A stretch of DNA of 64,000 nucleotides from Candidatus Undinarchaeota archaeon (GTDB taxonomy: Archaea; SpSt-1190; JASMDC01), in assembly GCA_964519305.1 (NCBI GenBank), contig CAZFHY010000006.1, positions 86,099 through 150,098 of the forward strand, written 5' to 3'. The notes below the pieces were generated by a model. The model worked only from the letters and a program-made list of their open reading frames with translations. It was not told the DNA's origin and searched no databases. Of the stretch, positions 1 through 64,000 are shown piece by piece; positions within the stretch are counted from its first letter, which is position 1; each line of letters opens with the position of its first letter. Position numbers and translations under genes: made by a program.

Positions 1-2058
1 GGCGTTCCTTTCCCGTGCGGGAAGGATCTGCATCACCCTTTCGATGACTCCTGCCGGTACGCCGGATGCCCTCTTCGTGGGGCAGGGCTCCTGCAGGTCA
101 TTGAGCCCGTTGTCGGACAGCTCGCCCACCCCGATGGCGACGATGGTGATCCCCGCCGCTTTACCGGGGTAGCATGGCCTCTTGATCACTTCGATCCCTG
201 CCATCGACATCTTCTTCAACAGGCTGCCGACTCCCCCCTGGTCAGCAACGAAACCTTTCGCCGCGTCCGTGAACTGTTCTCTGAACGAGGGGTCCAGTAA
301 CTGCTTCCTGAAATCCGGATCGTTCATCCGCTCCCGGAATTCCGGGATACGCCTGAGCACGCGCCCCTCCTCGGAGCGCTCGACGAATCTCTCCACGTTC
401 CGGAGCAGTGCCTTGGCAGCGGCCGACTCCCTGAACGCACTATCATCGCTCCCGCTCTCTGCGGCCTCCCTGGCCGATGTGAGCCGCCCCTTGGCCTTTT
501 CCAGGATACGTCCCGCCGCCTTACTGGTGAGGTTCAGCGCCTCGACCTTGGAAACGAGGGCGGCCAGACGCGTCTCGACGTCACTCATGTCCTTCTGGGC
601 CCTCTTCACCATGGTCTTTCGACCACGCAGTTCACCCGCGAAGCCATCCCTCCGGTCGTCGAAGGTCAGCTTGATGGCGTCGTATTCCTGTGCCCTGGCC
701 TGTGAGATCGCCCGCATGGCCTTGCGCAATGCCTCTTCGGTACCATCTACGTCGTCGAAGTCCTGAGTGGATCCCAGGATGTCCTCGATGATCGGGTTCT
801 CCTCAGGCTCTACTGTCGCAGACCCCTCCAGTTCCGATAGTTCTTCATCGGTCTTGTCGTCGTTCTCTTCTTTCAGTTTCAGCGAATCACGGGCCTCGGC
901 GAGCGCTTTCTCGCGCATCTTACGGGCCTTGTCCTGAGCTTCCTTCGCCCGTTCAAGGAGCTTCGTCAGACGCTCCTTGATCTTGGTCATCTGCTTCTTG
1001 CGCAGTTCCTTGGCAGCCTCCCGCTTGGCTTTCCAGACCTCCTTCTCCTTCTCGATACGTTCCCTGACCAGGGCGTGGATAGCCTTACCCGGTCGCACGG
1101 TCTCGATACCGATGTCCTTCAGTGCAGCAGCGACCTTGTCGGCGAGGTCGGGCCTCCCGACGACCTTTATCTTCGATGGTTCGAGCGACTTTACCTTCTC
1201 GATGAGCGATGAGATATCCTCCTCCGAGCGGATGACGATCGAAGTGACGTGCTCCCCTGCGTCCTGATTTGCCGTCCCCTGAAGCGCGTCAGTGAAGTCC
1301 TTGATGGCCACGATTATTAATGGTCTGTCCGTGGCGCCCTCGGCCTTCGCTTTCTCGATGACCTTCTCAGCGACCGCTTCAGCCACCTCTTCGGGCGTTC
1401 CACCACCAACGACCTCCTCGGTGACGTTTAGGGCGGTGAGCTCCTCGCGCAGCGTCTCGTTGATATCGGAGCCTACGAGCTTCACCTTCTCGATACCAAG
1501 CTCCCCGATGACGTCCGAGATGTCGGACGGTACGGCATCCAGTGGGACGATTAGAACAGGTAGCTTGAACGCGGTGGCCAGATCCTTGGCGGCCCCCACC
1601 TCGTCCATGTTACCGTCATTAGGTGCCTCGATGTTGTCCGTCACGAGCACGGCTTCCGTGATTCCCTCGAGCCAGAAGTACCGGGCCACTTCGGCACTTG
1701 TCCCGTACCGGGTCATGCCCCAGAGCCGGACGACGGTCTTCCCCTGACCGGTCAGACCCTCCTCGATGTCATCGCTGACCACGGCGGGACCTCCAATGAT
1801 GTAGACCGTCTCGGGTTTCAGATCGTCAATGGTCGCAACGGTCTCTTCTGGTAGCGTGTCCTTCTCCGTGAGGAGCAGGGGGATTCCCTGCTTCAGCGCC
1901 GCGGCCCGGGCGACCATGGCATCGGGATAGTTTACTGTAGTGGCAAGCAGCACTGCGTCGACACTTGCAGTCATATCACCGCTATCGATGTCTTCCTGGG
2001 CCAATGCCGTGCTTAGCACGAGCATAAGTACGAGTAATCGAGAAATCCACTTCATCAT
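1..2058 (-). CDS. secreted surface protein, partial (C-terminus lies beyond window start); signal peptide, CWB2-like cell-wall-binding repeat modules, long coiled-coil tail
   Basis: Manual reverse-strand translation from ATG at 2056-2058 (MMKWISRLLVLMLVLSTALAQ...) appears to run without stops to position 1; segments such as RLWGMTRYGTSAEVARYFW...PVLIVPLD resemble CWB2 repeats; plus-strand ORFs 182-1747 are Ser-rich shadows; absent from ORF track because edge-truncated. Confidence 0.5.
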   Translation of the reverse strand, partial: MMKWISRLLVLMLVLSTALAQEDIDSGDMTASVDAVLLATTVNYPDAMVARAAALKQGIPLLLTEKDTLPEETVATIDDLKPETVYIIGGPAVVSDDIEEGLTGQGKTVVRLWGMTRYGTSAEVARYFWLEGITEAVLVTDNIEAPNDGNMDEVGAAKDLATAFKLPVLIVPLDAVPSDISDVIGELGIEKVKLVGSDINETLREELTALNVTEEVVGGGTPEEVAEAVAEKVIEKAKAEGATDRPLIIVAIKDFTDALQGTANQDAGEHVTSIVIRSEEDISSLIEKVKSLEPSKIKVVGRPDLADKVAAALKDIGIETVRPGKAIHALVRERIEKEKEVWKAKREAAKELRKKQMTKIKERLTKLLERAKEAQDKARKMREKALAEARDSLKLKEENDDKTDEELSELEGSATVEPEENPIIEDILGSTQDFDDVDGTEEALRKAMRAISQARAQEYDAIKLTFDDRRDGFAGELRGRKTMVKRAQKDMSDVETRLAALVSKVEALNLTSKAAGRILEKAKGRLTSAREAAESGSDDSAFRESAAAKALLRNVERFVERSEEGRVLRRIPEFRERMNDPDFRKQLLDPSFREQFTDAAKGFVADQGGVGSLLKKMSMAGIEVIKRPCYPGKAAGITIVAIGVGELSDNGLNDLQEPCPTKRASGVPAGVIERVMQILPARERNA

Positions 2059-2142
2059 GACGTCCCCTCTCCTCCTTCTAATTTGTATCAGGGACGGATT
2101 AAATAGTTACCGGGGATCGAGGTGATCGTAGCCAGTTCCGAC

Positions 2143-3711
2143 TTATCGTCCGGTCAGTTCGTAGCGTGCGGGATCGAGCGTGCCGGGAGGCACAAGGACG
2201 ACATAGGAGCCCCAGTCCCAGGTGTCAAGGATGGTCACCTCGAAGAGGTCCTCATCGATGGGATCCTTGTCCTGATGGTTCTCGAACACCGACAGCCAGT
2301 CCGTGCTCTTGTCGCGAACAAGGAGCGCGATATGATCGCCCCCACGAGCGAGAACGTACCCGCCGTTCACCCGTGTATCATCGTGGAGCAGGTCGATGAC
2401 CGTGCTGTCCTTCCTCGTCCGGTCGTGGATCTCGATTGTCGTCTCGCCAGCATCGGTGACCGTCGTCGTGGAAGGACGGAAGTCGAGCAGGAAGAGGTCG
2501 ATGGGCAGGTCGTAGTATGTATGCTGGCCCTGCGCCACCTGGATGGCATACCCGTGCTCGTTCTTCTTGTTCCAGTGAGGGTGCTGCGAGTCCGGGGCGA
2601 CGAAGATTACCTGCCATCCCTGCTGTACCAGCTCCCGGGCTATGCCGATACCGCGCTTCCCTGTCCGTGTGTAAGCGCTGAAGAGCTGCTGGTACCGGGA
2701 GCCCAGCCCTGCCTCGTTGTGCGCCTCCTTCAGAACGTCCAGCACGATGCCGATGCACGAGCTCTCACGCGGTATCCGGTCCACGTCACTCGCCGTGGAA
2801 GATGTGGCGAGGGAGAGGGCCTCGGCCGCGTCCTTCCCTTCCATCCTAAGCTTGTAGTACCGGTACACGCCATCCGTGGTCGGCAGCCGTGGCACCGCCT
2901 GCTCGACCTCTTGAGCTATCCGCTGCTCGAACTGTTCCATGACACGATCCCGGGACTTCGGTTGTAGGACGAGCTGCCCGTAGAGGTCGAAGTTCAGCGT
3001 GCTGAGGTCACCCTGTTTGAGCAGGGCATAGAGGAGGGCCTTGGGATGGCTCCCGCCGAACCTGGTGGTGAGGAGCTCGGCATACTCCGAGTCGTCGCCG
3101 TAGTGGGTGCTGACGCCGAACCCGTGCTGCTCGTCGAGAGCTAGCTTGTGCTCGGAATGGGTCCGCAGCGCCTTCCGGGAGATGAGCTTGCCCATCGATA
3201 TGTCAGCAGTCGTGTCCACTGGGGCCGTACCTGCCGGAGCGGAGCCCAGCAGGCACCGTCCGTTCGCGATATACGTGCGTTCCTCGACACGCTGGAACCC
3301 GCGGTCGGCGACCGAGTAGCACTCGCCGGTCTCGAACCGATTGGTTGGACTGCTGACCAGGCAGCACGCGCACGCGAGCCGCAGACCATCGCTCCCTATG
3401 ATGTCGCAATCCAGCCAGTTGTCGAGCCGGCCGTAGAGCTGTGGATAGTGCTTCGTTTTGTCGCCCTGTACCGAGGTCCCGACCACCTTGCCCTCGAAAC
3501 ATGTCGTTTCCTGGCCGCTGACCGATAGGAGGTCGGAGCAGATGATGCACGCGTCCTCCACCATCTCCGAGCCGCCGCCATCAGCGTCCATGCTCTTGAG
3601 GCCCGTGCATGTTTCTGCACCACGATTTCCGTTGCATCCGGCAAGGAGCACCAGCGCGACAAGGAGGAGCGCGATGGCCGTTCCGCCACGCTCCGATCCA
3701 CCGAATACCAT
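2143..3711 (-). CDS. secreted lipoprotein-like protein of unknown function
   Basis: ORF track 522 aa; N-terminal hydrophobic signal followed by LLAGCNGN lipobox-like motif; opposite-strand ORF 2122-2967 is Arg/Val-rich shadow. Confidence 0.5.
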   Translation of the reverse strand: MVFGGSERGGTAIALLLVALVLLAGCNGNRGAETCTGLKSMDADGGGSEMVEDACIICSDLLSVSGQETTCFEGKVVGTSVQGDKTKHYPQLYGRLDNWLDCDIIGSDGLRLACACCLVSSPTNRFETGECYSVADRGFQRVEERTYIANGRCLLGSAPAGTAPVDTTADISMGKLISRKALRTHSEHKLALDEQHGFGVSTHYGDDSEYAELLTTRFGGSHPKALLYALLKQGDLSTLNFDLYGQLVLQPKSRDRVMEQFEQRIAQEVEQAVPRLPTTDGVYRYYKLRMEGKDAAEALSLATSSTASDVDRIPRESSCIGIVLDVLKEAHNEAGLGSRYQQLFSAYTRTGKRGIGIARELVQQGWQVIFVAPDSQHPHWNKKNEHGYAIQVAQGQHTYYDLPIDLFLLDFRPSTTTVTDAGETTIEIHDRTRKDSTVIDLLHDDTRVNGGYVLARGGDHIALLVRDKSTDWLSVFENHQDKDPIDEDLFEVTILDTWDWGSYVVLVPPGTLDPARYELTGR

Positions 3712-3770
3712 CGTGGTCTCTCTTCGCCCCCTGGTTTGTTATTAAGCGTTTCGGACGGTCGGCGGTTCAA

Positions 3771-4793
3771 TCACCGCTCATAGCTCACTGCACCGAGAGT
3801 GATGAGCTTGTTGAGCACCATGTCCACGGCAGCGTTCCCAAGCTGTTCGCGAACTGCCGCTTCGACCTCTACCATGTCACGAGTGCCGTCGCACAATTCC
3901 ACGACGGTCAGTCTCTCCTCGTCCTCTGTGATCTCTGTACCAAGGGGGAACCGAGCTTTGGGAAGTGCCCAGGCCTTCCGCGCCACATCGACCTTCATAG
4001 CCGGACCTTTGCTTGGATTTCCCTCGACAGTGATCAGGGTGCCCCGGTTCATCCCGTGGCGTTCGTCCTGTACGGCGATGACACCGCATGCGAGCGTGTA
4101 GGCAGTGGTCCCTCTCGGAGGGTCCACCTTGGCGTCCCGCTTCAGATGGTCGGTGATCCTGAACCGTGCGTCACGGTCTAGGACCACGCGGCCGCCCTCT
4201 ACCTTGGCGGTGAGGGTGGCGATGGGTGCTCGGGCGCAGGCCTTGACGAGACTGGGCCAGCCCTTGGAGTCCAGTGGGAGCACACCCTTTCCGGTATCAA
4301 GGAAAGCACCGTCCCTGCCCTTTATCTGGCCGGATACCGTACCATCGGGCGCAGGAGTGCATGCGGCCGCGAGCTCCAGCAGGCGCCGACCACCGCCCTT
4401 GGCGCGCTTCCATACACCTTCGAAGAACCGTGATGCAATCCGTCCCTTACCCGAGACCACGGCTCCCGCACCGTTCAGTCCCGCAAAAGGATTGGCACCG
4501 ACGTAGGCCCGCTCACCGTCCGCGATCACCAGGCATCCGTCAAGCCCTTCAGCGAACCGGCTGCGGGCTCCGAGGAACCGTCCCTTGAACCGTCGGAGGG
4601 CCAGTGGGTCCAGTTGTCCTTCGGCCAGGTTGGCCACAACCCGGAGGCGTACCGCCGATCGCTCGAACCTCACTCGCGGCTCTTCAAGGAAGATCGGAGC
4701 GATGATATCCAAGGAGCGTCGGGCACCGGCCATGAGCCGGACCACCTCGCGCGGGAGGGTGTGACGTCCGTCCTCGAGCACCAGGTGGACCAT
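3771..4793 (-). CDS. hypothetical protein (downstream partner of carbamoyltransferase)
   Basis: ORF track maximal extension 3771-4859 overlaps upstream gene; internal Met (MVHLVLEDGR...) at 4793 is proposed as start; no recognisable motif. Confidence 0.4.
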   Translation of the reverse strand: MVHLVLEDGRHTLPREVVRLMAGARRSLDIIAPIFLEEPRVRFERSAVRLRVVANLAEGQLDPLALRRFKGRFLGARSRFAEGLDGCLVIADGERAYVGANPFAGLNGAGAVVSGKGRIASRFFEGVWKRAKGGGRRLLELAAACTPAPDGTVSGQIKGRDGAFLDTGKGVLPLDSKGWPSLVKACARAPIATLTAKVEGGRVVLDRDARFRITDHLKRDAKVDPPRGTTAYTLACGVIAVQDERHGMNRGTLITVEGNPSKGPAMKVDVARKAWALPKARFPLGTEITEDEERLTVVELCDGTRDMVEVEAAVREQLGNAAVDMVLNKLITLGAVSYER

Positions 4794-4836
4794 GGCGTGG
4801 TGAGGGAGCCCAAGACATATAGGTATGACGGTGGCG

Positions 4837-6534
4837 TCAGGCCTGCTCGACGAGCACATCGCCCAGGGCCATGAGGGGGACGCCCGTCTCCACGAACGTC
4901 TTCAGCGCGTCCTCGGGAGTGCACACAATGGGCTGGCCATGGACGTTGAAGGAAGTGTTGAGCACGATGCCGTCACCGGTCTCTTTCCGCACGCCCTCGA
5001 TGACACGTCGATAGGCAGGGTTCTCCTCGCCAAGGATCTGGGGGCGGGAGGAGCCGTCCACGTTGATGACGGCACGGAGCTGGTCTCTTAGACCGTCCTG
5101 GATCAGATATCCCATGGTCATGAACCTGTCCGGTGCGTCCACGTCCTTGAAGAACCGCTTGCTGTCCTCTTCAAGTACCGAGGGGCAGAAGGGCTGGAAC
5201 CACACCCGCTTCTTCACCTTCATGTTCAGGTCGTGCTTGGCCGTGGGCGAGTCTGCACGGGCCAGGATGCTGCGGTTCCCCAGCGCCCGCGGACCCAGTT
5301 CCATCCGGCCGTTGTACCAGAACACGATGTCGTTGGCGGCGATGCGCTCTGCGGCTGTGCCGGCAGCATCTTCGGACCGCTCCCACCTTACCTTCCCCTT
5401 GAACGCCTTGAGAGCAGTGAGCACCTCGTCCTCGCCGTACTCAGGGCCGAGGAATATATGGGGGATGCGCTCCGGGTGGACCACGTCCACCTCCTTGGCC
5501 ACTTTGAGGGCGGCTCCGATGGCCAGGCCCCCGTCTCCCATGTGCGGGAACACGAACCATTCCTTGACATCAGGGAGCAGGCGGATGTGCATGTTCATCT
5601 TGATGTTGGAAGCGATGCCTCCGTTCCATGCCACCGAGGACATCCCTGTCTCCTTCACGGCGTTGGCGAACAGCTGGCTCGTGAAGTGCTCGAACGCCCG
5701 CTGGGCCATGTGAGCGAACTGTTCGCGGGGATTGCGCCATAGCGTCCGCTGGAGCAGCTTGTATCGAGCGCCGGGGGAGAGCCGTGCCCGGACCCGCATA
5801 CCGTCCACCTCGTAGAGGTCGAAGAAGGGGTTCTTCTCATCGGGCACCTCGTAGGAGAAGTCCGCGAGCGACATGACCTTCCCCTCGTCCTCGAGGACGC
5901 GCATACCGATTAGGTGGGTGACCTCCTGGTAGAACAGACCCAGTGAGTCGCGGGTAGCCATGGTCTCCAGGTTCCTGACATCGCCGTCCTCAGCGATCCC
6001 CACGGTCGTGGACACACCATCGCCCAGGGCGTCCATTGTGACCACCAGGCTCTTGCGGAATCCCGAACAGAGGGCCGCAGCGGCAGCATGGGCCTCGTGA
6101 TGGTCGACGATGTGGAGGATGTAATCATGGTCGAACCCTGCCCGCGCCAATTGCGTGTGCAGAGCGCGTTTCGACAGAGCATGGAACAACCTGTTCGACC
6201 GGAGCTTTCCGGTAGAGTTCTGGATGAGCCGGTTGATCTCGACGTTCCATGGCGGGTCCACCTTGTGGCGACGGACCGGATAGTAGTCCTCCTTCACCTT
6301 GGGCCACACGCGGCCCAGGGTGACCGAGAAGTCGGATGTGCACCCTGCCACGACCTCGATGTCCGCCGGTTTGAGGTCGGCGGCCCCGAGACACCAGGAC
6401 AGGGCCTTGTGGGGGAAGTGGACCTCGAGCTTACGACGTGTGAACCGCTCCTCGTTCGCAGCGGTGATCACTCGTCCGTCGCGGACCACGCAGGCGCCGG
6501 CGTCATGGCCGTCCCACACGCCCAGTATGTCCAT
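4837..6534 (-). CDS. carbamoyltransferase, NodU/CmcH family
   Basis: 565 aa; N-terminal MDILGVWDGHDAGACVV..., internal HHEAHAAAA and C-terminal WNGGIASN...GDGGLAIGAA motifs typical of the NodU/CmcH (HypF/Kae1-like fold) carbamoyltransferases. Confidence 0.75.
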   Translation of the reverse strand: MDILGVWDGHDAGACVVRDGRVITAANEERFTRRKLEVHFPHKALSWCLGAADLKPADIEVVAGCTSDFSVTLGRVWPKVKEDYYPVRRHKVDPPWNVEINRLIQNSTGKLRSNRLFHALSKRALHTQLARAGFDHDYILHIVDHHEAHAAAAALCSGFRKSLVVTMDALGDGVSTTVGIAEDGDVRNLETMATRDSLGLFYQEVTHLIGMRVLEDEGKVMSLADFSYEVPDEKNPFFDLYEVDGMRVRARLSPGARYKLLQRTLWRNPREQFAHMAQRAFEHFTSQLFANAVKETGMSSVAWNGGIASNIKMNMHIRLLPDVKEWFVFPHMGDGGLAIGAALKVAKEVDVVHPERIPHIFLGPEYGEDEVLTALKAFKGKVRWERSEDAAGTAAERIAANDIVFWYNGRMELGPRALGNRSILARADSPTAKHDLNMKVKKRVWFQPFCPSVLEEDSKRFFKDVDAPDRFMTMGYLIQDGLRDQLRAVINVDGSSRPQILGEENPAYRRVIEGVRKETGDGIVLNTSFNVHGQPIVCTPEDALKTFVETGVPLMALGDVLVEQA

Positions 6535-6553
6535 GGCGCGAGTGTTCAGGGCA

Positions 6554-6568
6554 AGTTTATATAACCAT
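6554..6568. promoter_or_regulatory. TATA-box-like element (tttatataa) in divergent intergenic region
   Basis: AT-rich palindromic TATA-like motif about 25-30 nt from the start of the minus-strand carbamoyltransferase gene and upstream of the plus-strand flippase-like gene. Confidence 0.4.
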
Positions 6569-6612
6569 TATCGTGGGAGCCTCTTCAGGTGTGATGACTG
6601 AACAGAAAGCTC

Positions 6613-7647
6613 GTGTTCACTGTCGTACTGGGACTGGCCGTTGCCATAGCCATGTTCTGGACTGAGGACCCGACGGAACTGTCGCGTGTGTGGTCGACGG
6701 CCCGTAACGACTACCTGCTGGCCGGCGTGCTCCTCGTCATCATCACCCTCTTCATCAACACGGTCCGCTGGTATACGCTACTCCATCAGCTCGGCTATGA
6801 TGCAGGGTTCATCGACGTGTTCTGTCAAGTGAGCGGCCCCTTCGTGGTCTCCTCCCTCACTCCCGGCCGTGCCGGCGAGGTGTTCAAGCTCTATGCCGCA
6901 AAGCGCATCAGCTGCATCGATGTATCCCACTCCAGTGCTGCGCTCCTTATCGAGCGCGCGTGCGATCTGTCCGTGATGACCTCCTTCATCCTCTTGGGGC
7001 TTGTGACCGGCCTCGAACCGCAGTTGGGCGCCTATGCCTCCGCTGCGTACGCCACAGTGGCGTTCACCATGACGGTCATCGCGGTGATAGTGCTCTCGGT
7101 GCGCCACCCGGGCGTGCTGGCGATGGTGGTCCGTGTGCTCGAACTGGGGGGCCGTGTCGGACTGCCCGGGTGCGGACGTGGCGCCAAGAAGATCGATGAG
7201 TGCGCTCCCGCCTTCCACTCGGTCGCAGGACGGATCAACCTGCCTCTTATACTCGGCATCACGGCGTGCGTGTGGGTGCTCGACGTTGCGCGTATGTGGG
7301 TGCTGTTCAAGGCACTGGGCGTCAACGTTCCGCTGGTGCCCATAGGGTTCGTGTACTGTCTTTCCCTCCTGTTGGGCATAGTGTCCTATGTCCCTGGTGG
7401 ACTGGGGGTCACCGAGGGTTCAATGGTCGTGCTGTTCGGGCTGTTCGCCGTACCCGGGACCCAGGCAAAGATCGCCGTTCTCATCGAGAGGGTGTTCTCG
7501 TTCTGGCTGGCCCTCTTCATCGGGAGCATGGCCCTCTCCTACAAGGCCGACGTGCTGCTGTTCGACCTGTCCTCGGGAGATATGCCGGACCTGACCGACG
7601 CGGAAGCCGCCACATGCCCCGCGGACGAGGACGATGAAACTAAGTAA
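6613..7647 (+). CDS. flippase-like / lysylphosphatidylglycerol-synthase-TM-domain family membrane protein
   Basis: 344 aa multi-pass membrane protein; conserved LTPGRAGEVF motif; acidic C-terminal tail TCPADEDDETK. Confidence 0.6.
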   Translation: MFTVVLGLAVAIAMFWTEDPTELSRVWSTARNDYLLAGVLLVIITLFINTVRWYTLLHQLGYDAGFIDVFCQVSGPFVVSSLTPGRAGEVFKLYAAKRISCIDVSHSSAALLIERACDLSVMTSFILLGLVTGLEPQLGAYASAAYATVAFTMTVIAVIVLSVRHPGVLAMVVRVLELGGRVGLPGCGRGAKKIDECAPAFHSVAGRINLPLILGITACVWVLDVARMWVLFKALGVNVPLVPIGFVYCLSLLLGIVSYVPGGLGVTEGSMVVLFGLFAVPGTQAKIAVLIERVFSFWLALFIGSMALSYKADVLLFDLSSGDMPDLTDAEAATCPADEDDETK

Positions 7648-7681
7648 CTTCTTATAGGAGCGTCGTCTGTCATTCGGACAG

Positions 7682-8734
7682 GTGGACCGCCTGAACAAAA
7701 AGCTCCTGCTCACCAGTGCCTTGGGCGCCGCCGTCCTCGCCGTCATGTTATGGTCGGTCGGCCCCGAACGCTTGACGGAGCTCGTGTCCGGGGCGCGACC
7801 GGGCTATATAGTCGCCGCAGCGCTCGCTATAGTGGTCCTCAACGTGATCGCCACGTTCCGCTGGCACCTGCTCATGTCGTCGCTCGGGTACGTGCTGACC
7901 CTCTGGGACACGTATTTCCAGATTAGTGGTGCTTTCCTTCTCTCGACTCTCACCCCGGGCCGTGCCGGCGAAGTGTTCCGGTTATACCTCTCCAAGCGTA
8001 TCAGCGATATCGACGCCTCCCACTCCGGCGCTGCGCTCCTCATCGAGCGCGCATGTGACCTTTCGGTGATGGCCGCTCTCATTCTTCTGGGGCTGGTGAC
8101 CGGTATGGGGGCGCAGTTGGGCGCCTTCGGGGACGCTGCCCGGGTCACCGTGGGTGTGACCTTCCTAATCGTCGCCATGCTCGTGCTCTCGGTGCGCCAC
8201 CGGTGGGCGATGGGCCTGGTGGTCCGGATCCTCTCTTTTGGAGGGCGACGAGGGCTCCCCGGGTGCGCGCGCGGTGCGCAGAAGATCGAGGAGAGCATCC
8301 CCGCGTTCCTATCGGTTGCACGTCGGGTGAGCGTGCCCGCTGTGTTCGGGATGACCTTGCTGATCTGGGCGTCCCAGGTCGCAAGGATGTGGTTCGTATG
8401 TGTCGCAGTAGGAGCCGAAGTGTCACCGATGGTCGTGGGCCTGGCCTACTGTCTCGGTATCCTTCTGGGTGTCGTGTCCTACATTCCTGGTGGGCTCGTG
8501 GTCACCGAGGGCACCATGGTCGGACTGCTCGTCGTGCACGGTGTGCCGACGGACATAGCGACGGTGGCCGTGGTGATCGACCGGCTGTTCGCCTACTGGG
8601 CCGCAGTAGTGGTCGGTGTGATGTCCCTTTCCTACAAGGCGGACGTGCTGTTGTTCGACTTCTCATCCGGCGAGATGCCGGACATGGTCGACGAGGAGAC
8701 GGCGACCTGTCCCCCGGACGATGATGAAGAGTAG
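7682..8734 (+). CDS. flippase-like membrane protein, tandem paralog of 6613-7647
   Basis: 350 aa; co-linear with upstream paralog at protein and nucleotide level (e.g. ...ccgggccgtgccggcgaagtgttc...); acidic tail TCPPDDDEE. Confidence 0.6.
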   Translation: MDRLNKKLLLTSALGAAVLAVMLWSVGPERLTELVSGARPGYIVAAALAIVVLNVIATFRWHLLMSSLGYVLTLWDTYFQISGAFLLSTLTPGRAGEVFRLYLSKRISDIDASHSGAALLIERACDLSVMAALILLGLVTGMGAQLGAFGDAARVTVGVTFLIVAMLVLSVRHRWAMGLVVRILSFGGRRGLPGCARGAQKIEESIPAFLSVARRVSVPAVFGMTLLIWASQVARMWFVCVAVGAEVSPMVVGLAYCLGILLGVVSYIPGGLVVTEGTMVGLLVVHGVPTDIATVAVVIDRLFAYWAAVVVGVMSLSYKADVLLFDFSSGEMPDMVDEETATCPPDDDEE

Positions 8735-8767
8735 TGGGACGTGTTCTGACACGTGATAAGTACTGTA

Positions 8768-8870
8768 TAGTTATGATGCAGTGTCAACTTCAGTCATAGT
8801 CCACTACATCTCTCAGTGATGGTTGGACGCTCCCGGTTTAGAATACTTGCGCGTAACTGTTTCGCAAAGG
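8768..8870. repeat. left copy of ~90-100 bp imperfect inverted repeat flanking the pilin-like cassette
   Basis: Reverse complement of 11385-11470 aligns with 8776-8865 (shared blocks tgcagtgtcaacttca, agtccac, cagtgatggtt, acttgcg.gtaac); roughly 75-80% identity by hand alignment. Confidence 0.6.
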
Positions 8871-9147
8871 TACCGGGACACAGAGAATTACTGAATTTTT
8901 GTTCAGTAACATGTGGATACCCTCTGTCGCCCTCATGGAAGCGAAAGGGCACAAGCTTCCCTTCAACAGTCAGCTAGCCAGAAGTCACCACATAGTACGA
9001 CCGTTCCAAAAAAGTACAGTAGACGCTGTATCTTCCTGCCATCACGCGAACATTGCGCGGACGTATCCCTGCCCAATCCTCCCACCTCGATATTGTAGGT
9101 GACGTGCCAGCAATGTCGCGTCTTGGGGGGCCCGGCCCGGTATCGAA

Positions 9148-9166
9148 AAGAATATATTATATTCAC
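9148..9166 (+). promoter_or_regulatory. TATA-box-like element (aatatattatatt) upstream of pilin-like gene
   Basis: AT-rich motif about 15-25 nt upstream of ATG 9179 in a 440-bp low-GC intergenic region; consistent with a leaderless transcript. Confidence 0.35.
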
Positions 9167-9178
9167 CCGTTAAGTCCC

Positions 9179-10933
9179 ATGGAAGGTGATCCGGTGGCAA
9201 GTAGAATCCTAACACTTTCATCTAGGAGTAACTCCGCTGGCCAGGCGGCCATGGAGTTCCTGATGAGCTACGGCTGGATGCTGGTGATCATCGTCATCGG
9301 CGGTGCCGCGATGTACTCCATGGGCATCCTCAACCCGGGCACCTACCAGAAGAAGGGCTGCGTCGGGTTCGAGAAGATCCATTACCGCGACCACCTGTTC
9401 CGCGGTACGGGCGAGGTCGGGCTGTGGACGGTGTGGTCGTCAGAGACCGAGCGCGAAAGCCAGTTCCAACTGCGTATGCAGAACGGGGCCGGGATCACCC
9501 TCCGCATCCGGGGCATCGACGTGGAGTATCCCGAGGGCGTGCACGTGACGTGGTCCGAGCGCGGCTACGACTGCGACTACTACAACACCGCTGACGACAC
9601 CGACTCGGGCTGCCAGGAGCAGAACGTGTCCGAGGGGGATCTCGCCACCCTCTCCATCGAGGACGTGGGGCGGGGGACTCTGGACCTGCGACACGGCGCC
9701 GTGTACCGCAGCAAGGTCAAGGTGACGTTCGACGCGTTCAACGCGCTGGAAGATCACTCTGAGGTGGCCATCTGCTGTGGCAAGATCGAGGGCGGCTCGA
9801 CCGCGTCCACATCGGGCGGCGGGAGCGGTTCGGGGTCCGGAACCGGTAGCGGTACGGGCTCCGGTACAGGTACTGGCAGCGGTACGGGATCCGGGACCGG
9901 GAGCGGCACCGGGGCGTCCTGGGGCCCCTGCATGGCCACGTGGGAGAAGGACGACGGATCGGACTACGAGATCATGTATGCCTCGTGGAACGGCGCGTGG
10001 AGCACCGCCGCCAAGGTGACCGACAACGCAATCTATGATAGCGCTCCTTCAATATCCTGCACCTCGTCGTCGTACTGCATGGCCGTCTGGTTCGCGTACG
10101 ACGGATCGGACTACGAAATCATGTACGCTACGTGGAACGGCGCCGCGTGGAGCGCCGCCGCCGCGGTGACCGACAACGCGGTCTCCGATACCAATCCCAT
10201 CGTGTCATGCCCGACCACGTCCTTCTGCATGGCCACGTGGAACGGGCATGACGGGGACAGCGAGATCATGTACGCTACGTGGAACGGCGCCGCGTGGAGC
10301 GCCGCTGCCAAGGTGACCGACAACGCACTCTCCGAGTCCATGTCCTCCGTGTCCTGCGCCACATCGTCGTCCTGTATGACCGCGTGGCGCGTCCTAGATG
10401 GGAATTACGAGATCAGGTCCGCCGCATGGAACGGTGCTTCTTTGAGCGATGCCGAGGTGACCGACTTCGCGTACAACGACATCCAGCCCTCCGTCTCCTG
10501 CCCCTCGGCGAGCTCCTGCATGGTCACGTGGAGCAGGCACCAGGGGTCCAGCGGCGGGGACTACGAGATCATGTCCGCTACGTGGAACGGCGCCGTATGG
10601 AGCGCTGCCGCCCTGGTGTGCGACAACTCGGACCAAGACTACGAGCCCACCGTGTCCTGCCCGACCACGTCCTTCTGCATGGCCACTTGGCACGCGTCCG
10701 GCGTCGGGATCAAGTACGCCTCTTGGAACGGCGCCTCGTGGGGCGCGGAGGCGACGGTTGTCGGATCGGGGATCAATCCCCAGGTATCATGCACGACATC
10801 GAGCTCGTGCATGGTGGTGTACTCCGTGAACGATATCAAGAGCGCTACATGGAACGGGAGCTCATGGAGCGACGCGGGGACGGTGGACACCGCCGCAGGC
10901 ACGAACTATCCGTACGTCTCGTGCGTGGGGTGA
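9179..10933 (+). CDS. archaeal pilin-like protein with class III signal peptide, Gly/Ser/Thr linker and ~8 tandem ~55-aa Trp/Cys repeats
   Basis: ORF track 9053-10933 (TTG maximal start); ...SAGQAAMEFLMSYGWMLVIIVIGGAAMY matches archaeal prepilin-like signal; repeat unit contains DYEIMYATWNGAAWSAAAKVTDNA...SC.TSS.CMA.W; start 9179 (ATG) or 9251 uncertain. Confidence 0.6.
   Translation: MEGDPVASRILTLSSRSNSAGQAAMEFLMSYGWMLVIIVIGGAAMYSMGILNPGTYQKKGCVGFEKIHYRDHLFRGTGEVGLWTVWSSETERESQFQLRMQNGAGITLRIRGIDVEYPEGVHVTWSERGYDCDYYNTADDTDSGCQEQNVSEGDLATLSIEDVGRGTLDLRHGAVYRSKVKVTFDAFNALEDHSEVAICCGKIEGGSTASTSGGGSGSGSGTGSGTGSGTGTGSGTGSGTGSGTGASWGPCMATWEKDDGSDYEIMYASWNGAWSTAAKVTDNAIYDSAPSISCTSSSYCMAVWFAYDGSDYEIMYATWNGAAWSAAAAVTDNAVSDTNPIVSCPTTSFCMATWNGHDGDSEIMYATWNGAAWSAAAKVTDNALSESMSSVSCATSSSCMTAWRVLDGNYEIRSAAWNGASLSDAEVTDFAYNDIQPSVSCPSASSCMVTWSRHQGSSGGDYEIMSATWNGAVWSAAALVCDNSDQDYEPTVSCPTTSFCMATWHASGVGIKYASWNGASWGAEATVVGSGINPQVSCTTSSSCMVVYSVNDIKSATWNGSSWSDAGTVDTAAGTNYPYVSCVG
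9790..9916 (+). repeat. low-complexity GS/GT-encoding tract (linker) inside pilin-like gene
   Basis: ggc/agc/acc/ggt codon repeats encoding GGGSGSGSGTGSGTGSGTGTGSGTGSGTGSGTG. Confidence 0.7.
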
Positions 10934-11304
10934 GCCGCGGCGGGGGCACCGTGGACGGGAGCGGGAACGTGTACTTGGTGGATACCGAGAACCACCGCAT
11001 CCAGAAGTTTACCTCGACAGGGACCTTCATCACAGAGTGGGGAGGCGGGGGCACGGGCGACGGGCAGTTCTCCACCCCACAGGGAATTGATATCGACACC
11101 TCCGGAAGGGTGTATGTCGCCGACGCGGGCAACAACCGCATTCAGGTGTTCGACACGGACGGAACCTTCATCACGAAGTGGGGGAGTTGGGGTACGGGCG
11201 ACGGGGAGTTAATCACCCCGAGCAATATGATCACGGTCGGGAGCGATACCATCTACGTCGTGGAATCGGGGAACAACCGGGTGCAGAAGTTCACCATATC
11301 GTAG
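10930..11304 (+). CDS. NHL-repeat segment (about 2.5 NHL repeats) in a different frame from the pilin-like gene; either a frameshifted C-terminal domain or a small coupled ORF starting at GTG
   Basis: Frame-1 translation GVSRGGGTVDGSGNVYLVDTENHRIQKF...GRVYVADAGNNRIQVFD...IYVVESGNNRVQKF shows NHL motifs; GTG 10930-10932 overlaps stop TGA 10931-10933 of the upstream ORF; no ATG in frame; upstream frame-1 sequence is Arg-rich nonsense. Confidence 0.4.
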   Translation: MSRGGGTVDGSGNVYLVDTENHRIQKFTSTGTFITEWGGGGTGDGQFSTPQGIDIDTSGRVYVADAGNNRIQVFDTDGTFITKWGSWGTGDGELITPSNMITVGSDTIYVVESGNNRVQKFTIS

Positions 11305-11384
11305 CGGACCGTTGTAAGTGGTGCCCCTGTCGCGTCCAGGGGGGCGGACCTACCTGACCGCTGGACGTGAGGTCATCCCGCGAC

Positions 11385-11470
11385 CGTTACACGCAAGTGT
11401 TTTAATCTGGAGTACCTAACCATCACTGTGAGGATGGGTGGACTCTTGTTGAAGTTGACACTGCACAAAA
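11385..11470. repeat. right copy of imperfect inverted repeat (inverted relative to 8768-8870)
   Basis: See left copy; lies between the end of the NHL segment and the 3' end of the convergent MBL-fold hydrolase gene. Confidence 0.6.
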
Positions 11471-11507
11471 GTTTCTGAGTACCCTTGCATCACTTCCTAC
11501 CAGAGTC

Positions 11508-12269
11508 CTAGAACTCAACCCTTTCTCCCGGTCGCAGGGTACGCACCTTGATGCCTGGCTCCCGTTCACGCGCCAACCTCTCCAGCTCCTCGGGGCGTCC
11601 CGAATGGAAGGATAAGGGCGGTAGGCTCATCCAGGCACCACCCTCGTGGATGGGGATGACTTTGCTAGCGCCAAGTTCCACTGCGGCCTGGAGGGCCTGG
11701 GCAGGGGTCATGACGATGCGGCGGCCAAGCACCCGGGAGCCGCCTATAGGGAGCATGGCCACGTCGATGGTGAAGCGCCGGCCAATATCGGTGAACCCGT
11801 GATGGTACTTCGTATCGCCGCCGAAGAACAGGCTCGTGGACCCGTCCTGGAGGACGAAGTTGATCTCGCCGTCCGGATGGTCCGCCTCGGTAGCGGTGAT
11901 GGTGACCCCTCCCTGCTCCTGGACGTCGCCCGGGACCATGTCCACGACCTCCTTCGCTCCCAGGTCGCGAGCGAAACGCGCCGTCCCCTCAGGCCCGAGG
12001 ATGGTTGTCTTGGCCAGGTCCATACGGCTTAAAGAGCGCCGGTCGAAGTGGTCCGGGTGGAGATGTGAGGCGACAATCAGGTCGATGGGTGGCAGGTCCT
12101 TGAGCTCGATACCGGGGCGCTGGTAGCAGGGCAGTCCCCGTAACTGCATGCAGAACCAGGGGTCGGTGAGGACCGTGAGCCCCTCGAACCGCAGCAGGAG
12201 CGTAGAGGTCCGGACGAATGTGACGTCCACCACGCTCCCGGGATAGGGGGCAAACGTTTTATGTCCCAT
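11508..12269 (-). CDS. MBL-fold metallo-hydrolase
   Basis: ORF track 258 aa; HxHxDH motif (SHLHPDH) and downstream His/Asp ligands; start taken at MGHKTF. Confidence 0.7.
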   Translation of the reverse strand: MGHKTFAPYPGSVVDVTFVRTSTLLLRFEGLTVLTDPWFCMQLRGLPCYQRPGIELKDLPPIDLIVASHLHPDHFDRRSLSRMDLAKTTILGPEGTARFARDLGAKEVVDMVPGDVQEQGGVTITATEADHPDGEINFVLQDGSTSLFFGGDTKYHHGFTDIGRRFTIDVAMLPIGGSRVLGRRIVMTPAQALQAAVELGASKVIPIHEGGAWMSLPPLSFHSGRPEELERLAREREPGIKVRTLRPGERVEF

Positions 12270-12777
12270 CCTCCGGCGGAGCACGCAGTGCTGCCCAGGG
12301 CCTTACGCCTCTTGAGACCATCACTGCGAATCCGCCCCATCCGACCGCTAGCAGCAGAAGCTGTGCGGCGATGAATACCTCCCGGGGGAACAGCCCCCAC
12401 GTCGACACCAGACACACGGTCTCGGAGAACGGGCGCAGGCACCGAGCATTACCTTCCCAGAGGATAGGGAGGCCTATGCCCAGATCGATAGCGGCGTGGA
12501 GCAGAACACCAGCTAGGCACACGGGCAGGACACGACGGAACCGTTGCGGGTCCCTGGCGAGCATCCACGCGACCACGGCCGCTAGCAATGGCAGAACGAT
12601 AAGGTTGCCCATCACGGTAGCATGGGTGCGTGCCAGCACGCTCCACCCGAACACCACCATCACCAGGTCTATGTCCGGTACCACGCTGGCCACGAGGAAC
12701 GCGCGGGTCCGCTCCCGGTCCAGTCCCTGTCTAGAGGCGATAAGGAGCGCGAGCATGTAATGTGTGAGCGGGTCCAT
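12259..12777 (-). CDS. membrane-bound metal-dependent hydrolase-like protein (YdjM-like)
   Basis: 172 aa, starts MDPLTHYMLALLIA, four hydrophobic helices with conserved His/Asp positions. Confidence 0.5.
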   Translation of the reverse strand: MDPLTHYMLALLIASRQGLDRERTRAFLVASVVPDIDLVMVVFGWSVLARTHATVMGNLIVLPLLAAVVAWMLARDPQRFRRVLPVCLAGVLLHAAIDLGIGLPILWEGNARCLRPFSETVCLVSTWGLFPREVFIAAQLLLLAVGWGGFAVMVSRGVRPWAALRAPPEDGT

Positions 12778-12781
12778 GGGT

Positions 12782-14197
12782 TCACCCGCGGCCTAGGAGC
12801 CGGCGGGCGGCCTTGGCACCTGCCCAAGCCATAGTGCGGACCTGAGCGTCACCCTTCAGAGCGGCGAGCGTCTGCCGTCCCACGTACCCGGGGCGCAGGT
12901 AGAAGGCCCGGTTGATGCGCTGCCAGTACTCCCGGAGAAGCTCGGGTGGTGCGGTGGGATTCTCCATCACGGTCTCGTTGAGGAACACGTACCGCTCCCA
13001 GTCGTCCGTCTGCAGGAGATCGTTCTTCTCGGCCCATGCGTGGAGCCCGGTGCCCGGGTACGGTGTGGCGAAGGACACCTGAAGGTAGTCGCAGTCGACC
13101 TCCTGGACGAGCTGGAGCGTCTCCTCCAGCGTCTCCTGGGTCTCCCCCGGCAGTCCCAGCATAAGGAATCCCATGGTCTTGATGCCCTCGTCGTGCGCCA
13201 ACGTGAAGGCGTTCTTGATCTGCTCCACGGTGATGCCCTTGCGCATGGCGTTGAGGAGTTTCTGGGAGCCGGACTCTATACCGAACTCGATGAGGTCGCA
13301 CCCCGCTTCGTGCATGGCCGCCAGCACGTCCTTGTCCACGGTGTCGGCCCGCGTGAGGGCCTTCCACCGCAGGTCGTCGGGCAGACCCCGTTCTACGAGC
13401 TCATGGCACAGCTCGATCGACCATGAACGGTCCACGGCGAACGTGTCGTCCAGGAAAGAGATGAGCTTGACGCCGAACTCGCGCCTGTCCCGCTCTATCT
13501 CCTCGGCGACGTTCCGCGGGGAACGTGTGCGCAGCGTCCCACCGAACACCCAGGGGCATGAGCAGTAGATGCACCGGCCCGGGCAGCCACGGACAGCAAT
13601 TACCGTGGAGAAATGATCAGATTCAGGCGCCCTGTACCGTTCCATGGGCAGGAGATGGAGGGCTGGGAATGGCAGGTCGTCCAGTGGGTCCACCAGCGGT
13701 CGTTGTGGCCCGTGCACTATCCTCTTGCCTTTACGGAGCGACACACCGGCCACCCGGGATAGCTTGCTAGGACCTTCCGGGAGCGAGTCCACCAGCTCGG
13801 GGAGGGTGCGCTCCCCCTCACCACGCACCAGCATATCGATAGATGGGAGCCGTGTGAGGGTCTGGTCCGGGACCATGCTGGCATGGACACCGCCCAGAAC
13901 TGTGGTCGTTTCAGGTCGCAGGGTCTTGACACCATGGGCGATGCGGCCGCACAGGTCCGCAGTGGGAGTTGTGGCGGTGAGCCCTACAACGTCGGGTTCG
14001 GCGTCCAGCACCCGACGGACCGCCTCTTCCTCGGAGAGCTGGAGCGCATTGGCGTCAAGTATGTCCACCGGTACGCCGGCCACTTCAAGGCACGCGGCGA
14101 GGTAGGCCAGCCCGAGCGGGGGGCCTACTGATATCTGGGCGATGGCCTCGGTCCGTGACTGGTACGGCGGGTTCACCAGCAGCACGGATGGTGCCAT
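12782..14197 (-). CDS. B12-binding domain radical SAM protein (class B)
   Basis: ORF track 12782-14251; N-terminal B12-binding-like region (VLLVNPPYQ...GLAYLAA), CxxxCxxC motif (CPGRCIYC); start proposed at internal Met (MAPSVLL) because the maximal start collides head-to-head with the divergent gene. Confidence 0.7.
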   Translation of the reverse strand: MAPSVLLVNPPYQSRTEAIAQISVGPPLGLAYLAACLEVAGVPVDILDANALQLSEEEAVRRVLDAEPDVVGLTATTPTADLCGRIAHGVKTLRPETTTVLGGVHASMVPDQTLTRLPSIDMLVRGEGERTLPELVDSLPEGPSKLSRVAGVSLRKGKRIVHGPQRPLVDPLDDLPFPALHLLPMERYRAPESDHFSTVIAVRGCPGRCIYCSCPWVFGGTLRTRSPRNVAEEIERDRREFGVKLISFLDDTFAVDRSWSIELCHELVERGLPDDLRWKALTRADTVDKDVLAAMHEAGCDLIEFGIESGSQKLLNAMRKGITVEQIKNAFTLAHDEGIKTMGFLMLGLPGETQETLEETLQLVQEVDCDYLQVSFATPYPGTGLHAWAEKNDLLQTDDWERYVFLNETVMENPTAPPELLREYWQRINRAFYLRPGYVGRQTLAALKGDAQVRTMAWAGAKAARRLLGRG

Positions 14198-14213
14198 GGT
14201 CGAAAAGGGGCCT

Positions 14214-14228
14214 GTTACCTTAATAAAC
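14214..14228. promoter_or_regulatory. shared divergent BRE/TATA-like element (ccttaataaacg)
   Basis: Located between rSAM start (about 14197, minus) and membrane gene start (14250, plus); the same cc-ttaataa motif recurs upstream of other genes in the window. Confidence 0.4.
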
Positions 14229-14249
14229 GTTACACGGGTTCGTTCCATC

Positions 14250-16004
14250 ATGCTCGGACAGGCAGGGGGGCTTGTGGCAGGTTTCCTGACCTGGACCTAT
14301 GCTCTTCTCGTACCGGGACTGCTGTGGGCGCTGGCCCTCTATCCTGGCCGGACGCTCATCTTCACGCTCGTGACAGGCCTGTCGATCGGTCTCTTCGTGA
14401 TGCCCGTGGGCGCTTTCATGTTCGCTTGGCTGACCGGCACGGTCGTCTCTGTACCGCTGGTGCTCTCTCTCGCTACCCTGCTCTCTCCGCTGGCCCTTGT
14501 CGTACGATGGCCTCGAGCACCTTCCCGGGGCGATTCCGGGGACGGTGGGGCCGCAGCACTGATCCTGGCGCTCCTTCTCCTAATGGGTGCGCTCTACGAG
14601 GGGACCGCTCTTGGTTACTGGGACACCTACATCGTGGCCCCCGCTCTGTTCATCATCGATGAGCCCATTGCCTTCGTGGACATGAACGGCAACCTCCTGG
14701 TGAACGCCACCCTCACCGGAAAGCTGTTCGACAATCTCAGGGACGATACGACCTATGGCATCATCACAAAGGACCAGCGCCTGGGTGCGGGTGTGCTGGT
14801 CTCGGTCCATGCCCTCCTCCTGGGCGATGTGGGGTTCAGACTGGCCTTCGCCTGCTACCACGCGCTTGGTGCGGCCGCGATCTACCTGGCGGCCCGACTG
14901 CTCTTCAGTTCGTCATGGATGGGCATTGCCGCCGCCACGCTCCTTGGGTTCAACGGGTTCGTGCTCACAGCAGATACCCTCAATCCCAACGCCATCGCCA
15001 TGTCCATGAGCGCTGTGATGACCATGTTGCTGCTCCACAGGCCGCGAGGGAGGCAGTGGGCGATCATCGGTCTGCTCCTGGGCACCCTTGGTGGGGTACG
15101 GAACATCGCACTGCTCTTCGTCCCTGCGGTCATCTGGGCGACCCGGCCCTGGGACCGGCGACGGCTGGTGCTGCTCCTGGCAACGGCCTTCATCCTCAAC
15201 GCACCTTTCCTCGCGTGGAACAGGTTCGCCTTCGGTAGTATGTTCACCCACGCCGCTATGTACGCCGGGTATGAGGGGTGGCGGCCCCAGTTCGAGCACC
15301 AGTTACCGGTCCTGGGCACGTCGTTCAAGTTCAACGGGATGCTCAACTGGCCGTTCTACGATAACATAGTCCGGACACCTCACTTCCCATTTCCTGTGTT
15401 CCTCCTCCTGCCGCTTACTGTCATACGTTCCTTCGGCCTCGTCCTCTCTGCACTGGGGCTCGCTGGCATCGCTTTCCTATGGCGGGACGACCGCGCCGCC
15501 ATTATCCTACTTCTGCTCTGGGCCCTTCCATATTTCATGTTCTTCCTACCGCAGGAGAACTGGTCCGAGCTGAAGATGACCTTCCTCCTCCCTATCTATC
15601 CGGCAATGGTGCTATTGGTCCTGGCCGGTCTGCGCGGATCACGCCCGCTGCACATCGCCGTGTCGCTCCTCCTGCTCATCGTGTTCGTACAAGTGGCCGC
15701 GACGAGCCAATACGAGCCCGATCCGCGGTGGCCCGAGCGCTTCCCACATTCCATGGCCAACGCGGGCAGGGAGCTGCCCGACGAACTGCGTGATACCCAG
15801 TTCTTCTTCCACCTGCCGGAGAACGATGACGAACTGATCCACCAGCGCCAGCGGTTCACGGCCGGGAACATCTTTCCATCGATCCGCACCGTTCCCCGTG
15901 AGCGTTTGAGCGGTCTGAGAGCGGCCCTCCGGACCGAGATGAGCGAGCGGAACAATGATGGTAGGCGGACCATGATCGCGGTATGGAACTACATCTACGG
16001 ATGA
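14250..16004 (+). CDS. polytopic membrane protein, putative GT-C-type glycosyltransferase-like
   Basis: ORF track 14142-16004; about 12 predicted TM helices, IIDEP loop motif, ~585 aa from MLGQAGG; assignment by architecture only. Confidence 0.45.
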   Translation: MLGQAGGLVAGFLTWTYALLVPGLLWALALYPGRTLIFTLVTGLSIGLFVMPVGAFMFAWLTGTVVSVPLVLSLATLLSPLALVVRWPRAPSRGDSGDGGAAALILALLLLMGALYEGTALGYWDTYIVAPALFIIDEPIAFVDMNGNLLVNATLTGKLFDNLRDDTTYGIITKDQRLGAGVLVSVHALLLGDVGFRLAFACYHALGAAAIYLAARLLFSSSWMGIAAATLLGFNGFVLTADTLNPNAIAMSMSAVMTMLLLHRPRGRQWAIIGLLLGTLGGVRNIALLFVPAVIWATRPWDRRRLVLLLATAFILNAPFLAWNRFAFGSMFTHAAMYAGYEGWRPQFEHQLPVLGTSFKFNGMLNWPFYDNIVRTPHFPFPVFLLLPLTVIRSFGLVLSALGLAGIAFLWRDDRAAIILLLLWALPYFMFFLPQENWSELKMTFLLPIYPAMVLLVLAGLRGSRPLHIAVSLLLLIVFVQVAATSQYEPDPRWPERFPHSMANAGRELPDELRDTQFFFHLPENDDELIHQRQRFTAGNIFPSIRTVPRERLSGLRAALRTEMSERNNDGRRTMIAVWNYIYG

Positions 16005-16008
16005 GGTC

Positions 16009-17292
16009 TTAGCTCAACCGAACAAGCTTCTCGCACGGGAACTGGAATCCCTCTGGCATTGGTCGTCCTGTCGGGGGCGCCAAGCAGTAGATGATCGTGT
16101 CGCAGTCCGTGAAGAGGACCGGGAAGCACACCCCCTCGTCCGGAAGCTCGCCCTCATCGGGCTGTGGCAGGTCGAGGCAGATGTTGGTCCCTTTCACCTT
16201 CGACGGCTTCAGAGGCTGGCCGTCGCAGTAGGGCATCTCGCCCTCGCAGTTGGAGTTCACCGTGTCGCCCGTGAACGTGAGAACACGGGCGTACTGTGTG
16301 ACCGGGATCATGCACGGTAGGTCCTCGTTCGCAGTGGTCGCACACCCGATCTGCTTCCACGCACCGTCCAGGGAACATCCCGAGGGATTTGGATCAGTGG
16401 TGGGTGCTGGGGTCCCGAGCGGCGGTACTTCCCCCCGCTCGAGCTTGAGGCACGGCGGTTCCCCCTCCTCGAGAGGCTCGTCGTCCACGGGACAGAAGAA
16501 GAGCGAGTCGCAGTCGATGAACGTGAAGGGGATGCAGGGCTCACCCTCCTCTCTCTCCATGCAGAGCTGGTTCCCGTCAACGATCTTGCCCGTGAACGCC
16601 TCGTCCTTGTTACAGAAGCTACCGCGGCATCCGAATGTCCCCGTGCCCCCGTCGGTGTAGGTGAGCATCACAGTGGCATAAGCGAGAGGTGCAGGGCTCG
16701 GCATTTCGCGGCCTTCCAGGTCGGTGTGCCCGGTCTGGACCCATGATCCTGTGAGGGAGCAGCCAGTTGTTCCGGTGGCCGGCGTCGCTGATGGAGACGT
16801 GACAGGTATCGGGCTGGCCGTGGCCGCGATCGGATTCGGTGTCGGGCTGGTTGTCGCATCTACCGTATTTTCGGTCATGGGCGACGGATCCTCGTCAACG
16901 GTCGGTTCCGGCTCGGTGCCGTTCATCAACGTCTCCCAGGGGACGGACGTGGGAACCGCTCCATCGCCCCCACTGGTCCCCGTGAGCCCGTCCAGGTAAC
17001 CGCCCTGGTACCCGATGAGCGCCACGCCCAGAACGAGCACCGCAACCATGCTCAGAAGGACAGGAAGACTGCTGGATGCGGCCTCTACGGCCACGACCTC
17101 CTCGACAGGGGCGGCCGTCGCCTCCACGTACGCGGCCTGGGCCTGGAGCGACTGGAATGCGGTGTCCACGGCGGCGGGGTCGTATCCGGACTGGATCATG
17201 TAGGAGCGTACCTGGTAGGGGGTGTAGCCCTGGTTGAGATACTCCTGGATATAGTTGGCGTAGTAGCTCGTGTAGTCCTGGTACGCCTCCAC
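16009..17292 (-). CDS. type-II membrane protein with conserved N-terminal cytoplasmic module and two extracellular Cys-rich repeats
   Basis: 427 aa; N-terminus YTSYYANYIQEYLNQGYTPYQVRSYMIQSGYDPAAV, single TM, Thr/Pro linker, two ~115-aa 8-Cys modules. Confidence 0.55.
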   Translation of the reverse strand: MEAYQDYTSYYANYIQEYLNQGYTPYQVRSYMIQSGYDPAAVDTAFQSLQAQAAYVEATAAPVEEVVAVEAASSSLPVLLSMVAVLVLGVALIGYQGGYLDGLTGTSGGDGAVPTSVPWETLMNGTEPEPTVDEDPSPMTENTVDATTSPTPNPIAATASPIPVTSPSATPATGTTGCSLTGSWVQTGHTDLEGREMPSPAPLAYATVMLTYTDGGTGTFGCRGSFCNKDEAFTGKIVDGNQLCMEREEGEPCIPFTFIDCDSLFFCPVDDEPLEEGEPPCLKLERGEVPPLGTPAPTTDPNPSGCSLDGAWKQIGCATTANEDLPCMIPVTQYARVLTFTGDTVNSNCEGEMPYCDGQPLKPSKVKGTNICLDLPQPDEGELPDEGVCFPVLFTDCDTIIYCLAPPTGRPMPEGFQFPCEKLVRLS

Positions 17293-17315
17293 GATATTCG
17301 TATGGCAGTTGGGTA

Positions 17316-18086
17316 TTAAGTGGATTTGCCTTCGCGGGCCAGCGCCTCGCAGGGCACTTCCACGCCCGCGGCCGGGGGGCGGTCCACTGGCGAGAGGCAG
17401 TACACCATCGTATCGCAGTCAACGAACTCCAGCGGGTAGCAGAGGCCCGTGGTGTCCATGCAGATGCGGCGACCATCCTCTGTCCTGGCGGACGTGCCCT
17501 CGCCCGGGGGACAGTACGGTTCTTTCCCCTCGCACTCGAGAACGGCGGTCCCGCCCTCATCGATTGTGACTATCCGCGCATAGTCCTCCAGTGCCACAGC
17601 GCATGGTCGCTCCTCACCGTCTGTGGAGGCGCACCCAATCTGACGCCAGCGCCCTTCGATCGGGCACTCGAGCTCCGGGTCCACGCTCCGTGGCGTTGGT
17701 GTGGGGCTGGCTGAGGCGGTGCGACGCTGTGCGGTTCTTGTACTCGTGACGGCCTGGAGCTGCGTGCGGACAATAGGTTCAGCCTGGATCCCGCTGGTAG
17801 AGGTGAGGTTGTGGAGGAGACCTTGCTGATATGCAACAACAAACCCTCCTATGAGCACCAACACGGCAAGGAGAGCGACCACAGTTCCCCGGGATTGTCC
17901 TTCATTGGTCGGTGTCGGCGGCTCCTCCCCTTTAACGAGGGCCTCCGCAGTGGCCTCGTCGTACCCCATCTCGATGAAGAGCTCCTTGACCTGCTCGGGT
18001 GGGTAGCCCATCTGCAGGTACTCCTGAGCATAGGATGCATAGTAGCTGGAGTACTGGGCATCCCCCATCGGGAGGATACTCATCAC
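17316..18086 (-). CDS. paralog of 16009-17292 (same N-terminal module, one Cys-rich module)
   Basis: 256 aa; N-terminus YSSYYASYAQEYLQMGYPPEQVKELFIEMGYDEATAEALV, TM, Cys-rich ectodomain. Confidence 0.55.
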   Translation of the reverse strand: MMSILPMGDAQYSSYYASYAQEYLQMGYPPEQVKELFIEMGYDEATAEALVKGEEPPTPTNEGQSRGTVVALLAVLVLIGGFVVAYQQGLLHNLTSTSGIQAEPIVRTQLQAVTSTRTAQRRTASASPTPTPRSVDPELECPIEGRWRQIGCASTDGEERPCAVALEDYARIVTIDEGGTAVLECEGKEPYCPPGEGTSARTEDGRRICMDTTGLCYPLEFVDCDTMVYCLSPVDRPPAAGVEVPCEALAREGKST

Positions 18087-18123
18087 TAGTGCTTTAATTG
18101 GTTTCTATGGGACCTCTGCAAGC

Positions 18124-18651
18124 TCAGAGCTTTTCGAAAGTGAGGTCCTTGGGTGGCATGCACATGGAGGCCACGGTGATGTGGAGTCGGTCCTCCTCGC
18201 CCTGGTAGATGGCAAGTGTCCGTGCGTCCATGGCGCGACCCTCGGATACCCGGTAGGCCTTGTTCCTGGAGAGGTAGTGGGAGCCGGTGAACGTCACGTC
18301 GAGCCACTTTTCCTCGCTCATGCCGTTGCCCCGTCCTTGTAGATGGAGCCCCTGCTCGTCCTCGTAGATGAGGAGCTTCGGGGCTTCGGGGAGGAGGGAG
18401 TCGGCCTGGATGAGATAGCCGTTGTCCAGCTCCATGTAAGAACCGTTCTCGAAAAGCGACTCTACGAGGTCGAGCTGGTTGTAGAGGGACTCGAGCGCGG
18501 CCCCGGGCACGGGTCTTAGTGAGCCCGCGAACCCGACGTTGTAGCCGGCGGCGGCGGGCGAGGCGAAGGGTTCGAAGACCTCTAGCCCCGATACGTCCAA
18601 TCCGGTCCCGGCCTCGGCCGCGTCCATATCGAGAAGATACATGATCATCAC
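18124..18651 (-). CDS. hypothetical protein
   Basis: 175 aa ORF with balanced composition; overlapping alternative frame 18086-18676 is Arg-rich and rejected; TATA-like tttaaaaa at about 18690 upstream. Confidence 0.4.
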   Translation of the reverse strand: MMIMYLLDMDAAEAGTGLDVSGLEVFEPFASPAAAGYNVGFAGSLRPVPGAALESLYNQLDLVESLFENGSYMELDNGYLIQADSLLPEAPKLLIYEDEQGLHLQGRGNGMSEEKWLDVTFTGSHYLSRNKAYRVSEGRAMDARTLAIYQGEEDRLHITVASMCMPPKDLTFEKL

Positions 18652-18689
18652 TTGTCCTTGCGGACGGAGGCGACAAGCAATGGTCCGTT

Positions 18690-18850
18690 TTTAAACATTT
18701 TCTTTGGATTTGACACGAAATCGCACGATTTGGGCTTATTCCCCGAAAAAACGGCTATTAAGCCTTAATAACATCTTTGAGCGTCTGTAGGGCGTCGAAG
18801 CGCACCGCATACTTTCATGCTATGTGAACTACCCCTCACCAATTAGAGGG
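18690..18850 (-). ncRNA. putative omega-RNA (reRNA) region at the right end of the tnpB element
   Basis: By analogy with IS200/IS605 TnpB systems the guide RNA overlaps the 3' end of tnpB and extends downstream; an oligo-T run (gccgttttttcgggg on the minus strand) lies near 18745; boundaries not determinable by eye. Confidence 0.25.
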
Positions 18851-20150
18851 GCTTCCCGCTTCGATACTGTTTCCAGCTCCACGGGCGCATCGGGTGGTCC
18901 CCACCCTGAGCGATTCTGAATGTTGATTGCTGCGTTCAGGTCGCGGTCAATGGTAAGGCCGCAGTTCCAGCAGCTATGTACTCGAACCGACAGGTCCTTC
19001 TTCACTAGCATACCACAACGGCTGCACATCTGAGAGGTGTTTTTCGGGTCAACCAGTACTACCTTCCCACCAGCCTCTTCCGCTTTGTAGGTGGTGTACT
19101 GGATGACCTTGTTCCAAGAAGCATCAACAATGGACTTTGCTAGATAGTGGTTTTTCATCATATTGAGGATATCGAGTTTCTCGAAGGTGATGGTCGAGTA
19201 GTTATCAGCAAGCTGACGGGAGAGCTTGTGGGCGAAGTCGGTGCGCTGGTTTCGGACCTTGCGGTGCACTTTGGCAAGCGCCTTCTTAGCCTTTTTCCTA
19301 CGGTTCGAGCCAATCTTTCTTCTTGAGATCCGACGCTGACGCGTCTTGATATTTTTCTCCGACTCTCGGAGGAAGCGTGGATTCTCGATGACGGCCCCAT
19401 CGGAGAGAGTGGCGAAATTCTCAAGGCCGACATCCACGCCGACGGCGATCCCGTCATGTGATCTAGCCTCGACTTTTACCTCACAGGAGAAGACGACGTA
19501 CCACTGATCAACATCGCGCTTGACGGTGCAGGTCTTTATCCTACCTTCGAGCGGTCGATGTAGCTTAATGCGAACGGGACCGATCTTCGAGAGTTTGAGA
19601 TGCTGTTCATCCGGAGAAAGTGAGAAGCCGCTCTGCGGATAGGTGAATGAGTCATATCTCCCCTTGCCCTTGAACCGGGGGTATCCGGGAGTTTCACCGT
19701 TCCTCACACGACGGAAGAACGCGTCGAACGCCTTCCTCAACCTCCGGAGGACATCCTGAAGTACTTGGGAGTGGACCTGTTGCTGATACTCATCCCTGTT
19801 TCCCGGGAGGGCGTCCTGTTGGTCCCTGTAGGTGACGCATCGTTGCTCATCCTTCCAGGCATCCGTGCGTTCTGCAAGTGCGTTGTTATAGAGCCTACGG
19901 CAGGTCTCGAGTGTGAATATTAGAATCGATTCCTGAGACTTGTTCGGATACAGACGATATCTGTAGCTACGTATCACTGTTTCCCCGTCCCCCACCAGAT
20001 ATCCTATTGGATGAAATAGTATTGCCGTGAATAAATAGGACTGGGAGGTGGCGTGCCAGTACTCGTTCAGGAAGTAACTTTCGAGTAAGTCACCTCCCTC
20101 TCGGAAGGCGACATCCCGCCGAAACGTAGAAAAGAGTTAGTCATCATACG
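18700..20150 (-). mobile_element. IS1341-like (tnpB-only) insertion element, approximate boundaries
   Basis: tnpB plus flanking lower-GC ends; imperfect hairpin gggaggtg...cacctccc at 20043-20097 near the putative left end. Confidence 0.45.
18829..19995 (-). CDS. tnpB: IS200/IS605-family transposase accessory protein TnpB (RuvC-like nuclease with zinc finger)
   Basis: 388 aa; canonical N-terminus RSYRYRLYPNKSQ, central RuvC-like region, C-terminal CxxC...CxxC zinc finger (CSRCG...CWNCG); no tnpA adjacent. Confidence 0.85.
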   Translation of the reverse strand: MGDGETVIRSYRYRLYPNKSQESILIFTLETCRRLYNNALAERTDAWKDEQRCVTYRDQQDALPGNRDEYQQQVHSQVLQDVLRRLRKAFDAFFRRVRNGETPGYPRFKGKGRYDSFTYPQSGFSLSPDEQHLKLSKIGPVRIKLHRPLEGRIKTCTVKRDVDQWYVVFSCEVKVEARSHDGIAVGVDVGLENFATLSDGAVIENPRFLRESEKNIKTRQRRISRRKIGSNRRKKAKKALAKVHRKVRNQRTDFAHKLSRQLADNYSTITFEKLDILNMMKNHYLAKSIVDASWNKVIQYTTYKAEEAGGKVVLVDPKNTSQMCSRCGMLVKKDLSVRVHSCWNCGLTIDRDLNAAINIQNRSGWGPPDAPVELETVSKREAPLIGEG

Positions 20151-20151
20151 A

Positions 20152-21471
20152 GTGGTCATGCGGGTGCTCCTCCTGGCCCCACGCGTGACGGAGGGCGAGT
20201 CCACTCTTCCTTTGGGGCTGGCTTATATCGCCTCCGTGCTCGAGGCCGATGGATGCGAGGTCCTTGGACGCGACCTATCCTTCACAGGACCTGAGGACGT
20301 TGCACAGGAGGCCGCCGACCTAGAGGTGGACGTGGTGCTCGCATCCTCGCTCACCAGCACCCTGGGCCAGGTGTCGGCAGCATGTGACAAGCTCCGACGC
20401 GCGACGGGGGTCCCTATCGCCCTGGGCGGCCCTCACGCCACAGCTCTACCGACCCACGCACTGGACGCCGGTGGCTTCGACGCTGTGCTGGTTGGCGAGG
20501 GTGAGGACCGGGTGCTCCCGCTCGTCAGGGCACTGTCCGGGAGCGGCCGGTTGACACGCGTCCCCGGACTCCGCCTCCCCGATGGTGCGTCAACGGGCCC
20601 GGCTCTGTCGCCTCCCGATCCGGATGCTCTTCCCTTTCCACGACGAGATGCCTTCCCCGAGAGCTTGTACTCGGGCATGCCATCCCGGGGTCCGTATACT
20701 CCGCTCATCACCTCTCGCGGGTGTGGTCGCCGGTGCGCTCACTGTCCTTCCCGTTCCCTCGTGGGGGGTCCGAGACGGCGTTCTCCGGACAACGTGGCCG
20801 ACGAGGTGGAACACATACTCTCGTGCGGGTACCGTGAGGTCCACGTGGAGGATGATGGTTTCACCGAGGACCGGGGCCATGTGCTTGGAATCTGTGATGC
20901 CTTCAAGGAGCGTGGACTGGACATCGACTGGGCGTGCACCAACGGGCTCCATCCGGACGACCTGGACGAGGGCCTTCTAGCTTCCATGGCCGGGGCCGGT
21001 TGTTACTCGATCGCCCTGGGTATCGAGTCCCTTGACCGATCTACCCTGGCCACTCTGTGCAGACCTATGGACCTGGAACGTATCGCAGGACTTGTCCGTG
21101 CGGCCCACGACCACGGTATTGAGGTCTGTGGTTACTTCATGCTCGGCATTCCGGGGATGGAGCTCAATGATGGGGCATCCCTGGCCGACGAGGCACTTGC
21201 CCTTGACCTCGACACCGCCCATTTCTCCGTGTTCTCACCCTTGCCCGGATCACCCATATTCTCCCGTTTGGCAGCTGATGGAGCATCGGTTGATGAGCTG
21301 GTGGCCGGTCGCGTCCCTGGGATGGACCGGGCCACTCTCGAAGTGGAAAGTACTCGGGCGTACCGCCGCTTCTACGCGGGGCACAAGGGAGTTGCCGTGG
21401 CACGCAAGGCCCTTTCCACTGGCAGACCGCTCGAGCCGATAGTCAAAAAGTTTAAAGACTGGTTCGTCTAA
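20152..21471 (+). CDS. B12-binding domain radical SAM protein (class B)
   Basis: 439 aa; N-terminal B12-binding-like region, CGRRCAHC radical SAM motif. Confidence 0.75.
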   Translation: MVMRVLLLAPRVTEGESTLPLGLAYIASVLEADGCEVLGRDLSFTGPEDVAQEAADLEVDVVLASSLTSTLGQVSAACDKLRRATGVPIALGGPHATALPTHALDAGGFDAVLVGEGEDRVLPLVRALSGSGRLTRVPGLRLPDGASTGPALSPPDPDALPFPRRDAFPESLYSGMPSRGPYTPLITSRGCGRRCAHCPSRSLVGGPRRRSPDNVADEVEHILSCGYREVHVEDDGFTEDRGHVLGICDAFKERGLDIDWACTNGLHPDDLDEGLLASMAGAGCYSIALGIESLDRSTLATLCRPMDLERIAGLVRAAHDHGIEVCGYFMLGIPGMELNDGASLADEALALDLDTAHFSVFSPLPGSPIFSRLAADGASVDELVAGRVPGMDRATLEVESTRAYRRFYAGHKGVAVARKALSTGRPLEPIVKKFKDWFV

Positions 21472-21481
21472 CGCCCACCTT

Positions 21482-22897
21482 ATGGGCAAGCGTGTGGTTT
21501 TCCTTCGGGCCGATCCGGAACGGCTCTCGCCGGGACACCACCCGCGCAACGCCTACCCCTGCATGAACATCCGTTACAGTGCCTCCGTGGCCATGGCCAT
21601 GGGGTACGATGTGGAGGTCATCGACATGGCAGCGAGCCTGCCGAGCGGCACACTGGCCGAATCGGTGGCCGCAGCACGACCTGACGCAGTAGTATGCGAT
21701 GTCATCACCCCTGCCGTCCAGTTCACTCTTGACGCCGTCGAGCGGATCGGGGTCCCGGTCCTCGCTATGGGACAGCATTCATCGGCGCTACCGCGGACAT
21801 TACTCGATAGAGAGGGGCCGGTGGACGGCTGTATCGTGGGCGAGGCCGAACAAACGCTCCAAGAGGCACTGCCCGCTATCATGGCAGGGGACCTGTCATC
21901 CCTTGCCGGAATGGCCGGGCTCGTTGTCCGGTCACCCGATGGGCCCATCGAAGGACCGCCCCGCGCTCCTCTCGAGCGGCTCGATGAGCTCCCCTATCAG
22001 GCCCATACCTCTCACCACGGGAGCTACTACACGCACTATCCTATTCGGACCCGGGGCCGCCGTCGGTTCGGTTTCATCGAGGCGGGCCGTGGCTGCCCGC
22101 ACTCGTGCTTATTCTGTTCACAGACACTGCGGATATCCTATGGCAACCGGGTCCGGCTACGATCGCACGAGAGCGTGGCCGCTGAGGTCGATTATCTCGT
22201 CCGTGAGCTCGATGTGAACGCGCTCGTGTTCCTGGACGACGCCTTCTGTCTCGATCACAAGTTCGCCCATGGCATCTGCGACTCCCTTATCGAACGGGGG
22301 CTCAACGACAAGGTGTCATGGCTGGTGCAGACCCGTGTAGACGCGGTCGACGAGGACCTACTGACCCACATGCGTGAGGCTGGCTGCTCCTCAGTCTGCT
22401 TCGGTGTCGAGTCAGGCAGCCAGCGTGTGCTAGATGTGTTGCGCAAGGGCGTCAAGCTCGACCAGATCCGGGCAGCGTTCCAGATGGCACATGATGCGGA
22501 CCTCCTCAGGGTCGGGTTCTTCATGCTCGGTAATCCGACAGAGACCCGGGAGGAGCTTGAGAGCACCAAGGCCTTCTGCCGTGAGCTTGCCCCGGACTTC
22601 ATTCAGGTCGCGTTCTTCACGGCGTACCCGGGCTCGGCCGCTTGGGCGGAATGGGGCGACACGACCGACTACGACTCCTACACCCACTATAACGCAGTGA
22701 TCAGCAACCGGAGCGAAATGAGCAATGAGGAACTGATCGAGCTCCATCGGGAGTTCTATCTCACCTTCCTTTCCCGTCCGGACTTCGTCGCACGCTATGC
22801 CCGCTACCGTCTTCCCAGGGCCCTTGCGAACTGGCGCGAGGAAGCGGAGCTGATGCGGACGGCGTTCGGGTTCTTCACGTCCCAGCACAGTGATTAG
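21482..22897 (+). CDS. B12-binding domain radical SAM protein (class B)
   Basis: 471 aa; CPHSCLFC radical SAM motif; follows previous rSAM gene by 10 nt. Confidence 0.75.
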   Translation: MGKRVVFLRADPERLSPGHHPRNAYPCMNIRYSASVAMAMGYDVEVIDMAASLPSGTLAESVAAARPDAVVCDVITPAVQFTLDAVERIGVPVLAMGQHSSALPRTLLDREGPVDGCIVGEAEQTLQEALPAIMAGDLSSLAGMAGLVVRSPDGPIEGPPRAPLERLDELPYQAHTSHHGSYYTHYPIRTRGRRRFGFIEAGRGCPHSCLFCSQTLRISYGNRVRLRSHESVAAEVDYLVRELDVNALVFLDDAFCLDHKFAHGICDSLIERGLNDKVSWLVQTRVDAVDEDLLTHMREAGCSSVCFGVESGSQRVLDVLRKGVKLDQIRAAFQMAHDADLLRVGFFMLGNPTETREELESTKAFCRELAPDFIQVAFFTAYPGSAAWAEWGDTTDYDSYTHYNAVISNRSEMSNEELIELHREFYLTFLSRPDFVARYARYRLPRALANWREEAELMRTAFGFFTSQHSD

Positions 22898-23601
22898 GCG
22901 CGTCCGGTGAGCCGGAGCACGCCTTCCCGGAGCAGGGGGCGGAGGATTGAGTACCAGTCGAGGAAGGGCCGCATCTTGCTATACCCCTTCTTCTCATCGA
23001 AGCGCTTGGTCACGGGGACCTCGGTGTAACGGTAGCGCTTGACCGCCTGGATGAGCATATAGGGCTCGAACTCGTACCGGTCGAGCCACGGGGCCGAGAG
23101 GTCGAGCTCCTTTACCAGCTTGATCTTATAGGCGCGAAAGCCGTTCGAGGCGTCCGTTACCTTCTTCCCGGTCACCAGCCGGAACGTGATCGTGAACAGG
23201 TGGGTGGTCACACGTCTGAAGAGCGGGATGTCCGGGTGTCCCTCGAGGTACCGGGAACCTTGGACCAGATCGTTCCCTTCGAAGAGCGGGTCCAGTAGGT
23301 TTGGTATCTCGGCCGGCTCGTCCTGGTCGTCCCCTGCTATCGCCACGATGATGTCGTACCCCTTCTCCATGGCATAGGCCTGGACGCGCCGGGTGAGGAA
23401 TCCCGGGCCACGGTTGACATCATTACGTAGTACGGTCGCACCGGCCTCTTTGGCCTCTTTCCCCGTGCGGTCGGTACTGCCGTCGTCAACGACCACGAAC
23501 TCGTCAACGATATCCCAAGGGACCTTGCGCACTGTGCGGCCGATCTTGCCTTCCTCGTTGAAGGCGCCGGTCATGAGCAGAACGCGCTTGCCCCGGTACA
23601 C
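22894..23601 (-). CDS. family 2 glycosyltransferase (dolichyl-phosphate sugar synthase-like)
   Basis: ORF track 22894-23736; GT2 signature ...AFNEEGKIG...VVVDDGSTD...; start uncertain (GTG 23601/23619 or ATG 23574) because the maximal extension overlaps the upstream gene. Confidence 0.65.
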   Translation of the reverse strand: MYRGKRVLLMTGAFNEEGKIGRTVRKVPWDIVDEFVVVDDGSTDRTGKEAKEAGATVLRNDVNRGPGFLTRRVQAYAMEKGYDIIVAIAGDDQDEPAEIPNLLDPLFEGNDLVQGSRYLEGHPDIPLFRRVTTHLFTITFRLVTGKKVTDASNGFRAYKIKLVKELDLSAPWLDRYEFEPYMLIQAVKRYRYTEVPVTKRFDEKKGYSKMRPFLDWYSILRPLLREGVLRLTGRA

Positions 23602-23632
23602 ATCAAGCGGACAGGCCACATGCTTTAAAAGT

Positions 23633-24649
23633 TCAGGGGAAGGGGACCGGTGCCCGGTCCTCGGCCGAGCGCAAGGCCGCTTCCGCCATGCGCACCGACT
23701 GGACGCCCACCTCACCCGAGGTCCGTGGCGTCTCACCGGTCCTGACGCAGTCCAGGAAGTGCTCTATCTCCAAGCGAAGGGGTTCGTGCTGATCGATAAA
23801 GGGCTGTGAGACGTTCCCCATCCGGCGCATGGCCCTGAACGCTCCGTAGGAATCGTAGCGGTAACCGTTGGACTCCAGGAATGCCAGATAGTCGAAGTCG
23901 AACACGTTGAGCTGCGGTGTGATGCTGTCGAGCTGCGCCGAGCGCGCCTCTCCCACAAGCCACATCTCACGCACTTTTCGTGGGGTGAGCCAGCTGACTG
24001 TGATGTTGGCCAGGATGTTATCGGGGAATCGGAGTGTGATGAACGCCACATCCTCGAACGGCGTCTGGGGCAGAACTGAGCTGGACGTTGCGGAGATCTC
24101 TATGGGGGTCGCGCCCAGTAATAGGCAGACCGTGTCGAAGTCGTGGACGGCGAAATCGAAGATGACACCACAATCCAGGCGAGGTGTGCGGAATCCGATA
24201 CGCGAGCAGTGGAGCATGTAGATCTTACCGAATGTATCGGAATCGATCTCTCGCTTGAGCGCCATCACTGATGGATCGAACCTGAAGATATGGCCCACTT
24301 GGAGGGTGAGCCCATCCTTCCTGGCTATCTTCATAAGGTCCTCGCACGCAGGGGAGTTCAGTGCGAAGGGCTTTTCCACAAGGAGATGCTTTCCTGCTTC
24401 CAGAACGGCGCGGGCCACGTCCGCGTGAGTGGCCGCAGGTGTGCAGACGCACACGGCATCTATGTCGCTCCTGGAGAGCAAAGAGTCCATGTCCTCGGTG
24501 GTATCGACCCCGAAGGAGCGTTCGATCATCCGACAACGGGACCCACTGATGTCACAGACCTGGACAAGGTCGGTATGGGGCAGCTCGGTGAGTACGCGAA
24601 CGTGGTTCTTGCCCCACTCGCCGACCCCTATGACCCCGACACCGACCAT
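23633..24649 (-). CDS. Gfo/Idh/MocA family NAD(P)-dependent oxidoreductase (sugar dehydrogenase-like)
   Basis: 338 aa; N-terminal Rossmann motif VGVIGVGEWG, EKP motif (HLLVEKPFAL). Confidence 0.75.
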   Translation of the reverse strand: MVGVGVIGVGEWGKNHVRVLTELPHTDLVQVCDISGSRCRMIERSFGVDTTEDMDSLLSRSDIDAVCVCTPAATHADVARAVLEAGKHLLVEKPFALNSPACEDLMKIARKDGLTLQVGHIFRFDPSVMALKREIDSDTFGKIYMLHCSRIGFRTPRLDCGVIFDFAVHDFDTVCLLLGATPIEISATSSSVLPQTPFEDVAFITLRFPDNILANITVSWLTPRKVREMWLVGEARSAQLDSITPQLNVFDFDYLAFLESNGYRYDSYGAFRAMRRMGNVSQPFIDQHEPLRLEIEHFLDCVRTGETPRTSGEVGVQSVRMAEAALRSAEDRAPVPFP

Positions 24650-24755
24650 GGGTGGGCGGAGATAAGTTAATTACATAAACCTTCCGCGGGGCCGCCGGGA
24701 ATACCGGCACGCCACCCCGGTTCGGTTATAATACGATGAACGCCTCCTCCTAGCC

Positions 24756-25049
24756 ATGCGATGGCAGCGGCAATCGGAGATGGTCCTGATCAGGGAGATC
24801 GGCAAGCGTGGGGGTCTTCTGCCCATGCAGGTGGCTTCCCCCCTACTCGCCGATAGCCTGGGCATCTCGCGGGAGTTCGCTTCGGACCTCGTGAGAAGCT
24901 TGGTCCGTTCCCAGAGGCTGGCCGCTCACCAAAGCTTTTTATCTATCAACAACCATATCAGGTGTCAGTGTGGGGCGCGGATGTTCCCCGCCGCCTTGGC
25001 CCGAACGGGAGGCGTGTGCCCGCACTGCAGAAGGATGATGACCACCTGA
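24756..25049 (+). CDS. small putative DNA-binding protein with C-terminal zinc ribbon
   Basis: 97 aa; helix-turn-helix-like segment (LGISREFASDLVRSL) and CQC...CPHC motif; TATA-like ggttataata about 25 nt upstream. Confidence 0.35.
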   Translation: MRWQRQSEMVLIREIGKRGGLLPMQVASPLLADSLGISREFASDLVRSLVRSQRLAAHQSFLSINNHIRCQCGARMFPAALARTGGVCPHCRRMMTT

Positions 25050-25057
25050 TCATTATC

Positions 25058-26056
25058 TCATGTTCCCAACCTCCCTTTTTCTTTTTTAGTTCCCCAGGGT
25101 GTGGATTCGGTCCACACCCTGCGGAACTCTTTTGTGAAGCTCGCACCCAACCGTCCGTTTCGGATAACGAGAATGTTCTCGTCGTTCCCCATTAGCCCGC
25201 TCTTGGTCGGATTCGCAGAGCCGGTCACTACAGTCTCACCATCGACGATGAAGGTCTTATGGTGCATCATACCCTTGTTCCCGTCCGCCCTGACATCAGC
25301 ACCTGCAGCCAGGACAGCAGAGCACCGTTCCCAGCGTCTGGCCTGGACGCGTTCGCATACTCCTGATACCGAGACCCCCCGATGGACGGCTCGGGACAAC
25401 GCCTCGGCCACAGCACCATCGGTGAAGGAGAATGCAAGGAACTGGACCTCCCGCTCCGCACCGTCTATCGCATCGACGATTACCTCACGGCAGCCATCGT
25501 CGGGGCAGAACGCGACCTGGAGGGAGGTCCCGCCCAGCTCCATAACAGGGGATGACGTGGACCCTCCGGTAGAGAACACACCCGCCCATAGCTCTTCGAA
25601 CTCAGCTGTATAGGCGGCCGACAGAAGTCGGGAGCGTACTTGGAGGAGAACGTTATCGTTCCGCGCTGCGCCCCTTCCTGTCGGATTGAATGACCCGGTC
25701 ACGACAAGCTGGTCATCGATGATGCAGAACTTGTTGTGCATCAGGGCACGCTCGGCATGTCCCCGTCGGACTGGGATCCCCGCCGGTACATCACCCCCGT
25801 GGACTACAACACGCGCGCGGGTCCGTCTTAGGGCGGCGATCACAGCCGGATGATCCACATCATAGAATGCACAGCTCACAGAGCTATGTGCTGAGAGGAT
25901 CGCTGCGGCCAGTAACTCCCCGCAAGGTTCATGCGGACAGAAGTGCACAAGGGGTATGGGGGCAGCCTCGTACGGGATGCTGTCGACCTGCCAGCGAGCG
26001 GCCACAGCAGCACATGTCACAAGGACGATAATCGATAGAAGAGGCCTCAGTCGCAT
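25058..26056 (-). CDS. secreted phospholipase D-family (HKD) protein
   Basis: Two HxK(x)4D motifs (HNKFCIIDD, HHKTFIVDG); start set at MRLRPLLSIIVLVTCAAVA (signal peptide); longer ORF-track extension to 26563 rejected as shadow of the divergent gene. Confidence 0.6.
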   Translation of the reverse strand: MRLRPLLSIIVLVTCAAVAARWQVDSIPYEAAPIPLVHFCPHEPCGELLAAAILSAHSSVSCAFYDVDHPAVIAALRRTRARVVVHGGDVPAGIPVRRGHAERALMHNKFCIIDDQLVVTGSFNPTGRGAARNDNVLLQVRSRLLSAAYTAEFEELWAGVFSTGGSTSSPVMELGGTSLQVAFCPDDGCREVIVDAIDGAEREVQFLAFSFTDGAVAEALSRAVHRGVSVSGVCERVQARRWERCSAVLAAGADVRADGNKGMMHHKTFIVDGETVVTGSANPTKSGLMGNDENILVIRNGRLGASFTKEFRRVWTESTPWGTKKEKGRLGT

Positions 26057-26079
26057 GAAAAGAAGAGCGGCCTGACAAA

Positions 26080-26092
26080 CCTTTTTAAACCT
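26080..26092 (+). promoter_or_regulatory. TATA-box-like element (ctttttaaacc)
   Basis: About 22-30 nt upstream of ATG 26112. Confidence 0.35.
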
Positions 26093-26111
26093 GCGACGGG
26101 AACGTTCCACT

Positions 26112-27635
26112 ATGCCTGAGTCCCTGGCGCCATATGTAGCACAGCTGCTACGCCAGGGGTATACGAAAGACCAGGTGCATGACACCCTCAGGGAGCAGGG
26201 ATGGGAGGATAAGGCCATCAGCGAGGCTCTAGAGCAGGCGACAGTGCTCGCTGAACAACCCGAACCGCGGCTCGCCCCCTTTCCCAAACCCATGGTCCCG
26301 CCGGCGGTAGTGGCCGGGGTCTTGGGAATAATCGTAGTGATCGTGTTCGCGTCCATGTTCATGGGCGGCTCGGAGCCAACGCCGGTGGAGCCCACGCCCA
26401 CACCACGCGCTACACCTGAGCCCACCCCTGAGCCCACGGTCGCACCTACAGCCACGCCGAAACCGGAACCGAAGGGATTGGGCGTCGACCTGGTCGGAGT
26501 GACGGTGCGTTCCAAGGACGAGACCCAGTTCCTCCACCGCGACTTCACTGTTGACGCGATCAAGCTCGTGTACGATGTCCTATCTGCGCCGAGCGCGCAG
26601 GAGCGTTACGAGTCGATCCAGAAATTCGTGGGATATTGTAAGAACAGGACCTTCCCTAATCCCGAGCTCGACCGTGAGCTCGAGGAAATGGACAAGGACA
26701 TGGAGAACTACAAGTTCTACTTGGAGACCAACAACATACCCAAGGCCACAGAGGTCCTGGAAAACGATATTTTCGGACGATTCAGCGCGAAGCGTGTCGA
26801 GGGACCATTACCCGTCACCGTCTCGCTGAGCTACGGGACCGGTCTTGTCCTCAACCTGACCTCCACGACCCAGCTCATTGGTTTGAACACGCTCTGGGAG
26901 ACATCCCATCTCATCCAACCGAACATCCCTGATGACGTGTGGACCGGGGTGTGGGACGAGGCGTGGACGAACACGTTCCCCGCGGGTGCTGAGCGCTCAT
27001 CCTTCACCGTGGACATGCTCTATCTTGACCAGACCACGCTCGAAGTGACCCCGCCGCGGTCGGCGGCGTTCAAGTATTACGGGAAGAGCGGCCTGCGATC
27101 GCTACAGGGGGATGGCTACACGATTCCGAGCTTCGAGGCCGTGCTGATCTACCAGATCGGAGGCGAGGTGTGCACCCAGACCGAGCGGACATGGTCCGGC
27201 GGGAATGTCGGACAGTGGGTTTGCCCCGAAAGGGTGAAGGAGGGTGAGTTCTTCGTCAAGAAGAACGTGACCTTTTCGTTCCTGGACCTCTCGCCAGTGC
27301 AGGGGAACCTTACGGCCGTCTATCGTACCGAGCTCAAGGCGAGCATCAGTGGCAATCCCATCGACCTCACTTTCCTGTTCCTTGAAGGGAAGGAGCCATT
27401 CTCCAAATCATCGGCCTCCGCCCTCCTCAAGGACCTGAAGCTCAATATCTATACTGCAGAGACCGAAGGGACGGCAAAATGTCCCGTCCACGTCGTCGAC
27501 GCTTACACAAATGCACCGGTCAGCTATGTAGCGGCCGTTGCTGTGGGCGAGTACATGATGGTTATGTACGCCGACGACAAGCCCAATCCAGCCTACTTCC
27601 GCAGTCTGGCCGATGCACTGTGCACAAAGGTCTAG
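26112..27635 (+). CDS. type-II membrane protein of the same N-terminal-module family, large extracellular domain
   Basis: 507 aa; N-terminus APYVAQLLRQGYTKDQVHDTLREQGWEDKAISEAL, TM helix, Pro/Thr-rich linker. Confidence 0.5.
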   Translation: MPESLAPYVAQLLRQGYTKDQVHDTLREQGWEDKAISEALEQATVLAEQPEPRLAPFPKPMVPPAVVAGVLGIIVVIVFASMFMGGSEPTPVEPTPTPRATPEPTPEPTVAPTATPKPEPKGLGVDLVGVTVRSKDETQFLHRDFTVDAIKLVYDVLSAPSAQERYESIQKFVGYCKNRTFPNPELDRELEEMDKDMENYKFYLETNNIPKATEVLENDIFGRFSAKRVEGPLPVTVSLSYGTGLVLNLTSTTQLIGLNTLWETSHLIQPNIPDDVWTGVWDEAWTNTFPAGAERSSFTVDMLYLDQTTLEVTPPRSAAFKYYGKSGLRSLQGDGYTIPSFEAVLIYQIGGEVCTQTERTWSGGNVGQWVCPERVKEGEFFVKKNVTFSFLDLSPVQGNLTAVYRTELKASISGNPIDLTFLFLEGKEPFSKSSASALLKDLKLNIYTAETEGTAKCPVHVVDAYTNAPVSYVAAVAVGEYMMVMYADDKPNPAYFRSLADALCTKV

Positions 27636-28432
27636 ACCGGTATCTGAGGGGACTCGACCAGTCGGTCGATGCCCATGCGCACCAGTTCATCATCACTGGG
27701 GAGAGCATCGTTCTTTGCGAACACGGCACATCCCTTGAGATAGAGGGGGACGCCCATGGTCGGATGGTCGAGGCGGAAGAGCGAGCCCTTACAGGATTGT
27801 GTGCAGGGGAACACTCCCCACTCCGGCCGTCCAGGGCGGGTGGAAGCGAGCCCAATCAAGCAGTACCTGCTGATGGTGACGAACACGTACGGGTGATGGA
27901 ACGAGCCGTGGAGAGGATTATCCCCCTCTCCCAGGCGAAGGGATACGCCTTGGAAGGGATTCTCCACTTCCACCCGGCGGACGCCACGTGAGGCCAGCAG
28001 GCTGCGGACCGCGGGTACGTCCATGTTGGTCGTGCGGAACCGTTCCCAGGCCTCGGGTGTGAGGGCTTCCTTTGCTTGCATGAGCCGCGGACCACGCTTC
28101 TGCTTGTGGATGATGCCGCCCACTACGGGTTCGAGCCGGCCTTCCTCAGCGATAATGTCGATAACGCCCCAATCGTTGGCGACGACCTCGGTGCCGTCAG
28201 GAAGTTCGGCAAGGAGGGATTTCAGCCGGTTAATGCCCTCCTGTGTGACGGGCGGTGTGACGAAGGTTACGGCCACATCGGCGTCATCTGCCCTCTTAAG
28301 AGCATCCGTGAGCTCAGTTCGTGTGGGCATGAGGCGCTGACAATACCCGTTCCCCAGGTAGAGCCGGTCATGCCCGGTCCAGTCGATCGTGTCCAACAAC
28401 TCAACCCTGGAGACGATGATCGCACGCTCCAT
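27632..28432 (-). CDS. peptidase U32 family protein (second of a coupled pair)
   Basis: ORF track 27632-28459; start proposed at MERAII (ATG 28432) overlapping the upstream stop (TGATG) with GGTGAGGTG SD-like motif; C-terminal Cys cluster. Confidence 0.55.
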   Translation of the reverse strand: MERAIIVSRVELLDTIDWTGHDRLYLGNGYCQRLMPTRTELTDALKRADDADVAVTFVTPPVTQEGINRLKSLLAELPDGTEVVANDWGVIDIIAEEGRLEPVVGGIIHKQKRGPRLMQAKEALTPEAWERFRTTNMDVPAVRSLLASRGVRRVEVENPFQGVSLRLGEGDNPLHGSFHHPYVFVTISRYCLIGLASTRPGRPEWGVFPCTQSCKGSLFRLDHPTMGVPLYLKGCAVFAKNDALPSDDELVRMGIDRLVESPQIPV

Positions 28433-29529
28433 CACCTCACCACCTCGGGCCAGTAGCATTCAGCGGCCGAGCAGTTCCAGCCATAAAGATCCCTGTACAG
28501 GGTCCGGCATCTTTCCATGTATGCAGTATTATCCTCCGAACCCTCGAGCTCCTCCAGTGCACGGCGCACGAGGATGATGTCGTCCACCTTCTTGCTCGTG
28601 GGATGGATCCGACCCTGTATCTTTACGACGGTGACACCCGCGTCGCGCATCAAGCCCAGTCCGCAGATGCCGCATCCGCTACCGCCCCAGTTGGGTGCCC
28701 ATTGCAGGCCGAACCGTTCCTGAACGGCCACGGCCAGCTCATCGCTACCCTCCAGGGCTTCGACCTGGACCGCCGAGGAATTTAGACAGAGATGGCTGGA
28801 GGCGACCCGCGCGATCGGTCCAGCGTACTGGACGGTCTTCGGGATATGTCGCATGGCTCGTACCAGATGCGCCCGCATGCTTCCCAGACGAGGACTGAGG
28901 AGGGCGAACATCCCCCTGGTAGTGCTCTTGTGCCGGGCCTCAGTGAGACCGTGGAAGTACGTGCACAGCCCCTCCACATGGGGGCAACGGGCGTTGAGCA
29001 CGAATCCCTCGAGGGTGATGTCGGGAGCCGCTTGGGCTATGTCGGCGATCTCCTTGATAGAGAGGTGATGGGGGAGGATCACACGTGAGGCGCCGAGACG
29101 TTGGTAGAACCGGGCGGCTTGGGCATTGAACACCGCGTTGATGGTGCTGACGTGGATGTCGATACCCACATCGTTGTCATGGAGGTGGGACATTAGGCCA
29201 AGATCGGCAACAATGAGGGCGTCAGCCTCAGCAGCGATGGCCTCATCGACCTCCTCGATTAGATAGGTGAACTGGGCTGCGGAGTAGAAGTCCTGGTTAT
29301 AGGCGACGTTCACGCGTACGCCGAGGTCATGGGCGATCGTCAGGGCCTTACGCAGTTCGTCATAGGATGGCATGGAAGAGCGAGTGTACATCTCGCGGCT
29401 GACACCCCCCATGTGGGTGTAGCGCTTGCGCCACCGGTCGGAGAGAACTGCACAGTACAGTTCAGTAGCTCCCGCACGGACGATGGGTTCCACCTCATCG
29501 GCCCGGTTGATGGGAGCGAGAATATCCAT
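28432..29529 (-). CDS. peptidase U32 family protein
   Basis: 365 aa; N-terminus MDILAPINRADEVEPIVRAGATELYCAV typical of U32, C-terminal Cys motif (CGICG...CSAAECYWPE). Confidence 0.7.
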   Translation of the reverse strand: MDILAPINRADEVEPIVRAGATELYCAVLSDRWRKRYTHMGGVSREMYTRSSMPSYDELRKALTIAHDLGVRVNVAYNQDFYSAAQFTYLIEEVDEAIAAEADALIVADLGLMSHLHDNDVGIDIHVSTINAVFNAQAARFYQRLGASRVILPHHLSIKEIADIAQAAPDITLEGFVLNARCPHVEGLCTYFHGLTEARHKSTTRGMFALLSPRLGSMRAHLVRAMRHIPKTVQYAGPIARVASSHLCLNSSAVQVEALEGSDELAVAVQERFGLQWAPNWGGSGCGICGLGLMRDAGVTVVKIQGRIHPTSKKVDDIILVRRALEELEGSEDNTAYMERCRTLYRDLYGWNCSAAECYWPEVVR

Positions 29530-29600
29530 CGCCAGCTACCCCAACGGACAGGTTTTTATGTGCTTCGACAGCGCCCCGCTGTGCACATCCAATAAAAACG

Positions 29601-31415
29601 ATGAACGTGCACCCCTTGATTGGAATGGAGCCCGTGCTCTCGGTAGATGATCACTTCGGTGTGCTGGAACGACTGGAGGCCATGGCCTTCGAGCCATCCG
29701 AGTGGCATGACCTCAACCTCGCTGCTCACGGGCTCTCGCTGACGGGTCAGTTCGAGCGTGCTGCCATCGTAGAGCGTGTCAAGCAGAAGATACGCATCCT
29801 CCCGCACCAGATCGAGACTGCGCTGCGTGTGCTCAACGACCTTGGCCATCGCGCGTTATTGGCCGATGAGGTAGGGCTGGGCAAGACCGTGGAAGCGGGT
29901 ATCGTGCTCAAGGAGTACCTGGTCCGTGGCCTTGTGGACCGCGTGCTCATCCTCACACCTGCTCCCTTGGTCCGTCAGTGGCAGGGAGAGCTTGAAGAGA
30001 AGTTCGGTGAAGGGTTCATCACCCCTCTTGACGATGGGTTCCGTGGGTTCGAGAAGGAGGACCGTCTCATCTGCTCCATGGACAGGGCCCGCCAGCCCAA
30101 GAACGCACCCTTTGTCCAAGCCCGTCCATGGGACCTCCTTATTGTGGACGAGGCCCACCGGCTGCGCAACGTTGAGACGAAGCTCCACCAGTTCGTGGCC
30201 GGGATCGACGCTCGTTACCTGCTCATGCTAACCGCGACCCCCATCCAGAACAACCTCTTCGAGCTGTTCAACCTCATAGACCTCCTCAAACCGGGTCATC
30301 TGGGTACGCGGAACCAGTTCGGTGTCTATTTCGTAGGGGACCGTAAGGCTCAGACGCTCGAGAACGAGGGGGAGCTGCGCGAGCTTCTGGGCCAGGTCAT
30401 GGTGCGCAACCGTCGCGCCGATGTAGGGCTCCAGCTCCCAGACCGCCATGTCCACGACATCATGCTTGATCCTTCTCCCCAGGAGGCCGAACTGTACCGT
30501 CGGGTCATCGGCTATATCGCTGACCAGTACGACGAGGCCGACGACGGTGGGGAGTTCGACGCCGCTGAGGCCCGTGGGACGACACGTGGTATCGACCTTC
30601 TGAGGCTCATGACGCTCGAGCGTGAGCTCGTGTCATCCAGTCAAGCTCTGGCCGCTACCCTGCGCAAGATAATCCCACGAGAGCCCGATCCCGAGAAGCG
30701 CGTGCTTCTGGACGAGCTGTACGAGCTTTGCCTGTCGGCCCGGGACAGCACCAAGGCCCGCAATCTCCTGGAGCTCGCTCAGCGCTTGGACACTTCCCTC
30801 ATCGTGTTCACGCAGTTCATCTCCACCCAGGAGCATCTGCGGGAACGTCTGGATGCCGCAGGCCTGTCGCCCGTGGTGTTCAACGGCAGCATGTCACCCT
30901 CCGAAAAGGAGTTCGCTATCCAGGGTTTCAAGGAGCGGGGCGGTGTGCTCCTGTGCACTGACTCGGGGAGCGAGGGCCGGAACCTCCAGTTCGCCAACGT
31001 GCTGGTGAACTACGACCTTCCCTGGAATCCCATGCGCCTGGAGCAGCGTATCGGCCGGATCCACCGCATCGGCCAAGAGCGGGACGTCCACGTGTTCAAC
31101 CTAACGCTCGCGGGCACGATCGAGGACCACATACTCACGACGCTCTATCGCAAGATCGACCTCGTCACCGCGGCTGTGGGCGATATGGACCTGATCCTTT
31201 CCAAGCTGCCCGATGGCGTATCCTTCGAGCGCCGACTGTTCGAGCTGTCGTTGCGCATCAAGGACAAGCGTTCCTTCGACGATGGGATGAAAGAGTTCGC
31301 CGATGAGATGGCGGAGGCCAAGGAGCTGGCAGCCAAGGTGCATCAGCTGGATGCCCGTGTGCTCGAGCGCTTCGACCTATCGTCACTGGAGAATGCGGGG
31401 GTGCGAATCGAGTGA
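29601..31415 (+). CDS. SNF2-family helicase/ATPase (compact, RapA-like)
   Basis: 604 aa; motif I LADEVGLGKTVEAG, motif II LLIVDEAH, motif III LTATPIQNN, helicase-C motifs DSGSEGRNLQ and QRIGRIHRIGQ. Confidence 0.75.
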   Translation: MNVHPLIGMEPVLSVDDHFGVLERLEAMAFEPSEWHDLNLAAHGLSLTGQFERAAIVERVKQKIRILPHQIETALRVLNDLGHRALLADEVGLGKTVEAGIVLKEYLVRGLVDRVLILTPAPLVRQWQGELEEKFGEGFITPLDDGFRGFEKEDRLICSMDRARQPKNAPFVQARPWDLLIVDEAHRLRNVETKLHQFVAGIDARYLLMLTATPIQNNLFELFNLIDLLKPGHLGTRNQFGVYFVGDRKAQTLENEGELRELLGQVMVRNRRADVGLQLPDRHVHDIMLDPSPQEAELYRRVIGYIADQYDEADDGGEFDAAEARGTTRGIDLLRLMTLERELVSSSQALAATLRKIIPREPDPEKRVLLDELYELCLSARDSTKARNLLELAQRLDTSLIVFTQFISTQEHLRERLDAAGLSPVVFNGSMSPSEKEFAIQGFKERGGVLLCTDSGSEGRNLQFANVLVNYDLPWNPMRLEQRIGRIHRIGQERDVHVFNLTLAGTIEDHILTTLYRKIDLVTAAVGDMDLILSKLPDGVSFERRLFELSLRIKDKRSFDDGMKEFADEMAEAKELAAKVHQLDARVLERFDLSSLENAGVRIE

Positions 31416-32494
31416 GCAACGATCTCGATAGCTTCCTTACTGCCTACAGGCGAGTGGCCGGACTCTCTCCCGGGGAGGCTGACAAGGATGTGGGAGTGGC
31501 CGATGCCATCTCTGCTGCTAAGGGTAGAGGATTGGTGGCCGTTAAGAGGCTGGTCGAGCCTCCTGGCATGAGCAAAGATCCTTTCGGAGATGTGAAGCTA
31601 ACTCACTGTCGCACGGTCCATCGCTCGACCCGCCGGAGCAGCCGGAACTTCGCACTCTGCTTCTCTTTCCGGGTAGGGATCCGCACGGCCAGTCTTCGGG
31701 AAGCGGTGTACCATGTAGCAGTGGACATGGCCACGATGGAACCGCTGGCCGGGTTCACAGGCTTTGCCGGACTGCACTACGAGAACGTCGACTACCGTCC
31801 CCGTCTTTCACATGAGCTGATCCAGCGTGCTTTCGCAAGGGCGCAGGCGGAGCTCGGTCGTCGGATGCGTCCTATGCAGGAAGAAGAACTGGCGCGCTTG
31901 ACCGTCCAGCACCGGACCGCGGCTACCAGGGTGAAGGCCTACTTCCATCAGCTCCAGAAGGAGGTGCTCGAGGCAGAGCGCCGTGTCCAGCAGCGCATCG
32001 ATTCCACTAGTGCAATGATGGCCTCTGCCACCACGCGAGAACTGAAGGAGAAGCGTCAGAAACGGCTGGTCCAGCTCGAGGCCGAACTGGAGAAGGTGCG
32101 GGACCGGAACGACTTCACACTCCTTGACTACCGGAAGCGCATGGAGGGCGAGCTCACGAAGGAGGAGGGCCGGTGCGGTCTGGACACCGACGTGACCATC
32201 ACCTCCGCCGTGGTCCTGGAGTACGACACATCGGTGGAAACCTACCTTCTCGTTGGCCGGCATGCACACGCAGAGCTGGAGCGTGCACGTTCGCCCTTCG
32301 CAAAGCCAGATACGCTACAGTGTGCCTGCTGTGGCCAAGAGGCGGTAACACTGGCACTCGATGCAGCAGGACATCTGGTATGCCCCTCCTGTGCCCGGGT
32401 CTGTACGTTGTGCGGTTCCGTGCGCAGTGAACTGTGCTCACAGGGCCGTCCCTCGAAGCTCCTTACCCAGCCCTGTACGCGATGCGGGCTGTGA
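31412..32494 (+). CDS. hypothetical coiled-coil protein with C-terminal zinc ribbons, coupled to SNF2 helicase
   Basis: 360 aa; GTG start overlaps helicase stop (GTGA); central charged helical region; C-terminal CACCG...CPSC...CTLCG...CTRCG. Confidence 0.5.
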   Translation: MSNDLDSFLTAYRRVAGLSPGEADKDVGVADAISAAKGRGLVAVKRLVEPPGMSKDPFGDVKLTHCRTVHRSTRRSSRNFALCFSFRVGIRTASLREAVYHVAVDMATMEPLAGFTGFAGLHYENVDYRPRLSHELIQRAFARAQAELGRRMRPMQEEELARLTVQHRTAATRVKAYFHQLQKEVLEAERRVQQRIDSTSAMMASATTRELKEKRQKRLVQLEAELEKVRDRNDFTLLDYRKRMEGELTKEEGRCGLDTDVTITSAVVLEYDTSVETYLLVGRHAHAELERARSPFAKPDTLQCACCGQEAVTLALDAAGHLVCPSCARVCTLCGSVRSELCSQGRPSKLLTQPCTRCGL

Positions 32495-32558
32495 GTGGGA
32501 CCCGGTCAATCCCGCGGGTGGCGGTTTTAAATAACAACGGCCGTAACTCTGACCGTCC

Positions 32559-33230
32559 ATGGCCGAGCTGCGTGTCACATGCATCGTTCCCACCAGGAAC
32601 GAAGAGCGGACCATCAGTGAGCTGCTAGAACGCATCAGTCCGCACTGTGACGAGATAGTAGTGGTCGACTCGAGCACTGACAGCACCCCTGAACGTGCGG
32701 CAAAGCATGCTCGCGTCGTACGGGAGGATCAACGAGGGAAGGGGATCGCGCTCCGCACGGGAGCGCGGGAGGCCACGGGCGATATCCTCGTGTTCCTCGA
32801 TGCAGATGGTTCTCACATCCCTGAGGACATACCCGAGCTGGTCCTGCCTATCAAGGAAGGCCGTGCTGACATGGTAATCGCCTCACGTTCGCTTGGCGGG
32901 AGCGAGGAGCTCTCAGGCACTCTGAACCAGTGGTTCCGGGCTACTGCTAGCGGCGTCATAACCCTAATTATCAATTACCGCTTCGATTCGTGGATCACCG
33001 ATAGCCAGAACGGCTTCCGCGCCATCCGACGGGACGTGTTTCTCAAGCTCGGGACCACTGCCGTCATCTTCGACATCGAGACGGAGATGCTCATGAAGGC
33101 CCTTAAGCAAGGTCACACTGTGGACGAGGTGCCCAGTCGCGAGAAGCGACGACGGTACGGAAGTTCGGGCATCAACCTATGGTGGATGTGGTATCGGTAC
33201 GCCTGGACCACCTTCCGCAACCTTGTATAA
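32559..33230 (+). CDS. family 2 glycosyltransferase
   Basis: 223 aa; ...CIVPTRNEERTI...VVVDSSTDST...VFLDADGSH... GT2 motifs. Confidence 0.7.
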   Translation: MAELRVTCIVPTRNEERTISELLERISPHCDEIVVVDSSTDSTPERAAKHARVVREDQRGKGIALRTGAREATGDILVFLDADGSHIPEDIPELVLPIKEGRADMVIASRSLGGSEELSGTLNQWFRATASGVITLIINYRFDSWITDSQNGFRAIRRDVFLKLGTTAVIFDIETEMLMKALKQGHTVDEVPSREKRRRYGSSGINLWWMWYRYAWTTFRNLV

Positions 33231-33335
33231 TCATGTCGCGAGTGTCATGCCGTGTCAGGGCAGGTTAATAACCCTTAATAACTTATATTCTGCCGAATTA
33301 GGCCGTAAAACGCGATTTCCGGCCGATTTAGAGAA

Positions 33336-33348
33336 ACGTTTATATAGG
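33336..33348 (+). promoter_or_regulatory. TATA-box-like element (tttatatagg), preceded by direct repeat ttaataac x2
   Basis: AT-rich intergenic region 33241-33390; TATA about 45 nt upstream of ATG 33391. Confidence 0.35.
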
Positions 33349-33390
33349 GGCGGTGTTGCTCGGGTTCTCACACGAAAAGAGGCGAAGATT

Positions 33391-33825
33391 ATGTTCATGA
33401 CTGAAGCCATGTACGACGTTGCGGCTGTTGACCTTGCAGGTCACAACTCAGCGTACGATGGCCGTCTCGTTATTCAGGGCTATGACCGCGCGGGTAACGA
33501 CTTCGACTCTGGTCGATACATGGTCGATTTCGACCTTAGTGAGCGTATCGATGGCGAGTTCGACCTAATCGTCCACGGCATCGCTCAGGTTAAGAAGGAC
33601 TTCGCTCACCCCAGCTCGCCCGCCTATGGTGGCGCGTGGCTCAAGTACTCCGATCACGACGATGTACACGTCTCCGAGGACACCCAAGAGACCGTCATCG
33701 ACATCCGATCGGACCGCACCTACAAGATCCACCTCATCGACGAGCCTTCAGGCACCACCCAGGATTATCTCCTCACGAAGGAGGCCGGTGAACTGATCAT
33801 CGAACCGGTGCTCGGCGATCTCTAG
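33391..33825 (+). CDS. hypothetical acidic protein
   Basis: ORF track 33223-33825; internal Met (MFMTEAMYD) chosen because upstream part lies in the AT-rich promoter region. Confidence 0.4.
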   Translation: MFMTEAMYDVAAVDLAGHNSAYDGRLVIQGYDRAGNDFDSGRYMVDFDLSERIDGEFDLIVHGIAQVKKDFAHPSSPAYGGAWLKYSDHDDVHVSEDTQETVIDIRSDRTYKIHLIDEPSGTTQDYLLTKEAGELIIEPVLGDL

Positions 33826-33916
33826 GGCACCAACGATCTCATAGCGTACTTACCCTATCTAGGTATAGCTATCCCAGTTCTCACTTGGATTGAGGAATGT
33901 TCTCGTGGCCGCGGGA

Positions 33917-34633
33917 TTATCCGATGGTCACGGTCAGCTCTTCTTGTTTGATGTGCCGATAGTTGCCGCCAGTGTCCGAGGTGCACTGAGCTGGCTCGCA
34001 GAATGCGCATTCTTCACTCATGTAAAGGCACACATCGACGGCGAACGTCCTGGTTCCCACTGTTGTGTTGGCCGGGACCGTGAGCTTAATGTTGCTGAAC
34101 CCGATCTTGTGACTCTTCGCCGCGATAGTGCGCTTGCCAGAGAACCAATCCTGTCCTGAGAATGTATCCTCCTCCTTCGGGTGCAGGTTGATACAGAAGC
34201 ATCGCGGGTCCAGATCGTCGTTCTTGACGGCCACATAGAGGGAGCGCGGGGTGGAGTTGGAGGCGGCGATTTCGAAAGAGGAGGTCTCTAATGCCATCAG
34301 TTCGCTCGACATCTTCAGTTTGTCCTCGAGGCGGTCCCGTCGCTCAGCATCAGCACGGGCTTCCGGATCTAGGTTCGCATCAGTCTCGAACTGGGCACCT
34401 GTGATCCACTTCATGAAGGGCGGTATGAGCACTGTGACCATGATGAGGAAGATGATGGCAATGAGCGTTTTGATGATGCGTGGCGGCATCTCCGTCTCAT
34501 CGCCCGAGAGGGCCTTCGCCACCTCGGCGGAGCCGACACCCTTTTTGAGCAGCGCCCTGCGGATCTCGGGTTTTGTATGTCCACGCTCCTCGAGCGTACG
34601 GATCCAATCCCGGAGCTCTTCCTGCGACGGCAT
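33917..34633 (-). CDS. type-II membrane protein of the same N-terminal-module family
   Basis: 238 aa; N-terminus EELRDWIRTLEERGHTKPEIRRALLKKGVGSAEVAKAL, TM helix, Cys-containing ectodomain. Confidence 0.5.
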   Translation of the reverse strand: MPSQEELRDWIRTLEERGHTKPEIRRALLKKGVGSAEVAKALSGDETEMPPRIIKTLIAIIFLIMVTVLIPPFMKWITGAQFETDANLDPEARADAERRDRLEDKLKMSSELMALETSSFEIAASNSTPRSLYVAVKNDDLDPRCFCINLHPKEEDTFSGQDWFSGKRTIAAKSHKIGFSNIKLTVPANTTVGTRTFAVDVCLYMSEECAFCEPAQCTSDTGGNYRHIKQEELTVTIG

Positions 34634-34693
34634 CTACCGACTGATAAAGACCTCAAGATTAAAAAAATAGATGTTCGGTATCGGGGCAACCGC

Positions 34694-35461
34694 CTACATT
34701 TTCGCGCCGCACCGGGAGCAGAACGCGGTCCTTCGCTTGTTGACGAATCCGCAAGTGTTGCAGGGGAATCCCTCAGGACCCTTGTCCTCTTCAGGTTCCT
34801 CATCATCAGTCGGTTCCGGTTCCGGTTCGGGCGGCGGTCTTACGACCGCGCCCACGGGAGAGATATGCTCAGCAATGCTGGCACCAGGTGGTGCTGGTGG
34901 GGGCTGAGGTTGTGCCATAGCGCCCCCGTACTCGTCCCTCGTTGTCTCGTTATCGGGTCCTTTCCCGGGTGCGTTGAGCTGCTCCTCAATGGCATCCACG
35001 CGAGCTGCGAGCTCAGTTATGCGTTCGGCCGATTCAGCAGCGCCTGCGCCAGCGCTGTCAAGGCCGTCATGGGCTTCGGCCCGCGCCGTCTCGAGCGCCT
35101 TGCTCAGTTCGTCCACGCGGATCTTCAGATCACGCTCCTCGCTCTCTACTCGGGTGAGGGTATCCCGTTCCTCTTTGGATAGATGGGCCTCCACGGAGCC
35201 TGCTGGCGTCTCGACTTTTGGAGCCTCAGATGGTGCCTTGTGCACAACGACCTCCTCATCGTCCGTATCCCCTGCGGTAGGGGGGAGCACCAGAGCGCTG
35301 CCCAGACCTGCGAGGGCGAACAGTACTCCGACACCCAGGAGGAACGTGGCCTTGAAGTCCATGACCATCTTCTCCACACCGAGCATGAGCATTACGAGGC
35401 CCACAGCAAGGATGGTAGCAGGGAGGATGGCGAGGATGCGTCGTGGATCGGGTGCTGCCAT
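34694..35461 (-). CDS. membrane protein with coiled coil and C-terminal zinc ribbon
   Basis: 255 aa; N-terminal TM helices, charged helical region, C-terminal CNTCG...CSRCG; ATG immediately follows upstream stop (TAGATG) with GGGGGTG 8 nt upstream. Confidence 0.5.
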   Translation of the reverse strand: MAAPDPRRILAILPATILAVGLVMLMLGVEKMVMDFKATFLLGVGVLFALAGLGSALVLPPTAGDTDDEEVVVHKAPSEAPKVETPAGSVEAHLSKEERDTLTRVESEERDLKIRVDELSKALETARAEAHDGLDSAGAGAAESAERITELAARVDAIEEQLNAPGKGPDNETTRDEYGGAMAQPQPPPAPPGASIAEHISPVGAVVRPPPEPEPEPTDDEEPEEDKGPEGFPCNTCGFVNKRRTAFCSRCGAKM

Positions 35462-37306
35462 CTAACGGAACACCCCCATGACCTTGTCAAGTAGACCTTT
35501 CTTCGCTTCGGGGCGCAGGGTCTTGACCAGCTTGGCCACAGTCTTGAGGTCCGTCCGCCTGAAGTGCTTCTGCGTTATGAACTCCTCCTTCACCCGACCG
35601 TCGGCCTCGACGTTATCATTGATGAATGGCTTGGGATCGACGACCGACACCCTTGGGGGGGAGAGGGGGTAGTTCTGTGAGAGGCGGACCTCGTAGTGCA
35701 CCTTCTTGAGCTGGGCGCCATAGAGCGCCTTGTACTCTCCGCTCCAGAGGTAGATGTTATTTGCTAGCGGTTTGAACGTGGTGACCATGTCGGACACGAG
35801 GATGTTCCCGATCTCCTCAAAGAACTCCTCGGAGCTTGTGATCTCGAACTTACGCACCCTCAGACGCTCCTTAACGATCTCCAATGCCTCACAAAGGCTC
35901 ATCTCGCCCTCCCATTCCAGGCCAGAACCGGGGTGTCCGAAGAGAACGAGCCCTGTGGGGGAATGAATGGCGCCGAAGAGGAGGATCCTCTCGGTCACAT
36001 CGAGCCGGGAGTCGAACTTGATCATTGGGGGTGTCTGCGGGAAGTACGGGTCCACCAGGACCACGGCCTCGTAGGTGCGGCCGGTCAGCACTCCTTCACC
36101 ATTGATGGTCACGGCCCAGCCTCCCAGGACCTCCCTGTTCAGGTCCTGTGCGTACTTTCCCACCTCATTGTCGGGGATCTGTGTGATGGATGGCTCGTAC
36201 TTCTCGAGGTAGCCCGCCTCATAGGATAGACGGGTCGTCGGGTCCATGGAGACAAGGTCCGTGCGCTTTAGGGCCCGGATGTCCTCAAGGACCTCCGCGA
36301 TATGGGTGTCCTCGGTCCATGCTGAGGTGAGGAGGGGGATAACTACTGAGCCCCCCACATCGATATGATCATTAGGGAACACGTTCCGAAGGGACACGCG
36401 GGGGGGTACCCGGGGGAATTCCTTGGGTACATCCACGACAATGTCGAGCGTGATGCCCTGATGGGTCGTCACTGGCCCCTCCCATCGCTCCACGTTGCCC
36501 TTCACGGGACGCAGCTGGCTCTTGCGCAGTAGCTGATAGGTCTCCAGGTACAACCGCGGCACCTCGCGGTGGACCCGCTCGATGCGACGACGTAGGGCGT
36601 CCAGTACACCGCTCAGGTCAGGGTCCTTGTTCCATTGGTAAGTGGCCAGGTTCTCGAGCTTGGCATACCCTTCCTCGTCAGTGAGCCGTGGATGGACAAG
36701 CCCTACCCGTACGGAGGGGGGGCTTTTTGGATACCCCTGAGGGAGGGTCACTATAACGATCTCGCTCTCCATACGTCCCTTGAACGTGTTCTTGCCGGAC
36801 TCCTGGAATCCCTGCTTGAGCAGCAGGCGACGGTCCTTCCCAGCCTCGACACGTTCCCCGATATCGTCCAGGCGTGTGTAGATGAACTCACCCGGAGGGA
36901 TCTGTTCCTCGAACGAGTAACTGTCCAGTGTGAATCGCGCCGGTGAGCGTGGATAGGCGGGAGGTAGTAGCACCTCCATTCGCTTCCCCTTGTGCTTTCC
37001 TGTTAGCGCGATCCCGCCGGTGTCCTCCTTGTGCGAGAAACCTTCCTCATGCAGAAAGGATACTTCGAGCGTCTTCTTGATCTCGCCATCGAGGAACTGG
37101 GCGAGCGGAAGACCGTCGGGGATTGGGACCTTCCGGTTCACTCCTCCCCCGGAGATGCTCGCGTTCTTGGCACCCTCCACCTGTAGCTTCACCTGGACCA
37201 TCTTGCCGTAGAACTCACCACGGAGGTCGTAGATTGAGTCACCTACGAAAGAGAACCCGCTCCCACGGAGCTGATGAATCTCGCGGAGGATACGCGGGTC
37301 GGGCAT
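35462..37306 (-). CDS. protein with about five tandem UBC/UEV-like (E2-variant/RWD-like) domains
   Basis: ORF track 35462-37699 (N-terminal extension overlaps upstream gene; start proposed at MPMPDP, ATG 37306). Five repeats with W..(I/V).G...YP..PP.(V/I).F motif; repeat 3 has FPNDHIDVGGSVVIPLL, matching HPN-region topology but no Cys at the catalytic position. Confidence 0.5.
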   Translation of the reverse strand: MPDPRILREIHQLRGSGFSFVGDSIYDLRGEFYGKMVQVKLQVEGAKNASISGGGVNRKVPIPDGLPLAQFLDGEIKKTLEVSFLHEEGFSHKEDTGGIALTGKHKGKRMEVLLPPAYPRSPARFTLDSYSFEEQIPPGEFIYTRLDDIGERVEAGKDRRLLLKQGFQESGKNTFKGRMESEIVIVTLPQGYPKSPPSVRVGLVHPRLTDEEGYAKLENLATYQWNKDPDLSGVLDALRRRIERVHREVPRLYLETYQLLRKSQLRPVKGNVERWEGPVTTHQGITLDIVVDVPKEFPRVPPRVSLRNVFPNDHIDVGGSVVIPLLTSAWTEDTHIAEVLEDIRALKRTDLVSMDPTTRLSYEAGYLEKYEPSITQIPDNEVGKYAQDLNREVLGGWAVTINGEGVLTGRTYEAVVLVDPYFPQTPPMIKFDSRLDVTERILLFGAIHSPTGLVLFGHPGSGLEWEGEMSLCEALEIVKERLRVRKFEITSSEEFFEEIGNILVSDMVTTFKPLANNIYLWSGEYKALYGAQLKKVHYEVRLSQNYPLSPPRVSVVDPKPFINDNVEADGRVKEEFITQKHFRRTDLKTVAKLVKTLRPEAKKGLLDKVMGVFR

Positions 37307-37355
37307 GGGCACGTGGAGGTGCGCAAGATTAATAACGGTAGCGTCGACGGTCGGC

Positions 37356-40235
37356 TCAAGCCGGGATGCACTGTCGAGGTAATACCCATGCTCCGGGGTT
37401 TCTTGCGAAGTACACGGCCCGAGTCGCGTTGTGCTCGAACAGTACACCACTACGTTCGGTGATGACAGAGACCGTGAGCTCTTCCCATCCATCCAATGCC
37501 TTATCGCAGAACCTGAACGGCTCAAAGTGGACGAGATAGCCGCCGGGGGCCGATGTGACGTACAGCGACTCGCGAACGGACCCGTCCAGATATGCCCGCA
37601 CTGTCCGGGCAGCAGGGATGATGTCGCGGCCTGCCACGGATACCAGAACGTCCATGTCGAAGCCCCATGCCTGGAGCACCTGGTAGATTGGCTCCTCACG
37701 GGAGCCCGGTCGTACCTCCTCGATGGTCAGGCGTGTCTCTCCGGGCGCTACTAGCGTGATATGGTCGGTGCCGCTTCCAGTGCGGCCCAGACGTGCAACG
37801 CTGACGTCCACGGTGGCGCGGCCGGCGCTCAGGGATCCGGAGACCACGAGCGTCAGCACCCACTGACGCAGAGCGGGCACGTAGCGCATAGAGAAGACCC
37901 TCGATTCCGTACCCCGGATGGACGTTCGCAAGTCATCGCGTGTAAGGGTCGTGACGGGACTCCCGTCCCGGGTATCCACTACGGAGACGTAGGCATGAAG
38001 GAATATGCCATGTCGTGCTTCCTCGAGCGGGACCGTCCGGGGTTCTATGGACCGGACTGTGACCTCGTAGCCGGGGCTCAAAGGACCGTACCAGAGGGGG
38101 ACGGAGGAACGTGCCGCTCCCATCTCGCCGTCGTGGTCCAGTGTTAGGAACAGCGGGATGGACCCTGGCGTGAGCGTACCTGCAAGGTGGGGTGGGAGCC
38201 GGGCACGGACCCGCCAGACCTCATCACGCCACGCCAACTCTATGTTCTCCGTAGGTAACGGGAGGTCACCCACGACCAGTGTGATCGAGTCTGCTGAGAG
38301 CCCACTGGAGACCGGGCCACCCTGCAGACGCACAGAGAGATCAAGGCTGACGATCACTTCACCAGTGGCAAGGGCGTCCATGTCCAATGCTTCTGGTCGG
38401 ATGTCCTCCACCCGGACCGAGAGCCCCTCCGGCGAGCAGCCGTCCTCGCGACACATCTCGCCCGGACCGCAGACGTGACCGAACGAGGCCGCCTCGTCCG
38501 TGCAGAGGCAATGGGAGGGGCACAGCTCCCACGGGAGGATGGCCGGGATCCGTTGGAGCCCGATCCGCGCCACACGTTCGCCGTCCTCCTCCGCAACGAC
38601 GAAGGGTGGTTCATCCCCGCCGCCGGCGCATCCGACGGCCGTGCACTGCTGGCCGTGCTCGCACACGTCAACCAACCGGCCGTCCTCGGTGAAACACGCG
38701 CACACAGGGTGTCGGTCGGAAGCGGGTACACACTGTCCGCCTGGGCCCATGCAGCGAAGGATGATGTCCCCCGTGCCCAGCGATCCGTCACGGCACAGAC
38801 GATCGTAATCGGTGCCTCTAAGGCCGGTCGGCACCCATTGCTCGACCTCGAGCGGGACGGTGTGAACGCCCGATTCGGAGCCACGGAACGCGGTGAGACG
38901 GAGTTGGTAATGGCCGGGTGGGACCGTTTCGGGGAGGGTGAAGTCGATCTTTCCACAGGGGTATGTACGACGGACGAGGATGCGCGCCTCTGTCCCAGTG
39001 TAGTTGATCAGCGCCACCTCGCAACGCTCACCTGGCGTGTCGATCCACATGCGGACGTCCTCGCCCACCATGTACGATGGCTGCTCGAGCGTGACCGGTA
39101 GGGGCACGGACCTCCCGGGCTTAAGGAAGTGGACGATGGTGTTGGCCGTGGCCGAGAGCCCCAGAGGATTGAACATGGTGACACGCACCACGTACTCCCC
39201 CTCTTCGGACTCTGTCGAGAGCGTGAGCGGGACATAGAGGCAGGAGGGGAGACCGTACTGGGCGTCAATGACATTACCCTCGTGCAGCAGTTCGACGGAA
39301 CAGGCAGATATGCCGGCCCCGGCGAAGGCGCCCACGACCATCGTCTCGCCGAGGAGGAACGTGTCCGTCACACGGCCGGCACCGTCACCTACTACAAGTG
39401 TAACAGGGAAGAGGCGCGGCCTGACGAGCACCTCAGCAGTGGCGTTGATCAGGACATTGAAACCCTTGTACTTGACCAGCGAGTGTATGATGACGGGCGT
39501 GGCAGGGCACTGGCCACCTTCGTACTCCTCGCACCCCATCCCCGCAGGATCGAGCTCGAGAAGGGCGGAGTCACAGGTGAAGCATGCGCGGGGCCGTCCG
39601 AGGGATTGACCATCGATGGAGAACGCACCCCATACGATGAACTCCACCTCGTCGCTGAATGAGAATGTTACGATGTCCCCTGCATAGTACTGGTCGAGGT
39701 CGGTGACCAGCGGGGCGTTGGTGATACAGTCCTCGGTCCCGTCCCGACACTGGAGGGGGAACTCCAGGCCCACTCGCTCCTTGCGTGTGATGTGGCTGGT
39801 CGCCAATCCTGTCGTAGGGAGGGTATAGGTGACGGTGCGTTCGCCGACCTCCTCTGCCTCGTCCACGAGTATGAACCCGCGGGGTGTGTAAGAGAACTTG
39901 AGGGTGGGTCGCAGCTCCTCGAGCGAATACGAGCGTGCCACAGTGAGCAGGGGCTCAACGGTGGTGAACCGTAGCGTGACAGAGTCACCGGTCACGTCGT
40001 AGGTGCACGCGCGAGTGTGCGCGGGTGCGAGCTGGGCACAGGCGCGGTCGAGCACGCCCGGTTTGAGGAGAGTGTCCATCAGTCCATCACCCACACCGTC
40101 GAGGGTCACGGTGATGTGGTTGATGGGAGAGCGTGATACATCGACCTCCTCTAGGATGGTATCCACGACCACAGCTGTCGCGGGAGCGACCACTAGGAGC
40201 AAGGCCAGGAGGATGGCGCTCCTCATGCAGCGCAC
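37356..40235 (-). CDS. large secreted Cys-rich surface protein
   Basis: 959 aa; Sec-type signal peptide (MRCMRSAILLALLLVVAPATA), multiple Cys-rich segments. Confidence 0.55.
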   Translation of the reverse strand: MRCMRSAILLALLLVVAPATAVVVDTILEEVDVSRSPINHITVTLDGVGDGLMDTLLKPGVLDRACAQLAPAHTRACTYDVTGDSVTLRFTTVEPLLTVARSYSLEELRPTLKFSYTPRGFILVDEAEEVGERTVTYTLPTTGLATSHITRKERVGLEFPLQCRDGTEDCITNAPLVTDLDQYYAGDIVTFSFSDEVEFIVWGAFSIDGQSLGRPRACFTCDSALLELDPAGMGCEEYEGGQCPATPVIIHSLVKYKGFNVLINATAEVLVRPRLFPVTLVVGDGAGRVTDTFLLGETMVVGAFAGAGISACSVELLHEGNVIDAQYGLPSCLYVPLTLSTESEEGEYVVRVTMFNPLGLSATANTIVHFLKPGRSVPLPVTLEQPSYMVGEDVRMWIDTPGERCEVALINYTGTEARILVRRTYPCGKIDFTLPETVPPGHYQLRLTAFRGSESGVHTVPLEVEQWVPTGLRGTDYDRLCRDGSLGTGDIILRCMGPGGQCVPASDRHPVCACFTEDGRLVDVCEHGQQCTAVGCAGGGDEPPFVVAEEDGERVARIGLQRIPAILPWELCPSHCLCTDEAASFGHVCGPGEMCREDGCSPEGLSVRVEDIRPEALDMDALATGEVIVSLDLSVRLQGGPVSSGLSADSITLVVGDLPLPTENIELAWRDEVWRVRARLPPHLAGTLTPGSIPLFLTLDHDGEMGAARSSVPLWYGPLSPGYEVTVRSIEPRTVPLEEARHGIFLHAYVSVVDTRDGSPVTTLTRDDLRTSIRGTESRVFSMRYVPALRQWVLTLVVSGSLSAGRATVDVSVARLGRTGSGTDHITLVAPGETRLTIEEVRPGSREEPIYQVLQAWGFDMDVLVSVAGRDIIPAARTVRAYLDGSVRESLYVTSAPGGYLVHFEPFRFCDKALDGWEELTVSVITERSGVLFEHNATRAVYFARNPGAWVLPRQCIPA

Positions 40236-42283
40236 CCCCGTACACCTGCGACCTGTACGAATCCGTGGTCGGTCTTTGTAGTGAACAGCGGGTCCATCAC
40301 CACATCGTGCTCGCTATCCCCCTCGATGGTTAGGACGGTGGCGGCGGTGCGCACCTTGTACACCGGGGTGCCGTCCTGGTCCGTTGGTGTCGCAAGTAGG
40401 ATGTACCGTCCGGGGAGCACTCGTGGGAAGGCATACCGCCCGTCAGCATCGGTCCGTACCTCGAGCATCTCCAGGTCGGGATCGACGGGAAGGAGCGTTA
40501 AACGTACCGCTGCCGGTGGGGAGCCGGGAACGAATACCAGTGGTCGCATGTCAGCGATATCACTGCACGGCCCCTCTGCTACATTTTCTGTTCGGTGGTC
40601 AAGGCAACCTAGTGTGAACGTTTCTGCGCACAGTATGGTGGTGTTCTCGGCCACGATCCCTGTCAGTGAGGCATACTGCGGGAGCACAACGTCGATCGGT
40701 ACTTGGGCGGGGAGAACGACGTTCACGGAGGTACCTCCTACGCCCTCTGTGTCGAGTGGGATCACTGTGAGACGGCGGATACCGCAGGGGAGACCTGAAA
40801 GCAGGGTCTCGCCCGATACATCGAAGGTCAGCGCACCACCACAAGGCTCCACTATGACCTGTACCCGTTCTGCACCTACGGGCCGGATCGTCGCTTCGCA
40901 GGTCCCCGTGCAGGCGAGGTCCACCTCCCGAGGTGGTCCATTGGCGGCCTTAGGTAGGATCGTGCCTCCGCCAGTTACCAACCAAGGAACGATCACGAAC
41001 CGCAACCGGAGGGGGCGCATGAGCGATCCGGATGGAAGGCGCCCGGCGGGTGTGAGGTCGGTGAGCTCCACCTCAAGAGGGAACTGGATGTCGTAAACGG
41101 CCCGGTAGCTCTTGTACCATGGAGCGCGACCTGAGCACAGATCGACCGCGCACGGTCGCTCATCCCTGGCGACACCACGCACCGTGATGGTGCGTTCGCC
41201 CCCGTTTACGGAGAGGTTGAGGAGAGGATAAGCGCTAGCGGCCCCCTCTCCCTTGTCGCCCAGGCGGGGCCGTGCCGACCAGGATAGAGACCGCATGAGA
41301 GCCACAGGGTCCGCCGCGTCCTCGTCGACACCGGCCAACTCGGCACCAAGTCGGCTGAACAGACGTTCGGACCGCATGCGTGCTGCAAAGAGGGTCGCGG
41401 CCACGCCGAGGTCCTCTCCGATAGCTCTTCGCAGGGCCTGTTCGTCCAAGGCCACGTTGCCCTCGTCTGTCATGCAGAAACCAGGATGGCGACGTCCCCT
41501 GGCGTCAGGAAGCGTGAACGGATCGCAGGTGAGGTCCGCAGTGGGGCCCGGTACACGTGGATCACGCTCCATGAGGAACGCGGCCAAGCTCTCGATCCCG
41601 CGGTACCAGAGGTTATCGACCTCGCCTGATTCGGGGCCCGCCTCGGTGTACAGCTGTGTGACAGCACGCGCGATGCGTACAAGGCGGAGTAGACGTAACG
41701 GCAGCTCAACTGCCACCGGTTCCTTGATGGAGGAGCTGGTCCCGTCACGTGTTATTGTCAAAGGGATCTCGGCGGAGAGGCGAACGAAAGCGTCCCCGAC
41801 CTCCACGTCACTGGTTCCGAGGGAGATGCGGTCACCGTCAAGCTCCAATCCGTCGATCCCCTCCACGCCCGCGGTAGCGAGCTCCTGGATGTTGGCCTCC
41901 AAGCGACGGGCGACCGCCTCGCGCACCATGGCGCGTACCACATCATCAGCGGGGAGGTTCACCGCACGACCGCCGAGCACGAACACAGGGATGCCGTCCA
42001 GGGATGGCTCTGGGACCGCCGAGGGCGCGAATCCTCCGCTCTGAGCGACCTCGTCCACGGCCTGTGCCAGAGACTCACGTACTACCCCTTCCAGGATCTC
42101 GTGGAGCCGGACCGACTCGTCACGCACCTCGACCGCCTGTCGGGTGTCGTCTTTGATTTCCTGCTCGATCCGTCGGGGTGCCCGCAGAGCAAGGAACAGC
42201 ACCGTGACCACCAGCGCGAGCGCAACGATGGCCAGAATTACGGTCTGACCTCTGCGGTTGAAAAGGTCCCTCCCCCTGGACAC
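40223..42283 (-). CDS. pilin-like (class III signal peptide) adhesin with C-terminal carboxypeptidase-regulatory-like domain
   Basis: 686 aa; N-terminus NRRGQTVILAIVALALVVTVLFLAL; C-terminal TDADGRYAFPRVLPGRYILLATP motif. Confidence 0.5.
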   Translation of the reverse strand: MSRGRDLFNRRGQTVILAIVALALVVTVLFLALRAPRRIEQEIKDDTRQAVEVRDESVRLHEILEGVVRESLAQAVDEVAQSGGFAPSAVPEPSLDGIPVFVLGGRAVNLPADDVVRAMVREAVARRLEANIQELATAGVEGIDGLELDGDRISLGTSDVEVGDAFVRLSAEIPLTITRDGTSSSIKEPVAVELPLRLLRLVRIARAVTQLYTEAGPESGEVDNLWYRGIESLAAFLMERDPRVPGPTADLTCDPFTLPDARGRRHPGFCMTDEGNVALDEQALRRAIGEDLGVAATLFAARMRSERLFSRLGAELAGVDEDAADPVALMRSLSWSARPRLGDKGEGAASAYPLLNLSVNGGERTITVRGVARDERPCAVDLCSGRAPWYKSYRAVYDIQFPLEVELTDLTPAGRLPSGSLMRPLRLRFVIVPWLVTGGGTILPKAANGPPREVDLACTGTCEATIRPVGAERVQVIVEPCGGALTFDVSGETLLSGLPCGIRRLTVIPLDTEGVGGTSVNVVLPAQVPIDVVLPQYASLTGIVAENTTILCAETFTLGCLDHRTENVAEGPCSDIADMRPLVFVPGSPPAAVRLTLLPVDPDLEMLEVRTDADGRYAFPRVLPGRYILLATPTDQDGTPVYKVRTAATVLTIEGDSEHDVVMDPLFTTKTDHGFVQVAGVRGCAA

Positions 42284-42331
42284 AAGGGGCTCCTCCGAGC
42301 TAAGGTTTAATTGTGTTTCTGGAAGGTTGCC

Positions 42332-42511
42332 TCAGACCTTATCCTTTGGCGCTTCTGCGTTGGCAATAAGGGCACCCTCGTTCTCATCCAGGGATTCGCC
42401 CCGTCGGAGCTTGTCCATGACGATCATCGCCTGGTCGAAGTAACTGCTGTAGAGCATCAGAAGAGGTAGGCAGAAGAGGATCGCCACCACTAGTGCAGCG
42501 GCGTGGAACAT
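42332..42511 (-). CDS. small hydrophobic protein (59 aa) immediately downstream of lonB; not in ORF track
   Basis: Manual translation MFHAAALVVAILFCLPLLMLYSSYFDQAMIVMDKLRRGESLDENEGALIANAEAPKDKV; below the 60-aa cut-off. Confidence 0.3.
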   Translation of the reverse strand: MFHAAALVVAILFCLPLLMLYSSYFDQAMIVMDKLRRGESLDENEGALIANAEAPKDKV

Positions 42512-42517
42512 GGGCGC

Positions 42518-44371
42518 TCACACCGTGGGGACCGGGCCGGGAACAACTTCAGTTGTATGCCGCGCCAGTCGCTTGATCTTGTTGATGACGTCCTTCTTAT
42601 CCTTCCAGATCAGTGCGTGCTCGAGCACATCGCTGATCGTGTCCACGGGGACGATCTCGATAAGCCCCTTCTTGTCATCATCCAACAGCACATCCTTGAG
42701 GTTGGCGGCAGGGATGAGCACCTTCTTGAGGCCTGCCTCGATAGCAGCCTCGATCTTGGACGTGACACCTCCCACAGGAAGCACGTCGCCCCGTACGGAC
42801 AGGGATCCCGTCATGGCCACGCTCTGGCGGATGGCTACCTGCTCCAGAGCAGATACCACGGCGGTGACCACAGAGATACTGGCCGAATCACCCTCCACCC
42901 CCTCATAGGTCTGAAGGAACTGGATATGGACATCGAAGTTGGCGATGTCCTTCCCGAAGTACTTCTTGATGGGGGCTGAGACGTTCTTGATCGCTTCCTT
43001 GGCGATCTCGCCCAGCTTTCCCGTGGCGATTATCCTTGACGACTCGCGGGCCATCGAAGGGGTGACGTTGGCGACGATGGGGAGCACGATGCCCGAGTCA
43101 CCGAACACGGCCAGGCCGTTGACCTTCCCAACGTTGGTGCCTGTGGCGCGGAACACCTTGTATTCCTTCTTCTCCTCGATGTACTTGTCGGCGATCTGCT
43201 GCTCAAGGGTTCGGGCGAACACCTTGGCCTTGGTGATGTGGGACGGGTTCACGAGGTCGCAATCCTCGGCCTTTGCGATGTCGCCCGCGGCGCGCACCAG
43301 GCCTCCGAGCTCACGGAGTCGGAGGGTGAGGTGGCCCTTGCGGTTGGCCCGTCGACGTGCCTCGTAGATCACCAGCTCGATGGCCTCCTTGGAGAAGTGT
43401 GGGATCTTGCCGTCCTTCGTCACTTCCTGGGCCACGAACCGGGCGACCTTCAGCTGGTTCGCCTCGCTGTCGGGGATGGTGTCGTTCATGTACACCTCGT
43501 ACCCGTAACCACGGATGCGCGAGCGCAGAGCAGGATTCATACCCTCGATGGTCTTGACGTTACCGGCTGCTACGAGCACGAAGTCACAGGGCACGGGCTT
43601 GGTGCGTACCATGGCCCCCGACGACCGCTCACTGCGACCCGTGATGGAGTATTTCTTCTCCTGCATCGCGGAGAGCAGGTCGATCTGCATCTCCGGTTTA
43701 AGGGTGGCGATCTCGTCGATGAACAGCACGCCCTTGTGCGCACGGTGGATCGAGCCGGCCTCCACGCGGTCGTGGGCAGGCGTCTCCAGCCCTCCGGACT
43801 GGAAGGGGTCATGCCGCACGTCGCCCAGTAGCGATCCCTCGTGCGCCCCGGTGGCGTCCACGAAGGGCGCCTTCTCGCCCCGCCTGTGAGTGAGGAGGAG
43901 CTTGGGCACCTTTGACTTGGTCTTTGAGCGAAGGTACTGGAATGGCACGAACAGTAGAGCGGCAGCGATGATGCCTGTGAGCAGCTGTCCGGTGAAGAAC
44001 CCGTACCAGATCAGACAGAATATGAGCATGAGGGCGATGAGGTTGCGCAGGGACTCGGTCTTGTTCACCTCGTTCTTGTAGGATGATACGATGAGCTTAC
44101 CCTGGCCGGCCTTGACGGTCTTTACGAGTGGCTCGTTATCGTCCTCCGAGTTAGGGAACACGATGACGTCCTCTAGCTCTTCTCGGGAGATGAGCTCGGC
44201 CATCCCTTGGGCCAGCATGGACTTGCCCGTGCCGGGTTCGCCGATGAGCATGACGTGGCGCCGCTGGAGCGCGGCCTTCTTCATGACCTCCACTCCGCGC
44301 TCTTGACCTATCACCTGGTCAATGATCCCCTCAGGGACCTCGACGTCCCGTGTGGACTCTGGTAACTCCAC
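42518..44371 (-). CDS. lonB: archaeal membrane-bound ATP-dependent Lon protease (LonB)
   Basis: 617 aa; Walker [13 protein letters not shown] insertion within the AAA+ domain, C-terminal Lon protease domain with Ser-Lys dyad region (GDSASIS...K). Confidence 0.85.
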
Positions 44372-44425
44372 AGTGCTAGAACTACCGTCACGACTTATAA
44401 CACTTTTCGTTGGGAGCGGGCAGGT

Positions 44426-44725
44426 CTACTCTTCTCCGGCCACCTCGGTGGCCTCAGCGATTTCCTGGTCGCGGGATGCGAACTCCATGGAATGGCTGAT
44501 GATCATGACGTCCCCGACGGCCTTGACCGCCTTGTGGGGCACGATGACGGCGCGCACGTTCTTGAGCGCCTTGCTCAGAAGGCTGTCGGGAGTGGACTTC
44601 ACCACCCATCCATTGATCATGTACTTGCCGAGGACCGCATCCCCGATCTTACCGAAGTACATGCCTGCGTCGGTAAAAACGTCGATGTCATAGATATCGG
44701 ATAGGCGCTTGATGGTGACGACCAT
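44426..44725 (-). CDS. small hypothetical protein (possible PRC-barrel-like)
   Basis: ORF track 44426-44755; start taken at MVVTIKRL; weak resemblance to PRC-barrel proteins. Confidence 0.35.
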   Translation of the reverse strand: MVVTIKRLSDIYDIDVFTDAGMYFGKIGDAVLGKYMINGWVVKSTPDSLLSKALKNVRAVIVPHKAVKAVGDVMIISHSMEFASRDQEIAEATEVAGEE

Positions 44726-44756
44726 ATTGTGTAACCCCGCATCCGCTACCGACACC

Positions 44757-44770
44757 TTTTTTTATAAATC
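44757..44770 (+). promoter_or_regulatory. TATA-box-like element (ttttttataaatc)
   Basis: About 20-25 nt upstream of ATG 44788. Confidence 0.35.
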
Positions 44771-44787
44771 TATCATTTTCGATCCTC

Positions 44788-45684
44788 ATGGGCATGATAT
44801 ACCTGGTGGGTAGCTCCCACGTTTCAGCTTCGGGCGCCGATCAGGTAGCGGATGCCATTCGCAGGGTCCGTCCGGACGTTGTCGCTGTCGAACTGTGCTA
44901 CAAGCGCTACCATGTATTACGCGAGCATGGCGGTGCACCACCTATCCCCCCATTCCGCGAAGGCATCCGTGAGCTCGGTGTGCGAAGGTACCTTCTGGTT
45001 TGGTTCCTCTCCCGGCTCCAGGAGCATTATGCACGATTAGCGGGTGCGCCCGTCGGGACCGACATGCTCCACGCTCTGGACGCAGCAGCGGAGGATGCCG
45101 TGCCCATCGCCTTGGTGGACGATGACATTGACGCCACTATAGATAGGCTCGTGAACGCAGTGGGGCTGCGTGATGTCTTTACACTGATATGGATGGGCTT
45201 CAAGGGAGATCCCTGGATCAACAGGTTCGATATCACGAGCATCCCTGAGGATGACCTTGTCGAAGAGATGCTGGAGGAGCTCGAACGCGCCTTCCCGAAA
45301 GTGCATGACGTGCTCGTGCGACGGCGGAACCTCCGCATGGCCTCACGGCTCATGACCGTGGCGGACGCCCGAGGTACGGTGTTGGCGGTACTGGGTGCAG
45401 GTCATAAACAGGGTGTTGCCAAGCTTCTTGAAGGAGGCCCTCACACGGTCATTGTGGTCGGGCCCGACACGGCCCTCCCTGACTCGGATACTCCCCGCCT
45501 CACGGTGAAGCTATCACTTCCGGGGGAACCGCCTCTACCTGGCAAGGACCTATCTGCCGCGGATGCGGAAGTGGGCGGAGAGGTTGTTGAATCCCTCGCT
45601 CACACCGACGTGGGTTCCGCGGTAGTAGCCGATGACCCCGCCCGAGACGATGCCCAGCACGAGCACGAAAATGTAGAACCCTAA
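44788..45684 (+). CDS. TraB/GumN family protein
   Basis: 298 aa; N-terminus MIYLVGSSHVS...RVRPDVVAVEL typical of TraB family; C-terminal tail possibly over-extended. Confidence 0.55.
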   Translation: MGMIYLVGSSHVSASGADQVADAIRRVRPDVVAVELCYKRYHVLREHGGAPPIPPFREGIRELGVRRYLLVWFLSRLQEHYARLAGAPVGTDMLHALDAAAEDAVPIALVDDDIDATIDRLVNAVGLRDVFTLIWMGFKGDPWINRFDITSIPEDDLVEEMLEELERAFPKVHDVLVRRRNLRMASRLMTVADARGTVLAVLGAGHKQGVAKLLEGGPHTVIVVGPDTALPDSDTPRLTVKLSLPGEPPLPGKDLSAADAEVGGEVVESLAHTDVGSAVVADDPARDDAQHEHENVEP

Positions 45685-45696
45685 TGCTCCGGCCAT
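45550..45696 (-). CDS. possible small membrane protein (48 aa), alternative to the C-terminal tail of the TraB ORF
   Basis: Manual translation MAGALGFYIFVLVLGIVSGGVIGYYRGTHVGVSEGFNNLSAHFRIRGR; TATA-like tatataaa about 27 nt upstream on the minus strand. Confidence 0.2.
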   Translation of the reverse strand: MAGALGFYIFVLVLGIVSGGVIGYYRGTHVGVSEGFNNLSAHFRIRGR

Positions 45697-45717
45697 GGTA
45701 CGCTATGTTGTACCACA

Positions 45718-45731
45718 AAAGGTATATAAAA
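45718..45731. promoter_or_regulatory. TATA-box-like element (ggtatataaaat), possibly bidirectional
   Basis: Between small minus-strand ORF start (45696) and the plus-strand regulator gene. Confidence 0.35.
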
Positions 45732-45771
45732 TATGCGGATTAGCTATCGCCCGTCCCCGGAGAGAGGCATC

Positions 45772-46116
45772 ATGGTCGTACGAACCACACGCGGAATTAC
45801 CCGAAGCTTGAAGCAGGAGATAACCCTTCTAAGGCGTCATGTGGAGATCCTGAGCGTTCTCCTTGAGACGAAAGAGCCATTAGGCATCCTGCGCCTCTCG
45901 GATCGCACCAACTACTCACCTCACAAGGTGCGCTACACTCTCCGAACTCTCGAGCACGAGAAGCTCATCAAACCCAGTACCCGCGGGGCCGAGGTCACCG
46001 AGGAGCTCGGTATATTCGTGGAGGACCTCATCCGTGATCTTTCCACTATTCGCGACGAGCTCAATGAAGTGTACAAGACCGTCCAGCGCGTACGCGAGGA
46101 ATACCCCCGACGATAG
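45772..46116 (+). CDS. putative winged-helix transcriptional regulator
   Basis: ORF track 45733-46116; helix-turn-helix-like segment (LSDRTNYSPHKVRYTLRTLEHEKLI); start at M14 preferred because of TATA position. Confidence 0.4.
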   Translation: MVVRTTRGITRSLKQEITLLRRHVEILSVLLETKEPLGILRLSDRTNYSPHKVRYTLRTLEHEKLIKPSTRGAEVTEELGIFVEDLIRDLSTIRDELNEVYKTVQRVREEYPRR

Positions 46117-46176
46117 GATGGGCCCAGAGGGCCTCGTCGGTTCATTCATACCCTTAGTAGTGCTTACGGGGCTCCC

Positions 46177-46521
46177 ATGACCGTTCAGTTAGTACTCATC
46201 GTTATCCTGTTCGTTCTGATTCTCCTCTGGCTACGCATGACCCTGCTGCCCGACCACGTGGGCACGGTTACCGCGATCGGGGGAACTGTGGCCTGTGCCG
46301 AGGGCGATAGCGCCACCTGTGCTCGTCAGACAGTGGGTGGCTCCGCTGTTAAAGTGAGCGTTGACATTGGGGACGAGACCGTGGAGGCCGAGTGCTCAGG
46401 GTGCGTACTGTGCATGGGCGACCTTCGGGAGGGATACCCTGTGGGCGTTACCCGCATCGGCTCTCGCCTCATCGCCCAGCCTCTGTTGTTCCCCTCTCTC
46501 CAGAAGAGGTGGATGTCATAG
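46177..46521 (+). CDS. small membrane-anchored Cys-rich protein
   Basis: 114 aa; N-terminal TM helix, CAEGDSATC and CSGCVLC motifs. Confidence 0.3.
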   Translation: MTVQLVLIVILFVLILLWLRMTLLPDHVGTVTAIGGTVACAEGDSATCARQTVGGSAVKVSVDIGDETVEAECSGCVLCMGDLREGYPVGVTRIGSRLIAQPLLFPSLQKRWMS

Positions 46522-47168
46522 TCGCGGAGGGGCTCGATTTAGTAGGGGCCTTCGTGCTGGGACTTGCCCAGGGTGCGGGGCCCTGCCTGGGTATCTGTGC
46601 TCCGATAATCTTCCCTCTCACCGCTGCTACCGCGGGAAGCGCTCGGGAGGGGTTCATTGTCGCTGGCCTTGCCGCATTGGGACGGCTCTTGGCGTACGTC
46701 GTCCTGGGTGCGGGCGCGGGGCTCCTGGGGGGTGCTGTCCAGGCCTTCGCCGAGGGAGGTGGTGCATGGCATGTGTACATGGCCTGCGGATTCGCTTCGG
46801 GGGTACTCGGTGGTTATTACTTGGTGAAGGCCCACACATGCGCCTGCATCGAGCTGGGGGTCACCAATCCCTTCATCCTTGGAGTTCTCCTGGGACTGGC
46901 CCCGTGCGCACCGCTCACCCTCATCCTCGTACAGGCCTTCGCCACGGGATCCGCGTTCTATGGCGTGGTCCTGGTGATCGTGTTCGGCATCGCCAGCTCG
47001 CTCCCGCTCCTTCTTGGCGGGGGTTTTGTGGGTCATCTCGTGCGTCATATCCAGACGGGGGGCGATTTCTCAAGGAACGTACAGCGTGTCAGTGGCGTTC
47101 TACTAATCATGGCCGGGGCCAAGTTCCTGCTGATGGCCAGGGCCGTGGAACTGGTCGCAGGACCCTGA
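46509..47168 (+). CDS. CcdA/DsbD-like thiol-disulfide transporter family membrane protein
   Basis: ORF track 46392-47168; two conserved Cys-Pro motifs in TM segments (GAGPCLGICAPI, GLAPCAPL); GTG start proposed at 46509. Confidence 0.5.
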   Translation: MDVIVAEGLDLVGAFVLGLAQGAGPCLGICAPIIFPLTAATAGSAREGFIVAGLAALGRLLAYVVLGAGAGLLGGAVQAFAEGGGAWHVYMACGFASGVLGGYYLVKAHTCACIELGVTNPFILGVLLGLAPCAPLTLILVQAFATGSAFYGVVLVIVFGIASSLPLLLGGGFVGHLVRHIQTGGDFSRNVQRVSGVLLIMAGAKFLLMARAVELVAGP

Positions 47169-47170
47169 GA

Positions 47171-48091
47171 TCATTCCTCGGGACGCTCGACCCTCACCTT
47201 CAGGACCTTGCTACCGAAGATGGGGAAGGTCCGTCCGCTCTCGACCTTCAGTTCGTACGCTCCCTGCTCGTCTTTGCCCTTGAAAGTGAGCCTGTCAGTG
47301 GATTCTAGTCGCCACCCGCCGACGTGCCCGTTATTGAACCGTTCCTCAGAATGAACGACCCAGACCTCATCGAGCGCCTCTACGGTCTCGAGCACTTGAC
47401 CAATGGGTGTTGTGTCCCAGTGGTCGATGGGGGGCAGACCGTACCGGCTACCGCCCTTACCGAACACCGGTCTCGGCCTGTCGAGCTTACGTGAGATAGG
47501 GGCATCGGTTATCGTGACGTCGTACGAGGATGTACCCAGGTTCCATCCCATGTGGGCGTCGATGACGGCGTACCGCTCCTCGTGCTCACGAGACTTCATG
47601 ACGAAAGAACCCCACTGCTGGAATGATTGACCCAAGACCGATCCGAGGACCGATGTGTAGTCGGGTAGGGATCCGAAGAACGAGATGTGGTCTACCGAGT
47701 CCATGGCCGCGACCTTGTCCGCCGCATCGGTGGCCGTCGTGTACTCCCAGTGGTCCACCGGTGGGACCTGATAGGGGCCGCCGCCGCCCTGCTTGAAGAC
47801 CGGTCGGGGCGAAGAGAGCTCTATGGTCTCGTCCTTCCCCTCGATGCTTGCCCGTTTTGATATGTAGTACTCGTCACCGAGGTCGTTAAGTGCGGTCTCG
47901 AGCGTCCCCTTCCGGTCGCCATGACAGCGATAGGTCGTCGTGTGAGACTCCCCGGGGGGGCTCCTGAGGACATGTTCCTTTGACAGATAGAGCCCTGGTG
48001 CGGCCTCTTGGAGGTCGGACAGCGCATCAATGAGCGCCTCGCGGTACCCTCCTTCCATCGAATAATCCTTGACCAGGTCCTCAGCGAGCAT
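47171..48091 (-). CDS. hypothetical protein with internal duplication
   Basis: 306 aa; repeated segment RPVFKQGGGGPYQVPPVDHWEYTT / RPVFGKGGSRYGLPPIDHWDTT. Confidence 0.45.
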   Translation of the reverse strand: MLAEDLVKDYSMEGGYREALIDALSDLQEAAPGLYLSKEHVLRSPPGESHTTTYRCHGDRKGTLETALNDLGDEYYISKRASIEGKDETIELSSPRPVFKQGGGGPYQVPPVDHWEYTTATDAADKVAAMDSVDHISFFGSLPDYTSVLGSVLGQSFQQWGSFVMKSREHEERYAVIDAHMGWNLGTSSYDVTITDAPISRKLDRPRPVFGKGGSRYGLPPIDHWDTTPIGQVLETVEALDEVWVVHSEERFNNGHVGGWRLESTDRLTFKGKDEQGAYELKVESGRTFPIFGSKVLKVRVERPEE

Positions 48092-48139
48092 GGGGCGCCC
48101 GGCGTGGTGGCCGATTGATAAACCTTTCGATGGGTCGCG

Positions 48140-50245
48140 CTATCCCACCGAGCCCTTCAAGGAATCCTTGTCCTGGAAGAAGGGATCGACTTCACCCTCA
48201 TCCTCAAGCTCCTCTTCGACCTCCCTCTTCTTGGACAGCGCAGTCATCTTGGCGCTGATGATGTCCACGGGCTTGAGGAGTTTGCCCAGGATATCGATCA
48301 ATACCGAGCCCACTGTCTTCTTTTTTGGCTTCACGGCCTCGCCGCCTTCACCATAGCGAGACACTTGGGCCGCTAGTCGCTCCGCCTCGATTTCTTCGTC
48401 GCTCTTTCGTCGGAAGGTCTTGTATAGGGCATCGCGCATCGGTACTAGCGAACGGGTCAAAGAGCCGAAAATACCCCTGACCTGGGCGACCAGACCGCTC
48501 TCCTCCTCATCGGCCTCCACCATCTCCGCCTCGGCCTCGATCTCCTCCTTGGTCTTCTCCCGCTCGGGTGTGAGGATCGCACGGATCGTAACGACGAGCT
48601 TGTCCACTGGTGCGAACACGGAACCCATGGTCAGCGCGATCCGTTTCAGGATAGTGGGTCCTTGTTGGGTCTCCTCGATCATCGACTCCATTCGGTTCTC
48701 TTCGGCCTTCATACGCTCCATTTCTACTTCTTCTTCTGTCTTCTCCCTGGTCAGGTTGGCTAATCCCTCGGTAATGGGGCGGAACGTCTTGGCAATGGTG
48801 ATGAAAATCCGTCGGAAGTGGAGCTGGAGGGCGGACATCTCTTCCTCTTTAAGGACGTTCCCGAACTCATCCCGCTCGACCTCCTCTTCCTCGGTCAGTG
48901 CTTTGTGCAGAGCCTTGAAGCTTTGTATGAGCCCCTCGAAGGGATGGGTGAGCTTGAACATCAACACCATAATCTTGGCACCGGTCGCGCTGGTCTCCTT
49001 CTCCTCGCTGAGCACCTGGTTGAGCTTCGCGGCCTGCTCACGCTCGGCCTCCAGCGCAGCCTGTTCATCAGGTGTCGGGAAGTACTTGTGCCGAGCTGCT
49101 GTTATCTGTTCAGCCAGTGCATTTGCCCGCGGCCTGATGGTGTGGGTCACTCTCAGGGCGACATTCTTGACCCGTCGACCCACCTTCCTTTGTACGTTCT
49201 GGATTATCTGGAGGCGATGGAGGGCGTTGAGCACATAGATGAGCCCGCCCAACGGCACGAGTGCAACACCGGCGACGATATAGATGGACAGACCGCTCAT
49301 GAACGCGTACACGGTCCCACCTGCGCCGAGCAGCATGACCGCGCTCGACATAGCCAGACCTGTCCGCACCTGACCGCTGTACTCGATCCACATGGCCTCA
49401 CCCGTGGCGTTGAGCGTGTACCGATAGGTGTTCTTCTCGTGACAGTCCTTGATAGAGGGGTAGGCCCGTCCACAGTTCATGCACGTGACGCCACTCACCG
49501 GGACGACGTATGTCTGACAGGAGGGGCAGGCCGAGTAACCCTCCTTCGACGGTTCCGGAACATCACACCCACATGAGGGACAAGTGTGCCGATCCGATAC
49601 AACACCATAGCAATCGCAGAAGTGGGTCGTGGACACCAGTGTCTTGGTGACGCGACCCTTCGCAGTGAGGACCTTGAATATACCGAGAAGCATGCGCGTG
49701 GGGATGTCCCATGTATCCATGGTGATGTACAGTTGGCCGCCGAACTCGTCCACTAGCACATCGTTGGACATGAGGAACGTGAAGGTCTTTCGTTTCAGGT
49801 CCGTGCGGAACCACGACTGCGCTATCTCGTCATAGAGGTTATAGGGCAGGAAGCTTGGATCGAGCGCAATGGCCTGCTTGTAGCACGTGACCGTCTGCTT
49901 GATGGCACCGTAATTGTAGTACGCTCGCCCGAGTAGGTACCATGCATCACCTGACTCTTGGTCCTGTTGGATCGCATTGTTCAGCGCGTTGATGGCGTCC
50001 AAGGGCTTATTGGCCTCGATGAAGGCATTACCAAGTGCGTTCCATGCTTCGACGAATTCAGGGGTCAGGTCGACGGCCGCCTGGAACGCCTCGATAGCTT
50101 TGGGATAGTCCTGCTTGCTCATTAAGTCCTGGCCGGCGGAATATTTGGTCTTGGCATAGGTGGTGTCCTTCGTGGCCTCATCGCGGTAGTACTTATAGGC
50201 GCTCTTCCCGCCCTCGGCCGGTACCGCTTGGTTCGCTTGGTCCAT
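48140..50245 (-). CDS. TPR-repeat membrane protein with zinc ribbons and C-terminal coiled coil
   Basis: 701 aa; N-terminal TPR motifs, CPSCGC...CPSCQ...CMNCG, TM helices, long charged helical tail. Confidence 0.6.
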   Translation of the reverse strand: MDQANQAVPAEGGKSAYKYYRDEATKDTTYAKTKYSAGQDLMSKQDYPKAIEAFQAAVDLTPEFVEAWNALGNAFIEANKPLDAINALNNAIQQDQESGDAWYLLGRAYYNYGAIKQTVTCYKQAIALDPSFLPYNLYDEIAQSWFRTDLKRKTFTFLMSNDVLVDEFGGQLYITMDTWDIPTRMLLGIFKVLTAKGRVTKTLVSTTHFCDCYGVVSDRHTCPSCGCDVPEPSKEGYSACPSCQTYVVPVSGVTCMNCGRAYPSIKDCHEKNTYRYTLNATGEAMWIEYSGQVRTGLAMSSAVMLLGAGGTVYAFMSGLSIYIVAGVALVPLGGLIYVLNALHRLQIIQNVQRKVGRRVKNVALRVTHTIRPRANALAEQITAARHKYFPTPDEQAALEAEREQAAKLNQVLSEEKETSATGAKIMVLMFKLTHPFEGLIQSFKALHKALTEEEEVERDEFGNVLKEEEMSALQLHFRRIFITIAKTFRPITEGLANLTREKTEEEVEMERMKAEENRMESMIEETQQGPTILKRIALTMGSVFAPVDKLVVTIRAILTPEREKTKEEIEAEAEMVEADEEESGLVAQVRGIFGSLTRSLVPMRDALYKTFRRKSDEEIEAERLAAQVSRYGEGGEAVKPKKKTVGSVLIDILGKLLKPVDIISAKMTALSKKREVEEELEDEGEVDPFFQDKDSLKGSVG

Positions 50246-50307
50246 CTTATCTCCCTGACTTTCCGTATTCGTTCCTCTAACTATCCGTTGCGTATTGCCT
50301 TTGGTAA

Positions 50308-50320
50308 CCTTTAAAAAACT
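50308..50320 (+). promoter_or_regulatory. BRE/TATA-like element (cctttaaaaaact)
   Basis: About 25-30 nt upstream of the SUI1 start. Confidence 0.35.
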
Positions 50321-50343
50321 ACAATGGGGAATAACTACTGCAA

Positions 50344-50652
50344 GTGGCCGATATATGTAAGGTCTGTGGACTGCCTGAGGACCTTTGTGTCTGCGAGGCG
50401 ATCGCGAAGGAGACCCAGAAGATCACCGTGAAAACGGTGACCCGGCGTTATGGGAAGAAGATTACGATAATAGAGGGTATTGAAGGCAAGCACATCGATA
50501 CAAAGCAGCTTGCCAAGAAGCTGAAGTCCTACCTTGCTTGCGGAGGCACTCTGAAAAAGGATTCTATCGAACTCCAGGGTGCACAGGCACGCAAGGCGAA
50601 GGAGGCCCTCATCAAGTTCGGCTTCACCCCAGAGTCGGTCGTGGTGACCTAG
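50344..50652 (+). CDS. translation initiation factor SUI1 (aSUI1/eIF1 homolog) with N-terminal zinc ribbon
   Basis: 102 aa; CKVCG...CVC then SUI1-fold region (KITVKTVTRRYGKKITIIEGI...ACGGT); GTG start. Confidence 0.85.
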   Translation: MADICKVCGLPEDLCVCEAIAKETQKITVKTVTRRYGKKITIIEGIEGKHIDTKQLAKKLKSYLACGGTLKKDSIELQGAQARKAKEALIKFGFTPESVVVT

Positions 50653-50706
50653 TAACTCTACAGGTATCCACGGCAGCTGGTCTATCCTACGTCCTAGGAA
50701 CGGCTA

Positions 50707-51780
50707 TCATCTGAACAATGGGAAGAGCGACAGCGCCACCTCGAACGGATCGGTGGTGATGATGCTCGATCCGTACAGCTCCATTGCGGCGACGTCGGAG
50801 CTGCGATGGGAAGGGTCACCCCGGTCCACCAAACGCACTACTACCGGGAATCCCTCCCATCGCGGATCATCGGACGGCGGAATCGCAATAGCGAGGTTGA
50901 ATGACCGGGTACCGAGCTTATGGAGATGATGGTCGAGCACCTTGAACACCGCTTCTTTCAGGTCGTCAGTTATCGTTGGGGACAGGAGTATGACCTCACG
51001 TTCCTTGATGGGTGTGAGGTTCACGAGCACCCGCACACCCCGCCACTCGCGACCTAGATCCAGCGTACACTGGAGCTCAGACAGGTCATCGAAATAGTCG
51101 GTGCCGTGCGCTTCCCGATAGCGAGCTGCAGCAGCCCGTAGGTGTTCCACGCGAGCGTAGTGGAGCCCTCTGGTGCACACGACCTGGGCATGCCCGTGAG
51201 TGATGGATGCTCCGCCCTTCCAGAGGCAGTTCCAGATTATTAACACGTTCTGAGCATCCGGATCGAGCTGCCTGCACCGATCGGCCCAGGCGAGAGCGCA
51301 GTCGATGTAGTCGGCCACCCTCTCAGAAGAGATGTGGAGGGGATCGTGCTCGTCGAACACGATCAGACCATGGTAACCGTCGTACTTGGCGATGTTCGAG
51401 GCCGTGACGCAATGCTTGCCTTTCACTCGCCCGAACGGATCCTCGGGAGTGAGCTCAAGGGGTGTGCAAAAGGGTCCTCCGCTGCTTCCGGTCACCTCAT
51501 CCGACACGTCCCCATGGGGCTTGGCGTCAAGTGGGCGATGGGCTCGCAGGGGATTGAACAACGAGCCTTCACCCACCACGGTGTTCATCACGTGAACGAT
51601 GGGCTGCGACGTCACAGCTTCAATGCTCCCGAACCGGTCCACCACCCACTCCTCCATCGGGGGAGGTACGCTCAGGGCTCCCGTGGATGATCGCACATCA
51701 AAGATGCGCTCCCACCGCGCACGGTTGTCGGCTGACAACCGTTCGACGAGCTCTGGAAGATCGAGGACGGTGACGGTCAT
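50707..51780 (-). CDS. GalT-like HIT-superfamily nucleotidyltransferase
   Basis: 357 aa; HxHxQ signature (GASITHGHAQVV) and Cys/His cluster. Confidence 0.5.
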   Translation of the reverse strand: MTVTVLDLPELVERLSADNRARWERIFDVRSSTGALSVPPPMEEWVVDRFGSIEAVTSQPIVHVMNTVVGEGSLFNPLRAHRPLDAKPHGDVSDEVTGSSGGPFCTPLELTPEDPFGRVKGKHCVTASNIAKYDGYHGLIVFDEHDPLHISSERVADYIDCALAWADRCRQLDPDAQNVLIIWNCLWKGGASITHGHAQVVCTRGLHYARVEHLRAAAARYREAHGTDYFDDLSELQCTLDLGREWRGVRVLVNLTPIKEREVILLSPTITDDLKEAVFKVLDHHLHKLGTRSFNLAIAIPPSDDPRWEGFPVVVRLVDRGDPSHRSSDVAAMELYGSSIITTDPFEVALSLFPLFR

Positions 51781-51830
51781 ATCCTCGATGGAGCCTAGGA
51801 GGTTTTTATGTGTTGGCGCCCCGGTCGCCG

Positions 51831-52130
51831 ATGAAATCCTTTAATTTCTTGGCGTTGATGAGCAGGTCTATGGATGAGATCCCGATAGCCGCCATAGGCG
51901 AGAAGGCCAAGGACACTCTCAGGCAGGAGACCAGACGCTTCCTGGAGATCGACCGGGAGGTCAACCAGGCTTTCCTGTTCGGCTTCATGGCCGGGGGACT
52001 CCTGGGGATCGCGATTGGCTACACCCTGCATGAGCTCGAGATCCAGCAGGATGTCGAGACCGCCAGCCAGTTCTCGTACGAGGACGTGGCGGAGGACATC
52101 AAGGACCGGCTCCGCACGGCTCTGCAGTAG
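51831..52130 (+). CDS. small hypothetical membrane protein
   Basis: ORF track 51810-52130 (TTG); ATG at 51831 (MKSF) preferred; one hydrophobic helix. Confidence 0.3.
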   Translation: MKSFNFLALMSRSMDEIPIAAIGEKAKDTLRQETRRFLEIDREVNQAFLFGFMAGGLLGIAIGYTLHELEIQQDVETASQFSYEDVAEDIKDRLRTALQ

Positions 52131-52261
52131 TGTCGTCGTCAGAACTTAAGTCCACTGCTCGGCCTAAGCATCACAGGTCCTGCTGTCATGCACTCCTATG
52201 TAGGATCGCTATATAGCGTCAAGGCTATGAACTAGTGGAATGCGCGTGATAGAATGATCGC

Positions 52262-52903
52262 TCACCAGCCGCCTTCGCTGTCGCTCCATCCCTCGCTGGA
52301 TTCGTTCCCCCAGCTCTGCTGCTGCTCGGCCGGTTGTTCCTGAGGAGCGCTCTCCTGCGGCGGGGGTGCGGGTGCCTGCTCCGTCTGGGGGTATTCTGCC
52401 CCTGGGACTCCTTGTTCGCTTTCCTGGTCGGACTGGCCCTTGTACTGATCGAGCTTCCCCTCTTCGGCCTTTCGTGCCTCGGCCCGCTCCTGGATGGAGA
52501 GCACCACGAAGATGACCATCCCGACGAGGGAGCCGAAGAACGTACCGATGCAAACGAAGAACATCTTACCAGTCGAACCGTCCCACTGGTTGCTCGCTCG
52601 GACGCAGGCCTGCTCGGTCAGTTGTGGTGTGGTGACTCCGTTGAGATCGGTACATGAACCCTCCCACAACTGCGCCAATGTGTCGGTGAGGGTCCAGCAA
52701 TCGGGATCGTTCTCCTTTGTGCACTCTTCCGGACACTTACCGTCGTTCTGCGGCTGACATGCAGCAGGCGGACCGCCGCTGTCACCGGTATCGCCCCACT
52801 CTTCCCAGTCATCCTGAGCAGCGACCCCTATCAGAAGGAGTGTAATTAGGACGAACGCAAGAGTATATCGGCGGTCCATATGATGAAGGAAGGACGTCAT
52901 CAA
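52262..52903 (-). CDS. secreted/membrane-anchored Cys-rich protein with acidic Gln-rich cytoplasmic tail
   Basis: 213 aa; signal peptide, Cys-rich ectodomain, TM helix, tail rich in E/Q/P. Confidence 0.45.
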   Translation of the reverse strand: MMTSFLHHMDRRYTLAFVLITLLLIGVAAQDDWEEWGDTGDSGGPPAACQPQNDGKCPEECTKENDPDCWTLTDTLAQLWEGSCTDLNGVTTPQLTEQACVRASNQWDGSTGKMFFVCIGTFFGSLVGMVIFVVLSIQERAEARKAEEGKLDQYKGQSDQESEQGVPGAEYPQTEQAPAPPPQESAPQEQPAEQQQSWGNESSEGWSDSEGGW

Positions 52904-52924
52904 TTATAAAAACGTGTTCCTAGG

Positions 52925-54073
52925 CTAAGGTCCGCCCTTTACCGGCAGGGGCGTACATCGCTTCTCCAATATGCTCCAATCGGTCGTTAGAGGTGTGATG
53001 ATGGGTGCCGGACGTGAGGATATCACGCTCCGGATCTCGGCTGCCCGGTCAGCGCTCACCGGATGGGTCGAGGCCACCTCCATGACGTCCTCTAGTATAG
53101 TGTCGTCCGCTGCCAGACGATCGAAGAACCGGGGCAGACCGTCAGGATCGAGCTTAGCAGCATAGAGTATCTCCAAGCCTCCATCGTCCGCTTCCCGCTC
53201 CTGCTCCCTACTGAACGCAAGGGCGGAGAGATCGCCCGCGAGGGGTGCCAACTCCACTATGTCCGAGTCGGTCCCGCTCATGATGATCGCCACCATGATC
53301 CCGATGCCCGCGTTAGCGACCACGTTCCGCAGACCGTGGCGTCCGGTGACGTGGGCCATCTCGTGGCCGAGCACCCCTGCGACCTCATGAGGATCGTCGG
53401 TGGCGTTAAGGAGTCCGTAGGTCACGAACATCCGTCCTCCCGGAAGAGCGAACGCGTTCACCATCTTGGTATCGATGATGGTGAAGTTGAAGGTATATGG
53501 CTGGTCGCCCGATGCTGTCACGAGCCGATCGGTGACCTCCGCGAGGGCGGCATTAAGCTCCGTGTTCTTGCACTCGCGATAATTACGGGTTATATCCCCG
53601 GCGGCAGTGGCCCCGAGCGATTCTTCCCAGTCGACCGGGATCCTGTCAACAGCCATATCGAGGAGGATAGGGACGCCGGCATAGATACCTGCGAGGATGA
53701 CAACGATGAATAGGAGGAACAGGGCCAACATCACCTTCTGCCCGGAAGAGTGCGCCTCCTTAACTGATGCCAGCTTATTGATCCGCTTGATAACCGAGGG
53801 ATGTGCGCCCGAGCGCCTGACGATATCGGGGAGGGAATCCTCATTGACGTAGAGGAGGAGGTCATTTCCCAGGGCATGACCCTTGAACACCCAGAACTCG
53901 TCATCGGGCCCAAGCTCCATAGTGACCGATCCGTACGTGAGCCGAACGGGCCCCTGGTCCTTCACGGTGATCTCGATGGCCGATGGGAGGAATCGCACTC
54001 TCACTGGAGTCGACTCACCCTTCTTCCCCAGACCGAACAAGGTGGCCGGGAGCTCGCTACGGGGCTCGGCCAT
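52925..54073 (-). CDS. M48-family zinc metalloprotease (HtpX-like)
   Basis: 382 aa; HEXXH motif (HEMAHVTGRHG), TM helix. Confidence 0.7.
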   Translation of the reverse strand: MAEPRSELPATLFGLGKKGESTPVRVRFLPSAIEITVKDQGPVRLTYGSVTMELGPDDEFWVFKGHALGNDLLLYVNEDSLPDIVRRSGAHPSVIKRINKLASVKEAHSSGQKVMLALFLLFIVVILAGIYAGVPILLDMAVDRIPVDWEESLGATAAGDITRNYRECKNTELNAALAEVTDRLVTASGDQPYTFNFTIIDTKMVNAFALPGGRMFVTYGLLNATDDPHEVAGVLGHEMAHVTGRHGLRNVVANAGIGIMVAIIMSGTDSDIVELAPLAGDLSALAFSREQEREADDGGLEILYAAKLDPDGLPRFFDRLAADDTILEDVMEVASTHPVSADRAAEIRSVISSRPAPIITPLTTDWSILEKRCTPLPVKGGP

Positions 54074-54114
54074 TGCTATCCCGAGGGACGCCGAACGTTA
54101 AGTATGTTGCGCCG

Positions 54115-55578
54115 CTATGAGCTTTCCAGCAGTCCGGTCTGACGGTTGAAGTCCTCGATGAGCTCATCGTACCGCTCGCCCATGTGCCATCGGTCCGGCC
54201 AGTAGTTCGGATCGTTCCACTGGGCATTGAGTTCGGCAAGGTCCTTTCCCTGCTGCTCGATCCACGTGAAGTACTTGAGATTGTGGATGCGCTTGCGGTC
54301 GTAGTGCCCGAGTTCCTTCATGAAGTCCGTCTTGATACCATGTATGTCCCTGTGGAAGGCCAATATAGCGTCGTCGCGGGTGAATGGTCCGTTCTGCGCA
54401 TTCTGTTCCTCGAGACGTGAGCCGTACATCCCCATGGAGTCGGTAAAGATGGTGAAGAGGACATCGCTCTCGCCCAGTTCGAAGTACTTGGCGGCCTTGA
54501 TGCACGTCATCATATTGCTGATCGAGGATATACCTAGCAGAGGGAGCTTGTCGATGAGCTCTTGGGAGACACCTTGATCCACAAGGTATTTCTTGCCAGC
54601 CTCCTCGTTGAACAGACGCATGGCGTTCATCACCGGAGCATCGTCCATGGCGACGATCATGTCCGTGTTCTTAACGTTGTGCACCCATGGGACGTGTTTG
54701 TCACCGATACCCTCGATCCGGTGAGCACCGAAACCGTTCATGAGCAGGGTGGGGCACTGGAGGGCCTCGCTGGCGACGACCTTGGACGTGGGGTATCGCT
54801 CCTTTAGATACTCTCCGGCACCGATGGTACCAGCGGACCCGGTCGCGACGCAATAGCCAAAGTACCTGTCGCCGGTGCGCATCTCCTTCTTCAGCACTTC
54901 CTCGATCGCGTGACCCGTGACCTCGTAGTGCCAGAGGGGATTGCCGGGCTCATCGAACTGGTTGAAGATGGTCAGGGCATCCCCGCTACGCCTGAGCTCC
55001 CAGCATTTATCATAGATCTCCTTGACGTTGGACTCGCACCCGGGCGTGGCGATGACCTCGCTACCTATGGACTTGAGCCACTCGAACCGTTCCTTGCTCA
55101 TCTCCTCGGGGAGGATGGCCACCGAGTGGCAACCCATGAGGGATGACACGTACGCTCCCCCTCGACAGTAGTTTCCTGTGGAAGGCCATACTGCTTTCTC
55201 GTTGATGGGATCGAACTCACCTGTGACCAGGCGGGGGGCCAAGCACCCATAGGCCGCTCCGACCTTGTGGGCACCGGTTGGGAACCATTTACCGACCAAG
55301 GCGATGATCCTAGCGTCGACACCTGTGAGCTCAGAGGGCATCTCTAGATAATTAACGCCATTGAATCCGCCGGTCGACATGTCGTTCTTCCAGGATATTC
55401 GGAAAAGGTTACGTGAGTCCACGTCCCAGAGCCCGATGTCCTTCAGTTTCTGTGCTATCTTGTCAGGCACGAGCTCGGGATTCTTCATCTGCTTGAAGGT
55501 AGGGAGGATGATGTTGCGCTCCCGGAATCTCTCGATGGTCCTTTTGACCTGCTTCTCGTCGATTGTGATGTCCAGCAT
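54115..55578 (-). CDS. PLP-dependent fold-type II enzyme (tryptophan synthase beta / cysteine synthase-like superfamily)
   Basis: 487 aa; putative PLP-lysine region FPTGAHKVGAAYGCL and S/T-G-N motif (PSTGNYCRGGAYVSS); specific function not assignable. Confidence 0.5.
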   Translation of the reverse strand: MLDITIDEKQVKRTIERFRERNIILPTFKQMKNPELVPDKIAQKLKDIGLWDVDSRNLFRISWKNDMSTGGFNGVNYLEMPSELTGVDARIIALVGKWFPTGAHKVGAAYGCLAPRLVTGEFDPINEKAVWPSTGNYCRGGAYVSSLMGCHSVAILPEEMSKERFEWLKSIGSEVIATPGCESNVKEIYDKCWELRRSGDALTIFNQFDEPGNPLWHYEVTGHAIEEVLKKEMRTGDRYFGYCVATGSAGTIGAGEYLKERYPTSKVVASEALQCPTLLMNGFGAHRIEGIGDKHVPWVHNVKNTDMIVAMDDAPVMNAMRLFNEEAGKKYLVDQGVSQELIDKLPLLGISSISNMMTCIKAAKYFELGESDVLFTIFTDSMGMYGSRLEEQNAQNGPFTRDDAILAFHRDIHGIKTDFMKELGHYDRKRIHNLKYFTWIEQQGKDLAELNAQWNDPNYWPDRWHMGERYDELIEDFNRQTGLLESS

Positions 55579-56008
55579 GGGTGGGATCCCCTACCCGCCA
55601 GTGCGGGTCGGAGGGGATGACAGTGTTAACTATAAATGGGTTTTGCCCGGGCTGGTCCGACGGGCGTTCACCACCTCGGGACCATCCCCAATGGGGCCTT
55701 TTCATATGATACTTCCACCATGTCGGGCGCCACGTGCGATATGGGGGAACGGGAAATGATTCCGACATGGTCGTATGGAGGAAGTTTTCATGAGAATACG
55801 AAATCGCACGCAGGAACCTTAATCCTCGGTTTTACGGATGATTATCAAATAAATATTTACTAATCGTAATATTAACTAATAATATTTGTAATGACTGTAG
55901 TAATATGCTTGTTTACGGCTGGGGGGCGATAATTGACCGAATAAAGGACTGGCTTTCCGTGTCACGATTAGCGTTAAAAACGGGATAAGAGGCCCCAATA
56001 AAGCAAAT

Positions 56009-56020
56009 CAATTTAAAGGA
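56009..56020 (+). promoter_or_regulatory. TATA-box-like element (aatttaaagg) upstream of MC1 gene
   Basis: About 35 nt upstream of ATG 56051 within a long AT-rich intergenic region. Confidence 0.4.
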
Positions 56021-56050
56021 AAACGCTATCGGGGGGTGCAGTGTGATATC

Positions 56051-56323
56051 ATGGCTGGAAATGTCAAGTACTTTGTTCTGCAGCAGAACGGTAAGGACAG
56101 CAACCACGTCTTCTCCGGCAAGCAGCCCCGTGCTGCCGCCCTGAAGGCTGCCGCTCGCGGCTTCAAGAAGATCGAGCTCCGAGAGCGCGGTGCAAAGCGC
56201 ATCCACATCTTCGAGGGCACTGTGAAGGTCGTTGACGCGCCTCCGAATGCCCCCTCCTGGATGCCGGCGAAGGTCAAGAAGGCCAACGTCAAGAAGCTCG
56301 GCATCAAGCGCCTCGACAAGTAA
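56051..56323 (+). CDS. archaeal chromosomal protein MC1
   Basis: ORF track 56036-56323 (GTG); FSGKQPRAAALKAAARG...LRERGAKRIHIFEG...VDAPPNAPSWMPAKV matches MC1 family as remembered; ATG 56051 preferred. Confidence 0.8.
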   Translation: MAGNVKYFVLQQNGKDSNHVFSGKQPRAAALKAAARGFKKIELRERGAKRIHIFEGTVKVVDAPPNAPSWMPAKVKKANVKKLGIKRLDK

Positions 56324-56345
56324 AACCGAGACGCAAGGTTGCATT

Positions 56346-56397
56346 GGGGGTCGGGTCCGCCCGGCCCCCTTCCTTGTTTTTTTTTCTTATCTGCTCC
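56346..56397 (+). terminator. GC hairpin followed by T9 tract downstream of MC1 gene
   Basis: gggggtcggg tccg cccggccccc (10-bp stem, one mismatch) then ttgttttttttt at 56386-56397. Confidence 0.5.
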
Positions 56398-56428
56398 CTG
56401 TCCTACTTGCTGTTAGGACATCGCGTTC

Positions 56429-57301
56429 TCAATTATGTCTCCGGAACTTCCATTTTCCGGAATAGTATAGTATCCCGACGAAGATAGCACCGACGAACAA
56501 ACCCGCATCAATGATGTCCTCGATGTTCAGCAGATTATCGATGAATGATTCTGTGTCATCATCATCCTCTGGTACGCAATAGAACCTGTCAATATCGCAC
56601 CGGGTGCCGAACGAGCAGAACGCATCGGACGTGCAGCACTTATGGCCCTTGAGGCAGCAGACGAAAATGCAATTGCGCGAGGCGCACCTGCTATCATCTG
56701 CACACCGCTCTCCGACATCGAGGAGGCGTAGGTGTGGTAGTACCGTTGCGGTCGCTTGTGGCGACGGGGTTGTCGGTGAGCTCCCCGGGATATCGGTCGG
56801 TACCGGGCTTGCTGTGACCGAGGGCGCAGGTGTCGGAGTGGGATCCCGTTGGTATTGAATGAGGACAAATGAGTTCCCGAAGATGGTGATGTCCTCGCAG
56901 TAATCGAGCCTCTGGGTGACCCTGAGCGTGATGGTGTTCTCACCCTTGTCCAGATTATAATCGTGCGTACTGAGGTCCCAGCGCATGTTGAAATTGGAGC
57001 GAACGGTCCACCAGTCGGAATATGTACGCTCTCCAGGGACGGGGACACCGTTGACGATGACATGGAGTCGCGGTGCATAAGTGCTCGAGGCATGGATGTT
57101 GAGGGTGGTCGACTCGGGTCTCTCGGGAGCTGTGAATGGGATGGATATCTCAGTCACGAGCTCGCGGTCCTCGGATGTGCACTTGTAGGTCTTTGTGGGT
57201 GATCCCAGGTCATCGAAGGTCATCTCTTCCTGGAACCACTCCCCCGAAACACAGGTCAGCATTACGAGGATTATGATGACTGCTACCTTGTTGGAGCGCA
57301 C
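56429..57301 (-). CDS. secreted Cys-rich protein with C-terminal membrane anchor
   Basis: 290 aa; signal peptide, Thr/Pro-rich linker, Cys-rich C-terminal region, terminal hydrophobic segment. Confidence 0.45.
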   Translation of the reverse strand: MRSNKVAVIIILVMLTCVSGEWFQEEMTFDDLGSPTKTYKCTSEDRELVTEISIPFTAPERPESTTLNIHASSTYAPRLHVIVNGVPVPGERTYSDWWTVRSNFNMRWDLSTHDYNLDKGENTITLRVTQRLDYCEDITIFGNSFVLIQYQRDPTPTPAPSVTASPVPTDIPGSSPTTPSPQATATVLPHLRLLDVGERCADDSRCASRNCIFVCCLKGHKCCTSDAFCSFGTRCDIDRFYCVPEDDDDTESFIDNLLNIEDIIDAGLFVGAIFVGILYYSGKWKFRRHN

Positions 57302-57354
57302 GGGATTGATGTGTTCGTTCTTCTTAATAAGCCTGAGTTACAGAATATTCAACT

Positions 57355-57867
57355 CTATACTGATTCGTCCTCATCCTCATCAAGTAGGTAGTCGGGCGTT
57401 GGCGACCATGTACCAACGATCACAGCCGTCATGAACACCAGTACTAGGAGTGCACCGAGCCCCGTGGACCCGAACGCGAGCCCCACTGCAGCGAAAGCAA
57501 GAAATGCGCCAAGGAGCATCACGCCCCGGCGGAGTCCGCTCACCTCGTCCTCCCCTCCGAAAAGGTAGCCGAATAGGTACGTGGCTGCAAGACCGACCAC
57601 TAGGAACACGGGGAACATGTACTTCTGGGCCAAGACCATTGTCGCAGCGAGCGCGGAGCTCGCCCTGCTCGCGCCCATTATGAGCGCGAGGGCCCAGAAC
57701 CCGATCAAAAGAGCCACGAATGTACGTTCACGGAAACCCCATCGACTATCGCTCTCTCGGTCGAGGGCGGCATGGAACACATAGGTGGCCGCCAGGGCTA
57801 CGAACGGGCCGGCCACCAGAAGGGCAACGAGGAGCTGAAGCTCCATACCGGCAGTGGCCATGATCAC
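57355..57867 (-). CDS. polytopic membrane protein, unknown function
   Basis: 170 aa, 5-6 hydrophobic helices, acidic C-terminus. Confidence 0.45.
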   Translation of the reverse strand: MIMATAGMELQLLVALLVAGPFVALAATYVFHAALDRESDSRWGFRERTFVALLIGFWALALIMGASRASSALAATMVLAQKYMFPVFLVVGLAATYLFGYLFGGEDEVSGLRRGVMLLGAFLAFAAVGLAFGSTGLGALLVLVFMTAVIVGTWSPTPDYLLDEDEDESV

Positions 57868-60800
57868 CGTCCTTCGCTGCTCGTCTCGTGTCCAAGCGTC
57901 TCAAGCTCGCGTTGGAGGAGCGTGAGCTCACGCTCACCAAGGGCGAACCTGCTTACTGTGACGAGAAGAGAAGCATCGCCCATGGACACCCGGTCCCTGA
58001 GGGATTGGATGGCCCGGAACACAGAGTCGAAACCGTTGTGGCCTACTAGATACTCGATCCCGTCCAGGAGCACGACCGACGATGGCAACTCATCGACGTA
58101 ACGCTTGATTGCCTGGACAGTGTCAATATGTGAGGGGCTCAGGGTCACGTTATCGATGGAACGTTCGTCCGTGAGCCAGCGCACTGCGACCTCCTCGGAC
58201 AGTTCGTAGCGACGGCGAAGGATATCGGGATTAGTACGGGAGATACAGAGGGTGGGTTTACCGAGCGTGTGGGCATGTGAAAGGAAGCGAAAGCTCGTTT
58301 CGGGTTTGCTCTCGATCACCAGATAGGAGTACCCAGAGCGAACTGGGAACTCTCCTCCAGACACTAGGATAGGTTCAGGCACCTCCAAGGGACGGGGCGT
58401 TTCGACGGGTACCTGTGCGGAGACCGTGGTGGCGGGGATGGGCGCGACCACAGCATTGGCCAATGCCCTGGTTATGTCCAGAGATCCGAGTGCCCGCCTG
58501 CTACGTCCGATGGCCGCAATTGCTGGGCCGTCAAGTACTGCGCCAAGGGCCTGGCGACGTGGTACTGGCGGGAGGGCGGATAGGGCGACCTGAGCAAGTG
58601 CTCTGTATACGTCGGTACGGCCTGCTTCAAGAGAGGCGATGAGCAGAGGCCGTGCCTCGGCGTCTAGTACCCTACGCAGACAGCGGACGCGGGCGAGGGT
58701 CGTAGTGGCCTCCATACCCACGGTCTCAAGAACATCCTCGAGAGCGTGAAGGTCCTCGGAGCCGGGTGCCCGGCGAGCCCAGGCCACACCTTTGACATGG
58801 TCCTGGAGGGCCAAGATACGTCGTGCATCCGCTAGCACATGGTCGGTCCCCGCTGTCGCGAGGACTACCTTAATCCTCCGCACACAGTCAGGTGGGAACA
58901 GGAGGAGATCGATCAAACGGATGAGCGCACCCTCCTGCGTAAGTTCCCCATTGACATAGCGACGGATCGCATCGAGAGCCGAAGGTAGTGAAGGGAGGGG
59001 GTTATCGACAGATCCAAGCTCATTGGACATCTCTACAAGGAGGTCGTGACGCTCGTCGGCGGGAGCTTCGCAGATGACGGTAACGGACCGGAGGATCAGA
59101 CGATGTTCCTTGGAATCGCACCCTTCTGCTGCCGGACAGAACTTGCAAGGTGCAGGGGCGGACCGCCCCTCGAGCACATCCTGGCTGTGCTCCAAGTAAT
59201 CCCGGAGGTTGGATATCGACGGGCTCTCCACTTCAGTATCGATCTTATCCACGATCGCTAACGCGTCCGTCAGAGAGACAGCGCTGGTCCTGGTCAGGAT
59301 CACGATGCCCGCTGCTTCGGGCACGAGATGTGCTGAGGACGTCTCGCCTTCGACCAAGAGGCGGGCCGCAAGGTCATCAGCGAGGCCGGTTGGAGGGAGT
59401 ATCTCACGTACAACGACTCCGACGTCACCCGAGGGGGGCGGTGTGGGAAGTCCGGCTGCAGCGAGCATGCTCCAAGGGCCTCCTGAACCGGGATCAGGCG
59501 GTGGCCAGCCGGGGAGGGCCAGGGGCCCAGTGCAAGGATTTTGACTGTCGAACGCAGTAAGGACTTTTGCAGTAGATTCGTATCCGACCGTAGCTTTGAG
59601 CAGTGATGCGAATGTGGACCCAGCCAGCTCGGAAGGGGTATCCTTTTGTGGAAGGAGTGAGGACAGCCGTTCGTCCAGAAGGCGCTCGACCAAATGATCC
59701 ATTACCGATCGTTCTCGCATCTTGGAGAGGGCTCTGGCACGACTGGCGGGATCGGATAGGGCATCGAACGCACGGACGATGGCCGCCTCTGTTTGATCGG
59801 GATTGAGCGCACTGGAGAGTGCGAGGAGAGAGTCCATGCGGAGCCAAGGATCCTCGATGCTCTCGGTCAACTCCAAGAGGACATCGGTCCGATCGGCAAG
59901 TTCAGTGCTCAAGGTATCAGGTCCCACGAGTTCACCCAGTATCCCGAGTGATGTGGCCTTTTCCCAAGGATCCGAGATCTCAGTGACCGTCCGTACTAGC
60001 TCCTTTGTGTGTGGCGTGAGGTGGTCACGGACTGCTCCCATGACGTAATGGCCTGAAGCGGCCAGGTCACGGAGCACTTCCAGCCTACGAGGGATGGCTG
60101 TGATATCAGCAGCGGGTACAAGGGTTTCGAGAGCCGTACTGGCGACGGCCTCTAGGAGGTCGGGGCGTGGCGTACAATAAGCACGTGCACCCTTGACCAC
60201 ATGAGCCGTATGCTCTGGATCAGGTAGCTCTATCGCTGCTGCCAGTACTGTGCGAGCAGTATCCCTCGGACATCCTGAGGCGAGCTTGAGGAGACCACGC
60301 ACTGCCTCAGCACGGCTCCATGGATCCTCCAGTTCGGACAGTCTGTGGATAACTCTGGGGACAAGGCCCTCCATGAGCCGGCAGAACGCAGTGTCCGAAA
60401 GAGGTGCCCTAGCGAGATGGGCAAGGAGCGTTACTGCCTCGTCCGGGCTTGATTCCTTCACGAGATCAATGGCCGCCTCCATTGCAGCGGGAGGAGCACG
60501 GTCACCCAGCCCTTCGACGATGTGGAATAACGTGTGACAGCGTTCCTTCCGGGGGAGGGATGTAGCATCGATGACTATGCCATCGGCGAAACCCGTCACA
60601 AGATCCGGACCGAGCGCGTGACCTAGTGCGGCAACCCATCGTGCACGGCTGGAGACATCGGACTCGGCCATTTCCCGCATGAGCCAATCCCCCATCTCCG
60701 CGGCGATGGCGGGAGGGAATGCTGCGAGGAAGGTGGCCGCACGTCCGGGCGTGTCCTCGGCAACGGTGGACGATAGGGCTTCCTTGGCCTGACGTGAGAG

Positions 60801-61331
60801 ACGAGGTCGCGTCCTCTCATCGGCCGCTGTCATGAGGAGGGGGATGATTTCCATGTGTACGGTATCGCTCGCACGTTCCAACTCCCTGAGCACGGATGGT
60901 GCTAGCCTCTCCGCTGAGGGCGAATCGGCCAGGACCTCACCAAGGGTGCCAAGAACGATAGCGCGCTCCTTAGGGACATCGAGGCGTTCGACGGCATCAA
61001 GGATACCTCTGAGACCTCGTCCGAGCTCACGAACCGCCCCCTCTAAGGCCTTGAAAAGTGCTGGGCCTCTTCGATTCAGGATGACGGAGACAATCGCGTC
61101 TGCGTCCCTTGGCCCCAGTTCGCTGGCAGCGAGCCGTAGGAGGAGGGCGGACCGCCTGAACCCTACATTCTCAGATTGGGACGCCAGATCGAAAAGTTCC
61201 CGGTCCGTCCCCGGTGTGGCCGTCAGTTCTTCAACGGATGCCACGACTTCGTCCAAGTGCCGCCAAGGCTCTTCTCCATCGAGGATGGAGCTGAGGGAGG
61301 CAGAGCCCATGTGAGGGATGGTTGCCCTCAT
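57864..61331 (-). CDS. large alpha-helical repeat (HEAT/ARM-like) protein with C-terminal inactivated KaiC-like (DUF835-type) module
   Basis: 1155 aa; Leu/Ala-rich helical repeats; C-terminal ~150 aa (GYSYLVIESKPETSF...VVLLDGIEYLV...SLLVTV) follows RecA/KaiC strand order but lacks a Walker A P-loop. Confidence 0.5.
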   Translation of the reverse strand: MRATIPHMGSASLSSILDGEEPWRHLDEVVASVEELTATPGTDRELFDLASQSENVGFRRSALLLRLAASELGPRDADAIVSVILNRRGPALFKALEGAVRELGRGLRGILDAVERLDVPKERAIVLGTLGEVLADSPSAERLAPSVLRELERASDTVHMEIIPLLMTAADERTRPRLSRQAKEALSSTVAEDTPGRAATFLAAFPPAIAAEMGDWLMREMAESDVSSRARWVAALGHALGPDLVTGFADGIVIDATSLPRKERCHTLFHIVEGLGDRAPPAAMEAAIDLVKESSPDEAVTLLAHLARAPLSDTAFCRLMEGLVPRVIHRLSELEDPWSRAEAVRGLLKLASGCPRDTARTVLAAAIELPDPEHTAHVVKGARAYCTPRPDLLEAVASTALETLVPAADITAIPRRLEVLRDLAASGHYVMGAVRDHLTPHTKELVRTVTEISDPWEKATSLGILGELVGPDTLSTELADRTDVLLELTESIEDPWLRMDSLLALSSALNPDQTEAAIVRAFDALSDPASRARALSKMRERSVMDHLVERLLDERLSSLLPQKDTPSELAGSTFASLLKATVGYESTAKVLTAFDSQNPCTGPLALPGWPPPDPGSGGPWSMLAAAGLPTPPPSGDVGVVVREILPPTGLADDLAARLLVEGETSSAHLVPEAAGIVILTRTSAVSLTDALAIVDKIDTEVESPSISNLRDYLEHSQDVLEGRSAPAPCKFCPAAEGCDSKEHRLILRSVTVICEAPADERHDLLVEMSNELGSVDNPLPSLPSALDAIRRYVNGELTQEGALIRLIDLLLFPPDCVRRIKVVLATAGTDHVLADARRILALQDHVKGVAWARRAPGSEDLHALEDVLETVGMEATTTLARVRCLRRVLDAEARPLLIASLEAGRTDVYRALAQVALSALPPVPRRQALGAVLDGPAIAAIGRSRRALGSLDITRALANAVVAPIPATTVSAQVPVETPRPLEVPEPILVSGGEFPVRSGYSYLVIESKPETSFRFLSHAHTLGKPTLCISRTNPDILRRRYELSEEVAVRWLTDERSIDNVTLSPSHIDTVQAIKRYVDELPSSVVLLDGIEYLVGHNGFDSVFRAIQSLRDRVSMGDASLLVTVSRFALGERELTLLQRELETLGHETSSEGR

Positions 61332-61382
61332 CTATAAATCTTTGATGCCGCGGACCTCGCCCGCTGCATCCTTTTTTATGTA

Positions 61383-62159
61383 TTGCATGCTCAGTCAACG
61401 GACATGTCCGTGTTCGGCGAGGACCCAAATCTGACTCGGATGGACGCTCCTCCAGTGTCCCAAGGCAGCGACGAGAAGATTCCAACTCATGTCCCGGGCT
61501 TCGACAAGCTCATGGGAGGGGGGTTCGAGCGCAACGCAACGATATGCCTCTTCGGCGGGCCCGGAACCGGAAAGACGACTCTCGCTCTCCAGATCCTATA
61601 CAATGCGGCCTTGACCGATGGCGAACCGGGGCTCTATATATCGTTCGAACAGTCGCGGGACGAGGTCTACAGGTTCATGAAACGCATGGGGTACGACCTC
61701 GAAGCGCTCGAAAAGAAGGGCTTGTTCACTTTCAAGAACTACTACCCGACACATCTCCAGAGCTTCATCAAGGAGGACAGGGGGCCCATTGAGAAGACTA
61801 TCGAGACAATCGGCGCCACTCTTCTGGGTATCGACTCCCTCACAGCCCTCGCGATGGTATGTGAGAACGATATCGAGCGTCGGCGGACCTTCCTTAAGCT
61901 CTTCGAGACTGTCAAGATCCATAACACGACCAGCATCTTCACCGTTGAGGAGCATATTACGCCCGACAATATCAAGAGCGTCCACGGCACCGAGTTCCTG
62001 GCTGATGGAGTGGTGAACCTCTACAACCTTCGCCGGGAATGGACACGCCGCCTGGGCCTGGAGATCATCAAGATGCGGGGGATCGCCTTTCCCCGAAAGA
62101 TCGTACCCTATACGATCGAGTCCAACGGTATAAACGTGTTCCCTGATCTCAATCTATAA
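61383..62159 (+). CDS. KaiC-like/RecA-superfamily ATPase (single domain)
   Basis: 258 aa; Walker A GGPGTGKTTLALQ, KaiC-like layout. Confidence 0.7.
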   Translation: MHAQSTDMSVFGEDPNLTRMDAPPVSQGSDEKIPTHVPGFDKLMGGGFERNATICLFGGPGTGKTTLALQILYNAALTDGEPGLYISFEQSRDEVYRFMKRMGYDLEALEKKGLFTFKNYYPTHLQSFIKEDRGPIEKTIETIGATLLGIDSLTALAMVCENDIERRRTFLKLFETVKIHNTTSIFTVEEHITPDNIKSVHGTEFLADGVVNLYNLRREWTRRLGLEIIKMRGIAFPRKIVPYTIESNGINVFPDLNL

Positions 62160-62162
62160 CGA

Positions 62163-62621
62163 TCAGATGAGACTGTCGGTGTCGCGTACGAGGTCCGCCA
62201 ATAGCCGGGATAGTTCTTTCAGCTGCCCCCGGCTCACGGACACCGATCCCTTCTCGGTCGAGATGACGAGGCTGAGGGAATTGGCGTCCACGTTGATATG
62301 CTTGTCCTCGATTGCATGATAGAGCTTGGTGACGGTACGGAACGCAGCGGGGTAATCCTCTTTGAATCCGTGCTCCTTCACGAGCACTTCCTCGAAGACC
62401 TCAGACCTGTACCGGTCGATGGTCGGCACGTTGGGTATGAGCCCGCGCTTCCGTGCGATTATAAGCGCAGCGGTGATGGCGTTGTCCATACCGGTGTATA
62501 GCTGTTTGATGGTTGAGATGAGGAGGTGTGGGTCCTTTGCCCGCGTCATCGCGACATCGATGAGGAACGTAGCGGTCTTACTGGCCTTCCGTGCCTCCTT
62601 CAGATGGGAGGACGGGTCCAT
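62163..62621 (-). CDS. hypothetical protein
   Basis: 152 aa ORF, no recognised motif. Confidence 0.35.
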   Translation of the reverse strand: MDPSSHLKEARKASKTATFLIDVAMTRAKDPHLLISTIKQLYTGMDNAITAALIIARKRGLIPNVPTIDRYRSEVFEEVLVKEHGFKEDYPAAFRTVTKLYHAIEDKHINVDANSLSLVISTEKGSVSVSRGQLKELSRLLADLVRDTDSLI

Positions 62622-62675
62622 ATCATCGGCGGGGAATCCCTATCTATTAAAAGCTTGCGTGCGACCGAGCCTGCC

Positions 62676-63338
62676 ATGCCCTCCGACCCGGAGGAGGTTG
62701 ATGGTCTGGTTGAGCCAGAACCCAGTAATACCCTTCCTCTGGTGCGAGTGGGTGTCGTCCTGGCAGTGCTCTGCTTGTTCCTCTATACTGCAGCCCGCTT
62801 GAACGCTCCCCAAGGATGTGCGGTCATCCATATCAAAGGATCATTGGCTGGCGGCAAAGAATCCCGGGTCACCTATGAAGGGGCAAGGGGCGTGATCACG
62901 GTCGAAGGAGGGAACTTCAACCAGCTGGTACAGGCAGCTGATCGGTTGGCGCTCTTCTTCCTGGGTGTTTCCGGTGAGCAGTACAACCTTAACCTCAAAG
63001 GGGAGATGCGGACCTATGAGATACCCTTTCCTGTCAAGACCGTTGACGGCGGGATGACCGAGATAATGGTCGGGATGCGTTCCAATCCATCCCGCCTGGG
63101 TGACATCCCGGTGGATGATCAGGAGGGGCTCGAACGGTTCATTGAGGCACGTCCGGCCCGATTCGCTTTCGCTTTCCATCCCAATGCTGGAGGTGAGGAC
63201 GTGGTGGCCGCAACCGAAGTGTCCACTGCTCTGGCGCTCCGGTTCAGTTATCTGAACACCACTGACGACATCCTGACATTCAATGAGGCGACCGGCGGTG
63301 TCCACAGCCTTGAGACCGCACTGGAGGCGTGCACATGA
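62676..63338 (+). CDS. membrane-anchored hypothetical protein
   Basis: ORF track 62526-63338; ATG 62676 (MPSDPEE) about 25-30 nt downstream of TATA-like ctattaaaag; one TM helix. Confidence 0.4.
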   Translation: MPSDPEEVDGLVEPEPSNTLPLVRVGVVLAVLCLFLYTAARLNAPQGCAVIHIKGSLAGGKESRVTYEGARGVITVEGGNFNQLVQAADRLALFFLGVSGEQYNLNLKGEMRTYEIPFPVKTVDGGMTEIMVGMRSNPSRLGDIPVDDQEGLERFIEARPARFAFAFHPNAGGEDVVAATEVSTALALRFSYLNTTDDILTFNEATGGVHSLETALEACT

Positions 63339-63841
63339 GCCTTCCGATGGAGATCCTGAACGCCTTCCTGTACTTCTTACCCGCATATATGGCGAACATG
63401 GCCCCCTGCTACATGGCCCATTTCTCTTTCTTCAAGGCGCTCGCCTATCCTCTGGATATGGGCCGGGAGTGGATGGATGGCCGACGCATATTGGGTGAGG
63501 GCAAGACTATTGCCGGATTCGTGTACGCTGCTGTCATCGGTGCTGCTGTATCTCTGGGTCAGGGTAATACGTGGATGCTCGGTTTCGTGATGGCGATCGG
63601 TGCGCTCATGGGTGACCTCGCCGGGTCCTTCCTGAAACGTCGGATCGATGTGGGCCGTGGGGAACGAACGCTGCTCCTTGATCAGCTCGACTTCGTGGTC
63701 GGAGCGCTGATCGTCCTGTATCTCGTCGGATGGGCGCCACCGCTGAGGACCATGGTAATACTCCTCCTCATCACTCCTCCGCTCCACCTGCTGATGAACT
63801 TCGTCGGCTACGCGCTCAAATACAAGGAGGTGCCTTGGTGA
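63335..63841 (+). CDS. carS: CDP-archaeol synthase (CarS)
   Basis: ORF track 63329-63841; MSLPMEILNAFLYFLPAYMANMAP...GDLAGSFLKRRI motifs; ATG 63335 overlaps upstream stop (ATGA) with GGAGG 7 nt upstream. Confidence 0.75.
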   Translation: MSLPMEILNAFLYFLPAYMANMAPCYMAHFSFFKALAYPLDMGREWMDGRRILGEGKTIAGFVYAAVIGAAVSLGQGNTWMLGFVMAIGALMGDLAGSFLKRRIDVGRGERTLLLDQLDFVVGALIVLYLVGWAPPLRTMVILLLITPPLHLLMNFVGYALKYKEVPW

Positions 63842-64000
63842 CGGATGAGCTGAAGCAGGTCATAGTCTTCCGTAGGGACCTCAAGCTCAGCCGCGGGAAG
63901 GCGGTCGTCCAGGGTGCCCATGCCGCCATTGGCGCCTTTGAGCGTGCCCAGCGCTCTCGCCGGGAGTGGGTGGACACATGGGGTCGGGAAGGGCAGCGAA
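63838..64000 (+). CDS. pth2: peptidyl-tRNA hydrolase Pth2, partial (3' end beyond window)
   Basis: VTDELKQVIVFRRDLKLSRGKAVVQGAHAAIGAF matches archaeal Pth2 N-terminus; GTG start overlaps carS stop (GTGA) with AGGAGG 5 nt upstream. Confidence 0.7.
   Translation, partial: MTDELKQVIVFRRDLKLSRGKAVVQGAHAAIGAFERAQRSRREWVDTWGREGQR

Follow-up and report, generated by a model that had tools for sequence, protein, structure and literature searches.

Does a giant archaeal protein that ends in a degenerate ATPase domain work together with the KaiC-family ATPase encoded divergently beside it? This question was raised by a locus of a Candidatus Undinarchaeota archaeon, which we analysed within a 64,000-nucleotide stretch of DNA (the window). 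KaiC-like ATPases abound in archaea, where they have been suggested to be the equivalent of two-component signalling. The iKaiC concept and the proposal of KaiC/iKaiC signalling modules reportedly go back to Makarova, Galperin and Koonin in 2017. Galperin et al. (2018, PMC5847659) list DUF835 as an output domain (iKaiC) of response regulators in archaea, with architectures that include REC-DUF835 and REC-PAS-PAS-DUF835. Archaeal KaiC-like ATPases play regulatory roles: deletion of the KaiC-like gene cirA made Haloferax volcanii hypermotile (PMC10983859), and, according to a reference listed in that paper, autophosphorylation of ArlH controls ArlH-ArlI binding. The literature searched contained no experimental study of any DUF835/iKaiC protein.

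Gene Starts, Putative Promoters, and Selection

The features of the locus are summarized in Table 1. The initial annotation had reported a giant ORF and a divergent kaiC-like ORF, and both were recovered as the maximal ORFs of the table. Because the conserved BRE/TATA element abuts the first ATG of the giant gene and lies upstream of the second at the distance given in Table 1, ATG 61310 was taken as the start; the position of the TATA-like box likewise places the start of the kaiC-like gene at ATG 61404, and public gene calls of this gene also give 251 aa. Residue numbers of the giant protein follow the 1155-aa numbering throughout. The giant-gene element was invariant in the window and in the family loci L001 and L005. 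The spacing of ~22–24 nt between the TATA elements and their ATGs implies leaderless mRNAs for both genes. These elements may act as promoters, and the shared spacer suggests co-regulation of the two genes.

Table 1. Positions of the features in the window.
Feature	Positions	Strand	Description
surf290 gene	56429..57301	-	290-aa predicted surface protein (sequence and hydropathy); 53 bp downstream of the TM168 gene, same strand
TM168 gene	57355..57861	-	168-aa membrane protein; 4–5 hydrophobic helices, acidic tail (hydropathy)
Giant-protein gene	57864..61310	-	most likely 1148 aa; public gene calls also 1148 aa
Giant-gene maximal ORF	57864..61331	-	1155 aa
DUF835, inactivated KaiC-like (RecA-fold) domain	57900..58334	-	residues ~1000–1144
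SKPETSF	58290..58310	-	residues 1008–1014; loop plus beginning of a helix, where the lost Walker A P-loop would be
Second helical region	58377..59531	-	residues 601–985; poorly modelled; ends in Pro-rich linker
Cysteine cluster	59070..59147	-	C729-x2-C732-x5-C738-x15-C754 (family alignment)
Alpha-solenoid (HEAT/ARM-like)	59532..60854	-	residues 160–600; ~23 helices in hairpins
N-terminal ~150 aa	60855..61310	-	residues 8–159; predicted helical with low confidence; family-specific
Divergent promoter spacer	61311..61403	.	93 bp; two back-to-back TATA elements (sequence)
Giant-gene archaeal BRE/TATA	61332-61344		CAAAGATTTATAG; 22 nt upstream of ATG 61310
T-rich TATA-like box of kaiC-like gene	61372-61379		24 nt upstream of ATG 61404
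kaiC-like maximal ORF	61383..62159	+	258 aa
Single-domain KaiC-family ATPase gene	61404..62159	+	251 aa; GGPGTGKT, FEQS, LLGIDSL

The GC content is ~59%, the window has many long spurious ORFs that run across real genes, and the N-terminal 985 aa of the giant protein have no homologues outside the family, all of which would fit a frame left open by chance in GC-rich DNA or a pseudogene in decay; the pairing would then be meaningless. However, the dN/dS of the giant gene was 0.20 against L001 and 0.29 against L005, and by segment it was 0.15–0.27 against the 82%-identical orthologue and 0.15–0.36 over two orthologues. Intact orthologues of the giant protein were present on more than 20 contigs, the C-terminus carries a full-length Pfam domain, the putative promoter is conserved, and residues 160–600 gave a confident solenoid model. 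The dN/dS of the kaiC-like gene was 0.05. These results indicate that the giant ORF and its divergent KaiC-family neighbour are genuine genes on which purifying selection acts; a spurious ORF or pseudogene is ruled out by the selection and conservation data, and its probability is negligible.

C-Terminal DUF835 Domain

The C-terminal ~145 aa, in which a RecA/KaiC-like strand order had been noticed initially, matched PF05763 end to end (profile positions 2–136 of 136) with 88.7 bits (cut-off 33.1; E 3.6e-25), and the 46%-identical relative gave 81.7 bits. All nearly invariant columns of a 40-sequence DUF835 alignment (Y13, R42, P45, W62, P76, L98-L105, N109, F111, and R151 in domain numbering) are present in the giant protein, as are all the family motifs (SYL..E, [ST]R..P, W, VVLLDG[IL]EYL, N.F, and L.RE). 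A word-indexed search with the C-terminal module alone returned two proteins, and a 4-sequence profile reached typical DUF835 proteins. The model of the domain displayed a confident KaiC/RecA-like alpha/beta fold, which bears out the initial reading. Its nearest structures were archaeal KaiC-like ATPases, with ArlH/FlaH among the best matches, and its structural neighbours also included BcsE and Elp4/5/6, which have a degenerate RecA fold put to other uses.

The model placed SKPETSF after strand 1 (residues 1002–1006) and before helix 1, exactly where the initial annotation had seen it replace the Walker A loop. In the hhalign alignment with 19 KaiC-like ATPases, GxxGxGKT is replaced in DUF835 by a 4-residue deletion, and GxxxxGK[ST] was absent from all 40 DUF835 sequences. 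The Walker B Asp is kept. The catalytic Glu is lost, SRTNP standing in place of SFE[EQ]. Judged from these sequences, the DUF835 domain is inactivated, without a Walker A P-loop and without the catalytic Glu.

In regards to the profile comparison with DUF835 and KaiC that had been suggested for this module, the match to PF05763 was clear. The hhalign comparison of DUF835 with the 19 KaiC-like neighbours was co-linear, yet its probability was only 4–8% (pairwise E 0.003–0.005). The DUF835 sequence profile found nothing below E = 1 among all PDB chains, so an HMM-to-sequence search cannot show the DUF835-KaiC link. Because the profile link is weak at the sequence level, the comparison of folds carries the argument.

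DUF835 is best conserved around the old nucleotide site, at VVLLDGIEYL (once the Walker B strand with its turn), at SR..P following strand 2, and at the strand 3 Trp. Such conservation would suit a DUF835 that works without KaiC, as a ligand-binding (small-molecule or phospho-ligand) or self-association module in a remodelled nucleotide pocket, with KaiC at most co-regulated. The repurposed degenerate RecA folds among the structural neighbours point the same way. However, no ligand-binding motif was identified, and the nearest folds are specifically those of archaeal KaiC-like ATPases.

Neighbouring KaiC-Family ATPase

The divergent neighbour, annotated initially as a KaiC-like ATPase with GGPGTGKT, matched PF06745 with 168 bits against a cut-off of 26.6 (E 2.8e-49). 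Its Walker A and Walker B (LLGIDSL) motifs are intact, FEQS keeps the first of the two catalytic Glu residues of KaiC, and its best PDB matches were KaiC CI domains (E 5e-51). The neighbour missed all NCBIfam equivalog cut-offs. It belongs to the same superfamily as the cyanobacterial circadian KaiC, a tandem CI-CII double ring, but is not a bona fide circadian KaiC: it has a single domain of 251 aa versus ~519 and scored 134.7 bits versus 408 and 93.6 versus 546 (NF006799 / TIGR02655). Identity with ArlH/FlaH of the archaellum motor was also rejected (40.7 bits versus 215), and there are no arl genes in the cluster or among the flanking genes. The eight genes that we examined at and near the locus include no KaiB, and nothing suggests a clock.

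N-Terminal Region of the Giant Protein

We searched 1.84 billion representatives exhaustively (HMMER) with a profile of the N-terminal region and accepted no relative outside its own family, which forms two 50%-identity clusters in this set; P0126 (E 4.8e-4), a NACHT/NPHP3-type STAND NTPase with TPRs, was judged to be repeat-level noise. No relatives were found with this profile among all ORFs of 80 other DUF835 loci. By these searches, the N-terminal 985 aa are an orphan sequence.

The helical repeats that the initial annotation had assigned to this region hold with confidence for residues ~160–600 only, which were modelled as stacked antiparallel helix hairpins (AF2 pLDDT 70–90) with recurring helix starts, DP[WEA]xxRAxxL, at residues 336, 371, 454, 494, and 527; elsewhere the region is helical at low confidence, with a pLDDT of <50 for residues 1–159 (30–45 for 8–159) and mostly so for 601–985. 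Foldseek related the solenoid to importin-beta/RanBP5, AP-1 beta, SF3B1, and CRM1 (E 1e-4 to 1e-2). The fold class is common with these eukaryotic HEAT/ARM solenoids, but the TM score was ~0.2, the identity was 10–15%, and Pfam HEAT_2 gave 17.1 bits against a cut-off of 27.7 (E 0.0066); the similarity is one of solenoids in general and not of descent. Residues 8–159 were 45% identical to P0004, with a dN/dS of 0.27–0.31. Residues 601–985 had a dN/dS of 0.18–0.24 and contain strongly conserved islands in the family alignment, e.g., LIDLLLFPPDCV and VRCLRRVLDAEAR. The four residues C729, C732, C738, and C754 did not vary among the four family sequences, the 46%-identical one included. The cluster matched no family and is a candidate metal or redox site.

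Conserved Gene Order and DUF835-KaiC Proximity

The adjacency of the pair was conserved: the order KaiC, giant, and TM168 was kept in every locus of the family (L001-L005 and L086-L088, 46–100% identity), and the surf290 gene follows wherever the family contig reaches. This synteny persists at 46% identity, where dS is saturated (~1.7). It is weak evidence alone because the family is narrow and the whole 20 kb is syntenic in L001; the neighbourhood beyond the four genes was kept among close relatives only. A metagenome scan yielded two further family loci only, which were 81% identical. We also scanned genome contigs with the DUF835 alignment, using a pattern that excluded LLDGMEYL variants, and the family of the window was absent among the matches listed.

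The co-occurrence of DUF835 and KaiC, which the initial annotation had proposed as a check, was examined in the 80 other DUF835 loci. Sixteen of these loci contained a strong KaiC-like ORF (16 ORFs), always at most 2 kb from the DUF835 gene, which corresponds to 16 ORFs in 262 kb near the gene versus 0 in 491 kb at a distance of 2–8 kb. The chance that all 16 would lie near at uniform positions is ~5e-8, or ~2e-4 when ~8 independent arrangements are counted. The partner KaiCs were only 24–36% identical to that of the window, so the association recurs across KaiC subfamilies. L025 has a KaiC gene directly next to a gene for DUF835 on its own, an arrangement that resembles a split two-domain KaiC. 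These results indicate that the DUF835-KaiC proximity is non-random.

The flanks available for the other 64 loci, including all 34 IleRS-DUF835 fusions, contained no KaiC-like gene, which indicates that DUF835 needs no cis-encoded KaiC. The fusions are bona fide IleRS (TIGR00392, 961 bits); IleRS-DUF835 and DnaA-ATPase-DUF835 fusions were seen in Thermoplasmata. That 80% of the sampled DUF835 genes, bona fide IleRS fusions among them, have no KaiC nearby favours a DUF835 working without KaiC. Against this stand the closeness of the KaiC-like genes where they are present, which is 2 kb or less in every case, and the ~8 independent arrangements in which they occur, and we consider the KaiC-independent role somewhat unlikely.

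Membrane and Surface-Protein Neighbours

The ATG of TM168 lies 2 nt after the stop codon of the giant gene, so the two are probably translationally coupled. TM168 was kept in every family locus (62% identity in L005) and had no match in Pfam, NCBIfam, or PADLOC. The surf290 protein consists of an N-terminal signal/anchor, a beta-rich domain, a Pro/Thr/Ser linker, a 12-Cys module, and a C-terminal membrane anchor; its orthologues occur in L005 (44% identity over 90 aa) and in other family loci, and the spacer sequence suggests that its gene may have its own TATA-like box. TM168, the surface protein, and a 152-aa protein had no relatives among all ORFs of the 80 other DUF835 loci. PADLOC defence models matched none of the giant, TM168, surface, and 152-aa proteins and gave only generic P-loop matches for the KaiC, and a defence system was rejected on this basis. 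Rfam gave no matches in the window. The lipid/envelope genes CarS and GT2 lie near the cluster. The gene order suggests that the giant protein is probably tethered to the membrane via TM168.

These neighbours could belong to an assembly or structural machine, in which the solenoid would serve TM168 and the Cys-rich surface protein as a cytoplasmic platform and would recruit a KaiC-like assembly or remodelling factor through DUF835, much as with ArlH in the archaellum motor or GvpD in gas vesicles. The 2-nt spacer with the conserved surface-protein gene following, the proximity of CarS and GT2, the ArlH/FlaH structural matches, and the typical use of large HEAT solenoids as structural adaptors favour this reading. 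However, the solenoid, TM168, and surf290 had no match to archaellum, pilus, gas-vesicle, or secretion components in Pfam, NCBIfam, and PADLOC, a separate promoter is possible for the surface-protein gene, and conservation past the four genes is limited to close relatives. We regard an assembly machine as unlikely.

Proposed Function

We propose, with about even confidence, that the locus encodes a lineage-specific KaiC/iKaiC module in which a non-enzymatic giant scaffold docks through DUF835 on the neighbouring KaiC-like ATPase. The alpha-solenoid body would offer protein-binding surfaces, and the scaffold would probably be held at the membrane by the co-translated TM168, perhaps together with the adjacent surface protein. 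DUF835 would be a KaiC/RecA-fold module no longer able to bind or hydrolyse ATP via a P-loop; it would dock on, or insert into, an oligomer of the divergent KaiC-like ATPase and thereby couple the nucleotide or phosphorylation state of the ATPase to the bound partner of the scaffold. The initial annotation had suggested a pseudo-ATPase scaffold paired with an ATPase as a possible signalling hub. This suggestion is supported in part: the degenerate module and the pairing are backed by the fold, the lost catalytic motifs, the purifying selection, the conserved gene order, and the repeated occurrence of KaiC near DUF835 in other archaea, and we infer that DUF835 touches KaiC directly and that the cluster acts in signalling and not as a structure.

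A phosphorelay is very unlikely in our judgement. DUF835 would then be a "receiver", a mock subunit in or on a KaiC-like hexamer that is trans-phosphorylated or conformationally driven, and the solenoid arms would form a membrane-tethered signalosome. If this were true, several 1000-aa arms would be assembled per signalosome, the input could be the four-Cys cluster (as a redox or metal sensor) and the TM168/surface-protein pair, and the docking would explain a trans control of IleRS-DUF835 and DnaA-ATPase-DUF835 fusions by KaiC-like ATPases.

Comparison with Known Systems

The giant protein shares with the archaeal DUF835 iKaiC proteins the domain with all its motifs, located at the very C-terminal end after an N-terminal part that varies, the KaiC-like fold without a P-loop, and the linkage to a KaiC-family ATPase gene. 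This linkage of an iKaiC gene to a KaiC-family gene, which characterizes a KaiC/iKaiC module, takes the form of a divergent pair with a 93-bp spacer. In contrast to these proteins, its N-terminus is a ~985-aa orphan alpha-solenoid and not REC, PAS, TPR, or another known input, and its gene is coupled to two others, for a small membrane protein and for a surface protein. The typical DUF835 proteins of this survey had 160–400 aa, whereas the giant protein has 1148. Compared with archaeal single-domain KaiC-like ATPases (PH0284, PH0186, and SSO2452) and ArlH/FlaH, the C-terminal module is ~80 residues shorter and retains neither the Walker A loop nor the catalytic Glu. The cyanobacterial KaiC, with an active ring and a second homologous ring, may be seen as an analogous idea. 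Degenerate RecA-fold partners or scaffolds, such as XRCC2 and Psy3-Csm2 (Rad51 paralogues), Elp4/5/6 (Elongator), and the BcsE N-terminal domain, offer an analogy only: no specific sequence relationship exists, and the partners and the biology differ.

Because its N-terminal 985 aa are orphan, the giant protein adds a new architecture, not a new principle, and the locus is one more instance of a signalling design that had been proposed for archaea before, not a new kind of system. It provides a compact test case, with an active single-domain KaiC, an iKaiC-tagged scaffold, a short shared spacer, and candidate membrane partners. The survey of DUF835 is useful for the hub hypothesis in that the domain lies non-randomly near KaiC and that many DUF835 domains are carried by housekeeping enzymes such as IleRS.

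Gene starts and selective constraint

The giant gene, which ends in a DUF835 domain, and the KaiC-like gene diverge from a short spacer (see the table below). In the giant-gene direction, CAAAGATTTATAG (61332-61344) is unchanged in the window and in the 82%- and 46%-identical relatives; it adjoins the first ATG of the giant gene and ends 22 nt upstream of the second ATG at 61310. On the other side, the KaiC-like ATG at 61404 has a T-rich box (61372-61379) 24 nt upstream. In archaeal promoters, TATA-to-ATG spacing of this kind fits leaderless transcripts. We therefore infer leaderless mRNAs starting at the second ATGs of both genes, which gives products of 1148 and 251 aa, respectively; the public gene calls are likewise 1148 and 251 aa. 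The maximal-ORF starts at 61331 and 61383 are unlikely to be used because each abuts a TATA box. The ORFs of 1155 and 258 codons described in the initial annotation thus keep their coordinates as maximal ORFs, with their start codons corrected. Residue numbers of the giant protein follow the 1155-aa numbering.

The dN/dS values of the giant gene against the 82%-identical orthologue were 0.27 (residues 1-160), 0.22 (160-600), 0.18 (600-980), and 0.15 (C-terminal domain), and those against the 46%-identical orthologue were 0.19-0.36 with a saturated dS (~1.7). The KaiC-like gene was far more constrained (dN/dS = 0.05). These values indicate that the giant gene is real and under purifying selection along its full length, and they refute, in all segments, the idea that the ORF is an artefact, to which we give almost no credence.

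Features of the window and of other DUF835 loci (L numbers)
Feature	Position	Strand	Remarks
Giant gene, maximal ORF	57864..61331	minus	1155 codons; ORF call
KaiC-like gene, maximal ORF	61383..62159	plus	258 codons; ORF call
Divergent spacer	61311-61403	bidirectional	93 bp; TATA-like box for each gene, 22-24 nt from the ATG; sequence
surf290 (predicted surface protein)	56429-57301	minus	290 aa; starts 53 bp beyond TM168; may have its own TATA-like box
152-aa protein	62163-62621	minus	Convergent with KaiC-like gene, 3 bp between gene ends
IleRS-DUF835	L014:3978-8450, L029:4446-8444, L034:4290-8453, L045:4179-8444, L084:3183-8468		Examples; about 29 further loci
DnaA-type ATPase with C-terminal DUF835	L012:2514-4664, L020:6087-8459, L049:6480-8450, L074:6288-8450, L085:6291-8450
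Cdc48-like double AAA+ ATPase with DUF835	L043:5061-8474		Altiarchaeota MAG
DUF11/CARDB surface-type domain with DUF835	L023:4645-6351		KaiC-like gene 52 bp downstream
Stand-alone DUF835 and KaiC-like pair	L025:3134-4405	same strand	Candidatus Hodarchaeum mangrovi (Asgard)

An inactivated KaiC-like domain beside a KaiC-family ATPase

Residues 1007-1143 of the giant protein matched PF05763 (DUF835) in Pfam over the entire profile (E 3.6e-25). By profile search we collected 228 DUF835 proteins; in an alignment of 40 sequences, the window sequence kept every nearly invariant residue, and none of the 40 possessed a GxxxxGK[ST] loop. The closest structure match of the module was the archaeal KaiC-like ATPase PH0284 (score 14.9, 157 of 165 residues aligned), followed by two FlaH/ArlH structures (14.7 and 14.4), RecA (14.2), SSO2452 (13.8), and KaiC (13.3 and 12.9), and Foldseek recovered the same families with a TM of ~0.6. 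The DUF835 sequence profile gave no match in the PDB. The hhalign comparison of DUF835 with 19 KaiC-like ATPases was co-linear though statistically weak (probability 4-8%): SYLVIE corresponds to strand 1, SKPETSF occupies the P-loop position with a four-residue deletion, and VVLLDGIEYL corresponds to the Walker B strand LLGIDSLTAL. The alignment of CISRTNP with YISFEQS indicates that the catalytic glutamate is replaced. The initial annotation had read this tail as a RecA/KaiC-like pseudo-ATPase with SKPETSF in place of Walker A, and the full-profile DUF835 match, the KaiC-type fold, the co-linear alignment, and the loss of the catalytic motifs bear it out. The inactivated-KaiC nature of DUF835 is already known: the domain is listed under the name "iKaiC" as a KaiC-like ATPase domain that is inactivated and forms the output domain of REC-DUF835 response regulators (Galperin et al. 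2018, PMC5847659), and the concept is credited there to Makarova et al. 2017. We found no experimental work on DUF835 in the literature searched.

The 251-aa neighbour matched PF06745 (E 2.8e-49), and among solved structures it is closest to KaiC CI domains (E 5e-51). It carries GGPGTGKT, LLGIDSL, and FEQS, the last of which, compared with FEES of KaiC, keeps one of the two catalytic glutamates. It missed the NCBIfam equivalog cut-offs for circadian KaiC, the archaeal KaiC subfamilies, and ArlH. We take it for a probably active ATPase of the KaiC family that fits no NCBIfam equivalog. We rejected its assignment as a clock protein (it is single-domain and missed the circadian KaiC cut-off) and as ArlH (equivalog cut-off missed).

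Proximity of DUF835 and KaiC-like genes

With the DUF835 alignment as query, a scan covering a single genome for each archaeal and bacterial species gave over 560 stretches that code for DUF835. Of these we kept the best 80 (L006-L085), a ranking biased to the best tblastn matches to the window C-terminus and drawn mainly from Thermoplasmata, Methanomassiliicoccales, and Altiarchaeota MAGs, and searched the ORFs called in them with a KaiC profile iterated from the window's KaiC. Strong KaiC-like ORFs occurred in 16 of these best 80 loci, all 16 no more than 2 kb from the DUF835 gene (262 kb covered), and none was found at 2-8 kb (491 kb). The chance of this under uniform placement is ~5e-8, or ~2e-4 with approximately 8 independent arrangements. 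The two genes may diverge, converge, abut in the same direction, or stand one gene apart, and the identity of the partner KaiCs to that of the window is only 24-36%. These results indicate that the association, which the initial annotation had raised for this locus, is real and recurrent, though limited to 20% of the sampled loci (best 80 of >560).

The 80% of sampled loci without KaiC (best 80 of >560), together with the fact that DUF835 conserves residues of the old nucleotide site, favour a DUF835 that is independent of KaiC and serves in ligand binding or self-association; in view of the recurrent proximity, we consider this rather unlikely.

The Asgard pair combines a 176-aa DUF835 gene with an abutting 246-aa KaiC-like gene (Walker A, GGPGSGKT) and resembles a two-domain KaiC that has been split and whose first half is dead.

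Conserved gene cluster

TM168 is a 168-aa protein that combines 4-5 hydrophobic helices with an acidic tail, and its ATG lies 2 nt past the giant stop codon. The next protein, surf290, runs from an N-terminal signal/anchor through a beta-rich domain and Pro/Thr/Ser linker to a 12-Cys module and C-terminal anchor; its CBM-like and cadherin-like matches were all sub-threshold. The dense cysteine module reads CADDSRCASRNCIFVCCLKGHKCCTSDAFCSFGTRCDIDRFYC and lies between the linker and the C-terminal membrane anchor. The order KaiC, giant, TM168 is kept in all retrieved family loci (L001-L005 and L086-L088), with surf290 next wherever the contig extends that far, so the adjacency noted initially is conserved down to 46% identity. 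In the 46% relative, whose cluster sits on a 5.1-kb contig, identities were 69% (KaiC), 62% (TM168), 44% (surface protein), 64-66% (DUF835 domain), and 41-50% (N-terminal region). Synteny inside this narrow family is weak evidence because in the 82% relative synteny extends over the whole 20 kb. The accessory proteins had no match in Pfam, NCBIfam, or PADLOC and no relatives in the other DUF835 loci (best 80 of >560). The 152-aa protein has no family match; the close relatives L001-L004 and L087 share it, and the contig of the 46% relative stops short of its position.

Near-identical public proteins (P0129, P0002, and P0137) carry conflicting labels, Candidatus Undinarchaeales (a DPANN order) and Methanopyri. 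Given this conflict, the window GC of ~60%, and the MC1 and CarS homologues encoded in the syntenic region, the lineage assignment of the related MAGs looks unreliable.

Among the readings of the cluster, a KaiC/iKaiC module is best supported, and we give it about an even chance as a whole. The giant protein would be a non-enzymatic alpha-solenoid scaffold, probably tethered at the membrane through co-translated TM168, and its dead KaiC-fold tail would dock on an oligomer of the adjacent ATPase; a signalling role may follow. The cluster could instead serve as a platform on which a membrane and surface complex is assembled, the ATPase acting as an assembly factor in the way that ArlH or GvpD does; we regard this as improbable. 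The idea of a possible signalling hub in the initial annotation follows an already published hypothesis.

Orphan N-terminal region

An exhaustive HMMER search of 1.84 billion representative proteins with a three-sequence N-terminal profile found, apart from two clusters at 50% identity that make up the family itself, one marginal match only, a STAND-NTPase/TPR protein (E 4.8e-4) that we rejected as repeat-level noise. Metagenome contig scans added just two loci, 81% identical. By these searches, the N-terminal 985 residues form an orphan region.

AlphaFold2 modelled the full-length protein poorly from a four-sequence alignment (overall pLDDT 56). The helical repeats initially assigned to the N-terminal ~1000 aa hold with confidence for residues 160-600 alone, modelled (pLDDT 70-90) as ~23 helices in hairpins; residues 601-985 are also predicted to be helical, though with low confidence. 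Foldseek related residues 160-600 to importin-beta-type, adaptin, SF3B1, and CRM1 solenoids (E 1e-4 to 1e-2), a fold-class likeness only at a TM of ~0.2, and Pfam HEAT_2 was sub-threshold on the giant protein. Helix starts of the form DP[WEA]xxRAxxL recur at residues 336, 371, 454, 494, and 527. The best-conserved islands of the N-terminal part lie in residues 601-985, which also carry a cluster of invariant cysteines (C729-x2-C732-x5-C738-x15-C754) with a speculative metal or redox role.

Other DUF835 architectures

Fusions of a bona fide isoleucyl-tRNA synthetase (IleRS; 961 bits on TIGR00392, cut-off 621) with DUF835 occurred in 34 of the 80 loci (best 80 of >560). These proteins, of 1320-1761 aa and found in many Thermoplasmata and Methanomassiliicoccales MAGs, join IleRS to a C-terminal DUF835 through helix-hairpin-helix and zinc-ribbon segments. 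No KaiC-like gene was found near them in the available flanks (up to 8 kb per side), and we found no mention of the fusion in the literature searched. The archaeal DnaA-DUF835 proteins contain a DnaA ATPase domain of bacterial type (PF00308, E 1e-50 to 1e-61) and are followed by a ~500-aa protein without family match and then by a KaiC-like gene, whose Walker A, GPPGSMKT, has Met for the last Gly of GxxxxGK[ST]. Counted over 92 DUF835 domain matches (window plus retrieved loci), the stretch after the domain has a median length of 4 residues.

Large size is thus not unusual among DUF835 proteins, and the window protein is set apart by its N-terminal identity. A housekeeping aminoacyl-tRNA synthetase with a dead-KaiC tail may outrank the giant's locus in interest. 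The giant protein itself belongs to the DUF835/iKaiC proteins that are linked to a KaiC-like ATPase, and its orphan N-terminal architecture is the new part.
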